Virus record (IMG/VR): IMGVR_UViG_3300042318_001133
Coordinates: 1 to 64,000 of that record
DNA from: a virus
Lineage: Duplodnaviria; Caudoviricetes
Direction: 5' to 3' (one strand)
Length of the DNA: 64,000 nt
Shown: positions 1 to 64,000 of the stretch, one piece after another
Layout of the letters: every line of letters starts with the position of its first letter
Numbering within the stretch: position 1 is the stretch's first letter
Made by a program: the position numbers and the translations under genes
Notes under the pieces: model-generated
What the model was told of the DNA's origin: nothing
What the model saw: only the letters and a program-made list of their open reading frames with translations
Databases searched by the model: none

Positions 1-15
1 GTCATTCGATCGAAC

Positions 16-612
16 TTATCTGTCTTTATGTTCGTTAGGTCGATCTTTTCTTTCCAATCTGTCATAATATGGTGTGTTATTTGTAAACTTTTTCTTGTAG
101 ATTTTATTGTGATTCCAGTAATTATCCAAATGCGATTGTGCCATCATTGTATCTGCCATTGCATTGTAGAGATCATCTCTGTGAATCTGAATACCAAAAT
201 ACTCATTACCTACTGCCTCTTTTGGAGCTATTCCTTTAGTTTTCTTAAACCATGTAAAATCAACAACTTTGCCATTGAATAGCATAAATCCATGAGGTAA
301 CGGAAAAGGTAATGGCTCTGTAATTGCCAACCCTTCTACGTAAATTAATTCAATCTCACGATCAAGAATGCTTGTCACAGCTAATTGACTGTTGTAATAG
401 CACTGCTTGTCTTGAGGTACTCTGTGAAGAAGACAGAAGTCGTCGAACATTGTTCGTATGATTTCTTGCTCATCTTCTGTGAATGGTCCGGGATAGTACG
501 ACTTCCCTTCTTTAATCAACAGATCCTCTTGAGAGCTGTAAAAATTGTCACTTTTTGCGTAATTGTTTTTTAAAGCAATCATCTGCTCTAAATATCGCTG
601 AATGTCTGTCAT
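16..612 (-). CDS. Hypothetical protein with a possible Cys-His-Asp (transglutaminase/papain-like) triad
   Basis: 198-aa ORF in the minus-strand gene run; motifs QCYYNSQ, YVEG, PHGFML, VVDFTW. Confidence 0.6.
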   Translation of the reverse strand: MTDIQRYLEQMIALKNNYAKSDNFYSSQEDLLIKEGKSYYPGPFTEDEQEIIRTMFDDFCLLHRVPQDKQCYYNSQLAVTSILDREIELIYVEGLAITEPLPFPLPHGFMLFNGKVVDFTWFKKTKGIAPKEAVGNEYFGIQIHRDDLYNAMADTMMAQSHLDNYWNHNKIYKKKFTNNTPYYDRLERKDRPNEHKDR

Positions 613-613
613 C

Positions 614-931
614 TTAAATTTTAGTTTTGTAAAAATGATTTTCTATTTCAATGAACGTAGGAACTTCCCCTTTGACGATATCTCCTTTCCAGAATGCAAG
701 CGCTCCTGGAGTGATGATTGGTAACTTGATTGATTTTTGATTTTGATGTCTCTTGAAGATGTATGTATTCTCTTTTAGAATACGAATATCAATCCAAGTC
801 TCTCTCAAGTTAAACGTGTACGATGTGTTTTTGTCAACTGCAAATGAAACGATGCCATTCTTGTATGCAGTTATGATGGCATAGATCGGTCCTAATGGCG
901 TTTTAATGCCTATATTATCTCCTACCCTCAT
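614..931 (-). CDS. Hypothetical protein
   Basis: The ORF track gives 614..967; the ATG at 931 (MRVGDNIG) reduces overlap with the upstream ORF. No recognisable motif. Confidence 0.6.
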   Translation of the reverse strand: MRVGDNIGIKTPLGPIYAIITAYKNGIVSFAVDKNTSYTFNLRETWIDIRILKENTYIFKRHQNQKSIKLPIITPGALAFWKGDIVKGEVPTFIEIENHFYKTKI

Positions 932-1121
932 CTTTCGATATTTTTGCAATATACTCAATGAAATCACTCAAAGTGTAAGTTAAATGATCGACAGAGAATG
1001 AATTGATCACTTTCTGATCTTTAATGAGCTTTATTTTATGTCCACACTGATCATAATACACAGACAAATCCTCGCTAATTTTCACGAGAAGTCCATCTTG
1101 ATATTCTGCTTGTATTTTCAT
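915..1121 (-). CDS. Small hypothetical protein
   Basis: 68-aa ORF directly downstream of promoter-like motifs at 1126-1178. Confidence 0.6.
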   Translation of the reverse strand: MKIQAEYQDGLLVKISEDLSVYYDQCGHKIKLIKDQKVINSFSVDHLTYTLSDFIEYIAKISKDEGRR

Positions 1122-1159
1122 AACGTAAAGATACTTATTTGATTTCTTTTTCCAGGTGT

Positions 1160-1178
1160 AAATATACTATGTATATCT
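1160..1178 (-). promoter_or_regulatory. Palindromic promoter/operator motif (AAATATAC-TAT-GTATATCT)
   Basis: Copy of the recurring dyad, just downstream of the nrdJ terminator; a further TATCTTTA box (minus strand) lies at 1126-1133. Confidence 0.65.
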
Positions 1179-1188
1179 CATATAATAC

Positions 1189-1215
1189 AAAAAACGCCCC
1201 ATATAGAGGCGTTTT
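1189..1215 (-). terminator. Rho-independent terminator after nrdJ
   Basis: Minus strand AAAACGCC-loop-GGCGTTTTTT. Confidence 0.8.
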
Positions 1216-1239
1216 AGTTATCAACAAGAAACTGTTCAT

Positions 1240-3228
1240 TTAATTAATGGTACAGTGATCTCCATCGCAATATAGCTCTGGTGCTGAATCTTCAGCAATT
1301 CCATCGAAGTTTAATTCTTTGATGGTAGCTTTGATTTCCAGATATCGCTCTTTCGATACTCCCTCGTATGGCATTTGAGGATATGCTCCTGCTTCTAATT
1401 TTGGTAAGAAGCTGATTCCTTTTAAGTCATATTGGAAGTAGTTAAGTGCATGTTTGATTTGATCTCCGTCTGCAGGTTTGAATGTTACAGTTGAAGATAC
1501 TTGATTGTCTGCCCAATACTTCTGTAAGAATGCAGCTAAAGAAACTTGCTCCCATAAAGTCACTTCATCGACAGTCCTTACTCCTTCGATCGCAACTGGA
1601 ATTTCAACAATCACAGAAGTCTCTGGAGATGAATTGCTTGGTTCAATCTTATATCCCGCATCAAGACATTGTTGCACTAATTCTGAACTCTTAGAAAGAG
1701 TCACTCGACGAATGTAGTAATTATCTTCTGGCCAATGCATTCCTGGAGTAACTCCTGGAAGAAGTGATACCGTTCCGGAAGGCTTGATTGAAGTGGTTTT
1801 GATAGATCGAGGAATACATAGCCAATCTGAATAGATCTCATCGTATTTCTGGATTGCAGCATATCCACGCTCACATAATTGCTTCAATTGATCGATTCCA
1901 TATTTTTCAAGGTATTGTGCAACACCTGACATAGAAGTACCAATACGACGATTACGAAGCATTACGCGATTAGTCTCAGACCAGTGCGTTCTTCCTAAAG
2001 TAACTGTTTTTGCGTACAAGTATGCAAACTTCAATGTACGCTCATAATCTTCAATTGAAGTATGTCTTGTAGGAAAAGTTTCCACTAAACAGCACAATTC
2101 GAACGACTCTAATGTTTGCTCCAAGCAAGGATTACCTCCTTTTGCTTTGTGATCTTTATTGTTGATTGGATCTGCCATTCTTCCGAATTTCTGCATATTG
2201 TCCAACCAAGCATATCCCGGTTCTCCATTTACGGCAGTTTGATCTCCAACACGTTTATAATCCATACCCACTTTAGCAAATACTGAATTATTCGAAGTCC
2301 AACCCCATTCAGATCTGTGCTTCATTTCACCTACCATTGCACCTTGAGTTGCGTCCCAACGATAGTCTTTCAATTTCAAGTACTCTTCACTGTCAGCCTC
2401 TCCAAATACAATCTCAGCCGTTCTACGAACATTCCCAGCAACTACGCAAGCACCGATCATATTCATAATATCTGTGATGTCTGTTTGAGTAATTGTATCG
2501 CCGTGACGATTATCAAATACCATCGCAATACGATCCAACAATTGCTTCAATGGTCCTGGACCTGAAGCCTTCCCTCCAAACGTCTTGATTGGGGTACCTT
2601 CTTTACGGATCAAAGAATAGTCGAATTCAAGTCTTTCACTATCTTTAACGAAGTATGTCAACAGTTGCAACTTTACAGCTTCAACCCAACCCTCTCTCGT
2701 ATCTGGAATGGTGAAGATTGACTTGTGCTCTTCGATCGGTTGATAGATCTGAATTAATCCTGCACCCTTCACGTCGAAACCAACTCCAACACCTAACATC
2801 GACATATCCATTAAGAATTCGAAAGGTTTTGTTGGCTCTATATGTAATGAATCTGTAGATACGAATGCGCAATTGTTAAGTGCTGCAAAAAGATCTCTCT
2901 TCTCCGTAATGTCAGTTCCCATTGCCCACAAACCTCTTCCTGGAGGAAGGAATTTCATGTCGAACATACGTTCATACATCTCTTGAGCAGACTCTTGTGC
3001 TTTTGCAACATCCCAACCTAATTCGTATTTCAAGATATGTCTACCCTGAAGACTATAAGCTCCTTCAACTACACGTTTACACGTCTCCCACCACTTCTCA
3101 TTCGTACCATCTTCTTTGACACGTGAATATGTTCTCATATACACTAATTCGCCAAGGCCATTAAAGCCGAAGTCTGGTTTCTTTTTTTGGAATTCCTTCA
3201 AGAAATCCTCGTTTAGTTTAAATTGCAT
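1240..3228 (-). CDS. nrdJ: Class II (adenosylcobalamin-dependent) ribonucleotide reductase, monomeric RTPR type
   Basis: 662 aa; FLPPGRGLW, LNNCAF, VVAGNVRRTAEI, GGNPCLEQ (N-C-E catalytic loop), TTSIKPSGTVS, C-terminal CDGDHC. Confidence 0.93.
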   Translation of the reverse strand: MQFKLNEDFLKEFQKKKPDFGFNGLGELVYMRTYSRVKEDGTNEKWWETCKRVVEGAYSLQGRHILKYELGWDVAKAQESAQEMYERMFDMKFLPPGRGLWAMGTDITEKRDLFAALNNCAFVSTDSLHIEPTKPFEFLMDMSMLGVGVGFDVKGAGLIQIYQPIEEHKSIFTIPDTREGWVEAVKLQLLTYFVKDSERLEFDYSLIRKEGTPIKTFGGKASGPGPLKQLLDRIAMVFDNRHGDTITQTDITDIMNMIGACVVAGNVRRTAEIVFGEADSEEYLKLKDYRWDATQGAMVGEMKHRSEWGWTSNNSVFAKVGMDYKRVGDQTAVNGEPGYAWLDNMQKFGRMADPINNKDHKAKGGNPCLEQTLESFELCCLVETFPTRHTSIEDYERTLKFAYLYAKTVTLGRTHWSETNRVMLRNRRIGTSMSGVAQYLEKYGIDQLKQLCERGYAAIQKYDEIYSDWLCIPRSIKTTSIKPSGTVSLLPGVTPGMHWPEDNYYIRRVTLSKSSELVQQCLDAGYKIEPSNSSPETSVIVEIPVAIEGVRTVDEVTLWEQVSLAAFLQKYWADNQVSSTVTFKPADGDQIKHALNYFQYDLKGISFLPKLEAGAYPQMPYEGVSKERYLEIKATIKELNFDGIAEDSAPELYCDGDHCTIN

Positions 3229-3247
3229 TCTTCTTTGGTTTTACTGT

Positions 3248-4807
3248 TTAACTGTATATTTCAAGTGCAGCAAGCCTTGCTTTCTCTGCATCATCAAAAT
3301 TCTCATAATCCTTAACTCCATCCTCTCCTACGTCGTGAGTGAAGATAAGGCTTGTCTTTGCACGTGTAAATGCCACATACATCAAATTCTTTTCTTGTTC
3401 AAATTGCCAAGGTTGAGTAGCTCTCTTCGATGGCATTAAATCTCTTCTAATAATGAAAACTCGCTCAGCTTCCAATCCCTTTGATTTATGTATCGTTGAA
3501 AGGATGATTCCCTGCTCTGTATCGTCACTGAACATATTTTCAAGTGCAATAATTACATCTCGAGTTGTTCTATATCGCTCTGCCACTGCTTCTATCACAT
3601 TCAACTTCTCTTCCTGCATGACGTAGCGAGGATGATCTGTTACATTCTTCACTCCCTTTTCAGCTAACTCCACTGCAGTTTGAGACAGTTTACCTTTCAA
3701 CTCAGCAAGCGCTTCAGAGAGCGGTAAATTTCTATATTTATTGATTAGTGTGATAAGATTCTTACCAAGAGCTTTTCCTTTAATGTGGCACTTTTTCTCT
3801 TGTCCAATGAAGTAATAGAATACTTCAACTAAAGGAGCTGTATTGCGACACAATACGAAATCGCCACTTTGAGCTTCGCGAATGGATCCATCTCTCACTT
3901 CACCCTCTTTTGCGTTAGGTGCAACCTGAATGTTGTCATAGATACCATTTGCACGTTCAACAATCTTCTTCGCACAACGATATGTGATACTTAAAGGTAA
4001 ACATAGCGTATTCGGCCTCTGTGCAAGTTTATTGAATGATTCGACATCTGCTCCCATAAACGAATAGATTGATTGGTATTTGTCTCCTACTGCAATCATT
4101 CTTCCGCCTGGCTTAATAATCTTATCGACAATAATCTGTTGCGCCTGATTTAGATCTTGACACTCATCGACAAAAACTTCATCAAACTGAGGCATTGTGA
4201 TATTCATCGTAGCTGGCAAATAAACCATATCTGTGAAGTCAATTAAGCGATCTCCCTTCACAGCAATGATTCCGTGATTGTATTTATTCAAATACTCAAT
4301 CACCTCAACAGTACGTTCAAGTACGTCTGGTAGGAGATCTATTTCATGCTTATTTGCCAAGTGACCCAACTCCTGCAAACTCTTAGCCATTGACATGCGA
4401 TATACATTTACAAGATCTTGAATCGTAAACATGAAGCGATCCAATTCACTCTTGTCGATATTCCAATTACCTTTGCGTGCAAGATCTTTTGCTATTGCCA
4501 TCGTCTTAAATTCTGAAATATTCAATCGACCACGATAGTGTCGCGTCAATGCCTTCATCCCTAAACTGTGAAGCGTTGAAACGTCTACGGTATTTGGAAC
4601 TCTCTCAAGCAACTCACTAACGATAGATTTATTGAATGCAAGAAAGCATACAGATTTATGTTTTGGAGTCAGTTTCAATACTTGACAGATGGTAGTTGTC
4701 TTTCCAGAACCTGGTGCAGCACTTACTAAAATATTACTATTACTGCCCGTATATGCATTGAAGATATCTTGCTGAGGCTTGCTTGGTTTGAATGTTACGA
4801 TTTCCAT
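3248..4807 (-). CDS. Superfamily 1 (UvrD/Rep-like) DNA helicase
   Basis: Walker A AAPGSGKTTT, Walker B VDECQDLN, VGDKYQSIYSF, YRC, STIHKSKGLE, YVAFTRAK. Confidence 0.92.
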   Translation of the reverse strand: MEIVTFKPSKPQQDIFNAYTGSNSNILVSAAPGSGKTTTICQVLKLTPKHKSVCFLAFNKSIVSELLERVPNTVDVSTLHSLGMKALTRHYRGRLNISEFKTMAIAKDLARKGNWNIDKSELDRFMFTIQDLVNVYRMSMAKSLQELGHLANKHEIDLLPDVLERTVEVIEYLNKYNHGIIAVKGDRLIDFTDMVYLPATMNITMPQFDEVFVDECQDLNQAQQIIVDKIIKPGGRMIAVGDKYQSIYSFMGADVESFNKLAQRPNTLCLPLSITYRCAKKIVERANGIYDNIQVAPNAKEGEVRDGSIREAQSGDFVLCRNTAPLVEVFYYFIGQEKKCHIKGKALGKNLITLINKYRNLPLSEALAELKGKLSQTAVELAEKGVKNVTDHPRYVMQEEKLNVIEAVAERYRTTRDVIIALENMFSDDTEQGIILSTIHKSKGLEAERVFIIRRDLMPSKRATQPWQFEQEKNLMYVAFTRAKTSLIFTHDVGEDGVKDYENFDDAEKARLAALEIYS

Positions 4808-4809
4808 TA

Positions 4810-5091
4810 TTACGATTTTTTTGTAAATATACTATGTATATCTTTCTGAGGCAACTTTTTGTTTAATTCTTTCACTACTAAATGGAGATCTGTGATCGCA
4901 TCACGATACGCTGCACAGTGTTCAAATTTCGATTGAGCTTCGTAGTGTAGACGACGTTTATCCAGCTCTTCGATTAAGATTAATATGAATTCACTATCGT
5001 AACAATATGGATGCGTCTCATCGAAAAACTCCACACCGTTAATAACATCGACAGCACATTCTCGCAAATGATCTGTAAAGCAATCAGCCAT
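4810..5091 (-). CDS. Hypothetical protein with a UVR-like (UvrB/UvrC/ClpC) motif
   Basis: ELDKRRLHYEAQSKFEHCAAYRDAITDL resembles the UVR consensus ...dFE.AA.lRD.I..L. Confidence 0.6.
   Translation of the reverse strand: MADCFTDHLRECAVDVINGVEFFDETHPYCYDSEFILILIEELDKRRLHYEAQSKFEHCAAYRDAITDLHLVVKELNKKLPQKDIHSIFTKKS
4825..4843 (-). promoter_or_regulatory. Palindromic promoter/operator motif (AAATATAC-TAT-GTATATCT)
   Basis: Identical to the copies at 1160 and 18515; lies in the 3' end of the UVR-motif ORF, just upstream of the helicase start. Confidence 0.6.
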
Positions 5092-5137
5092 TCGATAAAG
5101 ATCCGGCAGTTATTAATTTCAATTTAATTATCTAACC

Positions 5138-5170
5138 AAAAAGAAAACCCCTCCTTTTGGGAGGGGTTTC
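5138..5170 (-). terminator. Rho-independent terminator after the DUF932 gene
   Basis: Minus strand GAAACCCCTCC-CAAAA-GGAGGGGTTTTCTTTTT. Confidence 0.85.
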
Positions 5171-5186
5171 AGCAACTGCATTTTGC

Positions 5187-6038
5187 TTATACTAATTCAG
5201 CTACTTCGAATTTTGCATCGAAGGGCTTGTTTAGAATGTGACTGAACACCTCTCTATCCAACTCCACTCTCGCCTCTGGAGATGCTCCCATCCCTTCAGA
5301 GTGTGATAATTGATAGTTAAATCCATTATAGATTAACCAGTCAGTGATTGGTAATCCATTAGAATTGTGCTCAAAATTGATACGATTGATAACTTCCTCA
5401 GCAGATTTCAACGGGAAGCTCGTTGCTGCGATAACTTCTTGAACTCTATCCGTCCAGTGTGTTACTTCGCGATCACCAATTACTTGATACACCTCAGTCA
5501 GATCTTTCGCTTCATCTAAAAACTTTTGAATTGACGTTGTGATAGTTTGATACATTTTATCAAGATTCCCAACAGTATGTTTCAAGTTTGCTTGCTGTAC
5601 CCACTTGTAGCCCCATAATCCATTTGAACAGATTTGACGATAGAATCCGAATACAATACGGAAGCCTATTTGAGAGCTGTAAGATCTCATGATCTTCATC
5701 ATTGGCATGATTTTGTCAGCATACTTCGTTTGGCCGATCATAAGATCACGACCCTCGATTTGATATGTTGCATAATATTTACAATAATCAACGTGATCGT
5801 ATGCTGGAGTGAATCGAAATCCATTTTCAGTCAACTTCTGCTCTAATGCAGGAAAGAATTCTGTATTTTCTAATAGACCGTATCTACCTGATACGAAATT
5901 AACGGCCTGCTCAACTCCATCTGGACGCGTTACCAATACACAGTGATCATTGTGTTTTGAAAATCCAACGTTAGGGAATATTTCAGTAGATTTTACCTTT
6001 CTTACTGCTGCGAAAAACTCTTCTTTAGACTTGCTCAT
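5187..6038 (-). CDS. DUF932-family protein
   Basis: VSGRYGLLENTEFF, RSYSSQ...FGFYRQICSNGLW and LKHT match the DUF932 pattern (VS..Y..+.N; G..R.+C.NGL; H). Confidence 0.7.
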   Translation of the reverse strand: MSKSKEEFFAAVRKVKSTEIFPNVGFSKHNDHCVLVTRPDGVEQAVNFVSGRYGLLENTEFFPALEQKLTENGFRFTPAYDHVDYCKYYATYQIEGRDLMIGQTKYADKIMPMMKIMRSYSSQIGFRIVFGFYRQICSNGLWGYKWVQQANLKHTVGNLDKMYQTITTSIQKFLDEAKDLTEVYQVIGDREVTHWTDRVQEVIAATSFPLKSAEEVINRINFEHNSNGLPITDWLIYNGFNYQLSHSEGMGASPEARVELDREVFSHILNKPFDAKFEVAELV

Positions 6039-6070
6039 AATTGTTACGATTTTAATAATTTATTTCATAA

Positions 6071-6089
6071 AGATATACTGAGTATATCT
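6071..6089 (-). promoter_or_regulatory. Perfect palindromic promoter/operator motif (AGATATAC-TGA-GTATATCT)
   Basis: Perfect 8-bp inverted repeat with 3-nt spacer in the intergenic region upstream of DUF932. Confidence 0.7.
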
Positions 6090-6098
6090 ATTACGCAA

Positions 6099-6347
6099 CT
6101 ATTTTACAATCTTTTTTACAATAAAATCTACTCCTTCCGAGATTAGTAGGTTTCTCATATCACTGACAATGATTGGATCCTGAGCAAAGTAGTCGATTGC
6201 TTTAGCGAAGCCTTCAACGTACAATAATGACTCTTTCAATAAACGGCTCGTTAATTGTGATCGCGTTCCTGGATAGTGTTTCATTAAATAATCATCTGCA
6301 GCTTTTCGCATTTCATGCTTTTCAACTACATACAGTACATTCGACAT
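6099..6347 (-). CDS. Hypothetical protein
   Basis: 82-aa ORF in a tightly packed minus-strand run. Confidence 0.65.
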   Translation of the reverse strand: MSNVLYVVEKHEMRKAADDYLMKHYPGTRSQLTSRLLKESLLYVEGFAKAIDYFAQDPIIVSDMRNLLISEGVDFIVKKIVK

Positions 6348-6348
6348 A

Positions 6349-6648
6349 CTATGAATACATGATCCAAGAAAAGTGTGGAGAATACTCTCTTCTTTCTACT
6401 TGCGCTCCCGTAACTTGATTCATAAGAGTCTGCTGCTGTTGTGGCGTAATTGCATTCCCCAGTAAGTGGTTGCTGATTAATTTCGTAATATTCATTCCTT
6501 GAATCATCGTCTTTGGAATATTCTTATCGGATGGTATGAATTCGCGAATGGCAAATAATTCCTTATCGATGTACAAGATTGCAGTTCCTTGACTGTTTAG
6601 TGCGGAGATCACATTAATGTGACTTTCTCCAATTTCTTCAATTTTCAT
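6349..6648 (-). CDS. Hypothetical protein
   Basis: 99-aa ORF with 1-nt spacing to both neighbours. Confidence 0.7.
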   Translation of the reverse strand: MKIEEIGESHINVISALNSQGTAILYIDKELFAIREFIPSDKNIPKTMIQGMNITKLISNHLLGNAITPQQQQTLMNQVTGAQVERREYSPHFSWIMYS

Positions 6649-6649
6649 A

Positions 6650-6967
6650 CTATTTATTGTGTTTAGTGTCCCCTAACATATCCCCTCTTTTACGTTTCTG
6701 GAATTTAATGTCGGTTTGATAGTGTTGCTTTGCTCGCTGCTTCAAGTGGTCTTTCATCTTCAACTGACTTTCAGCTTTATTTGCAATGTGATTAATACAG
6801 AAGCCTTCTTTTGGTATTGGAATGAGAAGTGCTCCATTTTCATCGTTGATCAACTTCTTACCCCATTGATCTTTATAGACCGGATCAGCACCAACAAACG
6901 ACGTACTGTGCTTTGCAATGAAAAACTCTTTGCCGGTAACTGAGCATTTAAAGTTTGGATTTTGCAT
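6650..6967 (-). CDS. Hypothetical protein
   Basis: 105-aa ORF directly downstream of ruvC; basic C-terminus. Confidence 0.7.
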   Translation of the reverse strand: MQNPNFKCSVTGKEFFIAKHSTSFVGADPVYKDQWGKKLINDENGALLIPIPKEGFCINHIANKAESQLKMKDHLKQRAKQHYQTDIKFQKRKRGDMLGDTKHNK

Positions 6968-6969
6968 AA

Positions 6970-7467
6970 TTATCTAAATTTTCTTCGACAAAACTCTGCC
7001 ATTAATAGTGCATCGACAATACCAGTATGTGGCTCTTGTGCACGTGAACTCTTTGTAAGATCTTGAGATGGAAATAGTGATTTGGCTGCCAGAATTGAAG
7101 TAAGTTTCGTGTCAATGGTTGGCTTGATTCCTGGTTTATATTGCTTCTTTACACCCTCCCAAGTCTCTTTTTGCCACGCTTTTGCTTGCACTTGGGTGTG
7201 TGGAATTTTCAATGCGAAGAGCATCATTTCAAGTAAACCCTTTCCTCTACCAAATTCAAAACACGAACTTCTTCCTGCCATTTGTGGAGCGTGAACGTCC
7301 TCTAATACTGCGTGTTGAATTTCATATGATCCAATAATCTCCATCATCTTCAACTTGTCGTATTCCTTACCTACCATCGGCATCAAGTGAATTGCAACAA
7401 CTTGTTTATTTTCGTCGATTACGACAAATGCTCCATCTTTTCCTGGATCTATTCCGATATAATTCAT
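6970..7467 (-). CDS. ruvC: RuvC-like Holliday junction resolvase
   Basis: N-terminal YIGIDPG, AVLED, FEFGRGKG, WQK, C-terminal VDALLMAE (RNase H-fold acidic residues). Confidence 0.85.
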   Translation of the reverse strand: MNYIGIDPGKDGAFVVIDENKQVVAIHLMPMVGKEYDKLKMMEIIGSYEIQHAVLEDVHAPQMAGRSSCFEFGRGKGLLEMMLFALKIPHTQVQAKAWQKETWEGVKKQYKPGIKPTIDTKLTSILAAKSLFPSQDLTKSSRAQEPHTGIVDALLMAEFCRRKFR

Positions 7468-9335
7468 GCTACAATTTTACTAAAACCTTTCTCTTTCACA
7501 ACAGTTACGACGTGATCGTAAACTCCTGCATGAGAGGTATGTGTAATTACAAGTACAGTTTTATTCAGTAAATTTAACGCTTTCATTAATTCAGTTACTC
7601 CCTTTCCGTCCACACTTTCGATAATCTCATCTAAACATAATAGGTCTAATCCTCCGTTTTTTGAATTTAGATTGATTAATCCTTGCAATGCTAAAATGTT
7701 ACAGATCTCTACGCGAACCTTCTCTCCACCACTGAATCGTCCAAAAGACGCTACTTCTAATCCGTTACGCATAATTGTCGCAGAAATCTTCTCACTCAAC
7801 TCTCCGTTTGCCTTTACTTTATATCCACTCAATTTCAATCCTAAGTTGGTTTTGATTTGTTGTAGATAGTATGTTGTAAATGTCTCAATCGACGCGATTG
7901 CTTTATTTGCAAGATGCGATTTAAAGCGCTTAAACTTATGATCCCACTCAACACATTCAGCTTTCTCTTTTTCGACCTTAGAAACTTCCTTTTCCAGAAG
8001 TAAATGAGCCTCTTCCAACTCCTTCAATTGATCTCGTAGAGGTTTCTTATAGTCAACGATTTCTCGAGCCTTCTCTTCATCGATTTCTTTCTCAAAGCCA
8101 ACAATTGCTTTCTCGTATCGACCGATAGACGACTCTACTTCTAAGATGTTTCTCTCAATCGTCTTAACTGTCTGTAGTAATATGTCTTTGTCAGATGTTT
8201 GTATTCGCTGTTTTCTTCTTAATTCAAGAGCTTTCTCTTCAATTGCATTCAATTGTACAGTAATGTCATCGATCGACGTTTTAATCGTAAGATATTCAGC
8301 TTCAGCTTCAGGTAATAAAACTGCAGCCTGAGATGCATCTAAATCTTTACCCAATACGAATTGATATTTACAACTTGGACATTCGATCGTTCCTGCAATG
8401 ATATGTTTCAATTCATGAATAAATTCATCACATTCCTTTAGTTCAGCCTTTAGTGTAGGCAAATCCTTCTCATGCTGTACTTTCTCGGCTGCAATCGCGG
8501 CTAATTGAGTAGAGTAGTCGATCGTCTTAAACGTATCTACTGCATGTTGACTGGACTTCAGTTTCACATTAAGTGCACTCAATTCATCTTTCGACTTCTT
8601 CAATGTTTCTTTGCCAGCTACTTTACGTGCCTCCAGTGCAGCGATATTCTCCAATCTAACAGCCTCTTGATCTTTCTCAGGCTCTGCTAATTGTTCGCGC
8701 AACATTTCAATTTTTGTACTGGATCGAATAAAGTCAGCATTTTGTAGTCGTAGCTGATTATCAAACTTCAACACATCTAACTTGACAGCTTCAAATACTG
8801 GATCTACAATATTGGCATTTGAGAATCGAGCCACTACCTCCTTCTTTTTCGTATCACCAAAAGCAAAAAACGACACATACTTCTCTTTTGAAATAATGAA
8901 GTAATTCAATAAATCTTCTTTCGTAATATCGAGCTGATCGAGAATGAATTCATCCGCATCTCGAACTGTTGGAATGTTGTCTTTTTGATTTTCACCATTA
9001 ATATAGACGCAAACCTTTGATGACCCCTTAATTGGAACGCTTCTCCAGATCTTCATTTCACGATTCAATTTAACATTAAACCATGTCGATTCAACCTCTA
9101 ACGAATCCTCTCCATCCATAATCAATTCTACTGGCCTAACATCACGTAGCGGGGATCCAATAAATGACATTGAAATGCCTTCGATCAATACAGACTTGCC
9201 TGAGCCATTACTTTCTTGAGCTTCGTCGTCTTTGTTTTCGCCATAAATCATTGTAGCCACTCCTTGATTGAAGTGGTACAATGTTTCTGAATGCGACATA
9301 AAACGCGTTACTTTTAACGATTTTGGTATCCACAT
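7464..9335 (-). CDS. sbcC: SbcC/Rad50-like (gp46-like) recombination ATPase
   Basis: Walker A SNGSGKS, coiled coils, zinc hook CPSC, signature FSGGE, Walker B LCLDE, H-loop ITH. Confidence 0.92.
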   Translation of the reverse strand: MWIPKSLKVTRFMSHSETLYHFNQGVATMIYGENKDDEAQESNGSGKSVLIEGISMSFIGSPLRDVRPVELIMDGEDSLEVESTWFNVKLNREMKIWRSVPIKGSSKVCVYINGENQKDNIPTVRDADEFILDQLDITKEDLLNYFIISKEKYVSFFAFGDTKKKEVVARFSNANIVDPVFEAVKLDVLKFDNQLRLQNADFIRSSTKIEMLREQLAEPEKDQEAVRLENIAALEARKVAGKETLKKSKDELSALNVKLKSSQHAVDTFKTIDYSTQLAAIAAEKVQHEKDLPTLKAELKECDEFIHELKHIIAGTIECPSCKYQFVLGKDLDASQAAVLLPEAEAEYLTIKTSIDDITVQLNAIEEKALELRRKQRIQTSDKDILLQTVKTIERNILEVESSIGRYEKAIVGFEKEIDEEKAREIVDYKKPLRDQLKELEEAHLLLEKEVSKVEKEKAECVEWDHKFKRFKSHLANKAIASIETFTTYYLQQIKTNLGLKLSGYKVKANGELSEKISATIMRNGLEVASFGRFSGGEKVRVEICNILALQGLINLNSKNGGLDLLCLDEIIESVDGKGVTELMKALNLLNKTVLVITHTSHAGVYDHVVTVVKEKGFSKIVA

Positions 9336-9339
9336 AATA

Positions 9340-10344
9340 TTATTTTTTTACAGTAATTCCGTAGTGTTCGCGGATCTTTAACGCTAACGTGTCATATAGA
9401 TCTGGATTATCTCTCAAACAATCTGCAACTGCAGCTTTTCCTTGTCCAAGCTTTGTGCCATCGTAAGCATACCAGGATCCACTCTTTTCAAGAATACCTG
9501 ACTCTGTGCCCAATACAACGATTTCAGACTCTCTCGAAACCCCTTCTCCGAACATAATGTCAAATTCACACGTCGTAAATGGTGGAGCTACTTTATTTTT
9601 TACAACTTTCACTTTTGTTGTATTTCCAGTTGCAGCCTCTCCATCTTTTAATTGCGCTTTGCGACGTACATCTAAACGAACAGATGCGTAGAATTTCAAT
9701 GCATTACCTCCCGTAGTTGTCTCTGGAGATCCAAACATTACGCCAATCTTTTCACGCAACTGATTAATGAAGATTACAGTACATCCAGTTCGACTAATCG
9801 ATGCAGTCATTTTACGACACGCTTGCGACATTAATCTTGCATGTAAGCCCATTTTCGAATCACCCATCTCACCTTCAATTTCTGCTTTTGGAGTAAGTGC
9901 AGCTACTGAGTCAATTACAACCAAATCAACTTCTCCTGACTTAATTAACGTATCTGCAATCTCCAACGCCTGCTCTCCGTTATCTGGTTGAACGTAGAAT
10001 AGCTCTTCCATATCAACGCCTAAGCATTCTGCATAAAACTTATCAAAAGCATGCTCTGCATCGATGAATGCAGCAACTCCTCCTTGTTTCTGTACTTCAG
10101 CAATTGCGTGTAGCGTTAGTGTTGTTTTTCCAGAAGACTCTGGTCCGTAGATTTCAATAATCCTTCCTTTAGGAAAGCCTCCAACACCTAATGCGATATC
10201 GAGTGACATGATTCCGGAAGATGTAAATTCCACCTTCTGAATATCTTTCGTTCCTTTCATTACAGCACCTTTGCCGTATGTCTTATTCAATTGATCGTAA
10301 ACACCTTGCAGTTTTTTAGGATCTCTTTCTCTTTCTTGACTCAT
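9340..10344 (-). CDS. recA: RecA recombinase (bacterial type)
   Basis: [80 protein letters not shown]. Confidence 0.98.
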
Positions 10345-11366
10345 TGAATTTTCTCTAAATAAATTAAACCTCGTTTTGCTTCATATTTCTCTTTCTTGCA
10401 AAAGTCTTTAAATTCCTTCACTACCTCAGCTTTATTGAATTGAACAAACTCATCGATATTCAGTGTCGTAAGGTCTGCTTGAATCTCGGTACTATCGAAC
10501 TTCACATCAATGCCCGCTCTTTCGAATTTACTCTTATCGATTGCAACCAACTTCGACTTCTCTCCTTGGAATTTGAATCGAATATTGTCTGTCGAATCGG
10601 CATACTCAGAAAGTAGTTGATCTAACTCATTTGCTTTCAAATTATCGACATCAATCTTGATAGTGATGTATTCGGTAAACTCAGCCTTTTGAAATTCATG
10701 GGATCCGTCATTGTAAATGATAGTAAATCCCTTATTTGAATCTTCTCCAAAATTCTTTTGAAGAGCGGATCCAATATAGTGTACGTTATGAATAATGCTT
10801 TGATCGTGATAGTGTCCTACCAATACAGAATCGAAAGACTTGAATGCTGTACGATTAAGATTATTTTCAATCACAGATCCGTCATTATTTCTTACACCAT
10901 TTACTGCAATATGTGTAATTAGAATATTCTTCTTTTTCTTGTCTAATTCAAAAGAATTGAGACGTTCAATATAACTTCCACTTTCTAAGAAATAAGGCAG
11001 CCAATGAATATCTACGCCATCGTGTTGTGTTGTAAATTCTTTTCGATGCAATGTGAAGCTTGGATGCCATCTATAAACATCTAAGTAGCTCAATTCACTG
11101 TCATAGTCGACTTTGTCGTGATTTCCTGGAATTGCCTCTAATACGACTCCAGACTCTTCGAAAAGATCTAAGATTTCAATAAATGCTGCCAATACAGTAA
11201 GTGGTTGACTTTTGCGAGATTCAAAGATATCTCCAGCATGCCAAACCTCTCCCAAACCCAAAGACTCTGCAACAAGAATTGCTTGTCGAAAGATTGCCTT
11301 TTGTGCATCGATATTCTCACGTTCCATGTGAGTATCTGTTAGTAATATTCCGATTGGTTTTCTCAT
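10341..11366 (-). CDS. sbcD: SbcD/Mre11-like (gp47-like) metallophosphoesterase nuclease
   Basis: LTDTH, HAGDIFE, PGNHD, LITH, VGHYH motifs; located beside sbcC. Start could also be 11375. Confidence 0.9.
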
Positions 11367-11377
11367 ACGATTCAAAT

Positions 11378-11407
11378 AAAAAAGGTACCGCTACTCACGG
11401 TACCCTT
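11378..11407 (-). terminator. Rho-independent terminator after the SSB gene
   Basis: Minus strand GGTACCG-TGAGTAG-CGGTACCTTTTTT. Confidence 0.8.
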
Positions 11408-11415
11408 AAAGATTG

Positions 11416-12705
11416 TTATGCTTTTTTAGCTAATTTAGCTTTCATGTCAGCCATTCTACTTCCAGTTGAAGGAGCTGCTTTTGGCGGCTCTGCAGATTCA
11501 GATGGTGCAGTTGCGATCTCCATCTCTTGACGAATGAAATCTCTCACTTCATCGTCTGAATACTTTGGAAGGACTTGAATATCCAATTCATTCTCCATGA
11601 TAAATGCTTTCAAAGCTGCACGATCCATATTGTCGAAATCATCTTCCCATGGCAATTTATCTACTACGACAGGTGCAGTTGCTACTGGACTCGACATATC
11701 TTCTTCCTCCTCATATTCTTCGACAATCGGCTCAGCAACTTTCTTCGCTGGAGCTGCTTTCGCAACTTTTACCGGTGCAGCTTTCGCTGGAGCTGCCTTT
11801 GTAGGAGCTTCATCTTCATCCTCCTCAGCATCTTCTGGATAGTATGCATCAATTACTGTACAAATATCCAACCACTCATCGTGAGCAAATGCATGATATC
11901 CGTTCTCTTCATCGAAAATTCTCAAGCCATTTAATGCCTTTTCGAAATCTTTTCTTTTGTAGCAATTTTGGTAAATTGTCTCAAGAGAATCTGCTGCGAT
12001 TAAATCTTCCAACTCTTGATCTGTTAAAGTATAATCACCTCTCCACTCTAAAGTTGCTGTATATTTTTTTGACGGATCTTTCTCTGCTTTATTGTAGACA
12101 ATGATAATCGCTTTTCCTAAGTCTGGATCTGAGAAAGGATCGGTTTGAATTACGTCATTTGACTGATCTTCTGTGATCGCTAACGTATTCATGGTATCTT
12201 TTACCATTCCAGGTAATTCTAAGCGTCCTAAAGTCTTTGTATTGCCTTCGATTTTCAATGCATATACGATCCAAGTGATACGACCTCTTACACCCACTTT
12301 CCAGTTTGTAAGATTAAATAAACGCGTTTTACGTTCTTCTGGATCTTGACACTCATCGTAAACGATTTTTTCAACAAACTTGATATACTCTTCAATAATG
12401 TCTTTTGGAGTACCTCCGTGAGTTCTTGAATTGAATAAAGGACGTCTCTGAATTTCAGTAATCTCTTTACCGTCTTTCGTGTAAGTTACTTCTTGTGGTA
12501 ACCAAGACACTTGTTTTGGATACATGAACGACTTCGCATCAGGATGCGCCGGCATAATTCTCCACTTTGATTGCCCTTCTGGGATTTTATGGAAAGAAAC
12601 TCTTCCATCGTTATCAGCTCCACCACGAGGAGTTTGATTTTCACTTTCTTGTTGCTTTAAGGTTGCAACTTCTGTTGCCTTAAATTTTGATCTGTCAAAA
12701 GCCAT
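11416..12705 (-). CDS. Single-stranded DNA-binding protein (gp32-like) with a long C-terminal extension
   Basis: Located among recombination genes; N-terminal RVSFHKIPEGQSKWRIMP and DPFSDPDLGKAIII are typical of phage gp32-like SSBs; followed by acidic and Ala/Pro/Lys-rich linkers. Confidence 0.72.
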   Translation of the reverse strand: MAFDRSKFKATEVATLKQQESENQTPRGGADNDGRVSFHKIPEGQSKWRIMPAHPDAKSFMYPKQVSWLPQEVTYTKDGKEITEIQRRPLFNSRTHGGTPKDIIEEYIKFVEKIVYDECQDPEERKTRLFNLTNWKVGVRGRITWIVYALKIEGNTKTLGRLELPGMVKDTMNTLAITEDQSNDVIQTDPFSDPDLGKAIIIVYNKAEKDPSKKYTATLEWRGDYTLTDQELEDLIAADSLETIYQNCYKRKDFEKALNGLRIFDEENGYHAFAHDEWLDICTVIDAYYPEDAEEDEDEAPTKAAPAKAAPVKVAKAAPAKKVAEPIVEEYEEEEDMSSPVATAPVVVDKLPWEDDFDNMDRAALKAFIMENELDIQVLPKYSDDEVRDFIRQEMEIATAPSESAEPPKAAPSTGSRMADMKAKLAKKA

Positions 12706-12808
12706 TTTTAATGTTTTAACGGTTTATACTATGTTTTCTGTGGCACCCAACTCCACTTTTTCTTGGGGGTATTAAACAGATTCAATCGCCTTGATTGTTT
12801 CATGTTGT

Positions 12809-12827
12809 AAATATACAAAGGATATCT
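12809..12827 (-). promoter_or_regulatory. Palindromic promoter/operator variant (AAATATAC-AAA-GGATATCT)
   Basis: Degenerate copy in the intergenic region upstream of the SSB gene. Confidence 0.55.
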
Positions 12828-12848
12828 TTTGTAGCAACATCTCGAGCC

Positions 12849-13400
12849 CTAAGAAATCAATTTTTTATGAAATTTAATCATGATTCCGTTGATTTTACCT
12901 TCAATCATTTCACGCTCAAATTCTTCAGGCTTCAAGTTGTCTGCAATTCTATTAAGCTTTTGATCTTTACTTTTTACAGCCCAATATAAACTATCCATAT
13001 AGTCGTACTCTTTCTCGATTCGCAAAGTTCTCTCTCTTAATTTGATGTAATTCTCATCTTTTAGGATTGAGTTATCTACCTCATCTTTTGTGGCGTACGA
13101 ATACTTAGGATTACCTTTATAATCTGTCGTCTGCTTCAAACTTCCCTTGCGATAATTCTCCTTTGCAGTTGCTTCGGCAATATCCAGTTGAAGGTTAGCT
13201 CGACGTACAGCATCTTGCGCTTCAGCTCTCAACCAACCAACACGATTGAGAAGGGCAGAGATCGTTAAAATCTCTCCCATTAGGTTGTCGTAGTGGATCC
13301 TTACTAAATCATCAACATCTACATCAGCATCAAATTGATCGAAGTGTAGCGTGACAATCTTCTCTTTAAAATGAACTACTATTTTCTCTTTTTCTTCCAT
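12849..13400 (-). CDS. Helical protein, possible UvsY-like recombination mediator
   Basis: 183 aa, coiled-coil-like; TKDEVDNSILKDENYIKL...YDYMDSLYWAVKSKDQKL is reminiscent of UvsY; lies between dnaE and the SSB gene. Confidence 0.45.
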   Translation of the reverse strand: MEEKEKIVVHFKEKIVTLHFDQFDADVDVDDLVRIHYDNLMGEILTISALLNRVGWLRAEAQDAVRRANLQLDIAEATAKENYRKGSLKQTTDYKGNPKYSYATKDEVDNSILKDENYIKLRERTLRIEKEYDYMDSLYWAVKSKDQKLNRIADNLKPEEFEREMIEGKINGIMIKFHKKLIS

Positions 13401-13402
13401 AA

Positions 13403-16400
13403 TTACAATACCTCAAAAACCGTATCTTTGTCTGTGTTAATAATATTACTTTTATGTTTGAAGTCGTCAAACTGAACCTTTCCTTCAACTATCAATATGC
13501 AGTTTTTGCTGTCAATAATATCCTTACGAGCCTTCACCCATTCACCTGCCCAAAACGTAACAGCGATAAGATCTGAATTGCAATCGATTATAATGTTGGC
13601 AAACTTGCCATTTTTACTCTGTCTCTCTTTCACTTCAACCACAATTCCCGCAACGATACGACGTGAACGCTCTCTTTCTTTAATGTCACGTAAAGTTGCA
13701 GCATCTGCAAACTTTGCGAAATGATCTTTACATGCACTCATTTTAATGACATTGCGATAATCAAAAGATCCAAGACCAGAGATAAGTTTTTGCTGCAATC
13801 TCCACCACCACTCTTTCTTTCCGATGAATTTAGATGGTAATTCTTCTTTTCGAAGCTTGAAATACTCTCTCAAAATCTCAATACGATCCGAAAGACGCTC
13901 TTCAATGCGATATAGAGAATCGAAAGATCCGGCCAATATTAAGTTCACAAACACATCTTTCTTTACCTTTCCTTTTGGCAATCTCTCAAATGCTTCTTCA
14001 ATGTCATAAAACTTACCACCTCTCTCTCTTTCTTCGATAATTACTGCAGAAGCAACCGTTCCACACTGTTTGATTCTACCTAATGACCAATACAAGTGCT
14101 TCTTATCGAAATCTGCAGTCAGGTTAATTTGAGAACTGTTAATGTCTGGAGGACGAATAACTACTCCACTATTCGATCTTCCAATTTCACTAATGTATTT
14201 TGAAATATCTCCCTCTGCTGCAAATTGGAATGCTACAGTCCAGAACTGAACTGGATATGCAAATTTCAACCAATTACACATATATCCGGTTATCGAATAA
14301 GCTGCAGCGTGGGATTTATTGAATCCATATCCAGAGAACACTTCCAGAGTGTCCCAAATCTGTTCCGCTTCAGCTTGATCGCAACCCCTTTCAAGAGCAC
14401 CTTTGATGAATAAGATCTTGTAGCCATCCATCTGTTCTTTGATCTTTTTACCCATCGCTTTACGTACACCATCTGCTTCAACTAAACTAAATCCACCCAA
14501 TACTTGCATGGCCTTCATTACTTGCTCTTGATAGATGTATAGTCCGTAAGTATCTTGCGTCACTTCTCTCAATCCATAATCGTAATGCGGATCCTCTTGA
14601 CCAGCCTTACATTTTACGTATTTATTGTGAGCGCCCGAACTCATCGTTCCTGGACGATGTAGTGCAATCATCGCAATAAGATCGTCGATACTATCTGGCT
14701 GTACAGACTTTGAATAGCCTATCAATCCATCTGTTCCGAAGTGAAATACATCTTCACTCAAACCTTGTTGAAACAGTTCAAATACTCCAGGTTCATTCAG
14801 TGGAATATCTTCAAGTCCCAAATCCTTACCAGTTGTCTGTTTGATTAGATTGAAGATGGCACGAAACTTGTCTAATTGCTTAATTCCCAAGATATCTTCC
14901 TTCAAGAATCCAGCCTTCTCAGTAAACGACCCCTCCCACTCTGAAATCAACTGACCATCTGCAGTCTTACGAACTGGCAGCCAATCGTAAATCGTCATAG
15001 GTTCTCCATCTTCATCAAACTTTGGAACGATAACAGTAGCACATGCATGTATAGATGCTGATTTTGGTTGACCTAAACACAATGGAATGAGATTAATCAT
15101 GTCAGCATTATCACACAGAAACTCTTTTACTTTCGACTTCGTTGTTGCATTTATAAATAGCGTTTTGAAGTTCTCTTTTTCGATATCTAATACGGCAGTG
15201 ATGTAGTTGGCAGTCGCAAAGTCTATTTCATGTTGACGAGATAAATCTTTCAATGCACCTTTCAATTGTAGTGTTGTATAGGTTCCTACTGAACAGACAT
15301 AGTCTTTGCCATATTTATCAATCATGTATTGCTTCACCTCCTCTCGACGAATTCCCTCGAAATCCGTATCGATATCAGGTAGAGATGACTTAATCCTTGA
15401 CTCATTCAAGAAACGCTCAAATAACAAGCCATATCGCAAAGGATCCAACTTCGTTATCCCCATCATATATGCAATTAAAGAGCCTCCAGCCGATCCACGA
15501 CCAACTCCCGTTAAGATACCATTCTTGCGACACCAATTGTTAATGTCCCATAGAATTAAGAAGTAGCTTTGAAATCCTCCTCTTGAAATTACATCAGCCT
15601 CTACTTCAATACGCTCCAAATAATCGTCAAGCGTAAAACCTTCTGCTGGAACGATCTTCTCAATAGCACCCTCAATGATGTGCCAAAACAAATCTTCATT
15701 ACTGCCACAAATAGCAGCTTCATCGGGATTCATTTCATATTGAGGTAAGTGAAGCTTTCCTAATGGAATTTGAAAATTGCAAGATTCTCCAAGAATCTCT
15801 AAGTTTTGAAGAGCTTGTTGAAATACCTCGAAAACCCTTTCATCTTCCTCGTGAAATAGGTTTGCAATATCTTGAAATAATTGATCTACGGATTTGAAAT
15901 ACTCTTCATTGGATCCATTTGAACCTCCATTGCCTATTTTATTCAAAAGCGGCTTAATGACACAATCCATTTGATCGAGATAATATGCATCTGAGAGAAG
16001 TATTGGTTCGATCTTATTCATCCATTTATCGAGATAGTCTCTATGTGCATTTAGAGAGGTAAAGTCTTTCTGAGGCGATGTATATTCAACTGGATTAAAT
16101 TGACAAAAACATGCATCGAAACTACTTTTTAATTGAGCGATGAGTTTATCTGACAATGGACATTCTGGATGAATAACGATTGCAACACCCTCTCCTTTCG
16201 TCAGTAACGTATCGACGTCAATACATTTATTTACACTATCAATGTTGATGACTTTATTGATATTCAATACATTCTTCCAACCTCTTTTATTCATAGCAAA
16301 CACACGAACATCTTGGATCTTCTTGTTGTCGTGAAAATCAACAGAGATCGTCTCTCCAAGTATGGGTTTAATTTTACTCGAATTACATTCCAATTGAAAA

Positions 16401-16840
16401 GACATAGTTCCTGCTAAAGTGTTGCGTTCGCAAATTGCAAGAGTCTCGTATCCAAGAAAGCGTGCCTTCTTACACCAATCTCGATAATCTCGAGATCCAT
16501 TTAACAATTCATATTGCCCATGTACACCTAAATGTGTCGTACTGGATAATTCTTGTTTTGCAGATCCAACGTAGCGTAATGGAATTAGCTCTGGTTCGTG
16601 TATATTATTGATTGGAGTGTAGTAATATTGACCTCCAAAGATAAATGCATAGAAGTTGGAATCTGATGAATGTGCTTCGTTAAATTCACGAGGCTCTACG
16701 ATCAAATTAAATGTATCGCCAAAAACACGATCTGTATCAGCCAGTACATAAAATCTACCGACACCCTCTATTTCGAAAAGATGATCTGTTATAAAGGTAG
16801 CGTCTAACAGATGTACCTCAATCCATTCTTGAATTTTCAT
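13403..16840 (-). CDS. dnaE: DNA polymerase III alpha subunit (family C)
   Basis: 1145 aa; PHP region, GRGSAGGSL, LLFERFLN, PDIDTDF, KEDILG, YQEQVM, FNKSHAAAYS, C-terminal OB fold. Confidence 0.96.
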   Translation of the reverse strand: MKIQEWIEVHLLDATFITDHLFEIEGVGRFYVLADTDRVFGDTFNLIVEPREFNEAHSSDSNFYAFIFGGQYYYTPINNIHEPELIPLRYVGSAKQELSSTTHLGVHGQYELLNGSRDYRDWCKKARFLGYETLAICERNTLAGTMSFQLECNSSKIKPILGETISVDFHDNKKIQDVRVFAMNKRGWKNVLNINKVINIDSVNKCIDVDTLLTKGEGVAIVIHPECPLSDKLIAQLKSSFDACFCQFNPVEYTSPQKDFTSLNAHRDYLDKWMNKIEPILLSDAYYLDQMDCVIKPLLNKIGNGGSNGSNEEYFKSVDQLFQDIANLFHEEDERVFEVFQQALQNLEILGESCNFQIPLGKLHLPQYEMNPDEAAICGSNEDLFWHIIEGAIEKIVPAEGFTLDDYLERIEVEADVISRGGFQSYFLILWDINNWCRKNGILTGVGRGSAGGSLIAYMMGITKLDPLRYGLLFERFLNESRIKSSLPDIDTDFEGIRREEVKQYMIDKYGKDYVCSVGTYTTLQLKGALKDLSRQHEIDFATANYITAVLDIEKENFKTLFINATTKSKVKEFLCDNADMINLIPLCLGQPKSASIHACATVIVPKFDEDGEPMTIYDWLPVRKTADGQLISEWEGSFTEKAGFLKEDILGIKQLDKFRAIFNLIKQTTGKDLGLEDIPLNEPGVFELFQQGLSEDVFHFGTDGLIGYSKSVQPDSIDDLIAMIALHRPGTMSSGAHNKYVKCKAGQEDPHYDYGLREVTQDTYGLYIYQEQVMKAMQVLGGFSLVEADGVRKAMGKKIKEQMDGYKILFIKGALERGCDQAEAEQIWDTLEVFSGYGFNKSHAAAYSITGYMCNWLKFAYPVQFWTVAFQFAAEGDISKYISEIGRSNSGVVIRPPDINSSQINLTADFDKKHLYWSLGRIKQCGTVASAVIIEERERGGKFYDIEEAFERLPKGKVKKDVFVNLILAGSFDSLYRIEERLSDRIEILREYFKLRKEELPSKFIGKKEWWWRLQQKLISGLGSFDYRNVIKMSACKDHFAKFADAATLRDIKERERSRRIVAGIVVEVKERQSKNGKFANIIIDCNSDLIAVTFWAGEWVKARKDIIDSKNCILIVEGKVQFDDFKHKSNIINTDKDTVFEVL

Positions 16841-16842
16841 AT

Positions 16843-17460
16843 TTATTGTATTTGACTGTTAAATTGACGAACTATCTTAACAAACATTGCCGCTGTAACT
16901 TTATGAATACATCCTCGTCTTTGAGTGGGCCTTAGTGTAGTTTTATAGTCACTTTCCTTAATAAAAGTTGGTAGCTTGTCTTGAAGATCTTGCTTCGACT
17001 CAATGTCGTAAATCACTACAGTACCGTAAACATATACGTGATTGTAGTGTGTCATAGATTCAAATCGAAATATCGGCTTACTGTTAAGTGAAATTACAAG
17101 TCCATATTTCTTCTTCCAGAATCGAAAATCTGGATTGATCGTAGAAAGCTGTTTAATGGTTTTAGTAAGGATTTGATCAGCCCATACGTGATTGCTGATC
17201 TGTAGTCCGGTAAAGTTCTTTGAACTCTTCTTAATACCATCGCCATCAATAGAGGTCAATAGAGTTCGCAGTTGCGTATCTACCTGTAGTTTAGTGAATG
17301 GTTGTGCTATTGAAAATAGCTCTGTAAGTGAATAGAGATCCAAATCACCTATTTTCCGTGAAGTGAGTATTTCTGAAATAAAGATACGTACTCTTTCGTA
17401 CGTATCTAATGGTTGATTGGTCTGGAAATGTGATTGAAGAAATTGTTCTAAATTATTCAC
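16843..17460 (-). CDS. Hypothetical protein
   Basis: 205-aa ORF ending 2 nt before the dnaE start. Confidence 0.75.
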   Translation of the reverse strand: MNNLEQFLQSHFQTNQPLDTYERVRIFISEILTSRKIGDLDLYSLTELFSIAQPFTKLQVDTQLRTLLTSIDGDGIKKSSKNFTGLQISNHVWADQILTKTIKQLSTINPDFRFWKKKYGLVISLNSKPIFRFESMTHYNHVYVYGTVVIYDIESKQDLQDKLPTFIKESDYKTTLRPTQRRGCIHKVTAAMFVKIVRQFNSQIQ

Positions 17461-17950
17461 TTTTCAGTTTTTTAATTAGTGCAGAAACATAACTTGGATG
17501 TGCTCCAATTTGCGTTGCAATATCCTTCGGAGAAGTTACGCCTTGAGCCATTAATGCTGTGATTTGATCTTTACGAGAAACTCCCGAATCTGCTACTGTC
17601 GATTCAACCTTCACCTCCTTGTTGACCTTTTTCTTTGATGCTTGAAATTTCTTTTTTGCAGCCTCTTCTTTATCTGACATTGAAGGCTCGTCCGGCAATC
17701 GAATTGCAGATGCTGCACTTCCAGGTTTACTCCAACTTTGCTGCAAACTAACCATAGTTGTTTTGCGCTGTATGTCTGTAGGTTTAGCGTCTCTACGTCG
17801 AATGTCGTGCCACAAAGCACTTAATTCCTTAACTGAACTTTTGGATCCGTTTTGGATATGAATTATTTCGTAAATCTCTACAAATTCAGGCTTTGACATT
17901 GAATGTGCATCGAAAATTACTTGAGGATTTGAACGATCTATGGATTTCAT
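17453..17950 (-). CDS. Putative DNA-binding protein with a C-terminal helix-turn-helix
   Basis: C-terminal RKDQITALMAQGVTSPKDIATQIGAHPSYVSALIKKLK is HTH-like. Confidence 0.65.
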   Translation of the reverse strand: MKSIDRSNPQVIFDAHSMSKPEFVEIYEIIHIQNGSKSSVKELSALWHDIRRRDAKPTDIQRKTTMVSLQQSWSKPGSAASAIRLPDEPSMSDKEEAAKKKFQASKKKVNKEVKVESTVADSGVSRKDQITALMAQGVTSPKDIATQIGAHPSYVSALIKKLKSE

Positions 17951-17967
17951 ACGATTTCAATTAAAAT

Positions 17968-17991
17968 GGAGCCCAACTTACATTAGGCTCC
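17968..17991 (-). terminator. Possible terminator between the two HTH genes
   Basis: Minus strand GGAGCCTAA-TGTAAG-TTGGGCTCC followed by ATTTT (weak U-tract). Confidence 0.5.
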
Positions 17992-17998
17992 GTGATTA

Positions 17999-18472
17999 CT
18001 ATTTTTCGCTTGATAAGATTTTACGATAGCGATCTATCACTCCGTAAGTGAATGAGTAGTGTGCTCCAATGATACGGTGAATGTCTGCGATCGACATATC
18101 TTTCTTCCATAAACGTCTCATCTTCTCACTTTTAGACAATTTAGCGTTATCTAAAATAGCACGGTGATGTTCGTTGATAAATACTTCAACATCTCTCTTC
18201 ACTCTATTGGCAAGTCCTTTCTTTTGTGGAGTTTCGATTACCTCCTCCATCGATTCAACGATCGCCTCTGGAGCTTCCGACACAATCTCCTCTTCAATTA
18301 CTGGCTCAACGATCTCCTCAATTTTATCCAATATCATTTGCTGTAATACAGCCTTAGACGTTCTTGAAATTGCTGACAGTCCAAGTGAAGTTCCATACTC
18401 TCTTAAATCTGTTAAGCCCATTACTTTAACTTCCTCTGAAGTTCTTTTTACGATTGCAGTTGCAGTTGCCAT
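17999..18472 (-). CDS. Putative DNA-binding protein: N-terminal Rho_N/HeH-like module, acidic linker, C-terminal HTH
   Basis: VKVMGLTDLREYGTSLGLSAISRTSKAVL, and SKSEKMRRLWKKDMSIADIHRIIGAHYSFTYGVI. Confidence 0.65.
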   Translation of the reverse strand: MATATAIVKRTSEEVKVMGLTDLREYGTSLGLSAISRTSKAVLQQMILDKIEEIVEPVIEEEIVSEAPEAIVESMEEVIETPQKKGLANRVKRDVEVFINEHHRAILDNAKLSKSEKMRRLWKKDMSIADIHRIIGAHYSFTYGVIDRYRKILSSEK

Positions 18473-18514
18473 TGTATTTATTTTTAAAAATTAACTATTT
18501 CTGTTTCTGATGGT

Positions 18515-18533
18515 AAATATACTATGTATATCT
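18515..18533 (-). promoter_or_regulatory. Palindromic promoter/operator motif (AAATATAC-TAT-GTATATCT)
   Basis: Intergenic, upstream of the HTH gene at 17999-18472. Confidence 0.7.
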
Positions 18534-18558
18534 CGACCGACCAACAAAATAATTATTT

Positions 18559-19374
18559 TTATTGGATTAAATTGTTGATCCAATCGATATTCTGCTTAAT
18601 TAGCGGAAAATGTTTTTCATCGTATGGTAAATTAAAATCTACCTCCAATTGAATTTTGCCATTTACAAGTCCTCTTCCAGAGTCATCGAAAGCGATGCCA
18701 TTAATTGCATGCCAGAATGCTGTAGATGAATCATTTGTATCTGCAACTCCCAACATTCGCATCATCATCAACTCTCTTGGATCTGCACATCCTAAATAGT
18801 GATGCTTTACTCTTTCATCGATAATTCCTTGCTCCTTTAAATATGCCGTAGCGTATGTTCGATTGAATGAGATGTCTTCAGTTCCAGTCTTTGAACAGAA
18901 TGCATTTGGAATACCCATAATACTCATTCCAATCCATTGCACTTCCTCAAGAGCCGTAAGTGCTCTATAGCAAGAGATCCATCCCTTCCAGTCTCCTTTT
19001 TGAGATTGTGGAACTGCCATCAACTTAACTGAAGGATCGAAGTAGTCGTGATATCTTTTTGAAAATGCTGTAGTTTGAATTACCGTCTTCTCCCAATGTT
19101 CGAATGGATAGTCAGGAGCAACTACAATATCTGGAGTAAATCCTGCACCTCCAATTAAACGAAACATCTCATCTGCCTCTAATGGTCTTTTGAACTCAAA
19201 CGCTCCATTGTCTACGATAATGTAATCTCCCTGCTCTTTACGTTTCTTGTAGAAGTCGCAATATGCTTTATCTTCCAGTAAATGAGCCAATAGTAAGTGA
19301 ATAGTAACGTCTTTCGGTACTAAATGTAAATACGCCGTTGGCGCAATAAAACAGTGTTGAAAATTCTTTTGCAT
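18559..19374 (-). CDS. dpdA: TGT-fold guanine transglycosylase, DpdA-like (inserts 7-deazaguanine derivatives into DNA)
   Basis: IIVDNGAFE (DSGxF-like), APD, AVPQ, HYLG, NDSS follow TGT/DpdA motif order; clustered with folE/queD/queE. Confidence 0.72.
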   Translation of the reverse strand: MQKNFQHCFIAPTAYLHLVPKDVTIHLLLAHLLEDKAYCDFYKKRKEQGDYIIVDNGAFEFKRPLEADEMFRLIGGAGFTPDIVVAPDYPFEHWEKTVIQTTAFSKRYHDYFDPSVKLMAVPQSQKGDWKGWISCYRALTALEEVQWIGMSIMGIPNAFCSKTGTEDISFNRTYATAYLKEQGIIDERVKHHYLGCADPRELMMMRMLGVADTNDSSTAFWHAINGIAFDDSGRGLVNGKIQLEVDFNLPYDEKHFPLIKQNIDWINNLIQ

Positions 19375-19376
19375 TG

Positions 19377-19880
19377 CTATGAATTTAGTTTAATTAATAC
19401 ATTTGGTAGCATTTTGAAAACATGCTCAAGTTTATATAATCCCAGTTCAGCATCCTTTGCTCGCGCTCTCTCAAAAGAAACGTCATCTTTACGATCCGCT
19501 CTGGAATAGAATCGCTCCTTCAAAATCTCTGAAGGTACCTGCAACCAAATAGGTTGAATTGAAAGATGTATCGATTCACACTCTTCCAGAATAGCATCAA
19601 AGATACTTTCTTGACGTATTCCTTCGATGATCACTTTTCTTCCACTTGCAAGGGACTTCTTCATTTGTGTAATCATTTCAGTTGCAATCATCTGATCAAG
19701 ATGTGCCGTCTCAGCTAATTTTGATCGCTCAAAGGCGCCCGATATCATCTTTACTACATCGGATGTAGTAATTTGATCGTGAGTATCTGAGAACGTCTTG
19801 CAGAACGTGTTTTTTCCACTGCACAACTCGCCACATACGAAGATGATTTGATTATTCTGTAATTTCGGCTCCGTTTTCAT
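19377..19880 (-). CDS. P-loop nucleoside monophosphate kinase-like protein
   Basis: GELCSGKNT, VIIEGIRQE, lid-like ILKERFYSRADRKDD...RAKDAELG. Confidence 0.75.
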   Translation of the reverse strand: MKTEPKLQNNQIIFVCGELCSGKNTFCKTFSDTHDQITTSDVVKMISGAFERSKLAETAHLDQMIATEMITQMKKSLASGRKVIIEGIRQESIFDAILEECESIHLSIQPIWLQVPSEILKERFYSRADRKDDVSFERARAKDAELGLYKLEHVFKMLPNVLIKLNS

Positions 19881-20199
19881 TGTCTTCTAATATTGAACAG
19901 TAAACTAAATCAAATCGCTGGAATAACTCTCTTGCCAACATTTCACAGCTCATAGCTCCAAGTAAATACGATCTTAGTTGTAGGTCGAAATACTTACTCA
20001 GGTAATCTAAGATGTCGCGCTTAAACATGATAATTTCAACATCACGATCGTCGTGTGTAACTCGCTTCTTACAAGTTACGAAAAACTTGTGGCGGTGTAG
20101 GTCACTTAAAAAGGCCACCTCAGGCAGCATCTCTTTTGCTGCAGGCCAATTATGAATTCCATCGAACTCTAAATTGACGATGATGTTTGTTTTAGACAT
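19852..20199 (-). CDS. QueD-like T-fold paralogue (candidate DpdL, CDG decarboxylase)
   Basis: GIHNWP, LHRHKFFV, DRDVEII, SCEMLA, EDNENGA; second QueD-like protein in the locus. Start taken at MSKTN (20199); ORF track gives 20211. Confidence 0.68.
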   Translation of the reverse strand: MSKTNIIVNLEFDGIHNWPAAKEMLPEVAFLSDLHRHKFFVTCKKRVTHDDRDVEIIMFKRDILDYLSKYFDLQLRSYLLGAMSCEMLARELFQRFDLVYCSILEDNENGAEITE

Positions 20200-21334
20200 A
20201 GTCGTTTTCAATTAATAATTTATATGCATGTTTAATTACTCTTTGTTTATTTTTAGGATTGATTTTAATCTTAATGCCCATCACATCTTCAACTGTATTG
20301 CAAATTTCTCTCGCTGTTAATTGCTGCAAATCCCAGAAATCTTCCACAATCGCCTCAGATAATGTAGTTGTTGCTTTTTTGAGTGTTGTATACTTACTTT
20401 TTGGATTAACTACTGTCAAATAATCTACCTCAACTCCACACAATCTCGACAAACATATTCTCAAATCACTTGCATGTAAAGATAAGACTGAAGTATAGTC
20501 ATCGTCACGATATCCTCCAAAGAGAGATAGCGTCACGGGTACGATAATTTGGTGCTCCGATTCCATTGCAGCAACCCACGCATAGAAAATCTCTGAACAT
20601 CTCAACCACTCTTCTGTAGAACACTGATGACCTAACTGATCCCATTCATGAGAATCGGCTCCATGACACCACACTACGTAATGTACTTCGTTATTCAAAA
20701 AAGCTTTCGTCAACTTTACTAAAGCCTTAGTAAAATCTTTCAAATAAGCTGCATGAGATCCTTGCGGATTGATATTGAAGGGAATTGCTTCACGTAGATC
20801 GGAAACAAACCTTTTCGAGTCTTCAATACTGTTTCCGAAGTGGCCGTCTAAATCTAAAAAAGCAGCCTTGTTGCCAGTCTCTCTATAAATTTTAGTCGCA
20901 GCAATAACTTGACCAGAAAAAGTACAAAAACCAGAACCTTGATCAGGTTTTGCGTGATGAAAGCCTGAAGTTGGACTGAATGTAATTGTCGAAGGTCTCT
21001 CTATTGCAGACAGCATCGCTTCATACAGACTTGCATTTGTGTACGTCAAACTATCAACCAAAGACAGACTCCATGGAAGTCCATTAGATTTATATTGACC
21101 TACACCAGTGAATACATCTTTAACATATCGTTTCGTATGAGCAATCTGAAAGTCTCGAGGAGTAAATGGCTCGAATGTATCGTTAATGGTAAGAAATTCA
21201 CCAAATCCATTGTCGCGTAGATATTGCATCAATAGCGCTGGCTTCATTGGCGATTTCGAATACGACTTCTCACGAATATCGTTAGTACAGACTTGCTTTG
21301 GCGTATAAAACACCTCTATCTTGCGCGCTCTCAT
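20192..21334 (-). CDS. Histone deacetylase-superfamily (HDAC/acetylpolyamine amidohydrolase-like) Zn hydrolase
   Basis: SGFHHA, GFCTF, DLDGHFGN, HGADSHEWDQLG, GGY: full HDAC catalytic and Zn-ligand set. Start taken at MRARK (21334). Confidence 0.88.
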   Translation of the reverse strand: MRARKIEVFYTPKQVCTNDIREKSYSKSPMKPALLMQYLRDNGFGEFLTINDTFEPFTPRDFQIAHTKRYVKDVFTGVGQYKSNGLPWSLSLVDSLTYTNASLYEAMLSAIERPSTITFSPTSGFHHAKPDQGSGFCTFSGQVIAATKIYRETGNKAAFLDLDGHFGNSIEDSKRFVSDLREAIPFNINPQGSHAAYLKDFTKALVKLTKAFLNNEVHYVVWCHGADSHEWDQLGHQCSTEEWLRCSEIFYAWVAAMESEHQIIVPVTLSLFGGYRDDDYTSVLSLHASDLRICLSRLCGVEVDYLTVVNPKSKYTTLKKATTTLSEAIVEDFWDLQQLTAREICNTVEDVMGIKIKINPKNKQRVIKHAYKLLIENDYV

Positions 21335-21335
21335 A

Positions 21336-21533
21336 TTAGTTAAAGTAATATAAAAGTGAAATACCAATTACTGTGAAGATTGCAGCATATACCAGTGTAC
21401 GTCTGAAGGGTCTCATCAAATCTTCAATATCTTCAGATGGGCCCATTTTCTTGAAGCACCAAATAGTATCTATTATACAAGTAACAATGAAGGTTGCCAG
21501 TGTTACGATCATTACGATTGCGTTTGTTTCCAT
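21336..21533 (-). CDS. Small membrane protein (two hydrophobic segments)
   Basis: 65 aa; IVMIVTLATFIVTCII and TLVYAAIFTVIGISLLYYF. Confidence 0.7.
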   Translation of the reverse strand: METNAIVMIVTLATFIVTCIIDTIWCFKKMGPSEDIEDLMRPFRRTLVYAAIFTVIGISLLYYFN

Positions 21534-21560
21534 GTTTACGATTTTAATAATTTGTTTCGA

Positions 21561-21599
21561 TAAAGATACACCAACAAATTAGATATACAACGTATATCT
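21561..21599 (-). promoter_or_regulatory. Promoter: TATCTTTA box plus perfect palindrome AGATATAC-AAC-GTATATCT
   Basis: Box at 21561-21568 and dyad at 21581-21599, lying between a terminator and the start of the HDAC-dpdA operon. Confidence 0.7.
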
Positions 21600-21615
21600 T
21601 TTAAAATGTGAGAAT

Positions 21616-21660
21616 AAAAAACCTCCCATAACTATTTTACCAGTATTTCGGGAGGTTTTT
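21616..21660 (-). terminator. Terminator ending the queD-queE-folE-hpt-dUTPase-like unit
   Basis: Minus strand AAAAACCTCCC...GGGAGGTTTTTT with a long (~22 nt) loop. Confidence 0.65.
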
Positions 21661-21668
21661 AAATGGAA

Positions 21669-22181
21669 TTATTTTATATCTTTTTCACCCTGGAACTGTC
21701 CTGCATACTCTTCCGACAATTGAGTTTCTGCCATTAAGATCTGAGCAACGCGAGATCCGTATTCGATAGTTACAGTATTGTGAACTACCATTACTGCACC
21801 CATGAATTCAGTCTTAAATCCTGGATCGTAAACTGCGCTTTTAATTTCTACCCCCATTCTCAATAGCGAAGATCTATGTACGATCTCCGCTTTGATGTTA
21901 TTCGGCAGACTGCAACCCTGATGAAATGTAATTGAATATACTCCTGGAGCAAGCGCCCACAGCTTCTCTTTTTCGTTATGAGGATTAATCATAAGAGGAA
22001 CAGGAATGTATGCGGATTGATCGATATCCGATCCGCTTTGCGTTAGTTTGTGATTACCTGAGCAGATCTGCTTAACTTGATGTAGTGTTAAGTCATATCC
22101 AACTTGAGCGGCTTTTCCAAAGTGTTTAAATTGATCATTGAATACTAAAATTGATTCAATATTTGCTGCATTAAGATACAT
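21669..22181 (-). CDS. Trimeric dUTPase/dCTP-deaminase-fold protein (archaeal-type dUTPase-like)
   Basis: GYDLTL, HRSSLLRMG, VYDPGF, GSRVAQI, YAGQFQG. Confidence 0.8.
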   Translation of the reverse strand: MYLNAANIESILVFNDQFKHFGKAAQVGYDLTLHQVKQICSGNHKLTQSGSDIDQSAYIPVPLMINPHNEKEKLWALAPGVYSITFHQGCSLPNNIKAEIVHRSSLLRMGVEIKSAVYDPGFKTEFMGAVMVVHNTVTIEYGSRVAQILMAETQLSEEYAGQFQGEKDIK

Positions 22182-22206
22182 AAAACGATTCTTTAAAGTG
22201 AATTAT

Positions 22207-22225
22207 AAATATATGAAGTATATCT
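22207..22225 (-). promoter_or_regulatory. Palindromic promoter/operator variant (AAATATAT-GAA-GTATATCT)
   Basis: Intergenic between hpt and the dUTPase-fold gene. Confidence 0.6.
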
Positions 22226-22230
22226 TTATT

Positions 22231-22746
22231 TTAATCTTTATCAACCCTATAGATAGAAGGAATGTTGCGATTATAAAGGGCGTTATCTAATCCATATCCA
22301 TATACCCAATCATTCTTATCTGCATTGAATACGAAGAAGTCTGGAGGCATAATTGTCGGATCATCTCGACGAATTAATGTGCATGTAGCAATCGATGCCG
22401 GGATAGAGTTCTCGTTGATTTTTTCAATGATCTTCAACATCGTTCCTCCCGTGTCATAGATATCATCTACAATGATAACGTGCTGATTATTTAGATCAAG
22501 ATCCCATAACTTTGTAAAGAACACATTTCCGGCCTTTTTATCTTTGCCGTAACTTGAGCAGCCTACGAAGTCGATCTTCATATCAATATGAATGTGTCGC
22601 ATTAGATCTGCCATAAAAATGACAGCACCATTCAACACTCCCAACATAACAATTTCTTTTCCTTCGTAGGCAATATTAATTGCCTGAGCAACTTCAACGA
22701 CAGCAGACTGAATCTCGTCTGTCGTTCTCCATTCAGAACACTTCAT
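22231..22746 (-). CDS. hpt: Hypoxanthine-guanine phosphoribosyltransferase-like protein
   Basis: GVLNGAVIFMADL, SSYG, PRPP motif VIIVDDIYDTGGT, WVYGYGLD, RNIP. Confidence 0.9.
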   Translation of the reverse strand: MKCSEWRTTDEIQSAVVEVAQAINIAYEGKEIVMLGVLNGAVIFMADLMRHIHIDMKIDFVGCSSYGKDKKAGNVFFTKLWDLDLNNQHVIIVDDIYDTGGTMLKIIEKINENSIPASIATCTLIRRDDPTIMPPDFFVFNADKNDWVYGYGLDNALYNRNIPSIYRVDKD

Positions 22747-22747
22747 A

Positions 22748-23380
22748 TTACTTCAAATCAGCAATGAAGCGATAGAATTCATGTCTCGTACCAATCTCAT
22801 TTGTAAAGAATAGTCCAGACAATTTAGCAGTCTTCATTGTAGAATCATGTCGAACACCTCTACATGAAGCACAAGTATGTTTTGCTTCAATCATGACAGC
22901 GATACCTAAAGCGTCAGGAACTAAATCCTTCAAATAATTATGTATTTGTTGTGTCAAGTTTTCTTGAACTTGAGGACGTCTTGAGAAGTAGTTTACTACA
23001 CGATTCAATTTAGATAAGCCAATTACTTTTCCGTTTGGATTGGGAATGTATGCTACGTGAGCTTTTCCCGTAAATGCTAAGTGATGGTGTGAACACATAC
23101 TTACCATTTCAATGTCTCCTTGGAATACAATTCCGTCGTAATTGTCCGTATTTTCAAATGAAGTGATTTTCGGTGGAGCTTGGAAGCATCCTTCGGCTAA
23201 ATCATTTACCCACGCCTTTGCTACTCTGTTTGGAGTATCTGACGAGTGTGGATCGTTTTTAAAATCAAATCCTAAAGCTTTCATGAACTCTGCATAAGCT
23301 ACTGCAGCTTTAGCGATCATTTCTGCTTTTTCTTCTTTAGTTCTTTCAATAGAACCATTTGCGCGTGTTAGCATTTCCAT
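22748..23380 (-). CDS. folE: GTP cyclohydrolase I
   Basis: [61 protein letters not shown]. Start taken at MEMLT (23380); the longer ORF start overlaps queE. Confidence 0.95.
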
Positions 23381-23421
23381 TATTACAATTTTAAGAATTA
23401 CAAAATTACTACTTGAAAGGA

Positions 23422-24174
23422 TTAGACTCCTCTCTTGTCTCCATATATTACTACATGAAGTCGGTCTGTATAATTGTATCCAGATTTGGTACAAAACTCT
23501 ACTAACCATTTACGATTTTTCTGAAGGGTTTCATTATCCATCCCTTCTGGCATTAGCCAGCACTTATCGTTCGGTACATTCAGTTCTTTTTGAAGTACGA
23601 GAAATTCTTTCAAAGTCGCCTCATCTGAAATGACTGGCTTTAACTGATAATCTGGATGTGATTCGATTAACTGCAGCATCGCTGTAGTGTTCGTTCTCCA
23701 CTTCTCATGTTGGATCTTATCTTTTTCAGTTACCAGTCGATCTAAGTACGGCATAACAGTTCCTGGACGCGGTGTTGAATTAGATAGCTTCGGAGAAAGT
23801 GAAATGCAATCTGCTGATGTTTGCGCAAATTCAGATCCTTCAGTTTCGATCGTAACGTGATGTCCATAAGTCTTCGCAATGCGACAAATTTCTTGCGCCA
23901 AATCTGGATTCATTAAAGGACCTCCACCAGTCAACATTGTATGTTTGATTTGAGGATTGTCTTTGTAGAGTTTGATGACGTCATTTAACGTCGTATTGCC
24001 TTTTTCGGGCTTCCAGCTATTATGCCAAGTGTCGCAAAAGCTATTTGCAAATTGACATCTCAATCGACATCCAGTTGTTCGAATTAGAAGATGAGGAATT
24101 CCTGTAAATTTACCTTCACCTTGAACGCATGGATACATTTCATTGATTGGTACGATTTTCTGATAATCTATCAT
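23422..24174 (-). CDS. queE: 7-carboxy-7-deazaguanine synthase (radical SAM)
   Basis: [21 protein letters not shown]-x6-[36 protein letters not shown]. Start taken at MIDYQ (24174). Confidence 0.93.
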
Positions 24175-24175
24175 G

Positions 24176-24664
24176 TTACAATGTATTAAATTTCTCTTCA
24201 CAGTAGATAGCACTATTGCTATCGTTTTCAAAACACTCTACTTTAATCACCTTACAGCGACCCGCATCTGTTTTTGATAGTACTTCATTAAACTTATCGA
24301 AAACCATCTTAGCACACGACTCTGCACCCATTTTCTCCATAAAATGAACCTTACATACACCTTCCATCTGCATTGCTTCAAACAAGTCTCTATATGGATC
24401 ATTTGCTTGAATTAATGTAGTGTGATCCCACATATGATTCATCCAAGACTTTAGACCGTTTCCTACTGGAGCATCTTTAAATCCTCCAAAATCAACAATC
24501 CAATTCATGTCATCTAATTGACGATCAATTTCTGGCTCAACAGAAGCGAACCACACTTTAAACTTTAAAGCGTAACCGTGAAGCAATTCACAGTGAGAAT
24601 GAGAAGCTTTCCATTGACGAATGGCAACTGAATAGTTCTCAAAAATTTTTGTTGAAATAAACAT
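24176..24664 (-). CDS. queD: 6-carboxy-5,6,7,8-tetrahydropterin synthase
   Basis: HSHCELLHGY, WIVDFGG, WDHTTL, GAESCA, VECFEN; adjacent to queE and folE. Confidence 0.88.
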   Translation of the reverse strand: MFISTKIFENYSVAIRQWKASHSHCELLHGYALKFKVWFASVEPEIDRQLDDMNWIVDFGGFKDAPVGNGLKSWMNHMWDHTTLIQANDPYRDLFEAMQMEGVCKVHFMEKMGAESCAKMVFDKFNEVLSKTDAGRCKVIKVECFENDSNSAIYCEEKFNTL

Positions 24665-24674
24665 TTACGATTTA

Positions 24675-25166
24675 TTAAATTATACGCGTGACGCTGTCCA
24701 TCGAGTATGGCTTTAACGATTCACTACCTCTTGGTTTGATAAAGATAACCTTTTTATCGAGATGTACTTCGTATATCTCCCCAATTATAATTTGCTCTTC
24801 GCAGAACACCTTTACTTCTGCACCTTTTGCGTAGTAATTTTCAACATCTAAATGATGTAGTGCTTGTTTATCTTTTTCATCACGATAAACGAAATTTGGT
24901 AAACCTTTCTCTTGGAAAAGTCTTCTATAGAGCGCTTGCTTGATCTCTGGACTTGTGAAAAGAGAAGGTAGGACGTTACGCACCGCAATGTCTTGAATCT
25001 TTTGCTTTTTGTGAAGCATTACTTTTGTATAGTATGCTTTATCTTTTTGTTTGGGATAGATTTTTCGCCTCAACTCTACCGTCAAATACTCAAGTTGAAG
25101 AATTTCAAGAAACTCATAAATTGAGAGATGACGAGTTTTCGATGTTGCTATTTTACTATTTTCCAT
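24675..25166 (-). CDS. Hypothetical protein (possible C-terminal SH3/KOW-like barrel)
   Basis: 163 aa, coupled downstream of primase; beta-rich C-terminus GAEVKV...IIGEIYEV...VIFIK. Confidence 0.7.
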   Translation of the reverse strand: MENSKIATSKTRHLSIYEFLEILQLEYLTVELRRKIYPKQKDKAYYTKVMLHKKQKIQDIAVRNVLPSLFTSPEIKQALYRRLFQEKGLPNFVYRDEKDKQALHHLDVENYYAKGAEVKVFCEEQIIIGEIYEVHLDKKVIFIKPRGSESLKPYSMDSVTRII

Positions 25167-25168
25167 GA

Positions 25169-26200
25169 TTACAATTTTTTCTGTACTTTATTAATGCTAA
25201 AATCAAGCGGTGATTCGAGCGACGCTAAAATTAATAATAATTCTTCTAAATCCAAATCTCCTGGATCGCAAGTTGAAGTAAATCCAACCTCAACTCGAGA
25301 AAATCTTTTAGTTAATTCAAATGCGTACTTTTTACTTGAATCGACTGCATCTGGATCGTAGAGTAAGATGACGTGATCGATTCCCTTATTGTATAGTTTT
25401 TGAATTTGATATTCACTTAACTTTTTACCAAAACTACAAATGCATTTGATGCTGGGATCACTATACAATTCAAGCAATTTATCGACATTGGTCTTATCAA
25501 AGAAACCCTCCACAATAATGACTACTTCAGTTTCACTAACAATTTCATCAATCCCCATCAACAACTTACCAAAGTCTGTATTTACTGAGTTTTGATATCT
25601 GATGTGTCGCTGTTTTGATCCCTGCTCCTTTTTCTTGTTATTGTATTGATCTATCCAAGCCTTTGAACGAATACTTCGACCTACAAACCCTTTACATTCC
25701 CCATCCTCTAAAATCAGGGCAACTACATAATCTTTGAAAGATCTCAATAGCGAAGTCCTACCGATCTGGTATTGATTAAATTGCTCATCGACAAAGCCTC
25801 GCTCGCGCAAATACTCATCTTCAAAGCATCTTCTCCATCCAAGTGGAGGAGTTTTTTTAGGTACTGAAAGATCTAATGGCTCAACAACAACTCTCGATAC
25901 ACGCTTCTCGATCTTCTTTTCAAGTAAGGATCCAACTGCAACTTCACGTCCGAAGTCGATAAGGTTTAACTTACCGAGCTTTGCAAAAAGTTTACGGATT
26001 CGTCCATTTTCACCGCACTTCTTACATTCCCAAAACCAAGACAAATTATCGCCACGCTCATTACGCTTTGTAGTTTCTCTTTGAACGTAGAGGTGATTTG
26101 CACTTTCGCAAAATGGACAAGTAGCGACATAGTGCGTTCCTGTTCCATTTTTCGAAACGTCGGTTAAATTTTCGTAAACGATCGAATCCGTAACTCTCAC
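25169..26200 (-). CDS. dnaG: DNA primase (zinc-binding plus TOPRIM domains)
   Basis: CPFC...H...CKKC zinc motif; YLRERG; IIVEGFFD; LLYDPDA. Confidence 0.88.
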   Translation of the reverse strand: MRVTDSIVYENLTDVSKNGTGTHYVATCPFCESANHLYVQRETTKRNERGDNLSWFWECKKCGENGRIRKLFAKLGKLNLIDFGREVAVGSLLEKKIEKRVSRVVVEPLDLSVPKKTPPLGWRRCFEDEYLRERGFVDEQFNQYQIGRTSLLRSFKDYVVALILEDGECKGFVGRSIRSKAWIDQYNNKKKEQGSKQRHIRYQNSVNTDFGKLLMGIDEIVSETEVVIIVEGFFDKTNVDKLLELYSDPSIKCICSFGKKLSEYQIQKLYNKGIDHVILLYDPDAVDSSKKYAFELTKRFSRVEVGFTSTCDPGDLDLEELLLILASLESPLDFSINKVQKKL

Positions 26201-26655
26201 TATTTTCCAGTTGAACCAAATCCACCCTCTCCTCGATTCGTGTCTCCTAAAGAGTCAACTTCCTCTAATTCAATTACTGGGCATGGTAAAATAATTAACT
26301 GAACACACTTTTCTCCTACAGCGTATTCTTGTATGTCGAATTGTGCATCTTGATCATTTTCATCAAAATTGCGCCACGGCGTTCTTATGAAGCGAGCCTT
26401 AACGTCACCTCTATAATCTGAGTCGATAATTCCAACGGAATTCTTCAACATTAAATCCTTTTTCGTTACAGAGCTACGTGGCACCAACATTCCAAAATAA
26501 CCTTCTGGAATTTCAACTGCAATGTTTGTATTTATTTCGATAAATTGACTCTCTATCGAAATCGATGTTGCGAACAAATCAAATGCCGCAGATCCTACTG
26601 TAGACCTTACTGGAGTAACTGCAGCAACGTCTGTTTTTTTAAACTTCAACTTCAT
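26200..26655 (-). CDS. dut: Trimeric dUTPase (canonical)
   Basis: AAFDL, PRSS, GIIDSDYRG, VQLII, RGEGGFGSTG (motifs I-V). Confidence 0.96.
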   Translation of the reverse strand: MKLKFKKTDVAAVTPVRSTVGSAAFDLFATSISIESQFIEINTNIAVEIPEGYFGMLVPRSSVTKKDLMLKNSVGIIDSDYRGDVKARFIRTPWRNFDENDQDAQFDIQEYAVGEKCVQLIILPCPVIELEEVDSLGDTNRGEGGFGSTGK

Positions 26656-26657
26656 AT

Positions 26658-28001
26658 TTATTGTGTTAAGATTTCTCTTCTTGTACGTGGAGCGTCATAG
26701 AAGCGCTCTCTATCGTAGTTTTGATAGATGTCAATTACTTGACCTCCTTTATATTTTCTCATCTTATCGATGTAAAGTCTCATGAAATTATCTTCCTTTT
26801 CATCGTCTGTTTGATTCAGTGATACGAAGAATGAGAATGGCTTTATTGCACCTTTAAATTCAGATACGTTATATCGAGTCATGACGAATTTTGGATCATT
26901 CAAAAGATCTGGAGAAACTGTCGATGCTTGAGTACATGAAATAATTCGCGTATCAAACTCTACTGCAAGATTCTTTAAACCATCACCAAGAGCCTCTCTA
27001 CGCTGTCTCTCTTCAGATGGCTTATACTTTACACCGTTACCGGGATTGAATAGTTCCAAGTAATCCATCAAAATAAGATCCATTTTACCGTGCTCTTTCT
27101 CAACACTTTCAACAATAGAGCGAACGTCTAATAACGATGCTGAATTGAATTGCTCGAATGCCTCAACGAAAATCTCTCCCCCTTGATTTGTGATGTTTTG
27201 AATAGCTGTCTGGATCTTTTTATTGGTAATTGAATCAATGTCCCCATATTCAATTGAATGAAGCTGACATCCCGTCCATGTGGCGTCATATAGGTCGAGA
27301 CACTCCTTCTTCGTCCCCTCTGCTTGAAGGTGAAGTACTTTGAAACCAAGACGTGAGGCATTGACTCCGATCCATTTCAATAATTTAGACTTTCCAACTC
27401 CCGATTGAGCAAGGAAAAGTGCAATATCGCCTCTATTAATTCCTCCTTTAGATAGTCGATCTAATTCATCGATTCCAAAAGGAACTTTTTCAGTATCTGC
27501 CCCATTGTCGGATTCCTTACTTAACAGTCTTCGATCGAATCGCTCATTATATCCTTCAAAGATCTTTTCATAGTAGTTTGCCTTTAAAGAAAATGCATTG
27601 ATTTTGTCAGAAGCCTCCATCAATATCTTATATGCTTTATCTTTATCGCCACTATTATAGACATCACCTAAAGAATCGTACATATCAACAAACATAGCCT
27701 GCTTAACGTACTTTTCAAGTTGTTGCATTACTAATTCGCGATCTGGTAAGTCTGCATCTCGAACCTTTCCAATCAACTCAATTACGCCACGATCAGTTTC
27801 ATTTTGTTGTGCTAAAATTCCAAAAGATGGTAATTTACGAGTTGCTGAGAATGTATCTGTGATCGACTTCCAAAGTTGCTTATAGCTTTCGTTCGGTAGA
27901 TAGGTAAATTTTAAGTGCTCCCTACAAGCTTCAAGTACCTCTCTACTACGTAGCGAGCTTTTGAAGAGTTCAAGTAAAAAGTGTTCTGACAAACGATCCA
28001 T
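26658..28001 (-). CDS. dnaB: DnaB-like replicative helicase
   Basis: Walker A AQSGVGKS, LQAEG, LMDYLE, CTQ, KMR; near primase. Confidence 0.88.
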   Translation of the reverse strand: MDRLSEHFLLELFKSSLRSREVLEACREHLKFTYLPNESYKQLWKSITDTFSATRKLPSFGILAQQNETDRGVIELIGKVRDADLPDRELVMQQLEKYVKQAMFVDMYDSLGDVYNSGDKDKAYKILMEASDKINAFSLKANYYEKIFEGYNERFDRRLLSKESDNGADTEKVPFGIDELDRLSKGGINRGDIALFLAQSGVGKSKLLKWIGVNASRLGFKVLHLQAEGTKKECLDLYDATWTGCQLHSIEYGDIDSITNKKIQTAIQNITNQGGEIFVEAFEQFNSASLLDVRSIVESVEKEHGKMDLILMDYLELFNPGNGVKYKPSEERQRREALGDGLKNLAVEFDTRIISCTQASTVSPDLLNDPKFVMTRYNVSEFKGAIKPFSFFVSLNQTDDEKEDNFMRLYIDKMRKYKGGQVIDIYQNYDRERFYDAPRTRREILTQ

Positions 28002-28033
28002 TATGTTTACGATTTTTTATAAAGATATACTTT

Positions 28034-29728
28034 CTACATGAAAGAGAAGTCAAAATCTTGCCTAATATATTTTGCTGCTCTTATTGAAATCCATAGAGAC
28101 ATCGCACAATCGTCGTGTTCACCTACGCCCTCTAATTTTCCTTTATCGGTAAATGTCATCGATGCAAGTTCGCCACAGATCAAGTCTGTAATGTCTTTAC
28201 TCTTTTGATCGCCTCTCGGAAATCTCATACGACCTTGCTCAAATAATACTGCAAGAGCAGGTACTCCATTTTCAAGATTGTATTTGTTAATTCCGGTAGT
28301 GTGTGATACGACTGGCAAGTTGGCATCCTTCATCATTTGAATAAAGATCTTCTGCATGGCATTATCTTCTGCCATGATAATGTCAGGACGATAATCTGAA
28401 TTAAGTCGCTTAATTGCAGCCATTTGCTCGTTATATGTAGCACCTTTTTCTCTCCAGATATTCAATAACCAGAATTGCTCTAAATCATCGACACCTATTA
28501 CTGTAAATACCGAATAATCGGCACCTACAGATGCTGAAATTGCAAAGTCACACCCAATAACTACTTTCGTAAATTTCTTTTGAGAGCTGACGATGTTGGG
28601 AGCGAGCGTTACAGTATCCATTCCCAAGAAAGCTCTCTCTAAAATTGGCCATGGGAAGATTGACGATTCATTCGATACTGGACGTACCAAAATCTCTCTT
28701 GAGAATACTAACGAACCTTGCGTTTCTTTCTTTTCAAGCAATCCCGCCAAACTATGTCGTCCTGCCCATAAAACCTCTCCATTTGGAAACAGTGCTGGAT
28801 ATTCAAATACCTTCCAACCTCTCTTAGCCTTTAAATCTGCATATAGATCTGCTTCGTGGAATGGCGTACCTACAGTAACTACCTGACCTCCAGGCACAAT
28901 CATGTTCATGATTACGGAGTGCATAAAGTCGATATACTTATCTCTTTGCTCTTTCGAATACATATTTGATTCATTCAAGAAGTCATCGACAACCATATAT
29001 CCAGGGTGAAATCCACGCATCTTTGATCCGTACGATTTGATAATCAAACTTGCACCATTTTTACACTTAATACCTTCCTTACCCCATCCTTCAGTTTTTT
29101 GATCTGGCATCAAGATTGGATTGAGAATATCGTTACTCTCAATTTCTTCACGTATAAGGCCAAGTAAGTGTTTCGCAAGGCCAAACTCATTTGTAACAAG
29201 AATTCCCTCCTTAGATAGCTTATATTCCTTTGGTGCACGCGTTAGAGAGGTATCTTTCGCATAACGATACATCTTCCATAGAGGATATGCTTTTGAGAAT
29301 GTGAATGATTTTGAGTGATCTCGACTTGCAATAATACATAGATACTTATAAATCTGCACCAAATTGCCCCATTCGATGTGATGCCAATTCATTTCAAAGT
29401 CGGGCAAACATGAAGTGATGAAGTAATTGAAACTCAATTTACGCATAGTGTCTTCTACACTTTCAGTCAGCTTATCAAGATAGCCGAAAGATGCAGTCTT
29501 TACTTTACCCGTATGTGAATGAAGTACTGAATTAGTTTCTGTCGCTAATCCCAGCAGAATGCCATCTAAATCTTTCTCATTTCCCGACAATAGTTCAGTC
29601 AAAGCCTCTTCGTCGAGATCGTTAATTATACGTTCCACGTAATCGTAGACGTTCGTCAACTGATCTAACGTCAATGGTGCTTTTGAGAAGAATGGTAAAG
29701 ATGCGGGAGTAAATAAATCCCTACCCAT
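28034..29728 (-). CDS. Terminase large subunit
   Basis: ATPase ASRDHSKS, MRGFHP, VVDDF, VGTP; nuclease IGCDFA and HDDCAMS. Confidence 0.88.
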   Translation of the reverse strand: MGRDLFTPASLPFFSKAPLTLDQLTNVYDYVERIINDLDEEALTELLSGNEKDLDGILLGLATETNSVLHSHTGKVKTASFGYLDKLTESVEDTMRKLSFNYFITSCLPDFEMNWHHIEWGNLVQIYKYLCIIASRDHSKSFTFSKAYPLWKMYRYAKDTSLTRAPKEYKLSKEGILVTNEFGLAKHLLGLIREEIESNDILNPILMPDQKTEGWGKEGIKCKNGASLIIKSYGSKMRGFHPGYMVVDDFLNESNMYSKEQRDKYIDFMHSVIMNMIVPGGQVVTVGTPFHEADLYADLKAKRGWKVFEYPALFPNGEVLWAGRHSLAGLLEKKETQGSLVFSREILVRPVSNESSIFPWPILERAFLGMDTVTLAPNIVSSQKKFTKVVIGCDFAISASVGADYSVFTVIGVDDLEQFWLLNIWREKGATYNEQMAAIKRLNSDYRPDIIMAEDNAMQKIFIQMMKDANLPVVSHTTGINKYNLENGVPALAVLFEQGRMRFPRGDQKSKDITDLICGELASMTFTDKGKLEGVGEHDDCAMSLWISIRAAKYIRQDFDFSFM

Positions 29729-30012
29729 TATACTTTTCTGTTTTGACTTTTAGCACGCTCCAGTGGTGTTAGAGATATTCTATATCGCCCACCCTCTGCT
29801 CGTATCAAATTATATGCTTTCAATACCGGAATATCGAAACTTTCAAGAGTTTCTGAATGTTGAGTAACTTTCTTTAACTCTTTCAAAGTAAACCATTTTC
29901 GTCCAAATTTTGAACGTATTTGAAGTGCTAAAGCTGCAGCCGTTTTTTGATTTTCAGCATCTGCCAAAAAAGCCTTCAAGTCTTCTTGAGTGATTTCTTG
30001 ATATTGGTCCAT
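29728..30012 (-). CDS. Hypothetical protein (possible winged helix)
   Basis: 94 aa; stop overlaps the terminase start. Confidence 0.65.
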   Translation of the reverse strand: MDQYQEITQEDLKAFLADAENQKTAAALALQIRSKFGRKWFTLKELKKVTQHSETLESFDIPVLKAYNLIRAEGGRYRISLTPLERAKSQNRKV

Positions 30013-30017
30013 AATCT

Positions 30018-30641
30018 TTAAAATTTGAATGTTGATCTTTGCGTTTTCGTAGATACACTTTCACGTGCAACAGATCCCTCTCCACCTACCTGACGCAATG
30101 CCATTGTATATTGAATGAAGAGTTGTTTCAATGCTTCAACGTCATCCATCGCTCTATGGGCATTTACTATTTCGATTCCAGATCTTTCACACGCTACACT
30201 TAATTTATGTATCGGCTTATCTGCATCTTTTAATCGACTCCAATGTATCGTATCAATAAATATCGGATCTACTAAAGCGTAAAGATTTTGCTCTGCACAG
30301 TGAAATGCAAACTCTAACATTCCCTGATCAAATGCAGCATTGTGTGCAATTAATACAGGTTTTAGACGTCCTTTACGTTTCATAGCCTTCAAAAAGACTG
30401 TCAGTTGTTTAATAAACTCTTTCAACTGTACGCCAGAATGGATCATATCCATCGTAATTCCAGTTAATTCCAGAGCCTTTGGCTCATAAATCATTCCTCC
30501 GTAAGGAGCAATAAAAGTTTCAAATCGACCTATCTCTTTAAAGTCTTCGCCCTGGAAGGCGATAAATGCGATCTCTGTGATTGGATTCTTTTCAGGATCT
30601 AACCCTCCAGTCTCACAATCGAATACGATGTAATTGTTCAT
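30018..30641 (-). CDS. dnaQ: DEDDh 3'-5' exonuclease (DNA polymerase III epsilon-like)
   Basis: VFDCETGG, AHNAAFD, IDT, HRAMDD. Confidence 0.9.
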   Translation of the reverse strand: MNNYIVFDCETGGLDPEKNPITEIAFIAFQGEDFKEIGRFETFIAPYGGMIYEPKALELTGITMDMIHSGVQLKEFIKQLTVFLKAMKRKGRLKPVLIAHNAAFDQGMLEFAFHCAEQNLYALVDPIFIDTIHWSRLKDADKPIHKLSVACERSGIEIVNAHRAMDDVEALKQLFIQYTMALRQVGGEGSVARESVSTKTQRSTFKF

Positions 30642-30643
30642 TT

Positions 30644-30907
30644 TTACGATTTTTTACTTGGTTTACTTTTTAGTCTTAAAATTTTAATACCAATCGCATC
30701 TTCTTCAATCACCTCAATTAATTTGCCGCCATACTGTCTTGGAATGGATCCACGCATTGTGTATTGCTGTACATCTCTAATTGTAAATTGATTGCCGCTC
30801 GATTTGGCTTGGTAGTTTTCATTTAACCAACGCACAAGTGCCGATGGAGTAAAGTCTGACTCCTTATTAAGTACTATTTTCTTCTTAACGTGCTCTGTTT
30901 CTGACAT
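30644..30907 (-). CDS. Hypothetical protein
   Basis: 87-aa ORF in the tightly packed run. Confidence 0.7.
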   Translation of the reverse strand: MSETEHVKKKIVLNKESDFTPSALVRWLNENYQAKSSGNQFTIRDVQQYTMRGSIPRQYGGKLIEVIEEDAIGIKILRLKSKPSKKS

Positions 30908-30920
30908 GGTTTCCTTTGCT

Positions 30921-31409
30921 TTACAAAAATCTAATGTTAGTAAACTCTCTCAAGCGTTCTCTTAATCGAGCAACTTCTTGATTTCTTTCATCTGCTGAGG
31001 AGAATTCAACTTCAGCGTTTGCAAATGCAATTTTCGATCCTTCGTCTCTATTTATGATCAGTCTATAGTTTGGTTTTTGCCTCTTCATGTCGTATGAATC
31101 AATCGGTTGAATTGAAACCAATAATCCTACGCGCATGGTAAGTGTCTTTATGGTAATAAAGTCGATCGTTGCCGATACAGGCTCCTTCCCTTGAAAAGCA
31201 TCGTTGAAGTTCTGTAATTCACTCAATACATCTCCATCGTCTTCTTGTTTCCATTTCGATAATATTGCAGTAAATTCCTTATTCCCTAAACGCTTCGCGA
31301 TTGTCGTTACATATTCAATAATTTCAGCATCGATGATAGATATCGGTCTTATTCCATCCTCATCTTCATGAGCGTAATCACTACTCGCCTCAATTAAGTG
31401 CCTTTTCAT
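30921..31409 (-). CDS. Hypothetical protein
   Basis: 162-aa ORF downstream of the promoter-like motif at 31430. Confidence 0.75.
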   Translation of the reverse strand: MKRHLIEASSDYAHEDEDGIRPISIIDAEIIEYVTTIAKRLGNKEFTAILSKWKQEDDGDVLSELQNFNDAFQGKEPVSATIDFITIKTLTMRVGLLVSIQPIDSYDMKRQKPNYRLIINRDEGSKIAFANAEVEFSSADERNQEVARLRERLREFTNIRFL

Positions 31410-31429
31410 TCGTTATAAATATATATTGT

Positions 31430-31448
31430 AAATGTACTCCTTATATCT
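31430..31448 (-). promoter_or_regulatory. Degenerate palindromic promoter/operator motif (AAATGTAC-TCC-TTATATCT)
   Basis: Intergenic; two mismatches to the AAATATAC-N3-GTATATCT form. Confidence 0.4.
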
Positions 31449-31469
31449 TTTCAAGAAAGTGAATTCGCC

Positions 31470-31976
31470 CTATCTTGTGATAAGTGAATAATATTCAAAA
31501 TCTATTCTCTTGATATATAGCATGTTAGATTCAAAGTCATGCAGTAGCATTTTTTCATCTAAAGTACCGTGCTCCCATACATCGTGACACCCTTTTATCT
31601 CTCCGATTGAAAGGCAGTGATATGTTAAATTGTCGATATCTGCCTCTAAATCTTTTCTTCTGGATCGAGGAATGAGATGTGAATGTGAAAGTCTTTGAGT
31701 TGTACCGCAGCCCGTACATGCATGTATTCTGGTGCGAGCCATTTGCTGATAAGTTTCCTTAATCTGCAAATTCAACATCTTCTGCTTTTCCGATATCTGT
31801 TTTGGCTTTTTTACCGATTTCATTAACTGTGTACGTTGCAATTGTCTTTGATTTGTAAATGAATCATTTTCTGGATGTAATCTTGCTGTATTGCACTCAT
31901 TACACAGTCCATGTTTACGATTTACTATGGGCTTATCTTTTGAGCACCCTTTACATTCTTCAATTTTTAGCTGCAT
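31470..31976 (-). CDS. Zinc-binding HNH/NinG-like endonuclease
   Basis: N-terminal CKGC...CNEC; C-terminal CTGC-x5-SHSHLIPRS...DNLTYHC...CHDVWE. Confidence 0.7.
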   Translation of the reverse strand: MQLKIEECKGCSKDKPIVNRKHGLCNECNTARLHPENDSFTNQRQLQRTQLMKSVKKPKQISEKQKMLNLQIKETYQQMARTRIHACTGCGTTQRLSHSHLIPRSRRKDLEADIDNLTYHCLSIGEIKGCHDVWEHGTLDEKMLLHDFESNMLYIKRIDFEYYSLITR

Positions 31977-32556
31977 AACCTCTTTGTAAATAAAGTGATG
32001 GATACATTTTCTTCAATAGATTCTTACACGTTGTGCGAGATTTACAAGTCAAGCACCACTTACTTCTTTTATTGAAAAGTGTTGTATTTTCAACGCAATA
32101 ACCAATTCTCGCTTCATCTAATTTGAAGCGTTCTTTTATTGCCTCCTCATTAGGAAAAAGAGCAAGGGCATCGTGTCGTGTGTTTTTGATAGGAAAGATG
32201 GCTTCTAAGTGGATAGAATATGGAATTAAGATCTTTTGCCGAACAATAAAAGAAGATCCCTCAGAACGAAGATTCCAACGCTCTATTGCCTTTGGTCCAA
32301 TTAGCCAATTCAACATGACAGTTTTACCAAACTGTGTGTCGTTCTTTTCAAACCATCTTAAATATTGATATGAGAAGTAATCTAACAGAAAATGTTTTCC
32401 TATTGATTTTAAGCGATACTCAGATGCCAGTCGATCGATAAAGTTATCGATCATGGCATTCTGTTTATCTGTAGGTAGAAATTTCCAATGAGGTCTATTG
32501 TCAATCTTGCGACTGAGATGTTCGTATAGCGTAACAATATCCTCTCTTAATTCCAT
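31960..32556 (-). CDS. Hypothetical protein with a C-terminal Cys cluster
   Basis: 198 aa; YCVENTT...WCLTC...TC. Confidence 0.75.
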   Translation of the reverse strand: MELREDIVTLYEHLSRKIDNRPHWKFLPTDKQNAMIDNFIDRLASEYRLKSIGKHFLLDYFSYQYLRWFEKNDTQFGKTVMLNWLIGPKAIERWNLRSEGSSFIVRQKILIPYSIHLEAIFPIKNTRHDALALFPNEEAIKERFKLDEARIGYCVENTTLFNKRSKWCLTCKSRTTCKNLLKKMYPSLYLQRGYAAKN

Positions 32557-32572
32557 TTATCTATTTTTCGAT

Positions 32573-32591
32573 AAATATACAAAGGATATTT
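32573..32591 (-). promoter_or_regulatory. Promoter/operator variant (AAATATAC-AAA-GGATATTC) at the tail/replication boundary
   Basis: Nearly identical to the copy at 12809; contains minus-strand TATATTTA. Confidence 0.5.
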
Positions 32592-32603
32592 CTATATTAC
32601 AAA

Positions 32604-33155
32604 TTAGGTCCAGTCAAAGTGCCAAACGATTGGATCTTCTTGTTCAGTTAAGGGTGCTGCTGCCAATGCTGCTGCTGAGTAATATGTAGATTGAATGTTC
32701 GGTTTTAGAGTCATTCTCAACCAAATCCCCAACATTGCTCCTGCGGCGAGGTTTCCTAAACTTACTGCAGTGCCTATCGAATTTGCAGTATAGAAAGTTG
32801 CTCCAATTGGCGTACCTCGCATACTGGTAATCTTTTCCATTGAAAATTGATGCGGAGTACATAAGACGTTTTCAGTCAATGCAACTGCAGCGATCTCGAT
32901 ATTGACAAATGGATGTGTTGCCAGATTTTCAAACCAAGTAGTTAATCCGGTAGCAGCAGATCCTTCGTTTTTAATGACAAGTGCCTTAGTTTCTCTGAAG
33001 TTATTTTCAATTGTATATGCGCTAATTTCACCAAAGAGATTTCCGATTAAATCGTTTGGTATCGGAGATGAGGATACGAAACCTCCTAAAGATTTATCTT
33101 TATCTATTTGAGCAGCCATGTAAGAGTCTGCTCCCGTAAAGTAGTAATTTATCAT
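32604..33155 (-). CDS. Putative virion/tail-associated protein
   Basis: 183 aa at the end of the tail module; SLGGFVSS, NDLIGNLF, LGIWLRMT resemble phage tail-associated beta-sandwich proteins. Confidence 0.6.
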   Translation of the reverse strand: MINYYFTGADSYMAAQIDKDKSLGGFVSSSPIPNDLIGNLFGEISAYTIENNFRETKALVIKNEGSAATGLTTWFENLATHPFVNIEIAAVALTENVLCTPHQFSMEKITSMRGTPIGATFYTANSIGTAVSLGNLAAGAMLGIWLRMTLKPNIQSTYYSAAALAAAPLTEQEDPIVWHFDWT

Positions 33156-33580
33156 TGCGCGTAAACTCCTTTAATTATCGTTAAAATTGCCTTTTCACCA
33201 GCCGGAACCACCACATTGCTAATCACAAGCGAAGCAATAGCATCACAGTTAATTACTTGAAATTGAGACATATTGCCAATGTTTTGTCCTGCATAAACAA
33301 AATGCAGTCTTCGAGGATCTGGCCTATCTGCAGGCGTAGCGACGTATTTATTACATTGAATATGGATGAATGATGCATTCGACGTATCGATTGTCTTTGT
33401 AAATGCCGCACCCGTCGTAGCGTCTAATGTATATGTTTGACGATCAGTATTCAATACTTTAAATCCTGCAGCGATACTTGCAACCGAATCACTTCCCGCA
33501 ATATTGTTGTTAGTGATTGCTGAATTGTCCAACGCCTCCAAAGAAACTGTTGTGATTTTACTAACTATTTGAGTTTCCAT
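33152..33580 (-). CDS. Hypothetical (putative virion) protein
   Basis: 142 aa, beta-rich, follows a fibre gene. Confidence 0.6.
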   Translation of the reverse strand: METQIVSKITTVSLEALDNSAITNNNIAGSDSVASIAAGFKVLNTDRQTYTLDATTGAAFTKTIDTSNASFIHIQCNKYVATPADRPDPRRLHFVYAGQNIGNMSQFQVINCDAIASLVISNVVVPAGEKAILTIIKGVYAQ

Positions 33581-33586
33581 ATGAAA

Positions 33587-36097
33587 TTATAATTGTGGTT
33601 GTGGATATGTAATTGAACCTCCAGGACCTCCATTTCCGCCAGGGAAAGGTACTCGCTGCATAAAGCCCAAAATAATATATGCCGGTCTATTCTCATGATA
33701 GTCTGCAGCGTCTATAGCTGCACTATTGCTGACTGCAATCGATCCGTTAATGGCTGGATTTGAGTTTGGATTTCCAGAGACTTGTGAGTTTGCATCTCCA
33801 CTACCGTCGCCTGGATTATTTGCAACAATCTCACCACTACCACTATCTACCGAAATTTGTCTTATTATAACAGTGTGTGTGTGGTTGGGTAAAGTCAATG
33901 TGTGTGAGACTGGATGTGAGTGTGCCTGCACGCCAGATTGCCCTGCTGTTAATTTATATGAACTTGATCCGTGAGAACCTCCAATGCCATCAAATTCCGA
34001 AGTCGCAACTGTGCCGTAATTTCCGTCTCGTACTGTGCCGTAATTTGAACCTGCAATAAAGCGTTCACGTAAATCGTGAGTACCGTTACTTCCATTACAT
34101 AAAGCCCATCCTAAATACTCGTCAGAAACTCCTTTCCCTGTATTGTCGAAATTCACATCTACAGCTAAATCAACCTCAGTACTGAAGTTTTCAATTGCTC
34201 CTAATCGTGAAGTGTCAGACTCTACCAACCAAGCCCTCCATACACCATCTACAAATCGACAATCAAATACCAACTGTTTGCGTGGCATTTTCATATAATC
34301 AAGATCTGTTGGAGTAAAGTAGTGTAAAATGGTTCCTGGAGTTCCTGGATTCACATATCCGGTATTGAATGTTATTCCATAACCACCCGGCGTTACATTA
34401 ACATCGAAGATGATTGTAAATTGATTGCCATTAGAAGCTCCTGCCGGATCTAAGTTATAGACATGATTCGTAGATAGACTGATCGCTCCAGTAATAACTT
34501 GTATGGCATTATTTGTACCGACAATTAAATTCTGTACCGGATTGGCGTTATTGATCGTGATTGTCGTCCCTCCAAATAAATCTCCAGTCAAGATGGTATC
34601 TTGAAATTGCGCATAATTATTTGCATTGGCAGTCAATTTGATATATCCCGCAGCCAAGGTTCCTGGAGTCGTGTAAGGTACACGAACTCGATCGAGACTG
34701 TTAGCATTCAATATACCATTAATGTCGAAAGAAGATTCATCGTAATATCCAACAATATCTGTCGGCAAAGCTTTCCATTCTGAATACTCATTTAAACGTT
34801 TATATCGCCATTGAATATTGTATAGATAAGTCGATCCCGCTGCAACTGGTACAAGTAACCATTCAGTAGTAAAAGCATCCTTAACTGGCGCCAACTTTCG
34901 ACTGCGCGTATGTTCAATAACGGTTCCCGTAGAATTTGGTCCAAATTGGAATTCAATCTCTTCAACATCGGGTACGATTACAATTTCACGACCCGCACCA
35001 TAAGCGTCGCTTGGATTTAAGATATCGAGAAATAAATTAATATCTGCACCCGTTTTAGTGCTACTAATTATTTTTCTCCAAACACCCTTTTCGTCATAAA
35101 CAAGCCATCCATTAAAGTCTCCCGTAGTGAAATCTGAAGTTGACTTAAATCGTCCACCTAAACCTGCATTGATTGTTAGTTTACGTAAAGATGTGTCATA
35201 TGTAAAGTTAGAAGATCTGAATCCCCAACCTATTTTAATTTGATTCTTCTCCTTGGTTCCTTGAGTGTGATCATATCGAATCTCTTCTATACCAATTAAC
35301 GTATTGTTTGCCTTATCGACCGTAGAAATAGCCTTATCTGCTTGGGTTTTCCAGACATTTGATCGCTTATCTTGAATTTCAACAATTCCCGATACAGAAC
35401 GTACTCTGGCAACTAAAAATTGATAGTTTGCCGTTGTAGATGGAGGAGTGTTTACTACAGTCTCTGCTACAATATCAAACTGACATGCGTCATATTGAAA
35501 TGGATATTGATCAATACTCGATGGAGTATGTCCTGGAGTAAATGTTCCAAAAACAGCGTAACTTAATGTATTTTCTGCTTGAAAAACACCCGACAAAACC
35601 GCACTCGTGTCGTTAATTACCTCTACGACATCGTATTGTAATGTATTTAAACTTGCTCCACTGAAAGTAATTCTTGCAGGGAAGTTGGGTTGACCTCTCA
35701 GTACTTCAGTAAATTTCGTACCGATTCCGGTCAAATTACCTGCCGTATCAATACTTACAGTACCAACCTCTATTGGCGAGAATTTGTGACTAACACGAAT
35801 CCAATACCACGCCGAGTTGTTAGTGATTGCAATATTATCTTGAGCTGTCTTATATAAAACATTCCCATCAGCATTAATTGCGAAAGAATTTACTGGAACT
35901 TTGATAGTTGACGAGTTCGTTCCTGCTTCAATCCTAAAAGCATTGAATGACGGATCACTTGCTTGATGTACAATTCCAAAATCGGCAGTATTTTGTAAAA
36001 GGTTACGTTTAAATCCCTCATCTACTGTAAATTTCCATTGACGGTTGAGTTCTTGTGAACCTAAAAATAACTGATTACTGTACTTTAATTTTGACAT
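33587..36097 (-). CDS. Tail fibre with tail-collar domain and His-x-His motifs (T4 gp12-like C-terminus)
   Basis: 836 aa; GWALCNGSNGTHDLRERFIAG collar, AHSH/NHTH, HENRPAYIILGFMQRV. Confidence 0.8.
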   Translation of the reverse strand: MSKLKYSNQLFLGSQELNRQWKFTVDEGFKRNLLQNTADFGIVHQASDPSFNAFRIEAGTNSSTIKVPVNSFAINADGNVLYKTAQDNIAITNNSAWYWIRVSHKFSPIEVGTVSIDTAGNLTGIGTKFTEVLRGQPNFPARITFSGASLNTLQYDVVEVINDTSAVLSGVFQAENTLSYAVFGTFTPGHTPSSIDQYPFQYDACQFDIVAETVVNTPPSTTANYQFLVARVRSVSGIVEIQDKRSNVWKTQADKAISTVDKANNTLIGIEEIRYDHTQGTKEKNQIKIGWGFRSSNFTYDTSLRKLTINAGLGGRFKSTSDFTTGDFNGWLVYDEKGVWRKIISSTKTGADINLFLDILNPSDAYGAGREIVIVPDVEEIEFQFGPNSTGTVIEHTRSRKLAPVKDAFTTEWLLVPVAAGSTYLYNIQWRYKRLNEYSEWKALPTDIVGYYDESSFDINGILNANSLDRVRVPYTTPGTLAAGYIKLTANANNYAQFQDTILTGDLFGGTTITINNANPVQNLIVGTNNAIQVITGAISLSTNHVYNLDPAGASNGNQFTIIFDVNVTPGGYGITFNTGYVNPGTPGTILHYFTPTDLDYMKMPRKQLVFDCRFVDGVWRAWLVESDTSRLGAIENFSTEVDLAVDVNFDNTGKGVSDEYLGWALCNGSNGTHDLRERFIAGSNYGTVRDGNYGTVATSEFDGIGGSHGSSSYKLTAGQSGVQAHSHPVSHTLTLPNHTHTVIIRQISVDSGSGEIVANNPGDGSGDANSQVSGNPNSNPAINGSIAVSNSAAIDAADYHENRPAYIILGFMQRVPFPGGNGGPGGSITYPQPQL

Positions 36098-36144
36098 TTT
36101 AGAAAAATTTTAATAAAAATACTCTGTTTATTCGATACACGCTA

Positions 36145-37929
36145 CTATGACCTCCAATAGTATCTTGTCTCATTGTAACGACTCAAGTCTGCCTCCTTAT
36201 CTCCAGTCAATGTACTGTTTGTTGGTATTGCATTGAATGTTGAATTGTATGGGATAAAATAATATCGCAACATATCTTCAATTTGCTGTTGCGTGTACTC
36301 GTTATTGTTATTGTGTAGCCAGATATTAATCCACCTATTCAGATTCAAAAAAGATGTACCATAGGGCGTCTTTAATGGACGCATTGCAAAGTCTGTGATT
36401 CGTATTTCGCCAACGTTTCCGGTATCGCAAAGTAGTGTAGGGAAACAGTGACACGCTCCAGGATAATATGTAAAGTTTGCGGGACCGTTGATTAGATTTT
36501 GACCCAGATTGATATTCAGCATTTTTTGCTGAGAAATCATCGACTGAGTATATAGTCCAAATACAATTCCGCGAACTAAATACCATCTACCATGCTCAGT
36601 AAAATCATTAACTTGGGCTTCAAATAAGAAGTTGTTTAATGTAGATCCAGAGCTTATGTTTCCATCTGCTTTTAACATTTGCAAGGGACCTATACCGCTC
36701 TCTGTATATGAATAGAATGAAAAATCTAATTTAGGTGCACCTGAGACTGCTTTTATCATGAAAGTGATCTCATAATCCATGCACGGATCGTAAACGATTC
36801 CTAACGGTGCATTTGCCGGCGAAACAACAGCTCCCGCTGCAGCTAAACCAATACCAGACTTTACTCCCGCTCCGGTATTTTGAATTCGAATTGCAGATAT
36901 TGCCTTACCGCCATTGTCGGTATCTGAAATTACAGCCAAATGACTTGATTGTACTGTAGGACATTCCGTCAAATCAATAGGAATAGGTAAATCCGCTAAT
37001 AAGCCCGACTTTCGAAAGTATCCCTTATTGACGTTTGCATGACTATGTAATCCGGTAAATAGAGGACTGCAACTATTAACGTTCCATCCTGCATTTTGAG
37101 ATTCTGTTAAGCTGAATATAAATTCATCACACACACGATGACATATCATTCGCAAAACCTCTCCATCGACCTCTTTTATTCGACCTCCACTTAGAGTGGT
37201 GCCCTTTTCAATCACCATCAACTGCAAACCTCTTTGTCTCATTTCATCCCAAAAGTGATTCAACAAATGAAGCAGATCTAAATGCTCAGTATCTGTGCAA
37301 TTAAACATTCCTCTATTGCGTAGATATTTATGTAATAGGAAGTCGTTATTTTGAAAAGTCTCAAAAGTTCGAGCATATTTCACAAACAATGAAAAGTAGC
37401 AAGAAATAGTTCTCCAGAAATCTAAATAATCTCTGTCAGATGAGTTGAGATTAGACATAGAACCTCTCGTAATGTATTGAGGAACTATTCCCGACTGATA
37501 GAGCTTTTCAAGGACATTTAAACACCAAGTCATTACTTCAATATCTAAACAATTAAAGAATTGATTAAATACACTTGCCTCATATGCAGGACCACATTCG
37601 TGAGGTTGTTGTGTTGCTCCTAAAGTAACGCTATCAAATTGCAAATCTCCATTGGGATCTCCGACACGAGTATATCGATACTCAACCATAAAAACACTCG
37701 TAGGGTCAACTACAACCGCTTGAACATTGAGTAGCGTTAATGGCGCCCACGTACTCCAATTAATTCCATCGATTGAATATCGAAAGGTTTTATCGAAATA
37801 TCGCGTAACAGTTTCTCCAACTACTGCATCTGTAAAATCGGTAAGTGCCAATAGTCCTACTATTGGCACATCCGCTTTAATGGAAATTACGTCACCTACT
37901 TCCGTAGATATATTGGCAACTATCGCCAT
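36145..37929 (-). CDS. Baseplate wedge/fibre-attachment protein
   Basis: 594 aa, located between fibre genes downstream of baseplate J; assignment mainly from synteny. Confidence 0.6.
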   Translation of the reverse strand: MAIVANISTEVGDVISIKADVPIVGLLALTDFTDAVVGETVTRYFDKTFRYSIDGINWSTWAPLTLLNVQAVVVDPTSVFMVEYRYTRVGDPNGDLQFDSVTLGATQQPHECGPAYEASVFNQFFNCLDIEVMTWCLNVLEKLYQSGIVPQYITRGSMSNLNSSDRDYLDFWRTISCYFSLFVKYARTFETFQNNDFLLHKYLRNRGMFNCTDTEHLDLLHLLNHFWDEMRQRGLQLMVIEKGTTLSGGRIKEVDGEVLRMICHRVCDEFIFSLTESQNAGWNVNSCSPLFTGLHSHANVNKGYFRKSGLLADLPIPIDLTECPTVQSSHLAVISDTDNGGKAISAIRIQNTGAGVKSGIGLAAAGAVVSPANAPLGIVYDPCMDYEITFMIKAVSGAPKLDFSFYSYTESGIGPLQMLKADGNISSGSTLNNFLFEAQVNDFTEHGRWYLVRGIVFGLYTQSMISQQKMLNINLGQNLINGPANFTYYPGACHCFPTLLCDTGNVGEIRITDFAMRPLKTPYGTSFLNLNRWINIWLHNNNNEYTQQQIEDMLRYYFIPYNSTFNAIPTNSTLTGDKEADLSRYNETRYYWRS

Positions 37930-37938
37930 ATCGAGTTT

Positions 37939-38439
37939 TTATTTTAAAATTTCATACTCAAGCAATATTGCTATTGCATCTCCACCGATTTGAGTAGATG
38001 GATCTTCCAAGATTTGCTCTAATGTCAAAGTCTCGTAACTTTCAGATTTCTCACTCGTTAATTTAACTTTCACTTTTCGGTTCAAGTCTTCTTGATGAAG
38101 AGCGATCTCAACTTCGCGATCATTTAACTCAGTCAATGCATCGAAGAATTCTTTCTCTTCTTCTTCACTACCGTATTCAAACCACTCATAAGGAACGACC
38201 TGCATTTTCGGTAAAAATTCAACGAATTGTTCTTTTATAACATTTTCACCCTTATCGTCAACCAACACACTCTTTTTATGAAGAGCATCTTTCTCTTCAG
38301 TGTAAGCCTCATATTGAGGTTCGATCGATTTTAAGTTTCTTGCGATTGTAAACTTCATCGGCAACGTTAAAGTTGCTAAGTGTTTTAATACTGCAAATAA
38401 TCCTGTCAATTTTTTGTTACTGATACTAACGTGTTTCAT
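37939..38439 (-). CDS. DUF1617-like helical protein (fibre-associated)
   Basis: LPMKFTIARNLKSIEPQYEAYTEEKDALHKK resembles the small helical proteins that often follow phage fibre genes. Confidence 0.5.
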   Translation of the reverse strand: MKHVSISNKKLTGLFAVLKHLATLTLPMKFTIARNLKSIEPQYEAYTEEKDALHKKSVLVDDKGENVIKEQFVEFLPKMQVVPYEWFEYGSEEEEKEFFDALTELNDREVEIALHQEDLNRKVKVKLTSEKSESYETLTLEQILEDPSTQIGGDAIAILLEYEILK

Positions 38440-38519
38440 TTTTACTGTTTTTTATTTAACGATTTATAATTGATCTAAAATTCACAATCTTCTCTGTAAA
38501 TCAAACAAGAAAGACCTAA

Positions 38520-39656
38520 TTAAAATATATTCACCTCTTTCGATAATACCGCCCTCGCATTTACTTGGCATTGAAAATTCAATTTCAAGACAGTATCGTT
38601 TCTTGCTGGAGGAGCATATGCAATTCCATTTGAATAAAGAACAGCACTCGACCATTTTGCAGATCCAGAAAAAGATCCAAATTCTTCAACTGTACCATAA
38701 GTTGGATTGATTTTTAGTATCGTCGTAGCTGTATGTGGAATTCCATAAATACATCCATCTGGACCTAAGAAACCACCCCTCCATTTTAATGTAGATGCAG
38801 AAACTGTACCGATACTTCTCGACGTACCATTTAACGGATCGTATTCAAGAACTGCCGTAGCAGAGCTTGGAATGAAGTAAATCTTACCGTTTGGAGCTAA
38901 AACTCCACCCTTCCAGTGTGAATTTGAACTACCTGGAGACGTAGCAACTGCTGAAGATCTGAAAGTTTTATTGACTGGATCGATGATTCCAACAGATGTT
39001 GTATTTGTAAAAGGAATGCAATAAATGAGTCCATCGGGACCAACAACTGCTGACTCATATAGCCGATTACCCGAATCTCCAAAATAACCGGTAGTGTCAT
39101 TTGCTGGATCTATCCAAGTACACTGACCTGAAGAAGCATCGCATGGAATTCCAATAATAAGTCCATCGTGTGAGCAAATTGATACGCCAAAGTAACCACT
39201 TATAGTTGGAGTAACTAACGTTGCCGTCTTTTTATATGGATCAATCTTCAGCCAATTAGAAGCGTTATCTGGTGCTGCATAAATCATTCCATTAGGAGCC
39301 AAAGCACCACCTCTCCATTTTCCGGTTGTTGCTGACAATGAACCAAAAGATACGTAAGTATCTGTAATTGGATCATATTCTTTTATGGTAGTCTCAGAAT
39401 CTGGAATGAAGTAAATCTTCCCATTTGGATGAATAACTGCATTAGAATATCCATCCGATACTGTAGACATAGCTACAGTACTTGCAATAGGATATGCTAA
39501 TCTCTCTCCACCACTTGACGTGCCATAAGCCATATCTTGTGGAGATGTAATGAGATCGAGAGTTGTCATTGGATTAGTTTGCATATCCCAACGAAAATCG
39601 CCCTGCATACTTGTTCCAGATAACACTTGAGGATATCCTGGAGTCATATCTGCCAT
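38520..39656 (-). CDS. Beta-propeller repeat protein (candidate receptor-binding component)
   Basis: About 7 repeats of W.GGVLAPNGKIY.IP..A..+L.+DP. Confidence 0.75.
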   Translation of the reverse strand: MADMTPGYPQVLSGTSMQGDFRWDMQTNPMTTLDLITSPQDMAYGTSSGGERLAYPIASTVAMSTVSDGYSNAVIHPNGKIYFIPDSETTIKEYDPITDTYVSFGSLSATTGKWRGGALAPNGMIYAAPDNASNWLKIDPYKKTATLVTPTISGYFGVSICSHDGLIIGIPCDASSGQCTWIDPANDTTGYFGDSGNRLYESAVVGPDGLIYCIPFTNTTSVGIIDPVNKTFRSSAVATSPGSSNSHWKGGVLAPNGKIYFIPSSATAVLEYDPLNGTSRSIGTVSASTLKWRGGFLGPDGCIYGIPHTATTILKINPTYGTVEEFGSFSGSAKWSSAVLYSNGIAYAPPARNDTVLKLNFQCQVNARAVLSKEVNIF

Positions 39657-39674
39657 AATCTAATTATTTATAGA

Positions 39675-40094
39675 TTAATAATCACCTCCATGTGCCGTGA
39701 AATCAACAAGATCTTGTGCACCCGCATAAACAGTTTGAACGCACTTTAAAAGTTGCCCACTTTTCAATAACAATCCTCCTGGGAATGTAATGGTACCAGA
39801 CGCTCCAACTACGGTATTTGAACGTGTAGCTGCGGCAAGTAAAACTTCAGAACGTAGACGTGGATTCGCTCCCGAAATATCGGTCACGAAAATCTTACAC
39901 GACATTGCAGATGAAGCTGCTGCGGTAGCTTGTGAATTTACAATAGTAATATAATCAACACGAGAACCATTTGATCCTGCAGTAAATAGTGTAGTTAAAA
40001 CTCCAGAACCGTCAGATGCTGTGTTTGCTGCTCCTGGTCTTGCTTGACCTACGTTTGGAACTTGTACAAAAATTGGTGTTGCTGTAACTGCCAT
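39675..40094 (-). CDS. Small beta-sandwich virion protein following the long fibre
   Basis: 139 aa, Ala/Thr/Gly-rich; TAGSNGSRV, GGLLLKSGQLL. Confidence 0.6.
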   Translation of the reverse strand: MAVTATPIFVQVPNVGQARPGAANTASDGSGVLTTLFTAGSNGSRVDYITIVNSQATAAASSAMSCKIFVTDISGANPRLRSEVLLAAATRSNTVVGASGTITFPGGLLLKSGQLLKCVQTVYAGAQDLVDFTAHGGDY

Positions 40095-40112
40095 GATTTT
40101 TTATTTTTTAGA

Positions 40113-43100
40113 TTATTTGAAATTGTTAAACATATAAATATTTGCTCCTGCAGAAGATCCACCTCCTCCACCACCTCCACCTGCAGTGACAAGTGTGTTG
40201 ATTAAGACTTTTTTGTGAAGATTCGCTGAAGCATCGTACGTAGCAACGTAATCATTTGCACCATCAGGCGTTGAATCTGTCGTCAAACTGTTTATCGTTC
40301 CCCAAGCGGCATATCCACTCGCATCCGATAAAAGGAAGTGTCCTGCAGCCTGATTTCCGTCAAGAATCTTCAATGCATAATTCGATGCTCCTCCAGATGC
40401 TTCAAATTGACCACCGATATTGACTCCCGTACCGGCCGTCGTTGAAAGACCACTAACACCTACATTGAAGTTGGTGTTGCCACCTGCCGTACCTGCAACT
40501 CCAATATTGGAAGTTCCGCTTGATACTCCTATCGACTCTCCCGTTACTCCGGTAGATTGAAATGCTGTTGTATTCGTTGCTCTAAATAATGCTCCCGATC
40601 TGTAATATGCTGCAGTCTTCAACTCCAATGCAAAGATTGGCAAACCTGACCCTCCAGATATTGTTGGAGTTGAGTCGATCATTAATGTTTGTGTATTGTG
40701 GAAAAGTTGACCACCTCCCAAAATACTCCATCTTAGATCGTTTGAAGTTCCTCCAGTTGCAGTTGTCGATATCTCCATTTTCACACCTCCAGCGCCCGCA
40801 GCAACGTGCGTTGCTGTTGCTATTACAGAAATCAATGCCTGATTTGAACCTCCAATAGTGTTATAGAATGTTGATCCGATAATGTCATTCGCTATAACTG
40901 CAGTTGTACCTGCTCTATAGCGATTAAATGTTTGGATTGGATACATTGAATCAGATATTGTCGTCGATTGAAACAATGCAGTTGTTGATGTGTTATATAT
41001 CGTAATCGTACCGTCTGAGATTCTTGTAGATGCTAAATTCGATGCACTATCTTTAATCCATATAGAATTGCTTCCTAAACTTCCAGTTGAGTATAGAATG
41101 TTTTCTACTCCACCTACTGCATCTGGCCCGTCCCATAAAGTAACTTGTCCATTTAAACCCGTTCCAGTCAATAGTCCAGAAACATCGCCAGCAGAAATAG
41201 CTGCCCATTCTGCTGTACCGTTATTATCTATTGATTTTAAGAACTTTCCAGTACCTTCAGTTCTACTATCTTGAAATTGACCTATGTAAGACTCTCCTGC
41301 ACCTGCATTTAAAGCATATACAAGGATTCCGTAATTATTTCCAGCATGTGATTCGGTAGCATATCCTACGATTGCAGTCGCTTTCTGACCACTATTCGTT
41401 CCAGCAATACCAAAAAGACCTATTTGCTGAGCTGCAAGTGAAGGGTTAGCATAAGTTCCCGCTCCACCAAACATTCCATACTGAATAGATCCGGCCACTG
41501 CACCAGTTGCCTTGCCATGAATACCTATCTGATGTATTGCTGTAGTTGAGGATGTGTTGGCTCCAAAGATCGCAGCTCCAAATGAATTTGTCGTTGCAGT
41601 TACTGATTTGATTCCATACGTATTTGTACCTCCCGCAACATTGAACATTACCTGGGTAACTAAGTTACCTACACCAACAGTCGTTCCATCGTCAACCAAT
41701 AAACTATCCCCCAAAGTCGTTGAAGTGATCCATTTAGAGACTGAATTGATAGTTCCAGATCCACCAACTGCACCTACGTCAGATGCAGATAAAACCTTCC
41801 AATCCGCCAATCCATTAACGTTGATTGCAGATAAGACTGCTCCCACTACTGCTGTCGTTGGTAATCCGTCTAAACGAACACCTCCTCCGTCAGTATAAAT
41901 TGCATAGTTTGCAGTTGCTCCACTCGCCTTAAAGTAACCTCCAACATTCAATGTACCTGCACCAGATGTTGTTGATTTAATTCCATAAAAAGTATGTCCT
42001 GCTTGATTTGTACCATCTGCAAGGAAACTGATATCTTCGTTCGCTCCTGCAGTTGAATAAGATGAGGTATTGACCAATCCTGCGAATGCAACGTTTCCAT
42101 TAGAATTGTTCATTGCCCAGTTGACCTGACCAACGTTTGTACCAGTCGCTCTCGTTCCCGTTGCTGCAAATTGAGCACCGTAACTTATAAGAGTGCTTGC
42201 ATAGGTATTGATATGAACCATCCCATACTGAACTGCACTTGTAGAGTTGATTGCAACCGTACTATCTACTGCAGATCCAAATCCTAAAACAGATCCATTG
42301 TCGCGAATAAGACTATCTCCAAGATTTGTGGTAGTCGTCCATCTCGCCAACTTACCTGCTGTTCCTGATCCAGTTAAAGATGCACCTGCAGAAGCAGCCC
42401 AATAAGCGTTTCCATCTAAATCGGAAGTAAGAACATATCCTGCAGCTTGATTTCCGTCGATGATTTTCATTGCAAAATGATCTCCAGCACCTGCATTGGC
42501 TGCTTCGATGATCAATCCATAGTTGCGTAAGGTTGTTGTAGATTTTGAACCAAAATAACCTGCTGTATTGTTTGTAGCTGCACCGCCTGCAAATCCTACA
42601 ATACCGACATTTGATCCAATTAAAGCTGCCGTCGTTGATGTGGTTGGATCGACAGGCCCCGCATAAGCGTAATGTGCAATGTTTTGTAGCGATGAATTAG
42701 TAGCTGCCGCTCTTAACCCCTCGTTAATGTTTGTATTTATTGATTCATTTACAAAATACCCAGCTCTATGTCTTGTTGTTGCACTAACATCACCTACATA
42801 TCCGTATATTGCATTAACAAAAGTTTCGTCTGTATTGGAAGATAAGAATAAGCTCGTTGCCGATGCAGCTCCTCCAATTGCAATAGATCCAGCCGTAGCG
42901 TGTTGAATGAAGGCAGAGTCGCCAACTTCTTTAGATCCAGTCCATTTTGTTAGTTTATGTAAAGTACCTCCCGTTCCTCCTTGATCTGTAACCGTACCAA
43001 GTCCAACTTCAGTCGAGAATCCAATATTTCCATTTGAATCTAATACTTTTAAATAAAGTCCGGTATTATTGTTCCCATTTTCAAGACGTAATGCGTAATT

Positions 43101-45149
43101 TGTACCGCCGTTAATTGCCTTGAAATGACCTCCGACGTTAATTCCTCCAGTTGCACCAATTGCCTCACCGTAAATCGCTGCTTTATTGCCTGACGTTCCA
43201 GTTGCGCTAACGGACAATATCTGTGTAGTTGCATTAAGGTTCGATAAAATCGATAAATATTTTGTTGAAGATAATGTTGTACCTATAGAAAGTGTCGTTC
43301 CATCATCTTGCATTTGAGATGCTGTAATCTTTGTCGGAGCTGCAGTATCCCATTTAGTAAGATAATTGTCTACACGACTTGTACCGATCAATACGTCTCC
43401 AGTTCCTGTCGCAGGAGTTGCCCAATCAGCCTTCCCGTTTGCGTCAGATGTAAGAACTTTACCTGCACCTTGATTTCCACTATCAATTAATAAAGGAAAA
43501 GATGTACCCGCACCACCATTTCTTGTTCGAATGTATATTCCGTAATTTGCAAACGCTGTTGTTTGATCTACGCGCACTCGGATACCATAATTGGTTGACG
43601 TTGAAGAAAGTGCAGTCGCCAATATTCCCGTAGAGTGTTCCGATCCAAGTAATAGATCGTCATAAGTACTACTTGCATATGTTGGTACACTTCCGTCAGA
43701 TGCAACAAAACGACCTCCAAGATTAACTAAAGAACCCTCTACTGTCGCATAAATTCCATGACTAACTGCAGCAACGCTTGTATTTAATACATTGATAGCA
43801 GTTCGAGTAGTGCTTGCGGCACCAGACAGTGCTAAATTAATGCCAATATTGTGTGTTGCAGATGCTGTATTTAATAGCGTTGTAGCGACAAGTGAAGCTC
43901 CCAATGCTGTCGAAGTTCCATCGTCTACAAATTGAGAAGATGTAATTTCATTAGCAGAAGATGTCCATTTTGTTAGGTGATTTGTTTGTTGATTGACTGA
44001 TGTAACTGTACCAAGAGATAGCGTTACGTAACCTACTCTACCTGCCGAGTCTAATATTTTTAAGAACTTATCTGTATTATCTACTCCCGCCTCTTCTAAT
44101 CGTAAAGCGTAAGCTGATCCACTTCCAGAGTTGGTTGCTTTGAAGTATCCTGCATAAAACGTACCAGCACCTACTCCATTTACGAATCCAACAACACCAT
44201 AAGCATCGAGAGTTGTGTGTTGTGCTTGTCCAATTACGCCGGCAAATCCTCCGTTTGAAAAGTTTCCAATTGACGTTTCAAACGCACTACCTAAAACAGC
44301 ATAACCTTTTGCAGTTGCTGATGTTAGGGTGCTGGACAATCCAATTGAATTAGCAACTGCACTCTGAGTAGTTAAATCGAAATGTGTTGAGTTGTTTTGA
44401 GAGGTTGCAAATGAACTCTTCCATAAATTTACTCGACCAGAACCTCCAGCCAAGTAAGATGCTCTCAAATATGCCGTAGCACTTGCAGCTATACCAAATC
44501 CAACATTAGTTCCATCGTCGAAGATCGTAGAATCACCCAACGCATTGCCGGTTGGAGCGAATCGAGCAATCTTTCCTGCAGTACCTCCAACGACATTCAT
44601 TTTATTGTTGAAGATATTCCAATCTACAGCCGAGATCCATCCTGGCGTTGTAGCATTTGCTTGAGCCATTGAAATGACTCCCGTAGATGCATTATATGCT
44701 ACTGGCGCAGTTGCTGAAATTTGCGCTCTTACGTTTGTAGCATTGAAATATTTATTTGTAGCTCCTTCTGGTAAATCGTCAGTCGTTTTCGCAGCAAAGT
44801 CTGTGTCAAATCTTCCAGCAGTGTAGTATAAATTAACGACACCCTCAGTAAGATCGTCTGTTGTTTTTGCAGTAAAATCTGCATCAAACAAAGAAGTGTT
44901 GTAGAATTTATTTGTAGAACCTACATCACTCAAATCATCTGGATCTAATACAACCGTCGGCGTAGTATATCCATTGATTGAAGATATTCCTGAACCTCCT
45001 CCTGATAATAATACCCAAGCAGACGTTACTGTATTGTAATAGTAATGTAAATGATCTGCTGTATTTAACCACAGCATAGCTTGATTTGTAGGTGCAATTG
45101 AACCTACAAACAACGCCTTTACTACTCCTAAATTTTTTGTTGTTGGCAT
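40113..45149 (-). CDS. Long modular tail fibre/tailspike
   Basis: 1678 aa, G/A/T/S-rich; TTDDL.EG..N.Y repeats; about 7 repeats of (L/V)xKW...GDS.+.DDG; recurrent NQGAGxVLTSDAxGxAxW. Confidence 0.82.
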   Translation of the reverse strand: MPTTKNLGVVKALFVGSIAPTNQAMLWLNTADHLHYYYNTVTSAWVLLSGGGSGISSINGYTTPTVVLDPDDLSDVGSTNKFYNTSLFDADFTAKTTDDLTEGVVNLYYTAGRFDTDFAAKTTDDLPEGATNKYFNATNVRAQISATAPVAYNASTGVISMAQANATTPGWISAVDWNIFNNKMNVVGGTAGKIARFAPTGNALGDSTIFDDGTNVGFGIAASATAYLRASYLAGGSGRVNLWKSSFATSQNNSTHFDLTTQSAVANSIGLSSTLTSATAKGYAVLGSAFETSIGNFSNGGFAGVIGQAQHTTLDAYGVVGFVNGVGAGTFYAGYFKATNSGSGSAYALRLEEAGVDNTDKFLKILDSAGRVGYVTLSLGTVTSVNQQTNHLTKWTSSANEITSSQFVDDGTSTALGASLVATTLLNTASATHNIGINLALSGAASTTRTAINVLNTSVAAVSHGIYATVEGSLVNLGGRFVASDGSVPTYASSTYDDLLLGSEHSTGILATALSSTSTNYGIRVRVDQTTAFANYGIYIRTRNGGAGTSFPLLIDSGNQGAGKVLTSDANGKADWATPATGTGDVLIGTSRVDNYLTKWDTAAPTKITASQMQDDGTTLSIGTTLSSTKYLSILSNLNATTQILSVSATGTSGNKAAIYGEAIGATGGINVGGHFKAINGGTNYALRLENGNNNTGLYLKVLDSNGNIGFSTEVGLGTVTDQGGTGGTLHKLTKWTGSKEVGDSAFIQHATAGSIAIGGAASATSLFLSSNTDETFVNAIYGYVGDVSATTRHRAGYFVNESINTNINEGLRAAATNSSLQNIAHYAYAGPVDPTTSTTAALIGSNVGIVGFAGGAATNNTAGYFGSKSTTTLRNYGLIIEAANAGAGDHFAMKIIDGNQAAGYVLTSDLDGNAYWAASAGASLTGSGTAGKLARWTTTTNLGDSLIRDNGSVLGFGSAVDSTVAINSTSAVQYGMVHINTYASTLISYGAQFAATGTRATGTNVGQVNWAMNNSNGNVAFAGLVNTSSYSTAGANEDISFLADGTNQAGHTFYGIKSTTSGAGTLNVGGYFKASGATANYAIYTDGGGVRLDGLPTTAVVGAVLSAINVNGLADWKVLSASDVGAVGGSGTINSVSKWITSTTLGDSLLVDDGTTVGVGNLVTQVMFNVAGGTNTYGIKSVTATTNSFGAAIFGANTSSTTAIHQIGIHGKATGAVAGSIQYGMFGGAGTYANPSLAAQQIGLFGIAGTNSGQKATAIVGYATESHAGNNYGILVYALNAGAGESYIGQFQDSRTEGTGKFLKSIDNNGTAEWAAISAGDVSGLLTGTGLNGQVTLWDGPDAVGGVENILYSTGSLGSNSIWIKDSASNLASTRISDGTITIYNTSTTALFQSTTISDSMYPIQTFNRYRAGTTAVIANDIIGSTFYNTIGGSNQALISVIATATHVAAGAGGVKMEISTTATGGTSNDLRWSILGGGQLFHNTQTLMIDSTPTISGGSGLPIFALELKTAAYYRSGALFRATNTTAFQSTGVTGESIGVSSGTSNIGVAGTAGGNTNFNVGVSGLSTTAGTGVNIGGQFEASGGASNYALKILDGNQAAGHFLLSDASGYAAWGTINSLTTDSTPDGANDYVATYDASANLHKKVLINTLVTAGGGGGGGGSSAGANIYMFNNFK
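40500..44620 (-). repeat. Protein-level dispersed repeats in the long fibre
   Basis: IARFAPTGNALGDSTIFDDGT, LTKWTSSANEITSSQFVDDGT, LTKWDTAAPTKITASQMQDDGT, LTKWTGSKEVGDS, LARWTTTTNLGDSLIRDNG, VSKWITSTTLGDSLLVDDGT; boundaries approximate. Confidence 0.7.
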
Positions 45150-45159
45150 CTCTTATTGT

Positions 45160-45480
45160 TTATATCGTTACTTGAATTTCTCCCGTTGATTGATCTATTC
45201 CATAAATGCTTGCAGGAAAGGCATTATCATAGGAAATTACGATTAATTCACCATCTCCATTAATTAAGAAATCAAGATGTGATGCACAATTGTTATGTTG
45301 GAGTCGCATAGCTAACTCCCCTTCGATGAAATTTGTATAATCTAAATTACTTGGAACGTCTACTATCAATGCAGATAGTAAGTGTCCAGTGTTTTGCGGA
45401 TCATAATACGTATGAATAGTAAGATCTGCGCCACTAACTGTAAGTGTTGTTGTTGTCGATATTTGACTACTTTCTGGCAT
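45160..45480 (-). CDS. Hypothetical baseplate/fibre-associated protein
   Basis: 106 aa between baseplate J and the long fibre. Confidence 0.65.
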   Translation of the reverse strand: MPESSQISTTTTLTVSGADLTIHTYYDPQNTGHLLSALIVDVPSNLDYTNFIEGELAMRLQHNNCASHLDFLINGDGELIVISYDNAFPASIYGIDQSTGEIQVTI

Positions 45481-45481
45481 A

Positions 45482-46681
45482 TTAAATTACAGTTAGTAGT
45501 GTATTTTGATACGAAAAGTCTGGTTGATTTGGATAATATACCGGATTTAAAGTTCCAGAGATATTTTGTAGAATATTCCCCTGTGTATCTAACATTAAAA
45601 ATCCTCTTAAACGTGGTAATTTATTAACGTCAACAATTATATCCAGACTCGGAACGAACGTCGCATCTGGAACGTATTTCACACCAGAAACTCGCTTCAC
45701 GATAGATAGCAACTCGTCCCATTCAACTTTTTGATATGGTTTCCAGTATCTAAAGTCTAAATACTTACTAATTGCATTTTGGATATTCTTACGAACATCG
45801 TCCGGATTATAATTTGCAAACAACTCAACCCTAAAGCTGACGTCAATTGGTTGCCATATAACATTTTTCAATACTACTTGAATTGACTGTGCACCCCATT
45901 GAGATAGTTCTGTCAAATTGAAATAATCTTGACCTTCATTTAGAAGTGCATCTAATTCAGTAGAATTCAAATCAATTCCATTAACCGTTGCAATTGCAAT
46001 CGTCGCTTTCCCTAATGGATCTATTCCTTGATAAAAACACTTCAATACATTTGAATTGATCTTTTGAAATACGTGAGTAATTTTCGCTAAAGTGCCAGTT
46101 GCAGCTAAATTAGCTCCATCTTTAATTCTTATACGAAAATCTTCATCACCTTCAATGTCACGACCACCAATTGCACGATATTCGTTCGTAACATATAAAT
46201 GTCCAACTGGAATAGGATCTACGGTACTGATTGTTAGCGCGTCAATGTTGACCTTTTCACCAGAATCAACGCTTCGAACCTTAACGTACTCAAATCCATT
46301 TACTCCGATAGTTACGTTTGACTCTAAATCAAACACCAATCCGTGATTTCCTGAGAATTTGTGTGTACCTGCAAGATAAATCGTTCCAGGATCTGCCACT
46401 AATCGTAAGTATGTTGAACTTTGAGCTAAACCGAAACGAGCAGCGATTCCATAATTTGACGCAACCGTATCTAAGTAAGCCCCAAAAGCACTATCTGGAA
46501 ACATATGAGACTCTACAATAGCGATATCTTTCAATGCCTTTTGACCAACTTTCGCTGCACCAAACGCAATACCACCCAAGACGCTGTTATCTGCAATCTT
46601 AGTCACTTTCGCAGTCTTATTGATTAAGATCTCGACGAAAATTTGCTTTAATTCCTCTAATGTAGATACTCGTGTTATCAT
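45482..46681 (-). CDS. Baseplate J-like wedge protein
   Basis: DSAFGAYLDTVASNYG, GGRDIEGDEDFRIRI, PIDVSFRVEL...DDVRKNIQNAISKY. Confidence 0.85.
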   Translation of the reverse strand: MITRVSTLEELKQIFVEILINKTAKVTKIADNSVLGGIAFGAAKVGQKALKDIAIVESHMFPDSAFGAYLDTVASNYGIAARFGLAQSSTYLRLVADPGTIYLAGTHKFSGNHGLVFDLESNVTIGVNGFEYVKVRSVDSGEKVNIDALTISTVDPIPVGHLYVTNEYRAIGGRDIEGDEDFRIRIKDGANLAATGTLAKITHVFQKINSNVLKCFYQGIDPLGKATIAIATVNGIDLNSTELDALLNEGQDYFNLTELSQWGAQSIQVVLKNVIWQPIDVSFRVELFANYNPDDVRKNIQNAISKYLDFRYWKPYQKVEWDELLSIVKRVSGVKYVPDATFVPSLDIIVDVNKLPRLRGFLMLDTQGNILQNISGTLNPVYYPNQPDFSYQNTLLTVI

Positions 46682-46709
46682 ATTGAGGCTAAATATCTTG
46701 ACTTTTACT

Positions 46710-47636
46710 CTAAATCGATGCCGTTCCCTCCAATAAATCTCCCAATCTACTTTCTACTTGAAATTTTACAAACAAGGCATCCTGCTTACTTGCAATTTCA
46801 AGTACTTGGATAGATTTCATCGTATCATCCTTTTGAAACGTTGTTGTGAGTTGATCTATTAATTGTTGATATTGGAATGTCGCTAAATTGGATCCAACCA
46901 AAAGAGCTGCTTGAATTCCATCTCCTGGAAATTCTGGATTATCTCCCTGCCTTAATTGAGAGTTGATCTCGACGGACTGTTCAAGTGTTTTCTTTGGGGT
47001 TAGTGTTGTTAGGTCATTATTTGAAAAGGATAGTTGTCGATCAACATCTTTACCTAAAATATTTTCACCTACTAAATTATCAACAACTGAATTGATCGTC
47101 AATCCAGAATCGGTTGTTGTCAATGAAAGTACCGTTCCGCCATTTGGAGTATAATCTTCTTCACGTAAATCGTTATCAATAGCTAACTTCACCCAATCGT
47201 TATGTTGATCGTCTGAACCTGCAATGTTGAGTGCTACGTGTTCAATTGTCTGGAAATTTTGAAGTGTGTGATCAACTTGTTGAGTGGATCCGAAACCGCT
47301 CTTCGTAATGGCACTTTTCTGCCACCTACTTGAATTATCGATACTCCACAAGCTACCTCGCAGCTCTTCGATTAAATCCATTAATAGCCAAAAATCAACG
47401 CGATCAAATTTATCTCGAAAACTATTTACCACCTCATTCAATTTTGCAGACGCCTCCAATAGATCGCGCAATGCATTAAATGACGGCATGTGAGGCCTAT
47501 TTACCAGACCTCCATAATAATCTACCACTTGCGCTTGAGCTCCTTCTGAAAAATCGACATAATTTTGAAGATGATCTTGTAGAGGATATCCTGTAATCTT
47601 TTCAAACTCCTCAATAGCTTTAGTCAGTACTCCCAT
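46710..47636 (-). CDS. Baseplate wedge protein with a gp25-like C-terminal domain
   Basis: TIEHVA...WVKLAIDNDL (LysM-like) then DLTTL...LEQSVEI...GDNPEFP.DG...DDTMKSI; directly upstream of baseplate J. Confidence 0.7.
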   Translation of the reverse strand: MGVLTKAIEEFEKITGYPLQDHLQNYVDFSEGAQAQVVDYYGGLVNRPHMPSFNALRDLLEASAKLNEVVNSFRDKFDRVDFWLLMDLIEELRGSLWSIDNSSRWQKSAITKSGFGSTQQVDHTLQNFQTIEHVALNIAGSDDQHNDWVKLAIDNDLREEDYTPNGGTVLSLTTTDSGLTINSVVDNLVGENILGKDVDRQLSFSNNDLTTLTPKKTLEQSVEINSQLRQGDNPEFPGDGIQAALLVGSNLATFQYQQLIDQLTTTFQKDDTMKSIQVLEIASKQDALFVKFQVESRLGDLLEGTASI

Positions 47637-48409
47637 TACAGTTTTGGTGCTAAATTGTTTCTAATCGCAGACACTATCAAATTACCTGCCTTCGCTATAT
47701 TATCGAATGCTAAAATCTTAATAAGAGAGGTTTTTGTATCTTTCTTAATTGCATCTAAAGGCAATACTGCCTTCAGCGTTAAGTTATATTGCCATAGCAT
47801 ATTTGACGAACCCTTCTCTTGATTTAGCGTCAAATTCATCACCTCTACTACGTGATTAGCATTCAGTGCTGCATTTCGAAAGAAAAGTCTCATTGGCCTA
47901 TCTTTATCGTCTAACCCTACACTTTTATCACAAATAGCTTGCAAGATTTTGGTAGCTCCATATCCGGTCGTGATTGTTTGATTGAAGCGAGGGAATTTCT
48001 TAAATACAGTCTTCTGTTTCCAATTCATATCCTCCTTTGAAAACACTCCAGATAGGTATGAGAATTTCAATGCCGTAAAACTAACAACTGATGTACCGAC
48101 CATAAACTTTAAATGACGACCAAACGTGCCCGATAGTGAGATATCCATTGGCACGTAAACAGTAGACTTTAAAATAGATACACCTCCAGCCGTTTGCTTA
48201 ATGTTAGTAATGTGAGAACTACTATAACTCATTTGATCTGGCATAATTGGAAACACTAACGAATCTACAATACCTCCATCTGAATTTACAAGATCCAATG
48301 AACACATATAGTATTCGAAATCGTTCGGAAATAAAGCATGAGTACCAGCTCTACCTAACGATAGAACGAGATCACGATACTGTAAATATGCTAAATCGTT
48401 TTTTGCCAT
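47636..48409 (-). CDS. Baseplate/tube-initiator-like protein
   Basis: FPIMPDQMSYS, DISLSGTFG, WQYNLTLKA; synteny. Confidence 0.6.
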   Translation of the reverse strand: MAKNDLAYLQYRDLVLSLGRAGTHALFPNDFEYYMCSLDLVNSDGGIVDSLVFPIMPDQMSYSSSHITNIKQTAGGVSILKSTVYVPMDISLSGTFGRHLKFMVGTSVVSFTALKFSYLSGVFSKEDMNWKQKTVFKKFPRFNQTITTGYGATKILQAICDKSVGLDDKDRPMRLFFRNAALNANHVVEVMNLTLNQEKGSSNMLWQYNLTLKAVLPLDAIKKDTKTSLIKILAFDNIAKAGNLIVSAIRNNLAPKL

Positions 48410-49014
48410 TATTTAATATCTGTCGATTCAAGTAAAGTGTAAGTAAATGAATTGCCATGAATATCTCGAGACAATCTCATAATAGACATGAATTCGTTGA
48501 AGTCTTTTAATCGCTTGAATACTTGACATCCTTCAGACCAATTCTCAACATACTCAGATTGAGTTTTTGGATTTGATCTATGACCATTGATTCCAAACAC
48601 CCCCTCAACAACCATAGTTTCGTCAAAAACCATGTCTTTATTTTTATCTCTCCAACCTCTACAAGGTTTTACTTGACGCATTGCCTCATACTTGCCTTGG
48701 TGTAGACCAATAGCCCACATACCTCTATATTGTCCGGGCATAAGTCTAAATACTCCTGCAGGATTATGAAACTGTTTTACAGCTTTCGTTCCTGGATCTG
48801 TAGTAATATCCCATTCACGATATTCCCACTTTCCATTCTTCTTAAATGAAAGTGTTAATTTATCGTCAAATACGTTTGTTACAGCGTCTGCAAGTTTCGG
48901 ATCGTTATTACGAACACCCACTACATTTACGTCAAAACCTTTATTTGCTTCATCTGCAAAAAATACAAATCCTTTTGATTTTAATGTAGCTTCAATTTGT
49001 TCCTTTGAATACAT
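48409..49014 (-). CDS. YkuD/L,D-transpeptidase-fold protein, candidate peptidoglycan hydrolase
   Basis: TTDPG, PGQY, GINGHRS-x11-WSEGCQV (His...S-x-G-Cys catalytic pattern). Confidence 0.65.
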   Translation of the reverse strand: MYSKEQIEATLKSKGFVFFADEANKGFDVNVVGVRNNDPKLADAVTNVFDDKLTLSFKKNGKWEYREWDITTDPGTKAVKQFHNPAGVFRLMPGQYRGMWAIGLHQGKYEAMRQVKPCRGWRDKNKDMVFDETMVVEGVFGINGHRSNPKTQSEYVENWSEGCQVFKRLKDFNEFMSIMRLSRDIHGNSFTYTLLESTDIK

Positions 49015-49048
49015 AGCTTAAATTTTTAATAAAAGTACCAATTCTTTT

Positions 49049-49501
49049 TCAACTCCACGGTATAGTTACACCACTGGAATTATTGATTGCCAGTCCGGTT
49101 CGAAACCATGCATCTGTAATTGTTGCAAATAGCGCTGCACAATCATCTGCCGAGCCTCCATTTAGTCCCAAAATAGTTACCGGAACGATATTTAAAGGTA
49201 AGGGGGGAGGTGTTCCTGTAAATGTAGGAGCCATACCCAATCCCAGCTGTGTAGCGTAAGCTGTAAATGCAGCAATCAATAGAGGTATTCCATTTTGAGT
49301 ATTTGGATCTACACCCATCATAATACTTTGAAAGGCAGACTTCGCTGCCGCTGCTGTAGTACTGGGAGGTACTACTGAACTGGCATAATTATCCACAGCA
49401 GTTGCCCAATCAGACGCTGCTGCAGCTATGTCTTTTGGCATAGTTGCAGGAGTGAATATTGTCTTCAATCCTTGCTGTAATATTGAACTTACCAATGGCA
49501 T
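49049..49501 (-). CDS. Hypothetical baseplate-associated protein
   Basis: 150 aa, Ala/Thr-rich, directly after the spike gene. Confidence 0.6.
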   Translation of the reverse strand: MPLVSSILQQGLKTIFTPATMPKDIAAAASDWATAVDNYASSVVPPSTTAAAAKSAFQSIMMGVDPNTQNGIPLLIAAFTAYATQLGLGMAPTFTGTPPPLPLNIVPVTILGLNGGSADDCAALFATITDAWFRTGLAINNSSGVTIPWS

Positions 49502-50415
49502 TATTCTGTTTTTGAATACGTTGAAAGAATCTTATCTAATGAACTGCTAACGAGCGATGCAATCGCTGGTGCATTGATTGGAGTTCCTGACGGTCCAAAT
49601 GCAGTTGGTACGGTAATTGCTTTAATTTGATCGATTAAATCACTAATGAACTGTTTTGCAGTATCACCTAAAACCATAGCCTCTTTACCAGATCCCAAAT
49701 CAACCTCTTTTACTGCCTTTATTTGGATTTTTTCTTCGTTTGCGAGTATTTCATTATCAAACTCATCTTTATACGATAAGCCGGCTCCTTTGACGTATTG
49801 TATAGTAGTCTCTTTATCGTCAATAGATCTGTCTTTTATTGTTACGTTGAGAGAGTCTGTTGCCTTGAGATTGATCTTACCCAAAGCTTCAATATTAACT
49901 TGACCTTGAGTGAAGAGATTGATTTCTGCACTTTTTGCAAGATTGGTTGCTGATATATTGATCGTTCCACCAGTTGATGCTTCATTCATTACATCTAACG
50001 ATAACTCTCCCTTATCTCCTCGTCCTGAGATAGTTACATGGCCTCCGTTAAATTCTCGAATAATCTTGAATTGGTGTTCAAGTAGAGTTGTTCCTTCGTC
50101 ATATCGCTCAACCAGAGCTACGATCATTGGATTATCTTGACTTGGCAAATTTACCCATACCACTGCTGTACCTAAAGATGCTTTATCGGCTAAGTCTGCT
50201 ACAAGAGGAAATTCTAAGAAGCCCAAATCGCTCTTGTTGCAGTGTACGTTCCAAATGATTCCACCAGTCTCTGTCAATATGCCTACAGTACCGGTACGTA
50301 AGCATTTTTGAACATAGGCAGCTCGATCTGTATTGGTTGGAATAATAATATACCCAATACCTGCAGAATATTTTGGATTCGAAACTCCACGTCTCTTTAT
50401 CGCTCTATCTCTCAT
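49501..50415 (-). CDS. Baseplate central spike (gpV/gp5-like)
   Basis: N-terminal OB-like region, beta-strand repeats, C-terminal VLGD...TVPTAFGPSGTPIN. Confidence 0.7.
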   Translation of the reverse strand: MRDRAIKRRGVSNPKYSAGIGYIIIPTNTDRAAYVQKCLRTGTVGILTETGGIIWNVHCNKSDLGFLEFPLVADLADKASLGTAVVWVNLPSQDNPMIVALVERYDEGTTLLEHQFKIIREFNGGHVTISGRGDKGELSLDVMNEASTGGTINISATNLAKSAEINLFTQGQVNIEALGKINLKATDSLNVTIKDRSIDDKETTIQYVKGAGLSYKDEFDNEILANEEKIQIKAVKEVDLGSGKEAMVLGDTAKQFISDLIDQIKAITVPTAFGPSGTPINAPAIASLVSSSLDKILSTYSKTE

Positions 50416-50420
50416 GTCAA

Positions 50421-52850
50421 TTAGCCGTTATTTGATTTTTTATCCATGTATTGACGTCTCTTTTGAAAGAAAGTAAACACCTTCTCATTCACAGCACCCT
50501 TTTGTTGCAATTCTTGATTGAACTGTACATTTGCCTGTAAGCTTGTATCGTCGCCCGTTAAGTAGGTGGTAAATACACTATATATAAGTTGCAAGTCGAC
50601 AAGCTGAAAGTAGCTCATAAAAACATCTTGACCCTCATAAGATACAGTGACTCCTTTAATGTATCGCTCTACCATTCCCCTCTCTACAGTTAGTGTCGTC
50701 GTTCTGTCAATTTCACTACCAACTCTATAATTATTTGCCACTGACGTAATATAGAACATTTCTCCCGTAGCTGCATATCGGATCCACGTTCCTTTTTTAA
50801 ATCTCCTATCTCCATTGATCGTTATAGTTCCTTGTCGCGTAAATGGTAGGTACATATTCGATTCAATAAGAAAAATTAAATCATTTGCAATTTGATTGGC
50901 AACGAAATTAGTAGACTTGTTTGAATTATATGCAGAATGTGCTTCGTATGGAACGTATTGCGACTCTACAGATAACCTCTTTGCTCCGTAAACTTGGGCA
51001 TACTCTTCAAGATGAATGGTAAAAACTTCATCTTTACCAACGGCAGGACCTGCCGGCTTAATTTCATAAATTGAATAGCATGGATCGTTGCAAAAAGAAA
51101 GATTATCACCCAATACATCTATCTCTTCGATCGATAAAATGTATTCAGTAGTCCCTCCTGCTATAACTGTAGCTTCTTCCAGAGTTTTTGTCTTTTTATC
51201 TGTAGCATCTAAAGGCGCTGTTTCGGTAATGTCTGCTCGTGGCTTCAACTTCTTTTTACTCAACCTATCAGTTGTACCCGGTTCTGATTTAGGATCTGGT
51301 GCTGCAGTGATTCCGTTAAGTAGAGATTTTAAATGCTGTCCTGTAAATGGAGGCTGTCTCACGATAAACCAAAACTGATCTCCAATGGTATCGGTTGAAA
51401 ATTCAACGAAAGGCATCTGACAAAATTTGTAGAATTGATTAATCAAACTACCATCTGGATACGAGATACTGGAATCTGCAATATATCGATTTGCAACTGC
51501 ACTGTCAATCGACAGTCGAATAATTTGCCAAATTCCCTTTGCCGGTTCATCTTCAATTGAGGGTTGGAAGTTCGATACTCCTTTATCTCGACTACCCTCA
51601 AGCCTATACTTCAATACTCGTCGATCTCCATATCCAACAAACGCTTCGTCAGGAACAACAGAAATGCCTGCCACTACATTCATGATAAATTGCATTGACC
51701 ATGAAATTGATCTATATGCATATTCAGCCATGATCGGATATTTACCGTTTGCAGTCAATCGCTGCGCTAAACCTCCACTTTGATCTAATTGTGCCAATGA
51801 ATGTGCGGGAGTTGCATAAAAATAACTACCATCGTCAATAATTGCCTTTGTCAAATCTCGTCCATTTATCGTAATCTCAACGTCATTCGATTGACCATTG
51901 ACAGACATGCTTGTAGCATCTACAAGTCCGATTAAATCGTAATTATTTCCTGGAATATTTTGAGGTGTAAGGAAGAATTTATCTCCGTCTTGACGTCTTT
52001 TCTTTGATTCACCTATAAGCGTCTCAAATCGAATGAAAACCATATCGTTCGGTTGAATAAGGTGATGGAATAGAAAAATGCGACGATCTAATTCACCTAA
52101 ACGTCTTGGATCATCTGAAGAGGTCTTGTGTAGCGTTGTATTAACTATCTCTGTAGATCCACTATCTGACTTTCGATCAATCTTCCATCCATTTTTACTT
52201 CCAATTACAGGAATAGGTGCCACCGTCAATGAGAAGTTTCCTCCATTTTCAGCATTGGCCATATCACAATTCATTATGAATGCAGAAATGTCAATATACT
52301 TCCCGCCTGGACTTGGAGATTTATTTGGATCTGGATCTGTAGAAATCGCCTCATCTGTAAGTGCACGGACCCACATCCATACAGTAATGTTTGGATGAGA
52401 ATAGCGAACGCCTCCTTGGGATTTATTTACACTTCGATTCAATAACTTATATCCCGGATGTTCAAGTAATTGCTTATGTGTCGATGTAATGAATGTTTTA
52501 TAATCTTTCTGTTCAACTAATTGATTTTGACCAGTAACTGCAAGAGTTTCTTTGAATATACTTTCTTCGGGAACAGCTAAGCGTGAACCTAAAGGCAATC
52601 GAGAAGATCCATTTATTGATTCAGCAACACTACCAACATCTGCAATGTCACTTTCTTTATAAAGAGAGAAAATTCTATCTCTATTGCGAACTCCATCTAC
52701 ATCGTAATCAAGTACCATCAAGGCAGTCATTCCCGTTTTTGTTGTAGGATCGAATGGAACGACAATTCCCAAAGCACTCTCAAGTAGCTGGTCAACGTTA
52801 GTAATTTCACTATCGTTATGTGTATACCAAATGTATTTTTTATTTGCCAT
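50421..52850 (-). CDS. Baseplate hub protein (gp27-like, Twort/SPO1-type)
   Basis: 809 aa after the tape measure; GGNFSL, INGRDLTK, FVEFSTDT, QGTITINGDRRFKKGTWI. Confidence 0.7.
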   Translation of the reverse strand: MANKKYIWYTHNDSEITNVDQLLESALGIVVPFDPTTKTGMTALMVLDYDVDGVRNRDRIFSLYKESDIADVGSVAESINGSSRLPLGSRLAVPEESIFKETLAVTGQNQLVEQKDYKTFITSTHKQLLEHPGYKLLNRSVNKSQGGVRYSHPNITVWMWVRALTDEAISTDPDPNKSPSPGGKYIDISAFIMNCDMANAENGGNFSLTVAPIPVIGSKNGWKIDRKSDSGSTEIVNTTLHKTSSDDPRRLGELDRRIFLFHHLIQPNDMVFIRFETLIGESKKRRQDGDKFFLTPQNIPGNNYDLIGLVDATSMSVNGQSNDVEITINGRDLTKAIIDDGSYFYATPAHSLAQLDQSGGLAQRLTANGKYPIMAEYAYRSISWSMQFIMNVVAGISVVPDEAFVGYGDRRVLKYRLEGSRDKGVSNFQPSIEDEPAKGIWQIIRLSIDSAVANRYIADSSISYPDGSLINQFYKFCQMPFVEFSTDTIGDQFWFIVRQPPFTGQHLKSLLNGITAAPDPKSEPGTTDRLSKKKLKPRADITETAPLDATDKKTKTLEEATVIAGGTTEYILSIEEIDVLGDNLSFCNDPCYSIYEIKPAGPAVGKDEVFTIHLEEYAQVYGAKRLSVESQYVPYEAHSAYNSNKSTNFVANQIANDLIFLIESNMYLPFTRQGTITINGDRRFKKGTWIRYAATGEMFYITSVANNYRVGSEIDRTTTLTVERGMVERYIKGVTVSYEGQDVFMSYFQLVDLQLIYSVFTTYLTGDDTSLQANVQFNQELQQKGAVNEKVFTFFQKRRQYMDKKSNNG

Positions 52851-52852
52851 GA

Positions 52853-54676
52853 CTACTTTACTACACCATTATTGTTTTTACCACCAAGCGCAGATTCAAA
52901 ATCTAACAATCCTTTCGTAAAAGTACCCAGTGCACTAACTCCACTAAATAGACCGTTACTGAATGCCTCAGTTACCTTACCGAAATCTTCCATTTTATTT
53001 TCTAAATAGTCGTTAGCCATCTTACCTTTACGACCAAACCATTCATCTAAATCAGCAGTCTGTCTCTCCATCGTACCAGTATTTGCGTAAGCCTTCGCAG
53101 CAACGTCTATACCTGACCTACCTCCATCGCTTGGTAATTTTCCATGCTTAAAGTAATATCCTGCAATTTCATTGATTTGTTTTGGAGACATTCCAGGCAT
53201 TATCGCTTGAGCTTCTAACATGAATCGATCCTTATTGTCTCCAGTAGCAGATTTGGCTCGTCCTAACAATCCAGACAATACTCTCGGATCTTGAATACCC
53301 TCATCTTGCATCATTTTCAAATCCCATAAAGATGCATTTGGATTCAATTGACGCATAACTGAATATTGCGTTGCCTGAGTGTATTGATTTGCAGGTGTTC
53401 GCGTTGCTGCGTCCATTGCACTTACCATATTGGCAATCGTAGATGGATCTTTGAAAGATGAAACGTTTGCAATGCCCGCAGCTAATCGCACATTGATTCC
53501 AGAATCAATCTTACCTAAGTGGGCAGATTGTTCTTGTGTCAATCTATTGTTAATCTCCAACAATTCAGGTAACATAGACATATCTTCTCCAGGAAGAAGA
53601 GATGAAGAGAATGCACCCATAATACCTCGAATACGTTCTTCGTTATTGGAGTAAGTTGTATCATTTCTTCCAGATCTTGCTGCTGCAGCTTGTGCTCCCA
53701 TATCGAGACCTAAGCCTCGCTCAGCTTGAAGACCAAATAAAGCTTCTTGTTCGCTTGTTTTTGCCGTTCCTTGCGCTCGCACTAATGGAATGACGTATCC
53801 TTGCATAAACTCAGCTTGAGTCTTTCCGTAATTTTTTGATTTATTGTAGCCTATACCTTCCGTCCAATCTCCCGCCTCACTCATCGTTGGACCTAATGTT
53901 TGTCCAGATATGGCTGATAATGCACCAGTGGCGCGATCTAACTCTTCACCCTTTTGCATGAATTTTTGAGCAAGCATCGAAACACCCTGCCCAACTAAAG
54001 GAATCATCGCAGCCAATGAAGCAAGCATGTAGATTTCATTATCTGATCCAGCAACCTGTGCAGTTCTATTGGCTATTTGTTCAACTTTTTGACCTCTCGA
54101 TCTACGATAAGCATCATCTTCCTTCTTCGCAGTCTCATCTTCATCGCCCATCGCCTGACGTTGAACAGTTTGACGAAGCTCATCCATCTCATCGGCATTT
54201 TCAGCCAATCCACGTTGAGAGAGGTTTTCATTTGCATCTAATTGCGCCTCAACACCTTTGCGATCTTCTGAGATTTGTTGCTTTGCTGAAGATCGAACGG
54301 TATCGATCAATTCGCGCATCAAATCGAGTTGCATTTTATCCTCTTTCAACTCTAAAGAGAGTGCTTGAGCCTTTCCTGCAAATTCTTTCGTTACAGCCGC
54401 ACGACCTTTATCGTCTTTAGCTTTCGACATCGCGACAGACTTCTCTTGTTGAAGTTGAAGTTGCTGCGCTGCCGCATAAGTCTTGTTGCGTTTCTCAATT
54501 GCTCGAATCTCTTCTTCGATATATTGAACAACTTCTTTTCCTGATGTAGAGTAATTTCTCGCTTGACGAATCAAGTCACGCGTAGTCGTTTCTGCAGATG
54601 CCCTAAGGCGTTGCATCATCGACTCTACTCCATTATCTACACCGGTAAAGGTGACTCTTTTATTGCTATCTGCCAT
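52853..54676 (-). CDS. Tape measure protein
   Basis: 607 aa, helical, Ala/Gln/Glu-rich; after tube and chaperones; N-terminal KRVTFTGVDNG. Confidence 0.72.
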   Translation of the reverse strand: MADSNKRVTFTGVDNGVESMMQRLRASAETTTRDLIRQARNYSTSGKEVVQYIEEEIRAIEKRNKTYAAAQQLQLQQEKSVAMSKAKDDKGRAAVTKEFAGKAQALSLELKEDKMQLDLMRELIDTVRSSAKQQISEDRKGVEAQLDANENLSQRGLAENADEMDELRQTVQRQAMGDEDETAKKEDDAYRRSRGQKVEQIANRTAQVAGSDNEIYMLASLAAMIPLVGQGVSMLAQKFMQKGEELDRATGALSAISGQTLGPTMSEAGDWTEGIGYNKSKNYGKTQAEFMQGYVIPLVRAQGTAKTSEQEALFGLQAERGLGLDMGAQAAAARSGRNDTTYSNNEERIRGIMGAFSSSLLPGEDMSMLPELLEINNRLTQEQSAHLGKIDSGINVRLAAGIANVSSFKDPSTIANMVSAMDAATRTPANQYTQATQYSVMRQLNPNASLWDLKMMQDEGIQDPRVLSGLLGRAKSATGDNKDRFMLEAQAIMPGMSPKQINEIAGYYFKHGKLPSDGGRSGIDVAAKAYANTGTMERQTADLDEWFGRKGKMANDYLENKMEDFGKVTEAFSNGLFSGVSALGTFTKGLLDFESALGGKNNNGVVK

Positions 54677-54677
54677 T

Positions 54678-55016
54678 TTAAATCATTATATCGCCATTAT
54701 CCGCTCTTTGTACGTTTCCGATATCGAAATTATCAAATAAGTCATCAACTTCTCGATTACTCATCTTTAACGCTTTACGTTTTTTCAACCAATCACCATG
54801 TCCTGGTCGATATATCTGCTCTTCTCGCTTCTCTTTACGAAGCTCTGCATACATTAAATCTTCCTCAAATTCCAGCTTCATGTCGATGAAATTCATCGCT
54901 CGATGAGCCTCTGAATTGAATGAGACTTTGTATTTCTCACGCCACCATCGATCAATCGGATACGTTGAATTCCACCAATAAATGAAGCTCTTGACATTAA
55001 CAAGAGCTGGTTTCAT
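54678..55016 (-). CDS. Tail assembly chaperone (second)
   Basis: 112 aa; WWNSTYPIDRWWREKY; TAATG overlap with the upstream chaperone. Confidence 0.6.
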   Translation of the reverse strand: MKPALVNVKSFIYWWNSTYPIDRWWREKYKVSFNSEAHRAMNFIDMKLEFEEDLMYAELRKEKREEQIYRPGHGDWLKKRKALKMSNREVDDLFDNFDIGNVQRADNGDIMI

Positions 55017-55414
55017 TAATCTTCAGTTTCAGAGAAATCTTCCTCGATCGACTCATCGACAACATCGTCTGACTTTTCAATCGTATTCAATACCTTTTGC
55101 CATGCAACCAACCAAGGAACGAATTGATCAACATAAGCTGCTAATAATTCTTTTGCATCAAGAAGATCCATTGCCAAGATTGAAGAGGCTTTTGCATCTT
55201 TCAAAAGCTCTGGACATAGAACTGTCAAATTCGCCGTCATATCGATTAAATCAAGCGCCTTTACGGACATGAAAGTACCCACTCTCATCATATCTTGATA
55301 TGCATCTCCAGCTAACTTAGCTTTAGTTGATTCGATGTCAATAAATTGAGCTACGGTTGGAAAGTTTACTGGATAAGTGTTACCCTTTACTGTGAACGAT
55401 AAATGTCTTTGCAT
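55016..55414 (-). CDS. Tail assembly chaperone (first)
   Basis: 132 aa directly after the tube gene; acidic C-terminus. Confidence 0.65.
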   Translation of the reverse strand: MQRHLSFTVKGNTYPVNFPTVAQFIDIESTKAKLAGDAYQDMMRVGTFMSVKALDLIDMTANLTVLCPELLKDAKASSILAMDLLDAKELLAAYVDQFVPWLVAWQKVLNTIEKSDDVVDESIEEDFSETED

Positions 55415-55448
55415 TTTTACAATTTTTTAATGAATTTATGAATACAGC

Positions 55449-55480
55449 AAAGGTACGGACATTTGATAATGCCGTACCTT
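55449..55480 (-). terminator. Possible terminator after the tail tube gene
   Basis: AAGGTACGG...CCGTACCTT inverted repeat; short U-tract. Confidence 0.55.
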
Positions 55481-55506
55481 CTTTTGCACAATAAAGATTT
55501 TTAATC

Positions 55507-56010
55507 TTATACAGTATATAAGATCGGACTCATGTAGGTGAAGTCTTGATCTTTTCCAGAAATTTGACCCTCTGTAATATCAAACCCCTCTCTATCTACA
55601 AAAGCGCTATTGATTTTTGCAAACTCTTTCAATGTATCTGCCTTTACTAATCCAGTTGTAGCGTCAACTACAGGAATGCCTGCAGCGAATTGAGCAACTT
55701 TCTTATAGATAACAATATCTACTCCAGATTCCTCCAACAATACGTTATCGATATACTCTTGAGCGTTTGCAGTAACTCCTCTTGGATTTGCTCCAGGAAT
55801 TCCCGATACCTTCATGTCAATCATATAGAATTGACAGTTTAATGTACCGTTCCATTCAAGTGCCGGTAACTCTTGTGGAGTCAAAGAACCTAAACCAGAA
55901 ACACGTCCTCTTCGGATAGTTTCGGTAACACGAATATTCTTCATCTTACCAATCACCTGAGTACCCTTCATTATAACAGCCAAAGGTGCCGTCATTACTC
56001 TACTTGCCAT
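55507..56010 (-). CDS. Tail tube protein
   Basis: 167 aa directly downstream of the sheath; IGKMKNIRVTE...GLGSLTPQE...EWNGTL. Confidence 0.82.
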   Translation of the reverse strand: MASRVMTAPLAVIMKGTQVIGKMKNIRVTETIRRGRVSGLGSLTPQELPALEWNGTLNCQFYMIDMKVSGIPGANPRGVTANAQEYIDNVLLEESGVDIVIYKKVAQFAAGIPVVDATTGLVKADTLKEFAKINSAFVDREGFDITEGQISGKDQDFTYMSPILYTV

Positions 56011-56038
56011 ATCTTTTTATTTTAGAGATTCGTTAATA

Positions 56039-58009
56039 TTAATTTAAGATAAATCCAGTGAAGAATAACTTATTTACCGGTCCATTTGGAATAAATCCGT
56101 AACTGATAAAGATCGCATCTCCTTGCTCTGTTACAATAATGTCTTGGTGTCCTAAGATCAAGTTGTCTGTAGAAACATCTGCAGTACGACGATCTAAATA
56201 AGCACTCAACCAACTTGCAACAACAACAGCAGAAAGTGTATTTCTGTTCGGTCCATTTTCAGCTCCAAGTAATTGTTTTTTTGCATTGATTACAATCTCT
56301 TTATTCAACTGAGCCGCAATACGTTTAATTCCAATGTCGTGAGATGTTCCATCTTCATTGACAAGGAATTCGTTTTGTTGTAGCGTATTGATCGATTGAA
56401 CGATAACGAAGTTCGTTAATTCTGTATCGAAACGAGTAACTAACAATCCAGCCGCCAATGCAATATCAACGTCTTTTGAATTTAACTGATGTCTCTCGCC
56501 GTCAATTTTCAAATGTTTAAATGTACCTGGGATTTGTGGTTCAAGGCCGCAAATACGTCCTAACACACCTGCAGCTTTATAATTTGCAGCATATTTCTTA
56601 AATCCAGTTGGAGATAAAGTCGATGCAACTAAAGGTCCTCCATGAACTACAACTACTCTATCGTTGTCCCAATACTTCGCAGCAGCAATTGATTGTGACG
56701 TGAAAGTATCTGCGTCATCTCCTCCAGCAATTACAAGAAACTTCTCATATCTCGCTTCAGTAACGATGTGAGATAGGATTGTTGCATTGTCTGCACTCAT
56801 TGCAGAAGCACCTCCTTGATCGGATAAAATAAACGTAAAATCTAAATCTGCAATGTTATCTAAAACAGTTTGAAGATGAGTAGAGTTGTACGTTTCTGTA
56901 CCTCCGAAAGCTTTATTGTTTCCTGCATTTGCAGTTAAATCTGCTGTAGTAACAACTCCAGTTCCGGTAGTTGTTGTTGTTTTCACTTTGAAGAATTGAC
57001 CTAAAGTAGCGTTTGCATTTAACCACACAAACAAATCTGCTACATTTGCAAACTCAGGTGATTTTGCCAACAATACTGGAGCAGAATTAACTGCAGAAAC
57101 ACCAGAGTAAGGATCTGAATCTGAATCTAATCCAGTGAAACCTCCTACCCAAAACTTCAATACGAATTTAGCTGTGTCGACAGTTCCTGCCTCCATCGTT
57201 GCTCCAAATCCTTGCGTCAATAAAGTACCATCTACTCCTCCAGCAAATGAAGCTAATCCAGACGTCGTAGACGTTCCTGTGATTGCGACAGTTAATGGCA
57301 TTGTATTCCAATCACTACATCCCTCAAGTGCTTGAGGATTACGAGCTGTAACTGTAACTAAACCTGCAACACTTGATGCTGCATATTTATGTGATTCAGC
57401 ATTGATTGCTGTAGCAAGAGCTGCTGCAACCGTAGTTGGCGTATCTATTCCAGTCACTGTACGAGAACCTAAAGTAATCAATCCAGCACCTTCATTAACC
57501 TTTACTGCAAAAATATCTCCAGTAACAACAGTAGCGACTGTAAAACTTCCTACAGCTTTTGTAGCGTTACCTTCAATACCGTTTCCAACCAAACCTTCAT
57601 CTTTTACTTGAAGAGTGAATGCACCTCCAGCAGATCCTCCTCCAGTAAATGTATAACTTAATTCAGCAGGAACCGTTGCTGCAGCTTTCACCACATAAGC
57701 TCTACTGATTCCGTTGATACCACTACCTGCAGGGCGGAATAGAGGTTCAGCTAATCTCCACCAAAGTCCACCTTTGACGCGACTTCTGAAGTCATTAATA
57801 TTATCAAATGCATAGACTGCATCTTTTGCAGAAGCTAAAGTTCCTGCAATACCAGCACCTGATCCAAAGCCAGCACCTGATCCCGTATCTATGATAAGAA
57901 CATTACCATAAGAAAGAGCCAGTGCAGGATTTTGAATTCCTGATAGTGTTTGCGCATAAGTTCCAGGCTGTTTGATAACTTTACCGCCAAAAATAAACTG
58001 AGTTGACAT
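56039..58009 (-). CDS. Contractile tail sheath protein
   Basis: 656 aa; IKQPGTYA at the N-terminus; AAGVLGRICGLEPQIPGTFK, IVQSINT, IGIKRIAAQL, ISYGFIPNGPVNKLF. Confidence 0.9.
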   Translation of the reverse strand: MSTQFIFGGKVIKQPGTYAQTLSGIQNPALALSYGNVLIIDTGSGAGFGSGAGIAGTLASAKDAVYAFDNINDFRSRVKGGLWWRLAEPLFRPAGSGINGISRAYVVKAAATVPAELSYTFTGGGSAGGAFTLQVKDEGLVGNGIEGNATKAVGSFTVATVVTGDIFAVKVNEGAGLITLGSRTVTGIDTPTTVAAALATAINAESHKYAASSVAGLVTVTARNPQALEGCSDWNTMPLTVAITGTSTTSGLASFAGGVDGTLLTQGFGATMEAGTVDTAKFVLKFWVGGFTGLDSDSDPYSGVSAVNSAPVLLAKSPEFANVADLFVWLNANATLGQFFKVKTTTTTGTGVVTTADLTANAGNNKAFGGTETYNSTHLQTVLDNIADLDFTFILSDQGGASAMSADNATILSHIVTEARYEKFLVIAGGDDADTFTSQSIAAAKYWDNDRVVVVHGGPLVASTLSPTGFKKYAANYKAAGVLGRICGLEPQIPGTFKHLKIDGERHQLNSKDVDIALAAGLLVTRFDTELTNFVIVQSINTLQQNEFLVNEDGTSHDIGIKRIAAQLNKEIVINAKKQLLGAENGPNRNTLSAVVVASWLSAYLDRRTADVSTDNLILGHQDIIVTEQGDAIFISYGFIPNGPVNKLFFTGFILN

Positions 58010-58057
58010 GCTTTATTGGGTTTTTGTGAAAATACGTATTAAAAACAATAGTGTAAA

Positions 58058-58294
58058 TTACACCAAAAATTTTGAGTCCTCCTCAAGCAATCCTTCTTCT
58101 TTAAAAAGTAGTGCCCAAGATTTAATCGTCTCTACTCTCATTCCATACTTTTTTTGTAGGTGTAAATCGTAGCGAGAATTCAATCCAAAAGTCTTGCCCG
58201 CTTGAGCTGCACTTACACTCTTCTCTCTAACTGGAAGAGTATTGATTACGTCATTAGATCCATCTAATGAAGGTTGAGTCATTCTTTTTGCCAT
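58058..58294 (-). CDS. Small hypothetical protein
   Basis: 78 aa upstream of the sheath. Confidence 0.6.
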   Translation of the reverse strand: MAKRMTQPSLDGSNDVINTLPVREKSVSAAQAGKTFGLNSRYDLHLQKKYGMRVETIKSWALLFKEEGLLEEDSKFLV

Positions 58295-58296
58295 AT

Positions 58297-58968
58297 TTAT
58301 ATTTGTGTTGGTGTAACTATTCCCATGTTGATTGAGTTGAATATCTGTTGATCGTAAAAGCTTGGAGCTACTACTTCGTATTGAAATCTTAAACCTAAAG
58401 ATCTTGTGAATAGGTTTTGAGGTACTATCGAAGAGTCGAGCCTTAAATCTTGCCCACTCAATTTCATATTTCGCAGACCTGCGAATTCGAACTGAGCAAG
58501 TAGCCCAATAATCATTCCTCTCAGTACCGTATACATCAATTGCACTTCCAGCGTATTGTCTGAAGTAATTATCAATTGATATTGAGTTTCAAACATTCTT
58601 GTAAATTGCGGACGGAGCTGTCCTTGAATCGAATCGACCAAATTGTCTTCATATCCTTCATCTATTCCAATACCATCTGCACTGGCCATTTCTGAGGGTA
58701 GTGTGATGTGAATTGTAGGTATTGTCATTCTTTCTGAATTGAAGAACATTTCTGTACCCATCTTGCGAGGATGATCATCTTCTCTCAAGAATAAATCTTT
58801 TGCTTGTTGAAACCAATTCCACTTACCCTTAATTACCGGTAGATCACCAAAATACGAATACAGTATAGTTTGTCTTTCGTCGGGATATGACTTAAAGTCT
58901 ACGCGAATTGCCTCCAGAGTACTCTCTATGAGGTTGAATAATACTATTTCCGGTACAAGAATTCCCAT
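58297..58968 (-). CDS. Tail terminator/completion protein
   Basis: 223 aa; PTIHITLPSE, FTRSLGLRFQYE; synteny. Confidence 0.6.
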   Translation of the reverse strand: MGILVPEIVLFNLIESTLEAIRVDFKSYPDERQTILYSYFGDLPVIKGKWNWFQQAKDLFLREDDHPRKMGTEMFFNSERMTIPTIHITLPSEMASADGIGIDEGYEDNLVDSIQGQLRPQFTRMFETQYQLIITSDNTLEVQLMYTVLRGMIIGLLAQFEFAGLRNMKLSGQDLRLDSSIVPQNLFTRSLGLRFQYEVVAPSFYDQQIFNSINMGIVTPTQI

Positions 58969-58970
58969 AA

Positions 58971-59771
58971 TTAAAAACCTAAAGATTGTAAAAATTTATC
59001 AACAGACCTATCTACTTCGACAGGAATATTGGTCATAGCCAATGCTCGCTCTGCAAGATTTCTTGCTTGTAGTCCTTTATTGATCCACGAATTTGCATCT
59101 GAATTACTACTTACACGTCTAAACGTAACATACTGTCCTTGTGTGGCGCTTTGATATGTTTTAGAGCCCTTTCTCAGTCCCTCATAAATACTGTGTTTGT
59201 GTTTATATTCTTCAAACACCTTATCTTGAGCTTGAATCATTGCTCGCGACTTTGGAATTTGATAGTCGGAAGGAATTTCACTTGCAGAAAGACCTCTTCC
59301 TTGTTGTGTAGTTCCTCCTAATGCAGTTTGTTGTGTTTGCTTTGATTTAACCGCTGCATAAACAGTTTGTGGCATAACAGAAGAGAATGCTTCACTTTCA
59401 CCGAGAGATCCTGGCGTTGCCATTCTAAACGGTACAGTCAAGTACCAACCCCCTCCTTTAGAACTTTTCCTCTTTGAACTTTGAGAGAATCCTACTTTCA
59501 TGTCAAATGGAGCTGCTCCAGATTCGATCATGTTGGGTAGTTGATTAACTAACATTACGTAGCCAGTAAATGGCCCCTGCTCTCCTACTACAATGCTGGA
59601 ACGGTAAATTTGTCGAGTGCTTCCGAGAGATTGTTTTGCTACACTATCCCAGTTGCGGGCAAATGTAGCTGTTAAGCTTTTTATAGTTGAGGATACCATT
59701 GCATTGACGTCTTCTCTCGTAAGATTGAACTCCGCAGCAACATCTCTTGTATCTATAAGAACAGGTATCAT
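58971..59771 (-). CDS. Neck/tail completion protein (Twort-like)
   Basis: FDMKVGFSQSSKRK..KGGGWYLTVPFR, YVTFRRVS.NSDANSWI. Confidence 0.7.
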   Translation of the reverse strand: MIPVLIDTRDVAAEFNLTREDVNAMVSSTIKSLTATFARNWDSVAKQSLGSTRQIYRSSIVVGEQGPFTGYVMLVNQLPNMIESGAAPFDMKVGFSQSSKRKSSKGGGWYLTVPFRMATPGSLGESEAFSSVMPQTVYAAVKSKQTQQTALGGTTQQGRGLSASEIPSDYQIPKSRAMIQAQDKVFEEYKHKHSIYEGLRKGSKTYQSATQGQYVTFRRVSSNSDANSWINKGLQARNLAERALAMTNIPVEVDRSVDKFLQSLGF

Positions 59772-60143
59772 CTACTTTTGATTAGATCGCATCTGCTCAA
59801 TTCCTCGCTTTATGTTGCTATTAATTATATGATCAGCTACCTTCGACCTTAACTCTTTCACTCCCAAATCCTCATGGTTTGATATTCCCAATTTAGATGC
59901 CGCCATATGCAACTCTTCCTTGTTCATATCACTATAATGTTTTCCTGCAACCGTTTCTGGCTTTGATGAAGATTTTCCTTCAGTAACTGGAACCCATTTA
60001 CCGTCAGCGACTTTCTTGTAGTCACGACCTCCCCAAGATTTAATGGCACCTACCATCTCTTTTTTCCCCTTCTCAAAGGAACCTAAAATTTGTGAATTTA
60101 CAATCTCACGTCTACGTGCTACTTCTTGTATTACTTCTTTCAT
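59772..60143 (-). CDS. Small putative internal head protein with a Rho_N-like C-terminus
   Basis: FEKG then G.IKSWGGRDYKKVADGKWVPV; YSDMNKEELHMAASKLGI. Confidence 0.55.
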   Translation of the reverse strand: MKEVIQEVARRREIVNSQILGSFEKGKKEMVGAIKSWGGRDYKKVADGKWVPVTEGKSSSKPETVAGKHYSDMNKEELHMAASKLGISNHEDLGVKELRSKVADHIINSNIKRGIEQMRSNQK

Positions 60144-60144
60144 A

Positions 60145-60942
60145 TCAACAAGGATCTAAATAACTATTATCAAATAAATAATCACCAACATAATTCTGTG
60201 CATCCAGTACGTAGTGTGCTCTTCTTGCAACTGCAGAGACTGGCATTTGTTGATCTTCTGGAACTCCAGCATTGTTAAGTATTGGAGCAACCATCGTATC
60301 TCGCGGCAAGTCAATGACGTGATACATTGGAGAATGTATGTAACGTAAAGATACGCAAACATTTGGATATGTATCGTATTTGGACGTTAAAATAATTGCA
60401 TTGTTGCGTATTGAATAATCCTCTCCCTCGATCAGTCTCGTCAATTTACTGTTGGCTGATGCGAACATGAAAATGTCTTCAATTTCAACAATATCGTATG
60501 TCACGTACCCAATATGAACTCCTTTGAATACTTTTAAATATATCGTTTCACTGAAAGCAGATCTTGCATCTATTACAGTCACTCGATCCATGTAACCTAA
60601 CTTATCTACGTCTCGTGCTGTTAGATTTACGGTACCTAAAGTTAATTCTGACCAATCTTTATATTGAGTTGAGAGATTCATTGATCGTAAAATCATTCTA
60701 CTCTCAATTCGATTATAAAATACCCAACCAGAACCTCCACAATTTTGACAGTTAGATAAATGATCAATCGTCTCTACCTTACAAGGACACTTAATTGCCT
60801 TATCGTGATAGACGCGATATCCTTTCATTTCAATAATCGCGTCGAAATTGCTTTTAATGAAATTAACCTGACCCTGTCCTCCTAAATTGGGAATGGTCTG
60901 TCTGACTATATTTTGAGGACCACTTTTACCGTCTGCGCTCAT
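60145..60942 (-). CDS. Head-closure/neck protein (Twort/SPO1-like)
   Basis: KCPC...CQNCGGSGW, LGYMDRVTV, YHVIDLPR. Confidence 0.7.
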   Translation of the reverse strand: MSADGKSGPQNIVRQTIPNLGGQGQVNFIKSNFDAIIEMKGYRVYHDKAIKCPCKVETIDHLSNCQNCGGSGWVFYNRIESRMILRSMNLSTQYKDWSELTLGTVNLTARDVDKLGYMDRVTVIDARSAFSETIYLKVFKGVHIGYVTYDIVEIEDIFMFASANSKLTRLIEGEDYSIRNNAIILTSKYDTYPNVCVSLRYIHSPMYHVIDLPRDTMVAPILNNAGVPEDQQMPVSAVARRAHYVLDAQNYVGDYLFDNSYLDPC

Positions 60943-61436
60943 TATGATTGAATATGTAACATTTCACAAAGACGTTTCTTTAGATTTAAGATAAACGACT
61001 CTGCAGGTTCTTTGACGATGTCATTGTGAGACATCCAAACATATTGATAGTGCTCATCTTCATCCAGTATAATAATTGGATCTTTTTCTGAACAAAAACT
61101 TAAAAAATAATTACATGGCCCAATCTTAGATGTTGCAACAATCATTTCACCCTCAATATCGAGACCAGTCTCTTCCAACATTTCTCGAATGGCAGCAAAT
61201 TTTGGAGTTTCTCCTGGATCAATTTTTCCTCCAGGTAAGCATAATTTGTTCGGCTCGAAAGAGTCTTCTTTTGATCTGCGCAACATTAACACGCCCATGT
61301 GATGCATATAAATCACATCAGCATATTGTTGCTCTTCGACGGCTTTCTCTATAATTGTAGGATTGTAAAAAGACTTTTCAATGTTCGATCCTTTAAATGC
61401 AGAGATACTGATTGTTAAATTACTTGTTTCTTCCAT
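60942..61436 (-). CDS. Nudix hydrolase
   Basis: Nudix box GGKIDPGETPKFAAIREMLEETGL; N-terminal IEKS/IEKA. Confidence 0.9.
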   Translation of the reverse strand: MEETSNLTISISAFKGSNIEKSFYNPTIIEKAVEEQQYADVIYMHHMGVLMLRRSKEDSFEPNKLCLPGGKIDPGETPKFAAIREMLEETGLDIEGEMIVATSKIGPCNYFLSFCSEKDPIIILDEDEHYQYVWMSHNDIVKEPAESFILNLKKRLCEMLHIQS

Positions 61437-61447
61437 TTTAAGAGTAT

Positions 61448-62221
61448 TTACAGAGATGTCATGTTAAATCCATCATATTTTGCTTTTAATCGCGGGATAT
61501 TAGTTTTTAGATCGGTTAAATAACCTACAATCCTTGAACCGTATCCCGAGTTAGTAGCAGAAGATGTTGATGAGATAGATTGAGATAGGCCATCGATACC
61601 AATCGACTGTGAAGCGATACCTGCTCCAAGAATAATATCTCCCATTACGTGAAATAGATTAATGGAAGCCATCTTACCTACAGCGTTTAGAATATCGCTT
61701 GGCGTTTTAGAAAAACCTGTATAGTATGTAGCTTTCCAATAATTAGGAATATGGGCAGCGCCAAAATAGCCCGATACCGGCATCACTCCCGAATATTGTG
61801 CTGCAGTTGCGCCCGAAGGTACTGTATAGAGGTTTCTAAAATACGAAGTATTGTCATTTGTTTTTCTTGCCGAAAGCCACTCTACCGGATAAACAACCTG
61901 CTCTACGTTATTAATGTTTCCAGTTAATGCAATTGCACTGACTACTGGATATGAACAGCGAATAAAGCCCCAATCACTATAATCTTGGCGATTGAAATCA
62001 TGTCTCTCTTCGATAATTTGAGGAGTAAGTTTTAAGTTCAGATACCCCTCTATTTCTTCTTGAGCATATCGGATCCATGACTTTAAGACGTGCTCTGGAA
62101 ATTGTTTTCCGTCAGCAGACTTCAAGGGAATTCCAAAGAAATAAAATTCAATTAATTCAGAGGGACTCATGATAAGTCCCTCGTTTTTTGCAATTCTTAT
62201 TTTAAAACTTTGTGACGGCAT
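61448..62221 (-). CDS. Head-tail adaptor/neck protein
   Basis: LKSWIRYAQEEIEGYLNL, PSDILNAVGKMA, SIGIDGLSQSIS. Confidence 0.7.
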   Translation of the reverse strand: MPSQSFKIRIAKNEGLIMSPSELIEFYFFGIPLKSADGKQFPEHVLKSWIRYAQEEIEGYLNLKLTPQIIEERHDFNRQDYSDWGFIRCSYPVVSAIALTGNINNVEQVVYPVEWLSARKTNDNTSYFRNLYTVPSGATAAQYSGVMPVSGYFGAAHIPNYWKATYYTGFSKTPSDILNAVGKMASINLFHVMGDIILGAGIASQSIGIDGLSQSISSTSSATNSGYGSRIVGYLTDLKTNIPRLKAKYDGFNMTSL

Positions 62222-62231
62222 TTTGTTTTAA

Positions 62232-62720
62232 TTAGATTTTTGTTTTCAAATATGCTACCAAGTCATCTTTTTTCAAAGATTTCCACTCAGACGAAGGCAA
62301 TTCAGCTTCTTTTGCTGTTTCTTTCAATGCAGCTAAAGTTAAATCACTCAAATCTACATCATCAATTGTATCATCTTCAACAGAAGTAGCCTCAACGACC
62401 TCTCCAGTTACGATGTTTACTTTTTCCGGATTCTCTTCAATAGTGCCACCATTTGCCGCATCTAATTCTGCAGTAAACGAATCAACGTGAGAATTATCAA
62501 CCTCTTCAGTCACCTCTTCTTTGATTGTAGCTACTTCAATAATTTCTTTCGGCATACCTTCATAAGATAAAGACGAATCTTGAGCAATTAACGTTTCAAG
62601 ATCTGCCGTATCAACGATAGCCTCTAAATTCTCATCAAACTTTACAATGATCTCTCCAATGATACATGATTGACCACCTCTATGAGACTTGCTTGTCGTA
62701 ATTTTCGTTGTTTCTGACAT
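62232..62720 (-). CDS. Acidic protein with a C-terminal Rho_N/HeH-like module
   Basis: 162 aa after MCP; LSDLTLAALKETAKEAELPSSEWKSLKKDDLVAYLK. Confidence 0.65.
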   Translation of the reverse strand: MSETTKITTSKSHRGGQSCIIGEIIVKFDENLEAIVDTADLETLIAQDSSLSYEGMPKEIIEVATIKEEVTEEVDNSHVDSFTAELDAANGGTIEENPEKVNIVTGEVVEATSVEDDTIDDVDLSDLTLAALKETAKEAELPSSEWKSLKKDDLVAYLKTKI

Positions 62721-62745
62721 AATACAATTTTAAATAAATTTTCGA

Positions 62746-62753
62746 TAAATATA
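62746..62753 (-). promoter_or_regulatory. TATATTTA box (Bacteroidota -7-like)
   Basis: Minus strand GGTATATTTATCGAAAA, the same context as at 32573 and 21561; directly after the MCP terminator. Confidence 0.45.
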
Positions 62754-62758
62754 CCAAT

Positions 62759-62792
62759 AAAAAAAAGGAGTCACAATTAAGTGACCCCTTTT
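62759..62792 (-). terminator. Rho-independent terminator after the major capsid gene
   Basis: Minus strand GGGGTCAC-TTAATT-GTGACTCCTTTTTTTT. Confidence 0.85.
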
Positions 62793-62817
62793 CTTATTTT
62801 CAGATTTCTTATAGCGA

Positions 62818-64000
62818 TTATGCTACAGCAGTTCCGATGTTAATGAAACGAATCATTTTTTTCGGTGCATACAAGATCGGCGTACCGTAAAGTAAACACA
62901 TGAAACGTTTTGAAGGACTCAATACAGCAAGATCCATTTTCATTAATGGTGCCAATTGTTTGAATTCCATAACTTCAGAATCTCCTTGAAGTAACATTGC
63001 TTGCTCAGTACCTGGCAACCATCTGTTTAAATCAAGAACTAAACCTGCAGTTGCTCCGTCATATCCAGCAGCTTTTTCAGCAGCAGATACTTCAAAGATT
63101 GGGTACAATAATGCTGTAGCAGCAGTCTCGTCTTTCTTTGAACGGTAAACTACATATCCAGTTGCAGGGTAAGCACCACCACCATCTGTGAAAGATAATG
63201 TTACTTTGTTTCCTGCAGCAACAGTTACTGCAGCAGCACCAACTTGAGTAGGAGTTGTTTCACCGTAACGGTTTTTCGCTGCAACAGCGTAAACGTAATC
63301 TCCTGCATCAGCAGTAGCGAAACGAGATTTCAATGCACCTGCAGAAGCAGCAGCAAGAGAAACAGAAGCAACAACAGCAGGAGCTTTTGTTGAAGTAGCT
63401 GGATCAGACAAACGACGTGGTCCTGCTTTAGCAGCAAAGATGTCATATTCCAAATCAATTTCACCGAATTGAGATTGGAATTTTTGAACTCTTTGACCCA
63501 TAACTCCATTTGTTAATGCAGCAGTATTTGGTTGGATCAATTTAGAAGCGTGGAACGATTTTACAAAGTTACTCAACACTACTGGAGGAGCTACAAGTAA
63601 ATTACCGTATCCAAAGTTTCTAATAATTGCATTGGCAGCATCTTCGATTTCAGCCTCACCTAAACGACGACCTCTTAAATCGATTACAACTTCAGAATCT
63701 TGGTAAGCATCAAGTGTTGCGAACTCATCGTTTGCAGCATGTTGAGCGTAAAGACCTCTCCACTCTTGAGGAGTAGTTTTGTCATCACCCCAGAATAAAC
63801 CACGGTCAGCTTTTCTTAGGATCCATTGGATACCGTTAGTAACCTCACGTTGGATCATATTTCCAATTTGAGTATTAACTAATTGCATTGGATGTGAAAC
63901 TGCTTTAGTTACACCTAAGAATTTCACCAACTCCGCACGTCTTACATAGATAGAATCTTCTTCTTCTGGTAATTCACCTTCGTTGTTGAAACCACCTCTG
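62818..64000 (-). CDS. Major capsid protein (Herelleviridae-type; 5' end outside the window)
   Basis: Frame stays open to the edge (RGGFNNEGELPEEEDSIYVRRAELVKF); LFWGD, DLRG, QSQFGEIDL, LAPLMKMDLA, LYGTPILYAPKK resemble Twort/K-type capsids. Confidence 0.9.
   Translation of the reverse strand, partial: RGGFNNEGELPEEEDSIYVRRAELVKFLGVTKAVSHPMQLVNTQIGNMIQREVTNGIQWILRKADRGLFWGDDKTTPQEWRGLYAQHAANDEFATLDAYQDSEVVIDLRGRRLGEAEIEDAANAIIRNFGYGNLLVAPPVVLSNFVKSFHASKLIQPNTAALTNGVMGQRVQKFQSQFGEIDLEYDIFAAKAGPRRLSDPATSTKAPAVVASVSLAAASAGALKSRFATADAGDYVYAVAAKNRYGETTPTQVGAAAVTVAAGNKVTLSFTDGGGAYPATGYVVYRSKKDETAATALLYPIFEVSAAEKAAGYDGATAGLVLDLNRWLPGTEQAMLLQGDSEVMEFKQLAPLMKMDLAVLSPSKRFMCLLYGTPILYAPKKMIRFINIGTAVA

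What the first reader, a model, noticed from the sequence alone, without database searches (positions are those of the whole stretch)
19377..22746. HPRT plus NMP kinase in the locus: nucleotide-level route or guanine recycling
Seen: an intact phosphoribosyltransferase follows folE, and an NMP-kinase-like gene sits between the DpdL-like and DpdA-like genes, overlapping the former. The phage also encodes its own class II reductase and DnaE. Established: PRTases turn free purine bases into NMPs; Z-genome phages build modified purines at the nucleotide level. Inference A: 7-deazaguanine is converted to NMP, NDP/NTP and dNTP and incorporated during replication, a pre-replicative route alongside or instead of transglycosylation. 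Inference B: guanine released by DpdA is salvaged to feed FolE, closing a cycle. Either would extend the known pathway.
Basis: partly seen in the sequence, partly recalled or inferred. Interest (0 to 1): 0.75.

Follow-up and report, generated by a model that had tools for sequence, protein, structure and literature searches.

The report
Nucleotide enzymes inside phage 7-deazaguanine module
A phage predicted to replace the guanine in its DNA with 7-deazaguanine carries a purine phosphoribosyltransferase and a nucleotide-kinase-like gene inside that gene cluster, and both travel with such clusters in many other phages, which suggests (without proving) that the odd base is handled as a free nucleotide before DNA is copied.

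Summary
All genes lie on the minus strand, tightly packed: QueD, QueE, FolE, an Hpt-type PRTase (22231-22746), a dUTPase-fold protein, an HDAC-like protein, DpdL, a P-loop kinase (19377-19880, overlapping DpdL by 29 nt), then DpdA3. No QueC was found. This is the known phiST-type 7-deazaguanine (dDG) module with extras.

- **Kinase.** Its fold is closest to UMP and AMP kinases. In 43 of 50 viral contigs it sits with DpdL, and 10 database clusters are DpdL-kinase fusions. Other DpdA3 phages carry unrelated (d)NMP kinases at DpdA3 instead.
- **PRTase.** It belongs to a phage-specific Hpt subgroup (DDIYDTG; Lys165 to Arg, Phe186 to Trp). Relatives occur on 186 viral contigs. Of the best 80, 73 have QueE and 66 have FolE within 10 kb.

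So neither gene occurs independently of the deazaguanine genes. But they rarely occur together: the PRTase is in 2 of 50 kinase loci, and a kinase is in 11 of 80 PRTase loci.

My best reading is a pre-replicative route: dGTP to dGMP, a DpdA3 base swap, then kinase to 7-deaza-dGTP. The PRTase would recycle the released guanine. Nothing here is biochemically shown.

Cui et al. 2023 concluded that insertion is post-replicative. The scan has already reached this reading on at least eight other genomes.

The parts
24176..24664 (-). QueD (CPH4 synthase)
   Evidence: PF01242, E 9e-11. 39% identical to phiST QueD.
23422..24231 (-). QueE (CDG synthase, radical SAM)
   Evidence: PF04055; TIGR03365 QueE, E 1.6e-17.
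22748..23509 (-). FolE (GTP cyclohydrolase I)
   Evidence: PF01227, E 9e-49.
22231..22746 (-). Hpt-type 6-oxopurine phosphoribosyltransferase, phage-specific subgroup
   Evidence: PF00156 at 68.9 bits. TIGR01203 at 126 bits, below the 150-bit cut-off. Solved HG(X)PRTs match at E 9e-26. Motif VDDIYDTG; the human Lys165 position is Arg and the Phe186 position is Trp. Relatives occur on 186 viral contigs, mostly next to QueE/FolE.
21669..22181 (-). DCD/dUTPase-fold dNTP-pyrophosphatase-like protein. It is a second dUTPase-fold gene besides the canonical Dut.
   Evidence: PF22769, E 1.5e-11. PRK02253 (archaeal-type dUTPase) at 83 bits against dCTP deaminase at 34 bits. RSS, DPGF and AQ motifs are kept, and there is no Glu at the deaminase position (my reading). 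Present in 40 of 50 kinase loci.
20192..21367 (-). HDAC/arginase-fold protein inserted in the module (role unknown)
   Evidence: PF00850, E 1e-20. Not found in any of the 130 related IMG/VR loci (L003-L052, L058-L137). Homologues occur in huge uncultured phages and in Rhodococcus phage E3.
19852..20211 (-). DpdL (QueD paralogue, proposed CDG decarboxylase)
   Evidence: phrog_17812. LxxxHRHxF motif. 35% identical to phiST gp040. 43-56% identical to the N-terminal halves of 9 of the 10 DpdL-kinase fusion proteins (36% for P0093).
19377..19880 (-). NMP-kinase-like P-loop kinase (homologue of phiST gp041/CGPG_00066)
   Evidence: AAA_18, E 3.5e-9. The family has 289 representative clusters. AF2 model pLDDT 93.7. 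Fold matches: UMP kinase Z 15.6, adenylate kinase Z 15.4, SSO1041 Z 15.2, PNK Z 13.7 and 13.1. Profile against PDB: SSO1041 3e-9, AK1 2e-4, Pnkp 5e-3.
18559..19374 (-). DpdA3 (compact TGT-like transglycosylase)
   Evidence: phrog_20335. 28% identical to phiST gp042. 283 homologues were found, and the 120 listed are 233-316 aa. Invariant DNGAFE and D-S-S motifs; no conserved Cys cluster.
26200..26655 (-). Canonical trimeric dUTPase
   Evidence: PF00692, E 3e-17.
13403..16840 (-). DnaE-type replicative polymerase
   Evidence: PF07733, PF17657, PF02811.
1240..3228 (-). Class II (B12-dependent) ribonucleotide reductase
   Evidence: PF17975 and PF21995.

Best explanation
The stretch is part of a phiST-type QueC-less 7-deazaguanine (dDG) module. 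Both flagged genes belong to that module functionally. They are not chance neighbours.

Proposed mechanism (every step is inferred from gene content and none is shown):
1. FolE, QueD and QueE make CDG from GTP. DpdL removes the carboxyl group.
2. The dUTPase-fold protein (a MazG-like protein in phiST and immuto phages) turns a dNTP, proposed to be dGTP, into dGMP.
3. DpdA3 exchanges guanine for the deazapurine at the nucleotide level, giving 7-deaza-dGMP and free guanine.
4. The NMP-kinase-like protein, translationally coupled or fused to DpdL, makes the diphosphate.
5. Host Ndk makes 7-deaza-dGTP, and the phage DnaE incorporates it.
6. The Hpt-type PRTase converts the released guanine to GMP. 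This removes a competing base and refills the GTP pool that FolE consumes.
For: **Kinase-to-module linkage**
- Of 50 IMG/VR loci holding a kinase relative (30-44% identical), 43 have DpdL (34 with a gap of 100 nt or less, 30 overlapping or abutting).
- 43 have FolE, 40 have DpdA3 and 40 have the DCD-like gene.
- Ten separate 50%-identity clusters are DpdL-kinase fusions.

**Non-orthologous kinases at DpdA3 in other phages**
- A T4 gp1-type DNMK follows DpdA3 directly in Vibrio phage D479 and Aeromonas phage Ahp1. A weaker DNMK-like gene does so in Vibrio phage Bakedbeans.
- An AAA_28 kinase sits in the Flavobacterium immuto_2-6A module.
- Ahp1 also has a canonical gp1 elsewhere, so its DpdA3-adjacent copy is an extra one.

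**dNTPase-like genes**
- DCD-like genes follow the kinase or DpdA3 in D479, Ahp1 and Rhizobium phage RHph_I1_18.
- MazG-like genes sit in the phiST and immuto modules.
- The window and at least 10 loci hold both a canonical Dut and the DCD-like gene.

**Kinase fold**: closest to UMP and AMP kinases.

**PRTase-to-module linkage**: of the best 80 of 186 viral contigs, 73 have QueE, 66 FolE, 65 QueD, 50 MazG and 47 DpdA3 within 10 kb, across QueC, QueF/DpdN and DpdL module types.

**Published facts** (PMC10516641)
- phiST DNA has dG fully replaced by dDG.
- DpdL plus DpdA3 expressed in E. coli gave no dDG.
- All tested DpdA3 phages are fully modified, whereas other DpdA types reach 30% at most.

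**From my own knowledge**
- Complete replacement is typical of pre-replicative systems such as T4 (gp56, gp42, gp1) and S-2L (MazZ, PurZ).
- Polymerases accept 7-deaza-dGTP.
Against: - No TGT-family enzyme is known to act on free nucleotides.
- Cui et al. 2023 interpret DpdA3 as a DNA transglycosylase.
- Most QueC-type DpdA3/PRTase/MazG loci show no small P-loop kinase within 10 kb by a crude motif search.
- phiST, MA9V-3 and immuto_2-6A have no canonical PF00692 dUTPase. Their module pyrophosphatase may therefore be an ordinary dUTPase.
- A dUTPase fold is not expected to take purines.
- Many of the loci come from related phages, so conserved gene order is partly inherited.
- Two distant kinase relatives are fused to DNA ligase, and PNKs are close fold matches.
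Confidence: 0.45

Rival explanations
1. The PRTase joins CDG (or DG) to PRPP. DpdL decarboxylates the ribonucleotide. The kinase makes the diphosphate. The class II RNR reduces it, and the triphosphate is polymerised. DpdA3 would be a back-up or a repair enzyme.
For: - TubE of the tubercidin pathway is a PF00156 PRTase that uses CDG plus PRPP in a QueC-less FolE/QueD/QueE cluster. Decarboxylation follows at the nucleotide level (PMC6112128).
- A DpdL-kinase fusion makes most sense if DpdL's product is a nucleoside monophosphate.
- The phage PRTase subgroup has changed base-pocket residues: Lys to Arg and Phe to Trp.
- An RNR is present.
Against: - 48 of 50 kinase modules have no PRTase.
- About 69 of 80 PRTase modules have neither kinase type.
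- The same PRTase subgroup serves QueC, QueF/DpdN and DpdL modules, which make different bases. That argues for a common substrate such as guanine.
- The Asp that contacts N7 in HGPRTs is kept.
- DpdA3 would be redundant.
Confidence: 0.2
2. This is the published post-replicative model plus a guanine-to-GTP recycling loop. DpdA3 swaps bases on finished DNA. The PRTase (guanine to GMP) and the kinase (GMP to GDP) only recycle expelled guanine to feed FolE. The dUTPase-fold or MazG gene is ordinary dUTP housekeeping.
For: - Cui et al. 2023 assign DpdA3 as the DNA-inserting enzyme.
- The PRTase usually lies directly beside FolE.
- A kinase-FolE fused ORF occurs in L016 and L017.
- phiST, MA9V-3 and immuto lack another dUTPase.
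Against: - The kinases that replace it in D479, Ahp1 and Bakedbeans are of the T4 gp1 deoxynucleotide-kinase family. Ahp1 keeps an extra copy at DpdA3.
- The PRTase and the kinase rarely co-occur, although a loop would need both.
- The window and at least 10 loci hold a canonical Dut as well as the DCD-like gene.
- DpdL plus DpdA3 alone did not work in E. coli.
Confidence: 0.2
3. The kinase is a polynucleotide 5'-kinase that heals nicks or abasic-site breaks made during transglycosylation. It is not a nucleotide kinase.
For: - PNKs are close fold matches: Z 13.7 and 13.1.
- NCBIfam Pnkp matches at E 1.5e-4.
- Two distant family members are fused to ATP-dependent DNA ligase.
- The S-D-x-x-R motif after strand 2 resembles the Pnkp motif as I recall it.
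Against: - NMP kinases score higher by both fold and profile.
- The D-G-x-R motif matches the AMP-binding SSO1041 protein, not the D-x-T-N motif of PNKs (and my own recall for the PNK motif).
- Fusion to the small-molecule T-fold enzyme DpdL is hard to explain for a DNA-end kinase.
- It is replaced by gp1-type dNMP kinases in other phages.
Confidence: 0.08
4. Both genes are general nucleotide-supply genes that merely sit in the phage's nucleotide-metabolism region. They have no specific tie to the deazaguanine pathway.
For: The module lies among RNR, Dut, DnaE, primase and helicase genes.
Against: - The linkage is tight and repeated, and there are fusions.
- Hpt-like genes are rare in isolated phages. 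Only 18 of 50,697 records matched, mostly short unannotated fragments or records that look bacterial.
Confidence: 0.04

Closest known systems
dDG system of Cellulophaga phage phiST (FolE, QueD, QueE, MazG-like gp039, DpdL gp040, 'ATPase' gp041, DpdA3 gp042; Cui, Hutinet et al., NAR 2023, PMC10516641)
   Same: - Same QueC-less gene set.
- Same DpdL, kinase, DpdA3 order, with DpdL and the kinase overlapping.
- DnaE lies downstream.
- Protein identities are 28-49%.
   Different: - The window adds an Hpt-type PRTase and an HDAC-like gene.
- It has a DCD/dUTPase-fold gene where phiST has a MazG-like gene.
- The paper set the kinase (CGPG_00066) aside as absent from other deazaguanine phages. Here it is found in about 45 further modules and in 10 fusions.
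Tubercidin/toyocamycin pathways (TubE/ToyH PRTases; PMC6112128)
   Same: FolE, QueD and QueE without QueC, plus a PF00156 PRTase. The deazapurine enters metabolism as a nucleotide, with decarboxylation afterwards.
   Different: - The decarboxylase there is a UbiD enzyme, not a T-fold DpdL.
- The product is a secreted ribonucleoside, not DNA.
- I had no TubE sequence to compare with.
- A TGT-like enzyme is present here.
Pre-replicative base replacement in T4 (gp56 dCTPase, gp42, gp1 dNMP kinase) and in Z-genome phages (MazZ, PurZ, DatZ); from my own knowledge
   Same: The logic is a dNTP pyrophosphatase, an enzyme acting on the dNMP, and a phage dNMP kinase. The outcome is complete replacement of one base.
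   Different: The modifying enzyme here would be a TGT-fold base exchanger, which has never been shown to use mononucleotides. None of the steps has been shown.
Bacterial hypoxanthine-guanine PRTase (Hpt, TIGR01203)
   Same: Same fold and length. The PRPP loop, the catalytic Asp and the GYG-x-D motif are kept. Identity is 35-43%.
   Different: - It scores below the equivalog cut-off.
- Its subgroup shares ED to DD, Ile to Tyr, Lys165 to Arg and Phe186 to Trp.
- That subgroup is found almost only in phage deazaguanine clusters.

Membership tests
6-oxopurine PRTase (Hpt; PF00156 / TIGR01203) | PRPP-binding loop (two acidic residues, then x-x-D-T-G) and the family score | tested here: met
   VDDIYDTGGT is present. 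PF00156 scores 68.9 bits against a 26.3-bit cut-off. The TIGR01203 equivalog scores 126.4 bits, below its 150-bit cut-off.
6-oxopurine PRTase (Hpt; PF00156 / TIGR01203) | Base-pocket residues: Lys contacting O6 (human K165) and the stacking Phe (F186) | tested here: not met
   These are Arg and Trp in the window and in all five other phage-clade sequences aligned with it, and Lys and Phe/Leu in the six non-phage Hpt-like homologues aligned, three of them annotated as Hpt. The human numbering comes from my own knowledge.
6-oxopurine PRTase (Hpt; PF00156 / TIGR01203) | Activity with guanine or hypoxanthine plus PRPP | not testable with these tools
   Needs an enzyme assay.
NMP kinase (adenylate/UMP-CMP kinase fold) | P-loop, NMP-kinase fold, and conserved Arg residues in the NMP-binding and LID regions | tested here: met
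   The sequence has GELCSGKNT. G22, K23, G87 and R89 are invariant, and R52 and R123 are at least 90% conserved across 144 sequences. R127 is invariant in the 18 closest sequences. Top fold matches are 1ukz Z 15.6, 1aky Z 15.4 and 3lw7 Z 15.2.
NMP kinase (adenylate/UMP-CMP kinase fold) | Match to a curated NMP-kinase family model (ADK, Gmk, Tmk) | tested here: not met
   Only the generic AAA_18 and AAA_33 models match. NCBIfam gives only weak Pnkp and PhnN hits.
Polynucleotide 5'-kinase (T4 Pnk / bacterial Pnkp kinase domain) | Fold and motifs of PNK; association with end-healing or ligase domains | tested here: inconclusive
   PNK folds score Z 13.7 and 13.1, about 2 below the NMP kinases. 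Two distant relatives are fused to DNA ligase. The window gene has no such partner.
phiST-type dDG module (Cui et al. 2023) | FolE, QueD and QueE present, QueC absent, DpdL with LxxxHRHxF, DpdA3 homologue | tested here: met
   No QueC was found in the 79.5-kb record, which is estimated 76% complete.
phiST-type dDG module (Cui et al. 2023) | dDG actually present in virion DNA | not testable with these tools
   Needs LC-MS of phage DNA. This phage is known only as a metagenomic record.
TubE/ToyH-type deazapurine PRTase | Uses CDG or preQ0 with PRPP | not tested
The only parallel is the gene context.
dUTPase/DCD superfamily pyrophosphatase (the neighbour at 21669-22181) | dUTPase motifs present; deaminase Glu absent | tested here: met
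   PF22769 and PRK02253 at 83 bits. The alignment to 9w59 keeps RSS, DPGF and AQ, and there is Val at the position three residues before the conserved Asn. Base specificity is unknown.

The most novel reading that the evidence does not exclude
DpdA3 is not a DNA transglycosylase. It would be the first TGT-family enzyme to exchange the base on a free deoxynucleotide (dGMP to 7-deaza-dGMP). DpdA3 phages would then replace all their guanine pre-replicatively, through a dGTPase, DpdA3 and dNMP-kinase trio, with an Hpt-type PRTase acting as a guanine sink.
Probability: 0.3. Interest if true: 0.85.

Novelty: new variant of a known kind. Interest (0 to 1): 0.6.

Why it matters
The published view (Cui et al. 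2023) is that all phage 7-deazaguanine DNA modifications are inserted after replication. The kinase in phiST was set aside as not shared with other deazaguanine phages.

The census here contradicts the second point. A nucleotide kinase, a dNTP-pyrophosphatase-like enzyme and a special purine PRTase are recurrent members of DpdA3 modules, and they are sometimes fused to module genes.

- This offers a concrete explanation for why DpdL plus DpdA3 failed in E. coli.
- It may also explain why DpdA3 phages reach complete replacement of guanine.
- It names the exact enzymes to assay.

If the reading is confirmed, it adds a fourth purine/pyrimidine pre-replicative replacement system and a new substrate class for the TGT fold. 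It would also give a route to enzymatic 7-deaza-dGTP.

Tried and rejected
- A near-identity DNA search of phage records gave nothing.
- Single-protein scans of viral contigs with the kinase and with the PRTase found no relatives. Alignment-based scans were needed.
- The 144-sequence kinase alignment was too diverse to give search patterns.
- The first kinase model, built from 3 sequences, was poor (pLDDT 67). I replaced it with a deep-alignment model.
The contexts of the fusion proteins and of P0153 and P0154 could therefore not be read directly. Shared contig lengths (18141 and 93836 bp) suggest that P0153 and P0152 lie on the same contigs as DpdA3 homologues P0194 and P0191.
- A PRTase tree could not decide whether the window clade and the L037/L041 clade were acquired once or twice. 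The branches are long and the forks are open.
- DpdA3-kinase fusions, mentioned in earlier scan notes, were not seen among the best 120 DpdA3 homologues, which are all 233-316 aa.
- A crude Walker-A search found no obvious small kinase near most QueC-type PRTase loci.
- Four kinase loci without the module (L010, L014, L018, L047) are fragments estimated at 5-17% complete, so they say nothing either way.
- I did not run complex prediction, because a pass would not separate the rival explanations.
- Literature searches for DpdA3, or for kinase or PRTase roles in phage deazaguanine pathways, found nothing beyond Cui et al. 2023.

Full report
**1. What is there**

The window is the first 64 kb of a 79.5-kb viral record, estimated 76% complete. 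GC content is about 38%, and almost all genes are on the minus strand.

Read in the direction of transcription, the region holds these genes:

| Gene | Coordinates |
|---|---|
| Primase-like gene | 25169-26200 |
| Unknown ORF | 24675-25166 |
| QueD | 24176-24664 |
| QueE | 23422-24231 |
| FolE | 22748-23509 |
| PRTase | 22231-22746 |
| DCD/dUTPase-fold protein | 21669-22181 |
| 65-aa ORF | 21336-21533 |
| HDAC-domain protein | 20192-21367 |
| DpdL | 19852-20211 |
| P-loop kinase | 19377-19880 |
| DpdA3 | 18559-19374 |
| Four unknown ORFs | — |
| DnaE | 13403-16840 |

- The kinase overlaps DpdL by 29 nt and stops 2 nt before DpdA3.
- The PRTase starts one base after the FolE stop.
- No QueC is present in the record.

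**2. Identity of the module**

The kinase, DpdL and DpdA3 proteins are homologues of phiST gp041, gp040 and gp042 (34%, 35% and 28% identity). Cui et al. 2023 (PMC10516641) reported the following for phiST:
- dG is completely replaced by 2'-deoxy-7-deazaguanosine.
- gp040 was named DpdL (proposed CDG decarboxylase; motif LxxxHRHxF, which the window protein has).
- gp042 was named DpdA3.
- The kinase (CGPG_00066) was set aside because no other deazaguanine phage had it.
- DpdL plus DpdA3 gave no dDG in E. coli.
- All insertions were concluded to be post-replicative.

The same DpdL, kinase, DpdA3 arrangement occurs in Chryseobacterium phage MA9V-3.

**3. The kinase**

*Family size and fusions.* A profile search of 1.8 billion representative proteins found 289 clusters. 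Ten of the 150 listed are 265-290 aa proteins. Their N-terminal half is DpdL (36-56% identical to the window DpdL) and their C-terminal half is the kinase. Two distant members are fused to an ATP-dependent DNA ligase.

*Gene context.* An alignment-based scan of IMG/VR gave 50 loci. The counts are:

| Feature in the 50 kinase loci | Loci |
|---|---|
| DpdL present | 43 |
| DpdL within 100 nt upstream | 34 |
| DpdL overlapping or abutting | 30 |
| FolE present | 43 |
| FolE directly downstream | 35 |
| DpdA3 present | 40 |
| DCD-like gene present | 40 |
| PRTase present | 2 |

Of the loci without the module, four are fragments estimated at 5-17% complete.

*Fold and sequence.*
- With a 144-sequence alignment, the AF2 model reached pLDDT 93.7.
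- VIA-align ranks uridylate kinase (Z 15.6), adenylate kinase (Z 15.4) and the AMP-bound Sulfolobus SSO1041 protein (Z 15.2) above polynucleotide kinases (Z 13.7 and 13.1). Foldseek agrees.
- A sequence profile hits SSO1041 at 3e-9, AK1 at 2e-4 and Pnkp at 5e-3.
- Conserved residues are the P-loop, the S-D-x-V-R/K motif, R52, D-G-I-R-Q, R123 and R127.

I read it as an NMP-kinase-like enzyme. A polynucleotide-kinase role is not excluded.

**4. Other DpdA3 phages use other kinases**

Each phage below has a kinase or a dNTPase-like gene at or near DpdA3.

| Phage | Genes at DpdA3 |
|---|---|
| Vibrio phage D479 | DpdA3, then a T4 gp1-type dNMP kinase (PF21448), then a DCD-like gene. DpdL and FolE lie just upstream. 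|
| Aeromonas phage Ahp1 | Same trio and same upstream genes as D479. |
| Vibrio phage Bakedbeans | A weaker DNMK-like gene overlapping DpdA3. |
| Rhizobium phage RHph_I1_18 | A DCD-like gene directly after DpdA3. |
| Flavobacterium phage immuto_2-6A (100% fdPreQ1 in Cui et al.) | Module has a PRTase, FolE, a MazG-type pyrophosphatase, DpdA3, DpdN, an AAA_28 kinase and QueF. |

Ahp1 also has a full-length canonical gp1 elsewhere in its genome, so the copy at DpdA3 is an extra one.

Three unrelated kinase families and two unrelated pyrophosphatase families at the same place are hard to explain unless nucleotide phosphorylation and dNTP hydrolysis belong to the pathway.

Two caveats apply:
- phiST, MA9V-3 and immuto have no other PF00692 dUTPase, so their module enzyme could be an ordinary dUTPase.
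- The window and at least 10 IMG/VR loci have both a canonical Dut and the DCD-like gene.

**5. The PRTase**

- It is an Hpt-type 6-oxopurine PRTase. The best solved relatives are HGXPRT and HGPRT, and it is 35-43% identical to bacterial Hpt. It scores below the equivalog cut-off.
- Aligned with bacterial Hpt, the window protein and five other phage copies share four changes: ED to DD and Ile to Tyr in the PRPP loop (VDDIYDTG), Arg at the position of the O6-contacting Lys, and Trp at the stacking Phe. The Asp that contacts N7 is kept.
- Using these motifs, a scan found 186 viral contigs. The best 80 gave the counts below within 10 kb.

| Feature in the 80 PRTase loci | Loci |
|---|---|
| QueE | 73 |
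| FolE (usually directly adjacent) | 66 |
| QueD | 65 |
| MazG-like gene | 50 |
| DpdA3 | 47 |
| immuto-type DpdN/AAA_28/QueF set | 10-12 |
| DpdL | 4 |
| Window-type kinase | 1 |

- One such locus, L073, has ThyX, DpdA3, QueC, QueD, QueE, the PRTase, FolE and MazG.
- immuto_2-6A itself carries a different, short PRTase, Gpt-like by my reading, at the same position. Its metagenomic relatives carry the Hpt type there.
- The search patterns selected for the motifs, so their presence in these loci is not independent evidence. The link to deazaguanine genes is independent.
- A tree could not resolve whether the PRTase was acquired once or more than once.

**6. Weighing the PRTase's role**

*For a TubE-like role (Inference A):*
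- The tubercidin precedent, in which TubE uses CDG plus PRPP.
- The altered base pocket.
- DpdL-kinase fusions, which would make most sense if DpdL's product is a nucleoside monophosphate.

*For guanine salvage or a guanine sink (Inference B):*
- One PRTase subgroup with one pocket serves modules that make different bases (DG, preQ0/ADG type, formyl-preQ1). The common substrate is then guanine, the by-product of every transglycosylation.
- It sits beside FolE, which consumes GTP.
- Arg could read O6 and N7 together and so select guanine over 7-deaza bases (my inference).
- DpdA3, not the PRTase, is the constant glycosidic-bond enzyme.

I put B ahead of A, but sequence cannot settle it. The kinase and the PRTase rarely co-occur, so a strict PRTase-then-kinase chain is not the general design. 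The window is one of the few modules with both; the others are L037, L041, L134 and the immuto type.

**7. DpdA3**

In 66 aligned sequences the TGT-like motifs D-N-G-A-F-E and D-S-S are invariant. No Cys cluster is conserved, so the Zn subdomain of TGT appears to be missing (the mapping onto TGT is from my own knowledge). This is compatible with a small substrate but does not show one.

**8. Verdict**

A nucleotide-level component of DpdA3-type systems is the best reading of the gene content. The PRTase most likely recycles guanine.
- No step is shown biochemically.
- Earlier notes of this scan reached the same reading on at least eight other genomes. Those are not independent evidence.
- In the held literature I found nothing on this beyond Cui et al. 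2023.

Noticed in passing
window 20192-21367 (-): An HDAC/arginase-fold protein (PF00850, E 1e-20) lies inside the module and overlaps the DpdL start by 20 nt. It is absent from all 130 related IMG/VR loci. Homologues (46-50% identity) occur in 600-735-kb uncultured phages, and a 30% homologue occurs in Rhodococcus phage E3. Its role is unknown.
   Followed up: partly
window 19377-19880 (-): The database version of this gene (P0002, 123 aa) starts at Met45 and so lacks the P-loop. The 167-aa reading that overlaps DpdL is the one supported by homologues.
   Followed up: yes
L016:9983-11095 and L017:8036-9148: A single ORF joins the kinase and FolE in two contigs from sister samples. It could be a real fusion or a lost stop codon.
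   Followed up: no
L002:7105-7989 (Chryseobacterium phage MA9V-3): DpdL is fused to an N-terminal domain of about 170 aa with no Pfam match. That domain occurs as a separate ORF in at least 10 IMG/VR loci, most often between FolE and DpdA3. The window has no copy.
   Followed up: partly
P0130, P0131: These distant kinase-family members are fused to an ATP-dependent DNA ligase. That looks like an end-healing and sealing arrangement.
   Followed up: partly
L057:6001-7269 (Rhizobium phage RHph_I1_18): The DpdA3 homologue is about 420 aa and is annotated as DUF3310-containing, so it carries an extra C-terminal part. A DCD-like gene follows directly.
   Followed up: no
window 22748-23509 and 23422-24231 (-): The longest FolE ORF has about 70 residues before the Pfam domain and overlaps QueE by 88 nt. 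The true FolE start may be further downstream.
   Followed up: no
L073:9248-9974: In a 164-kb QueC-type contig, a staphylococcal-nuclease-like gene and a 4HBT thioesterase gene sit between QueE and the PRTase.
   Followed up: no
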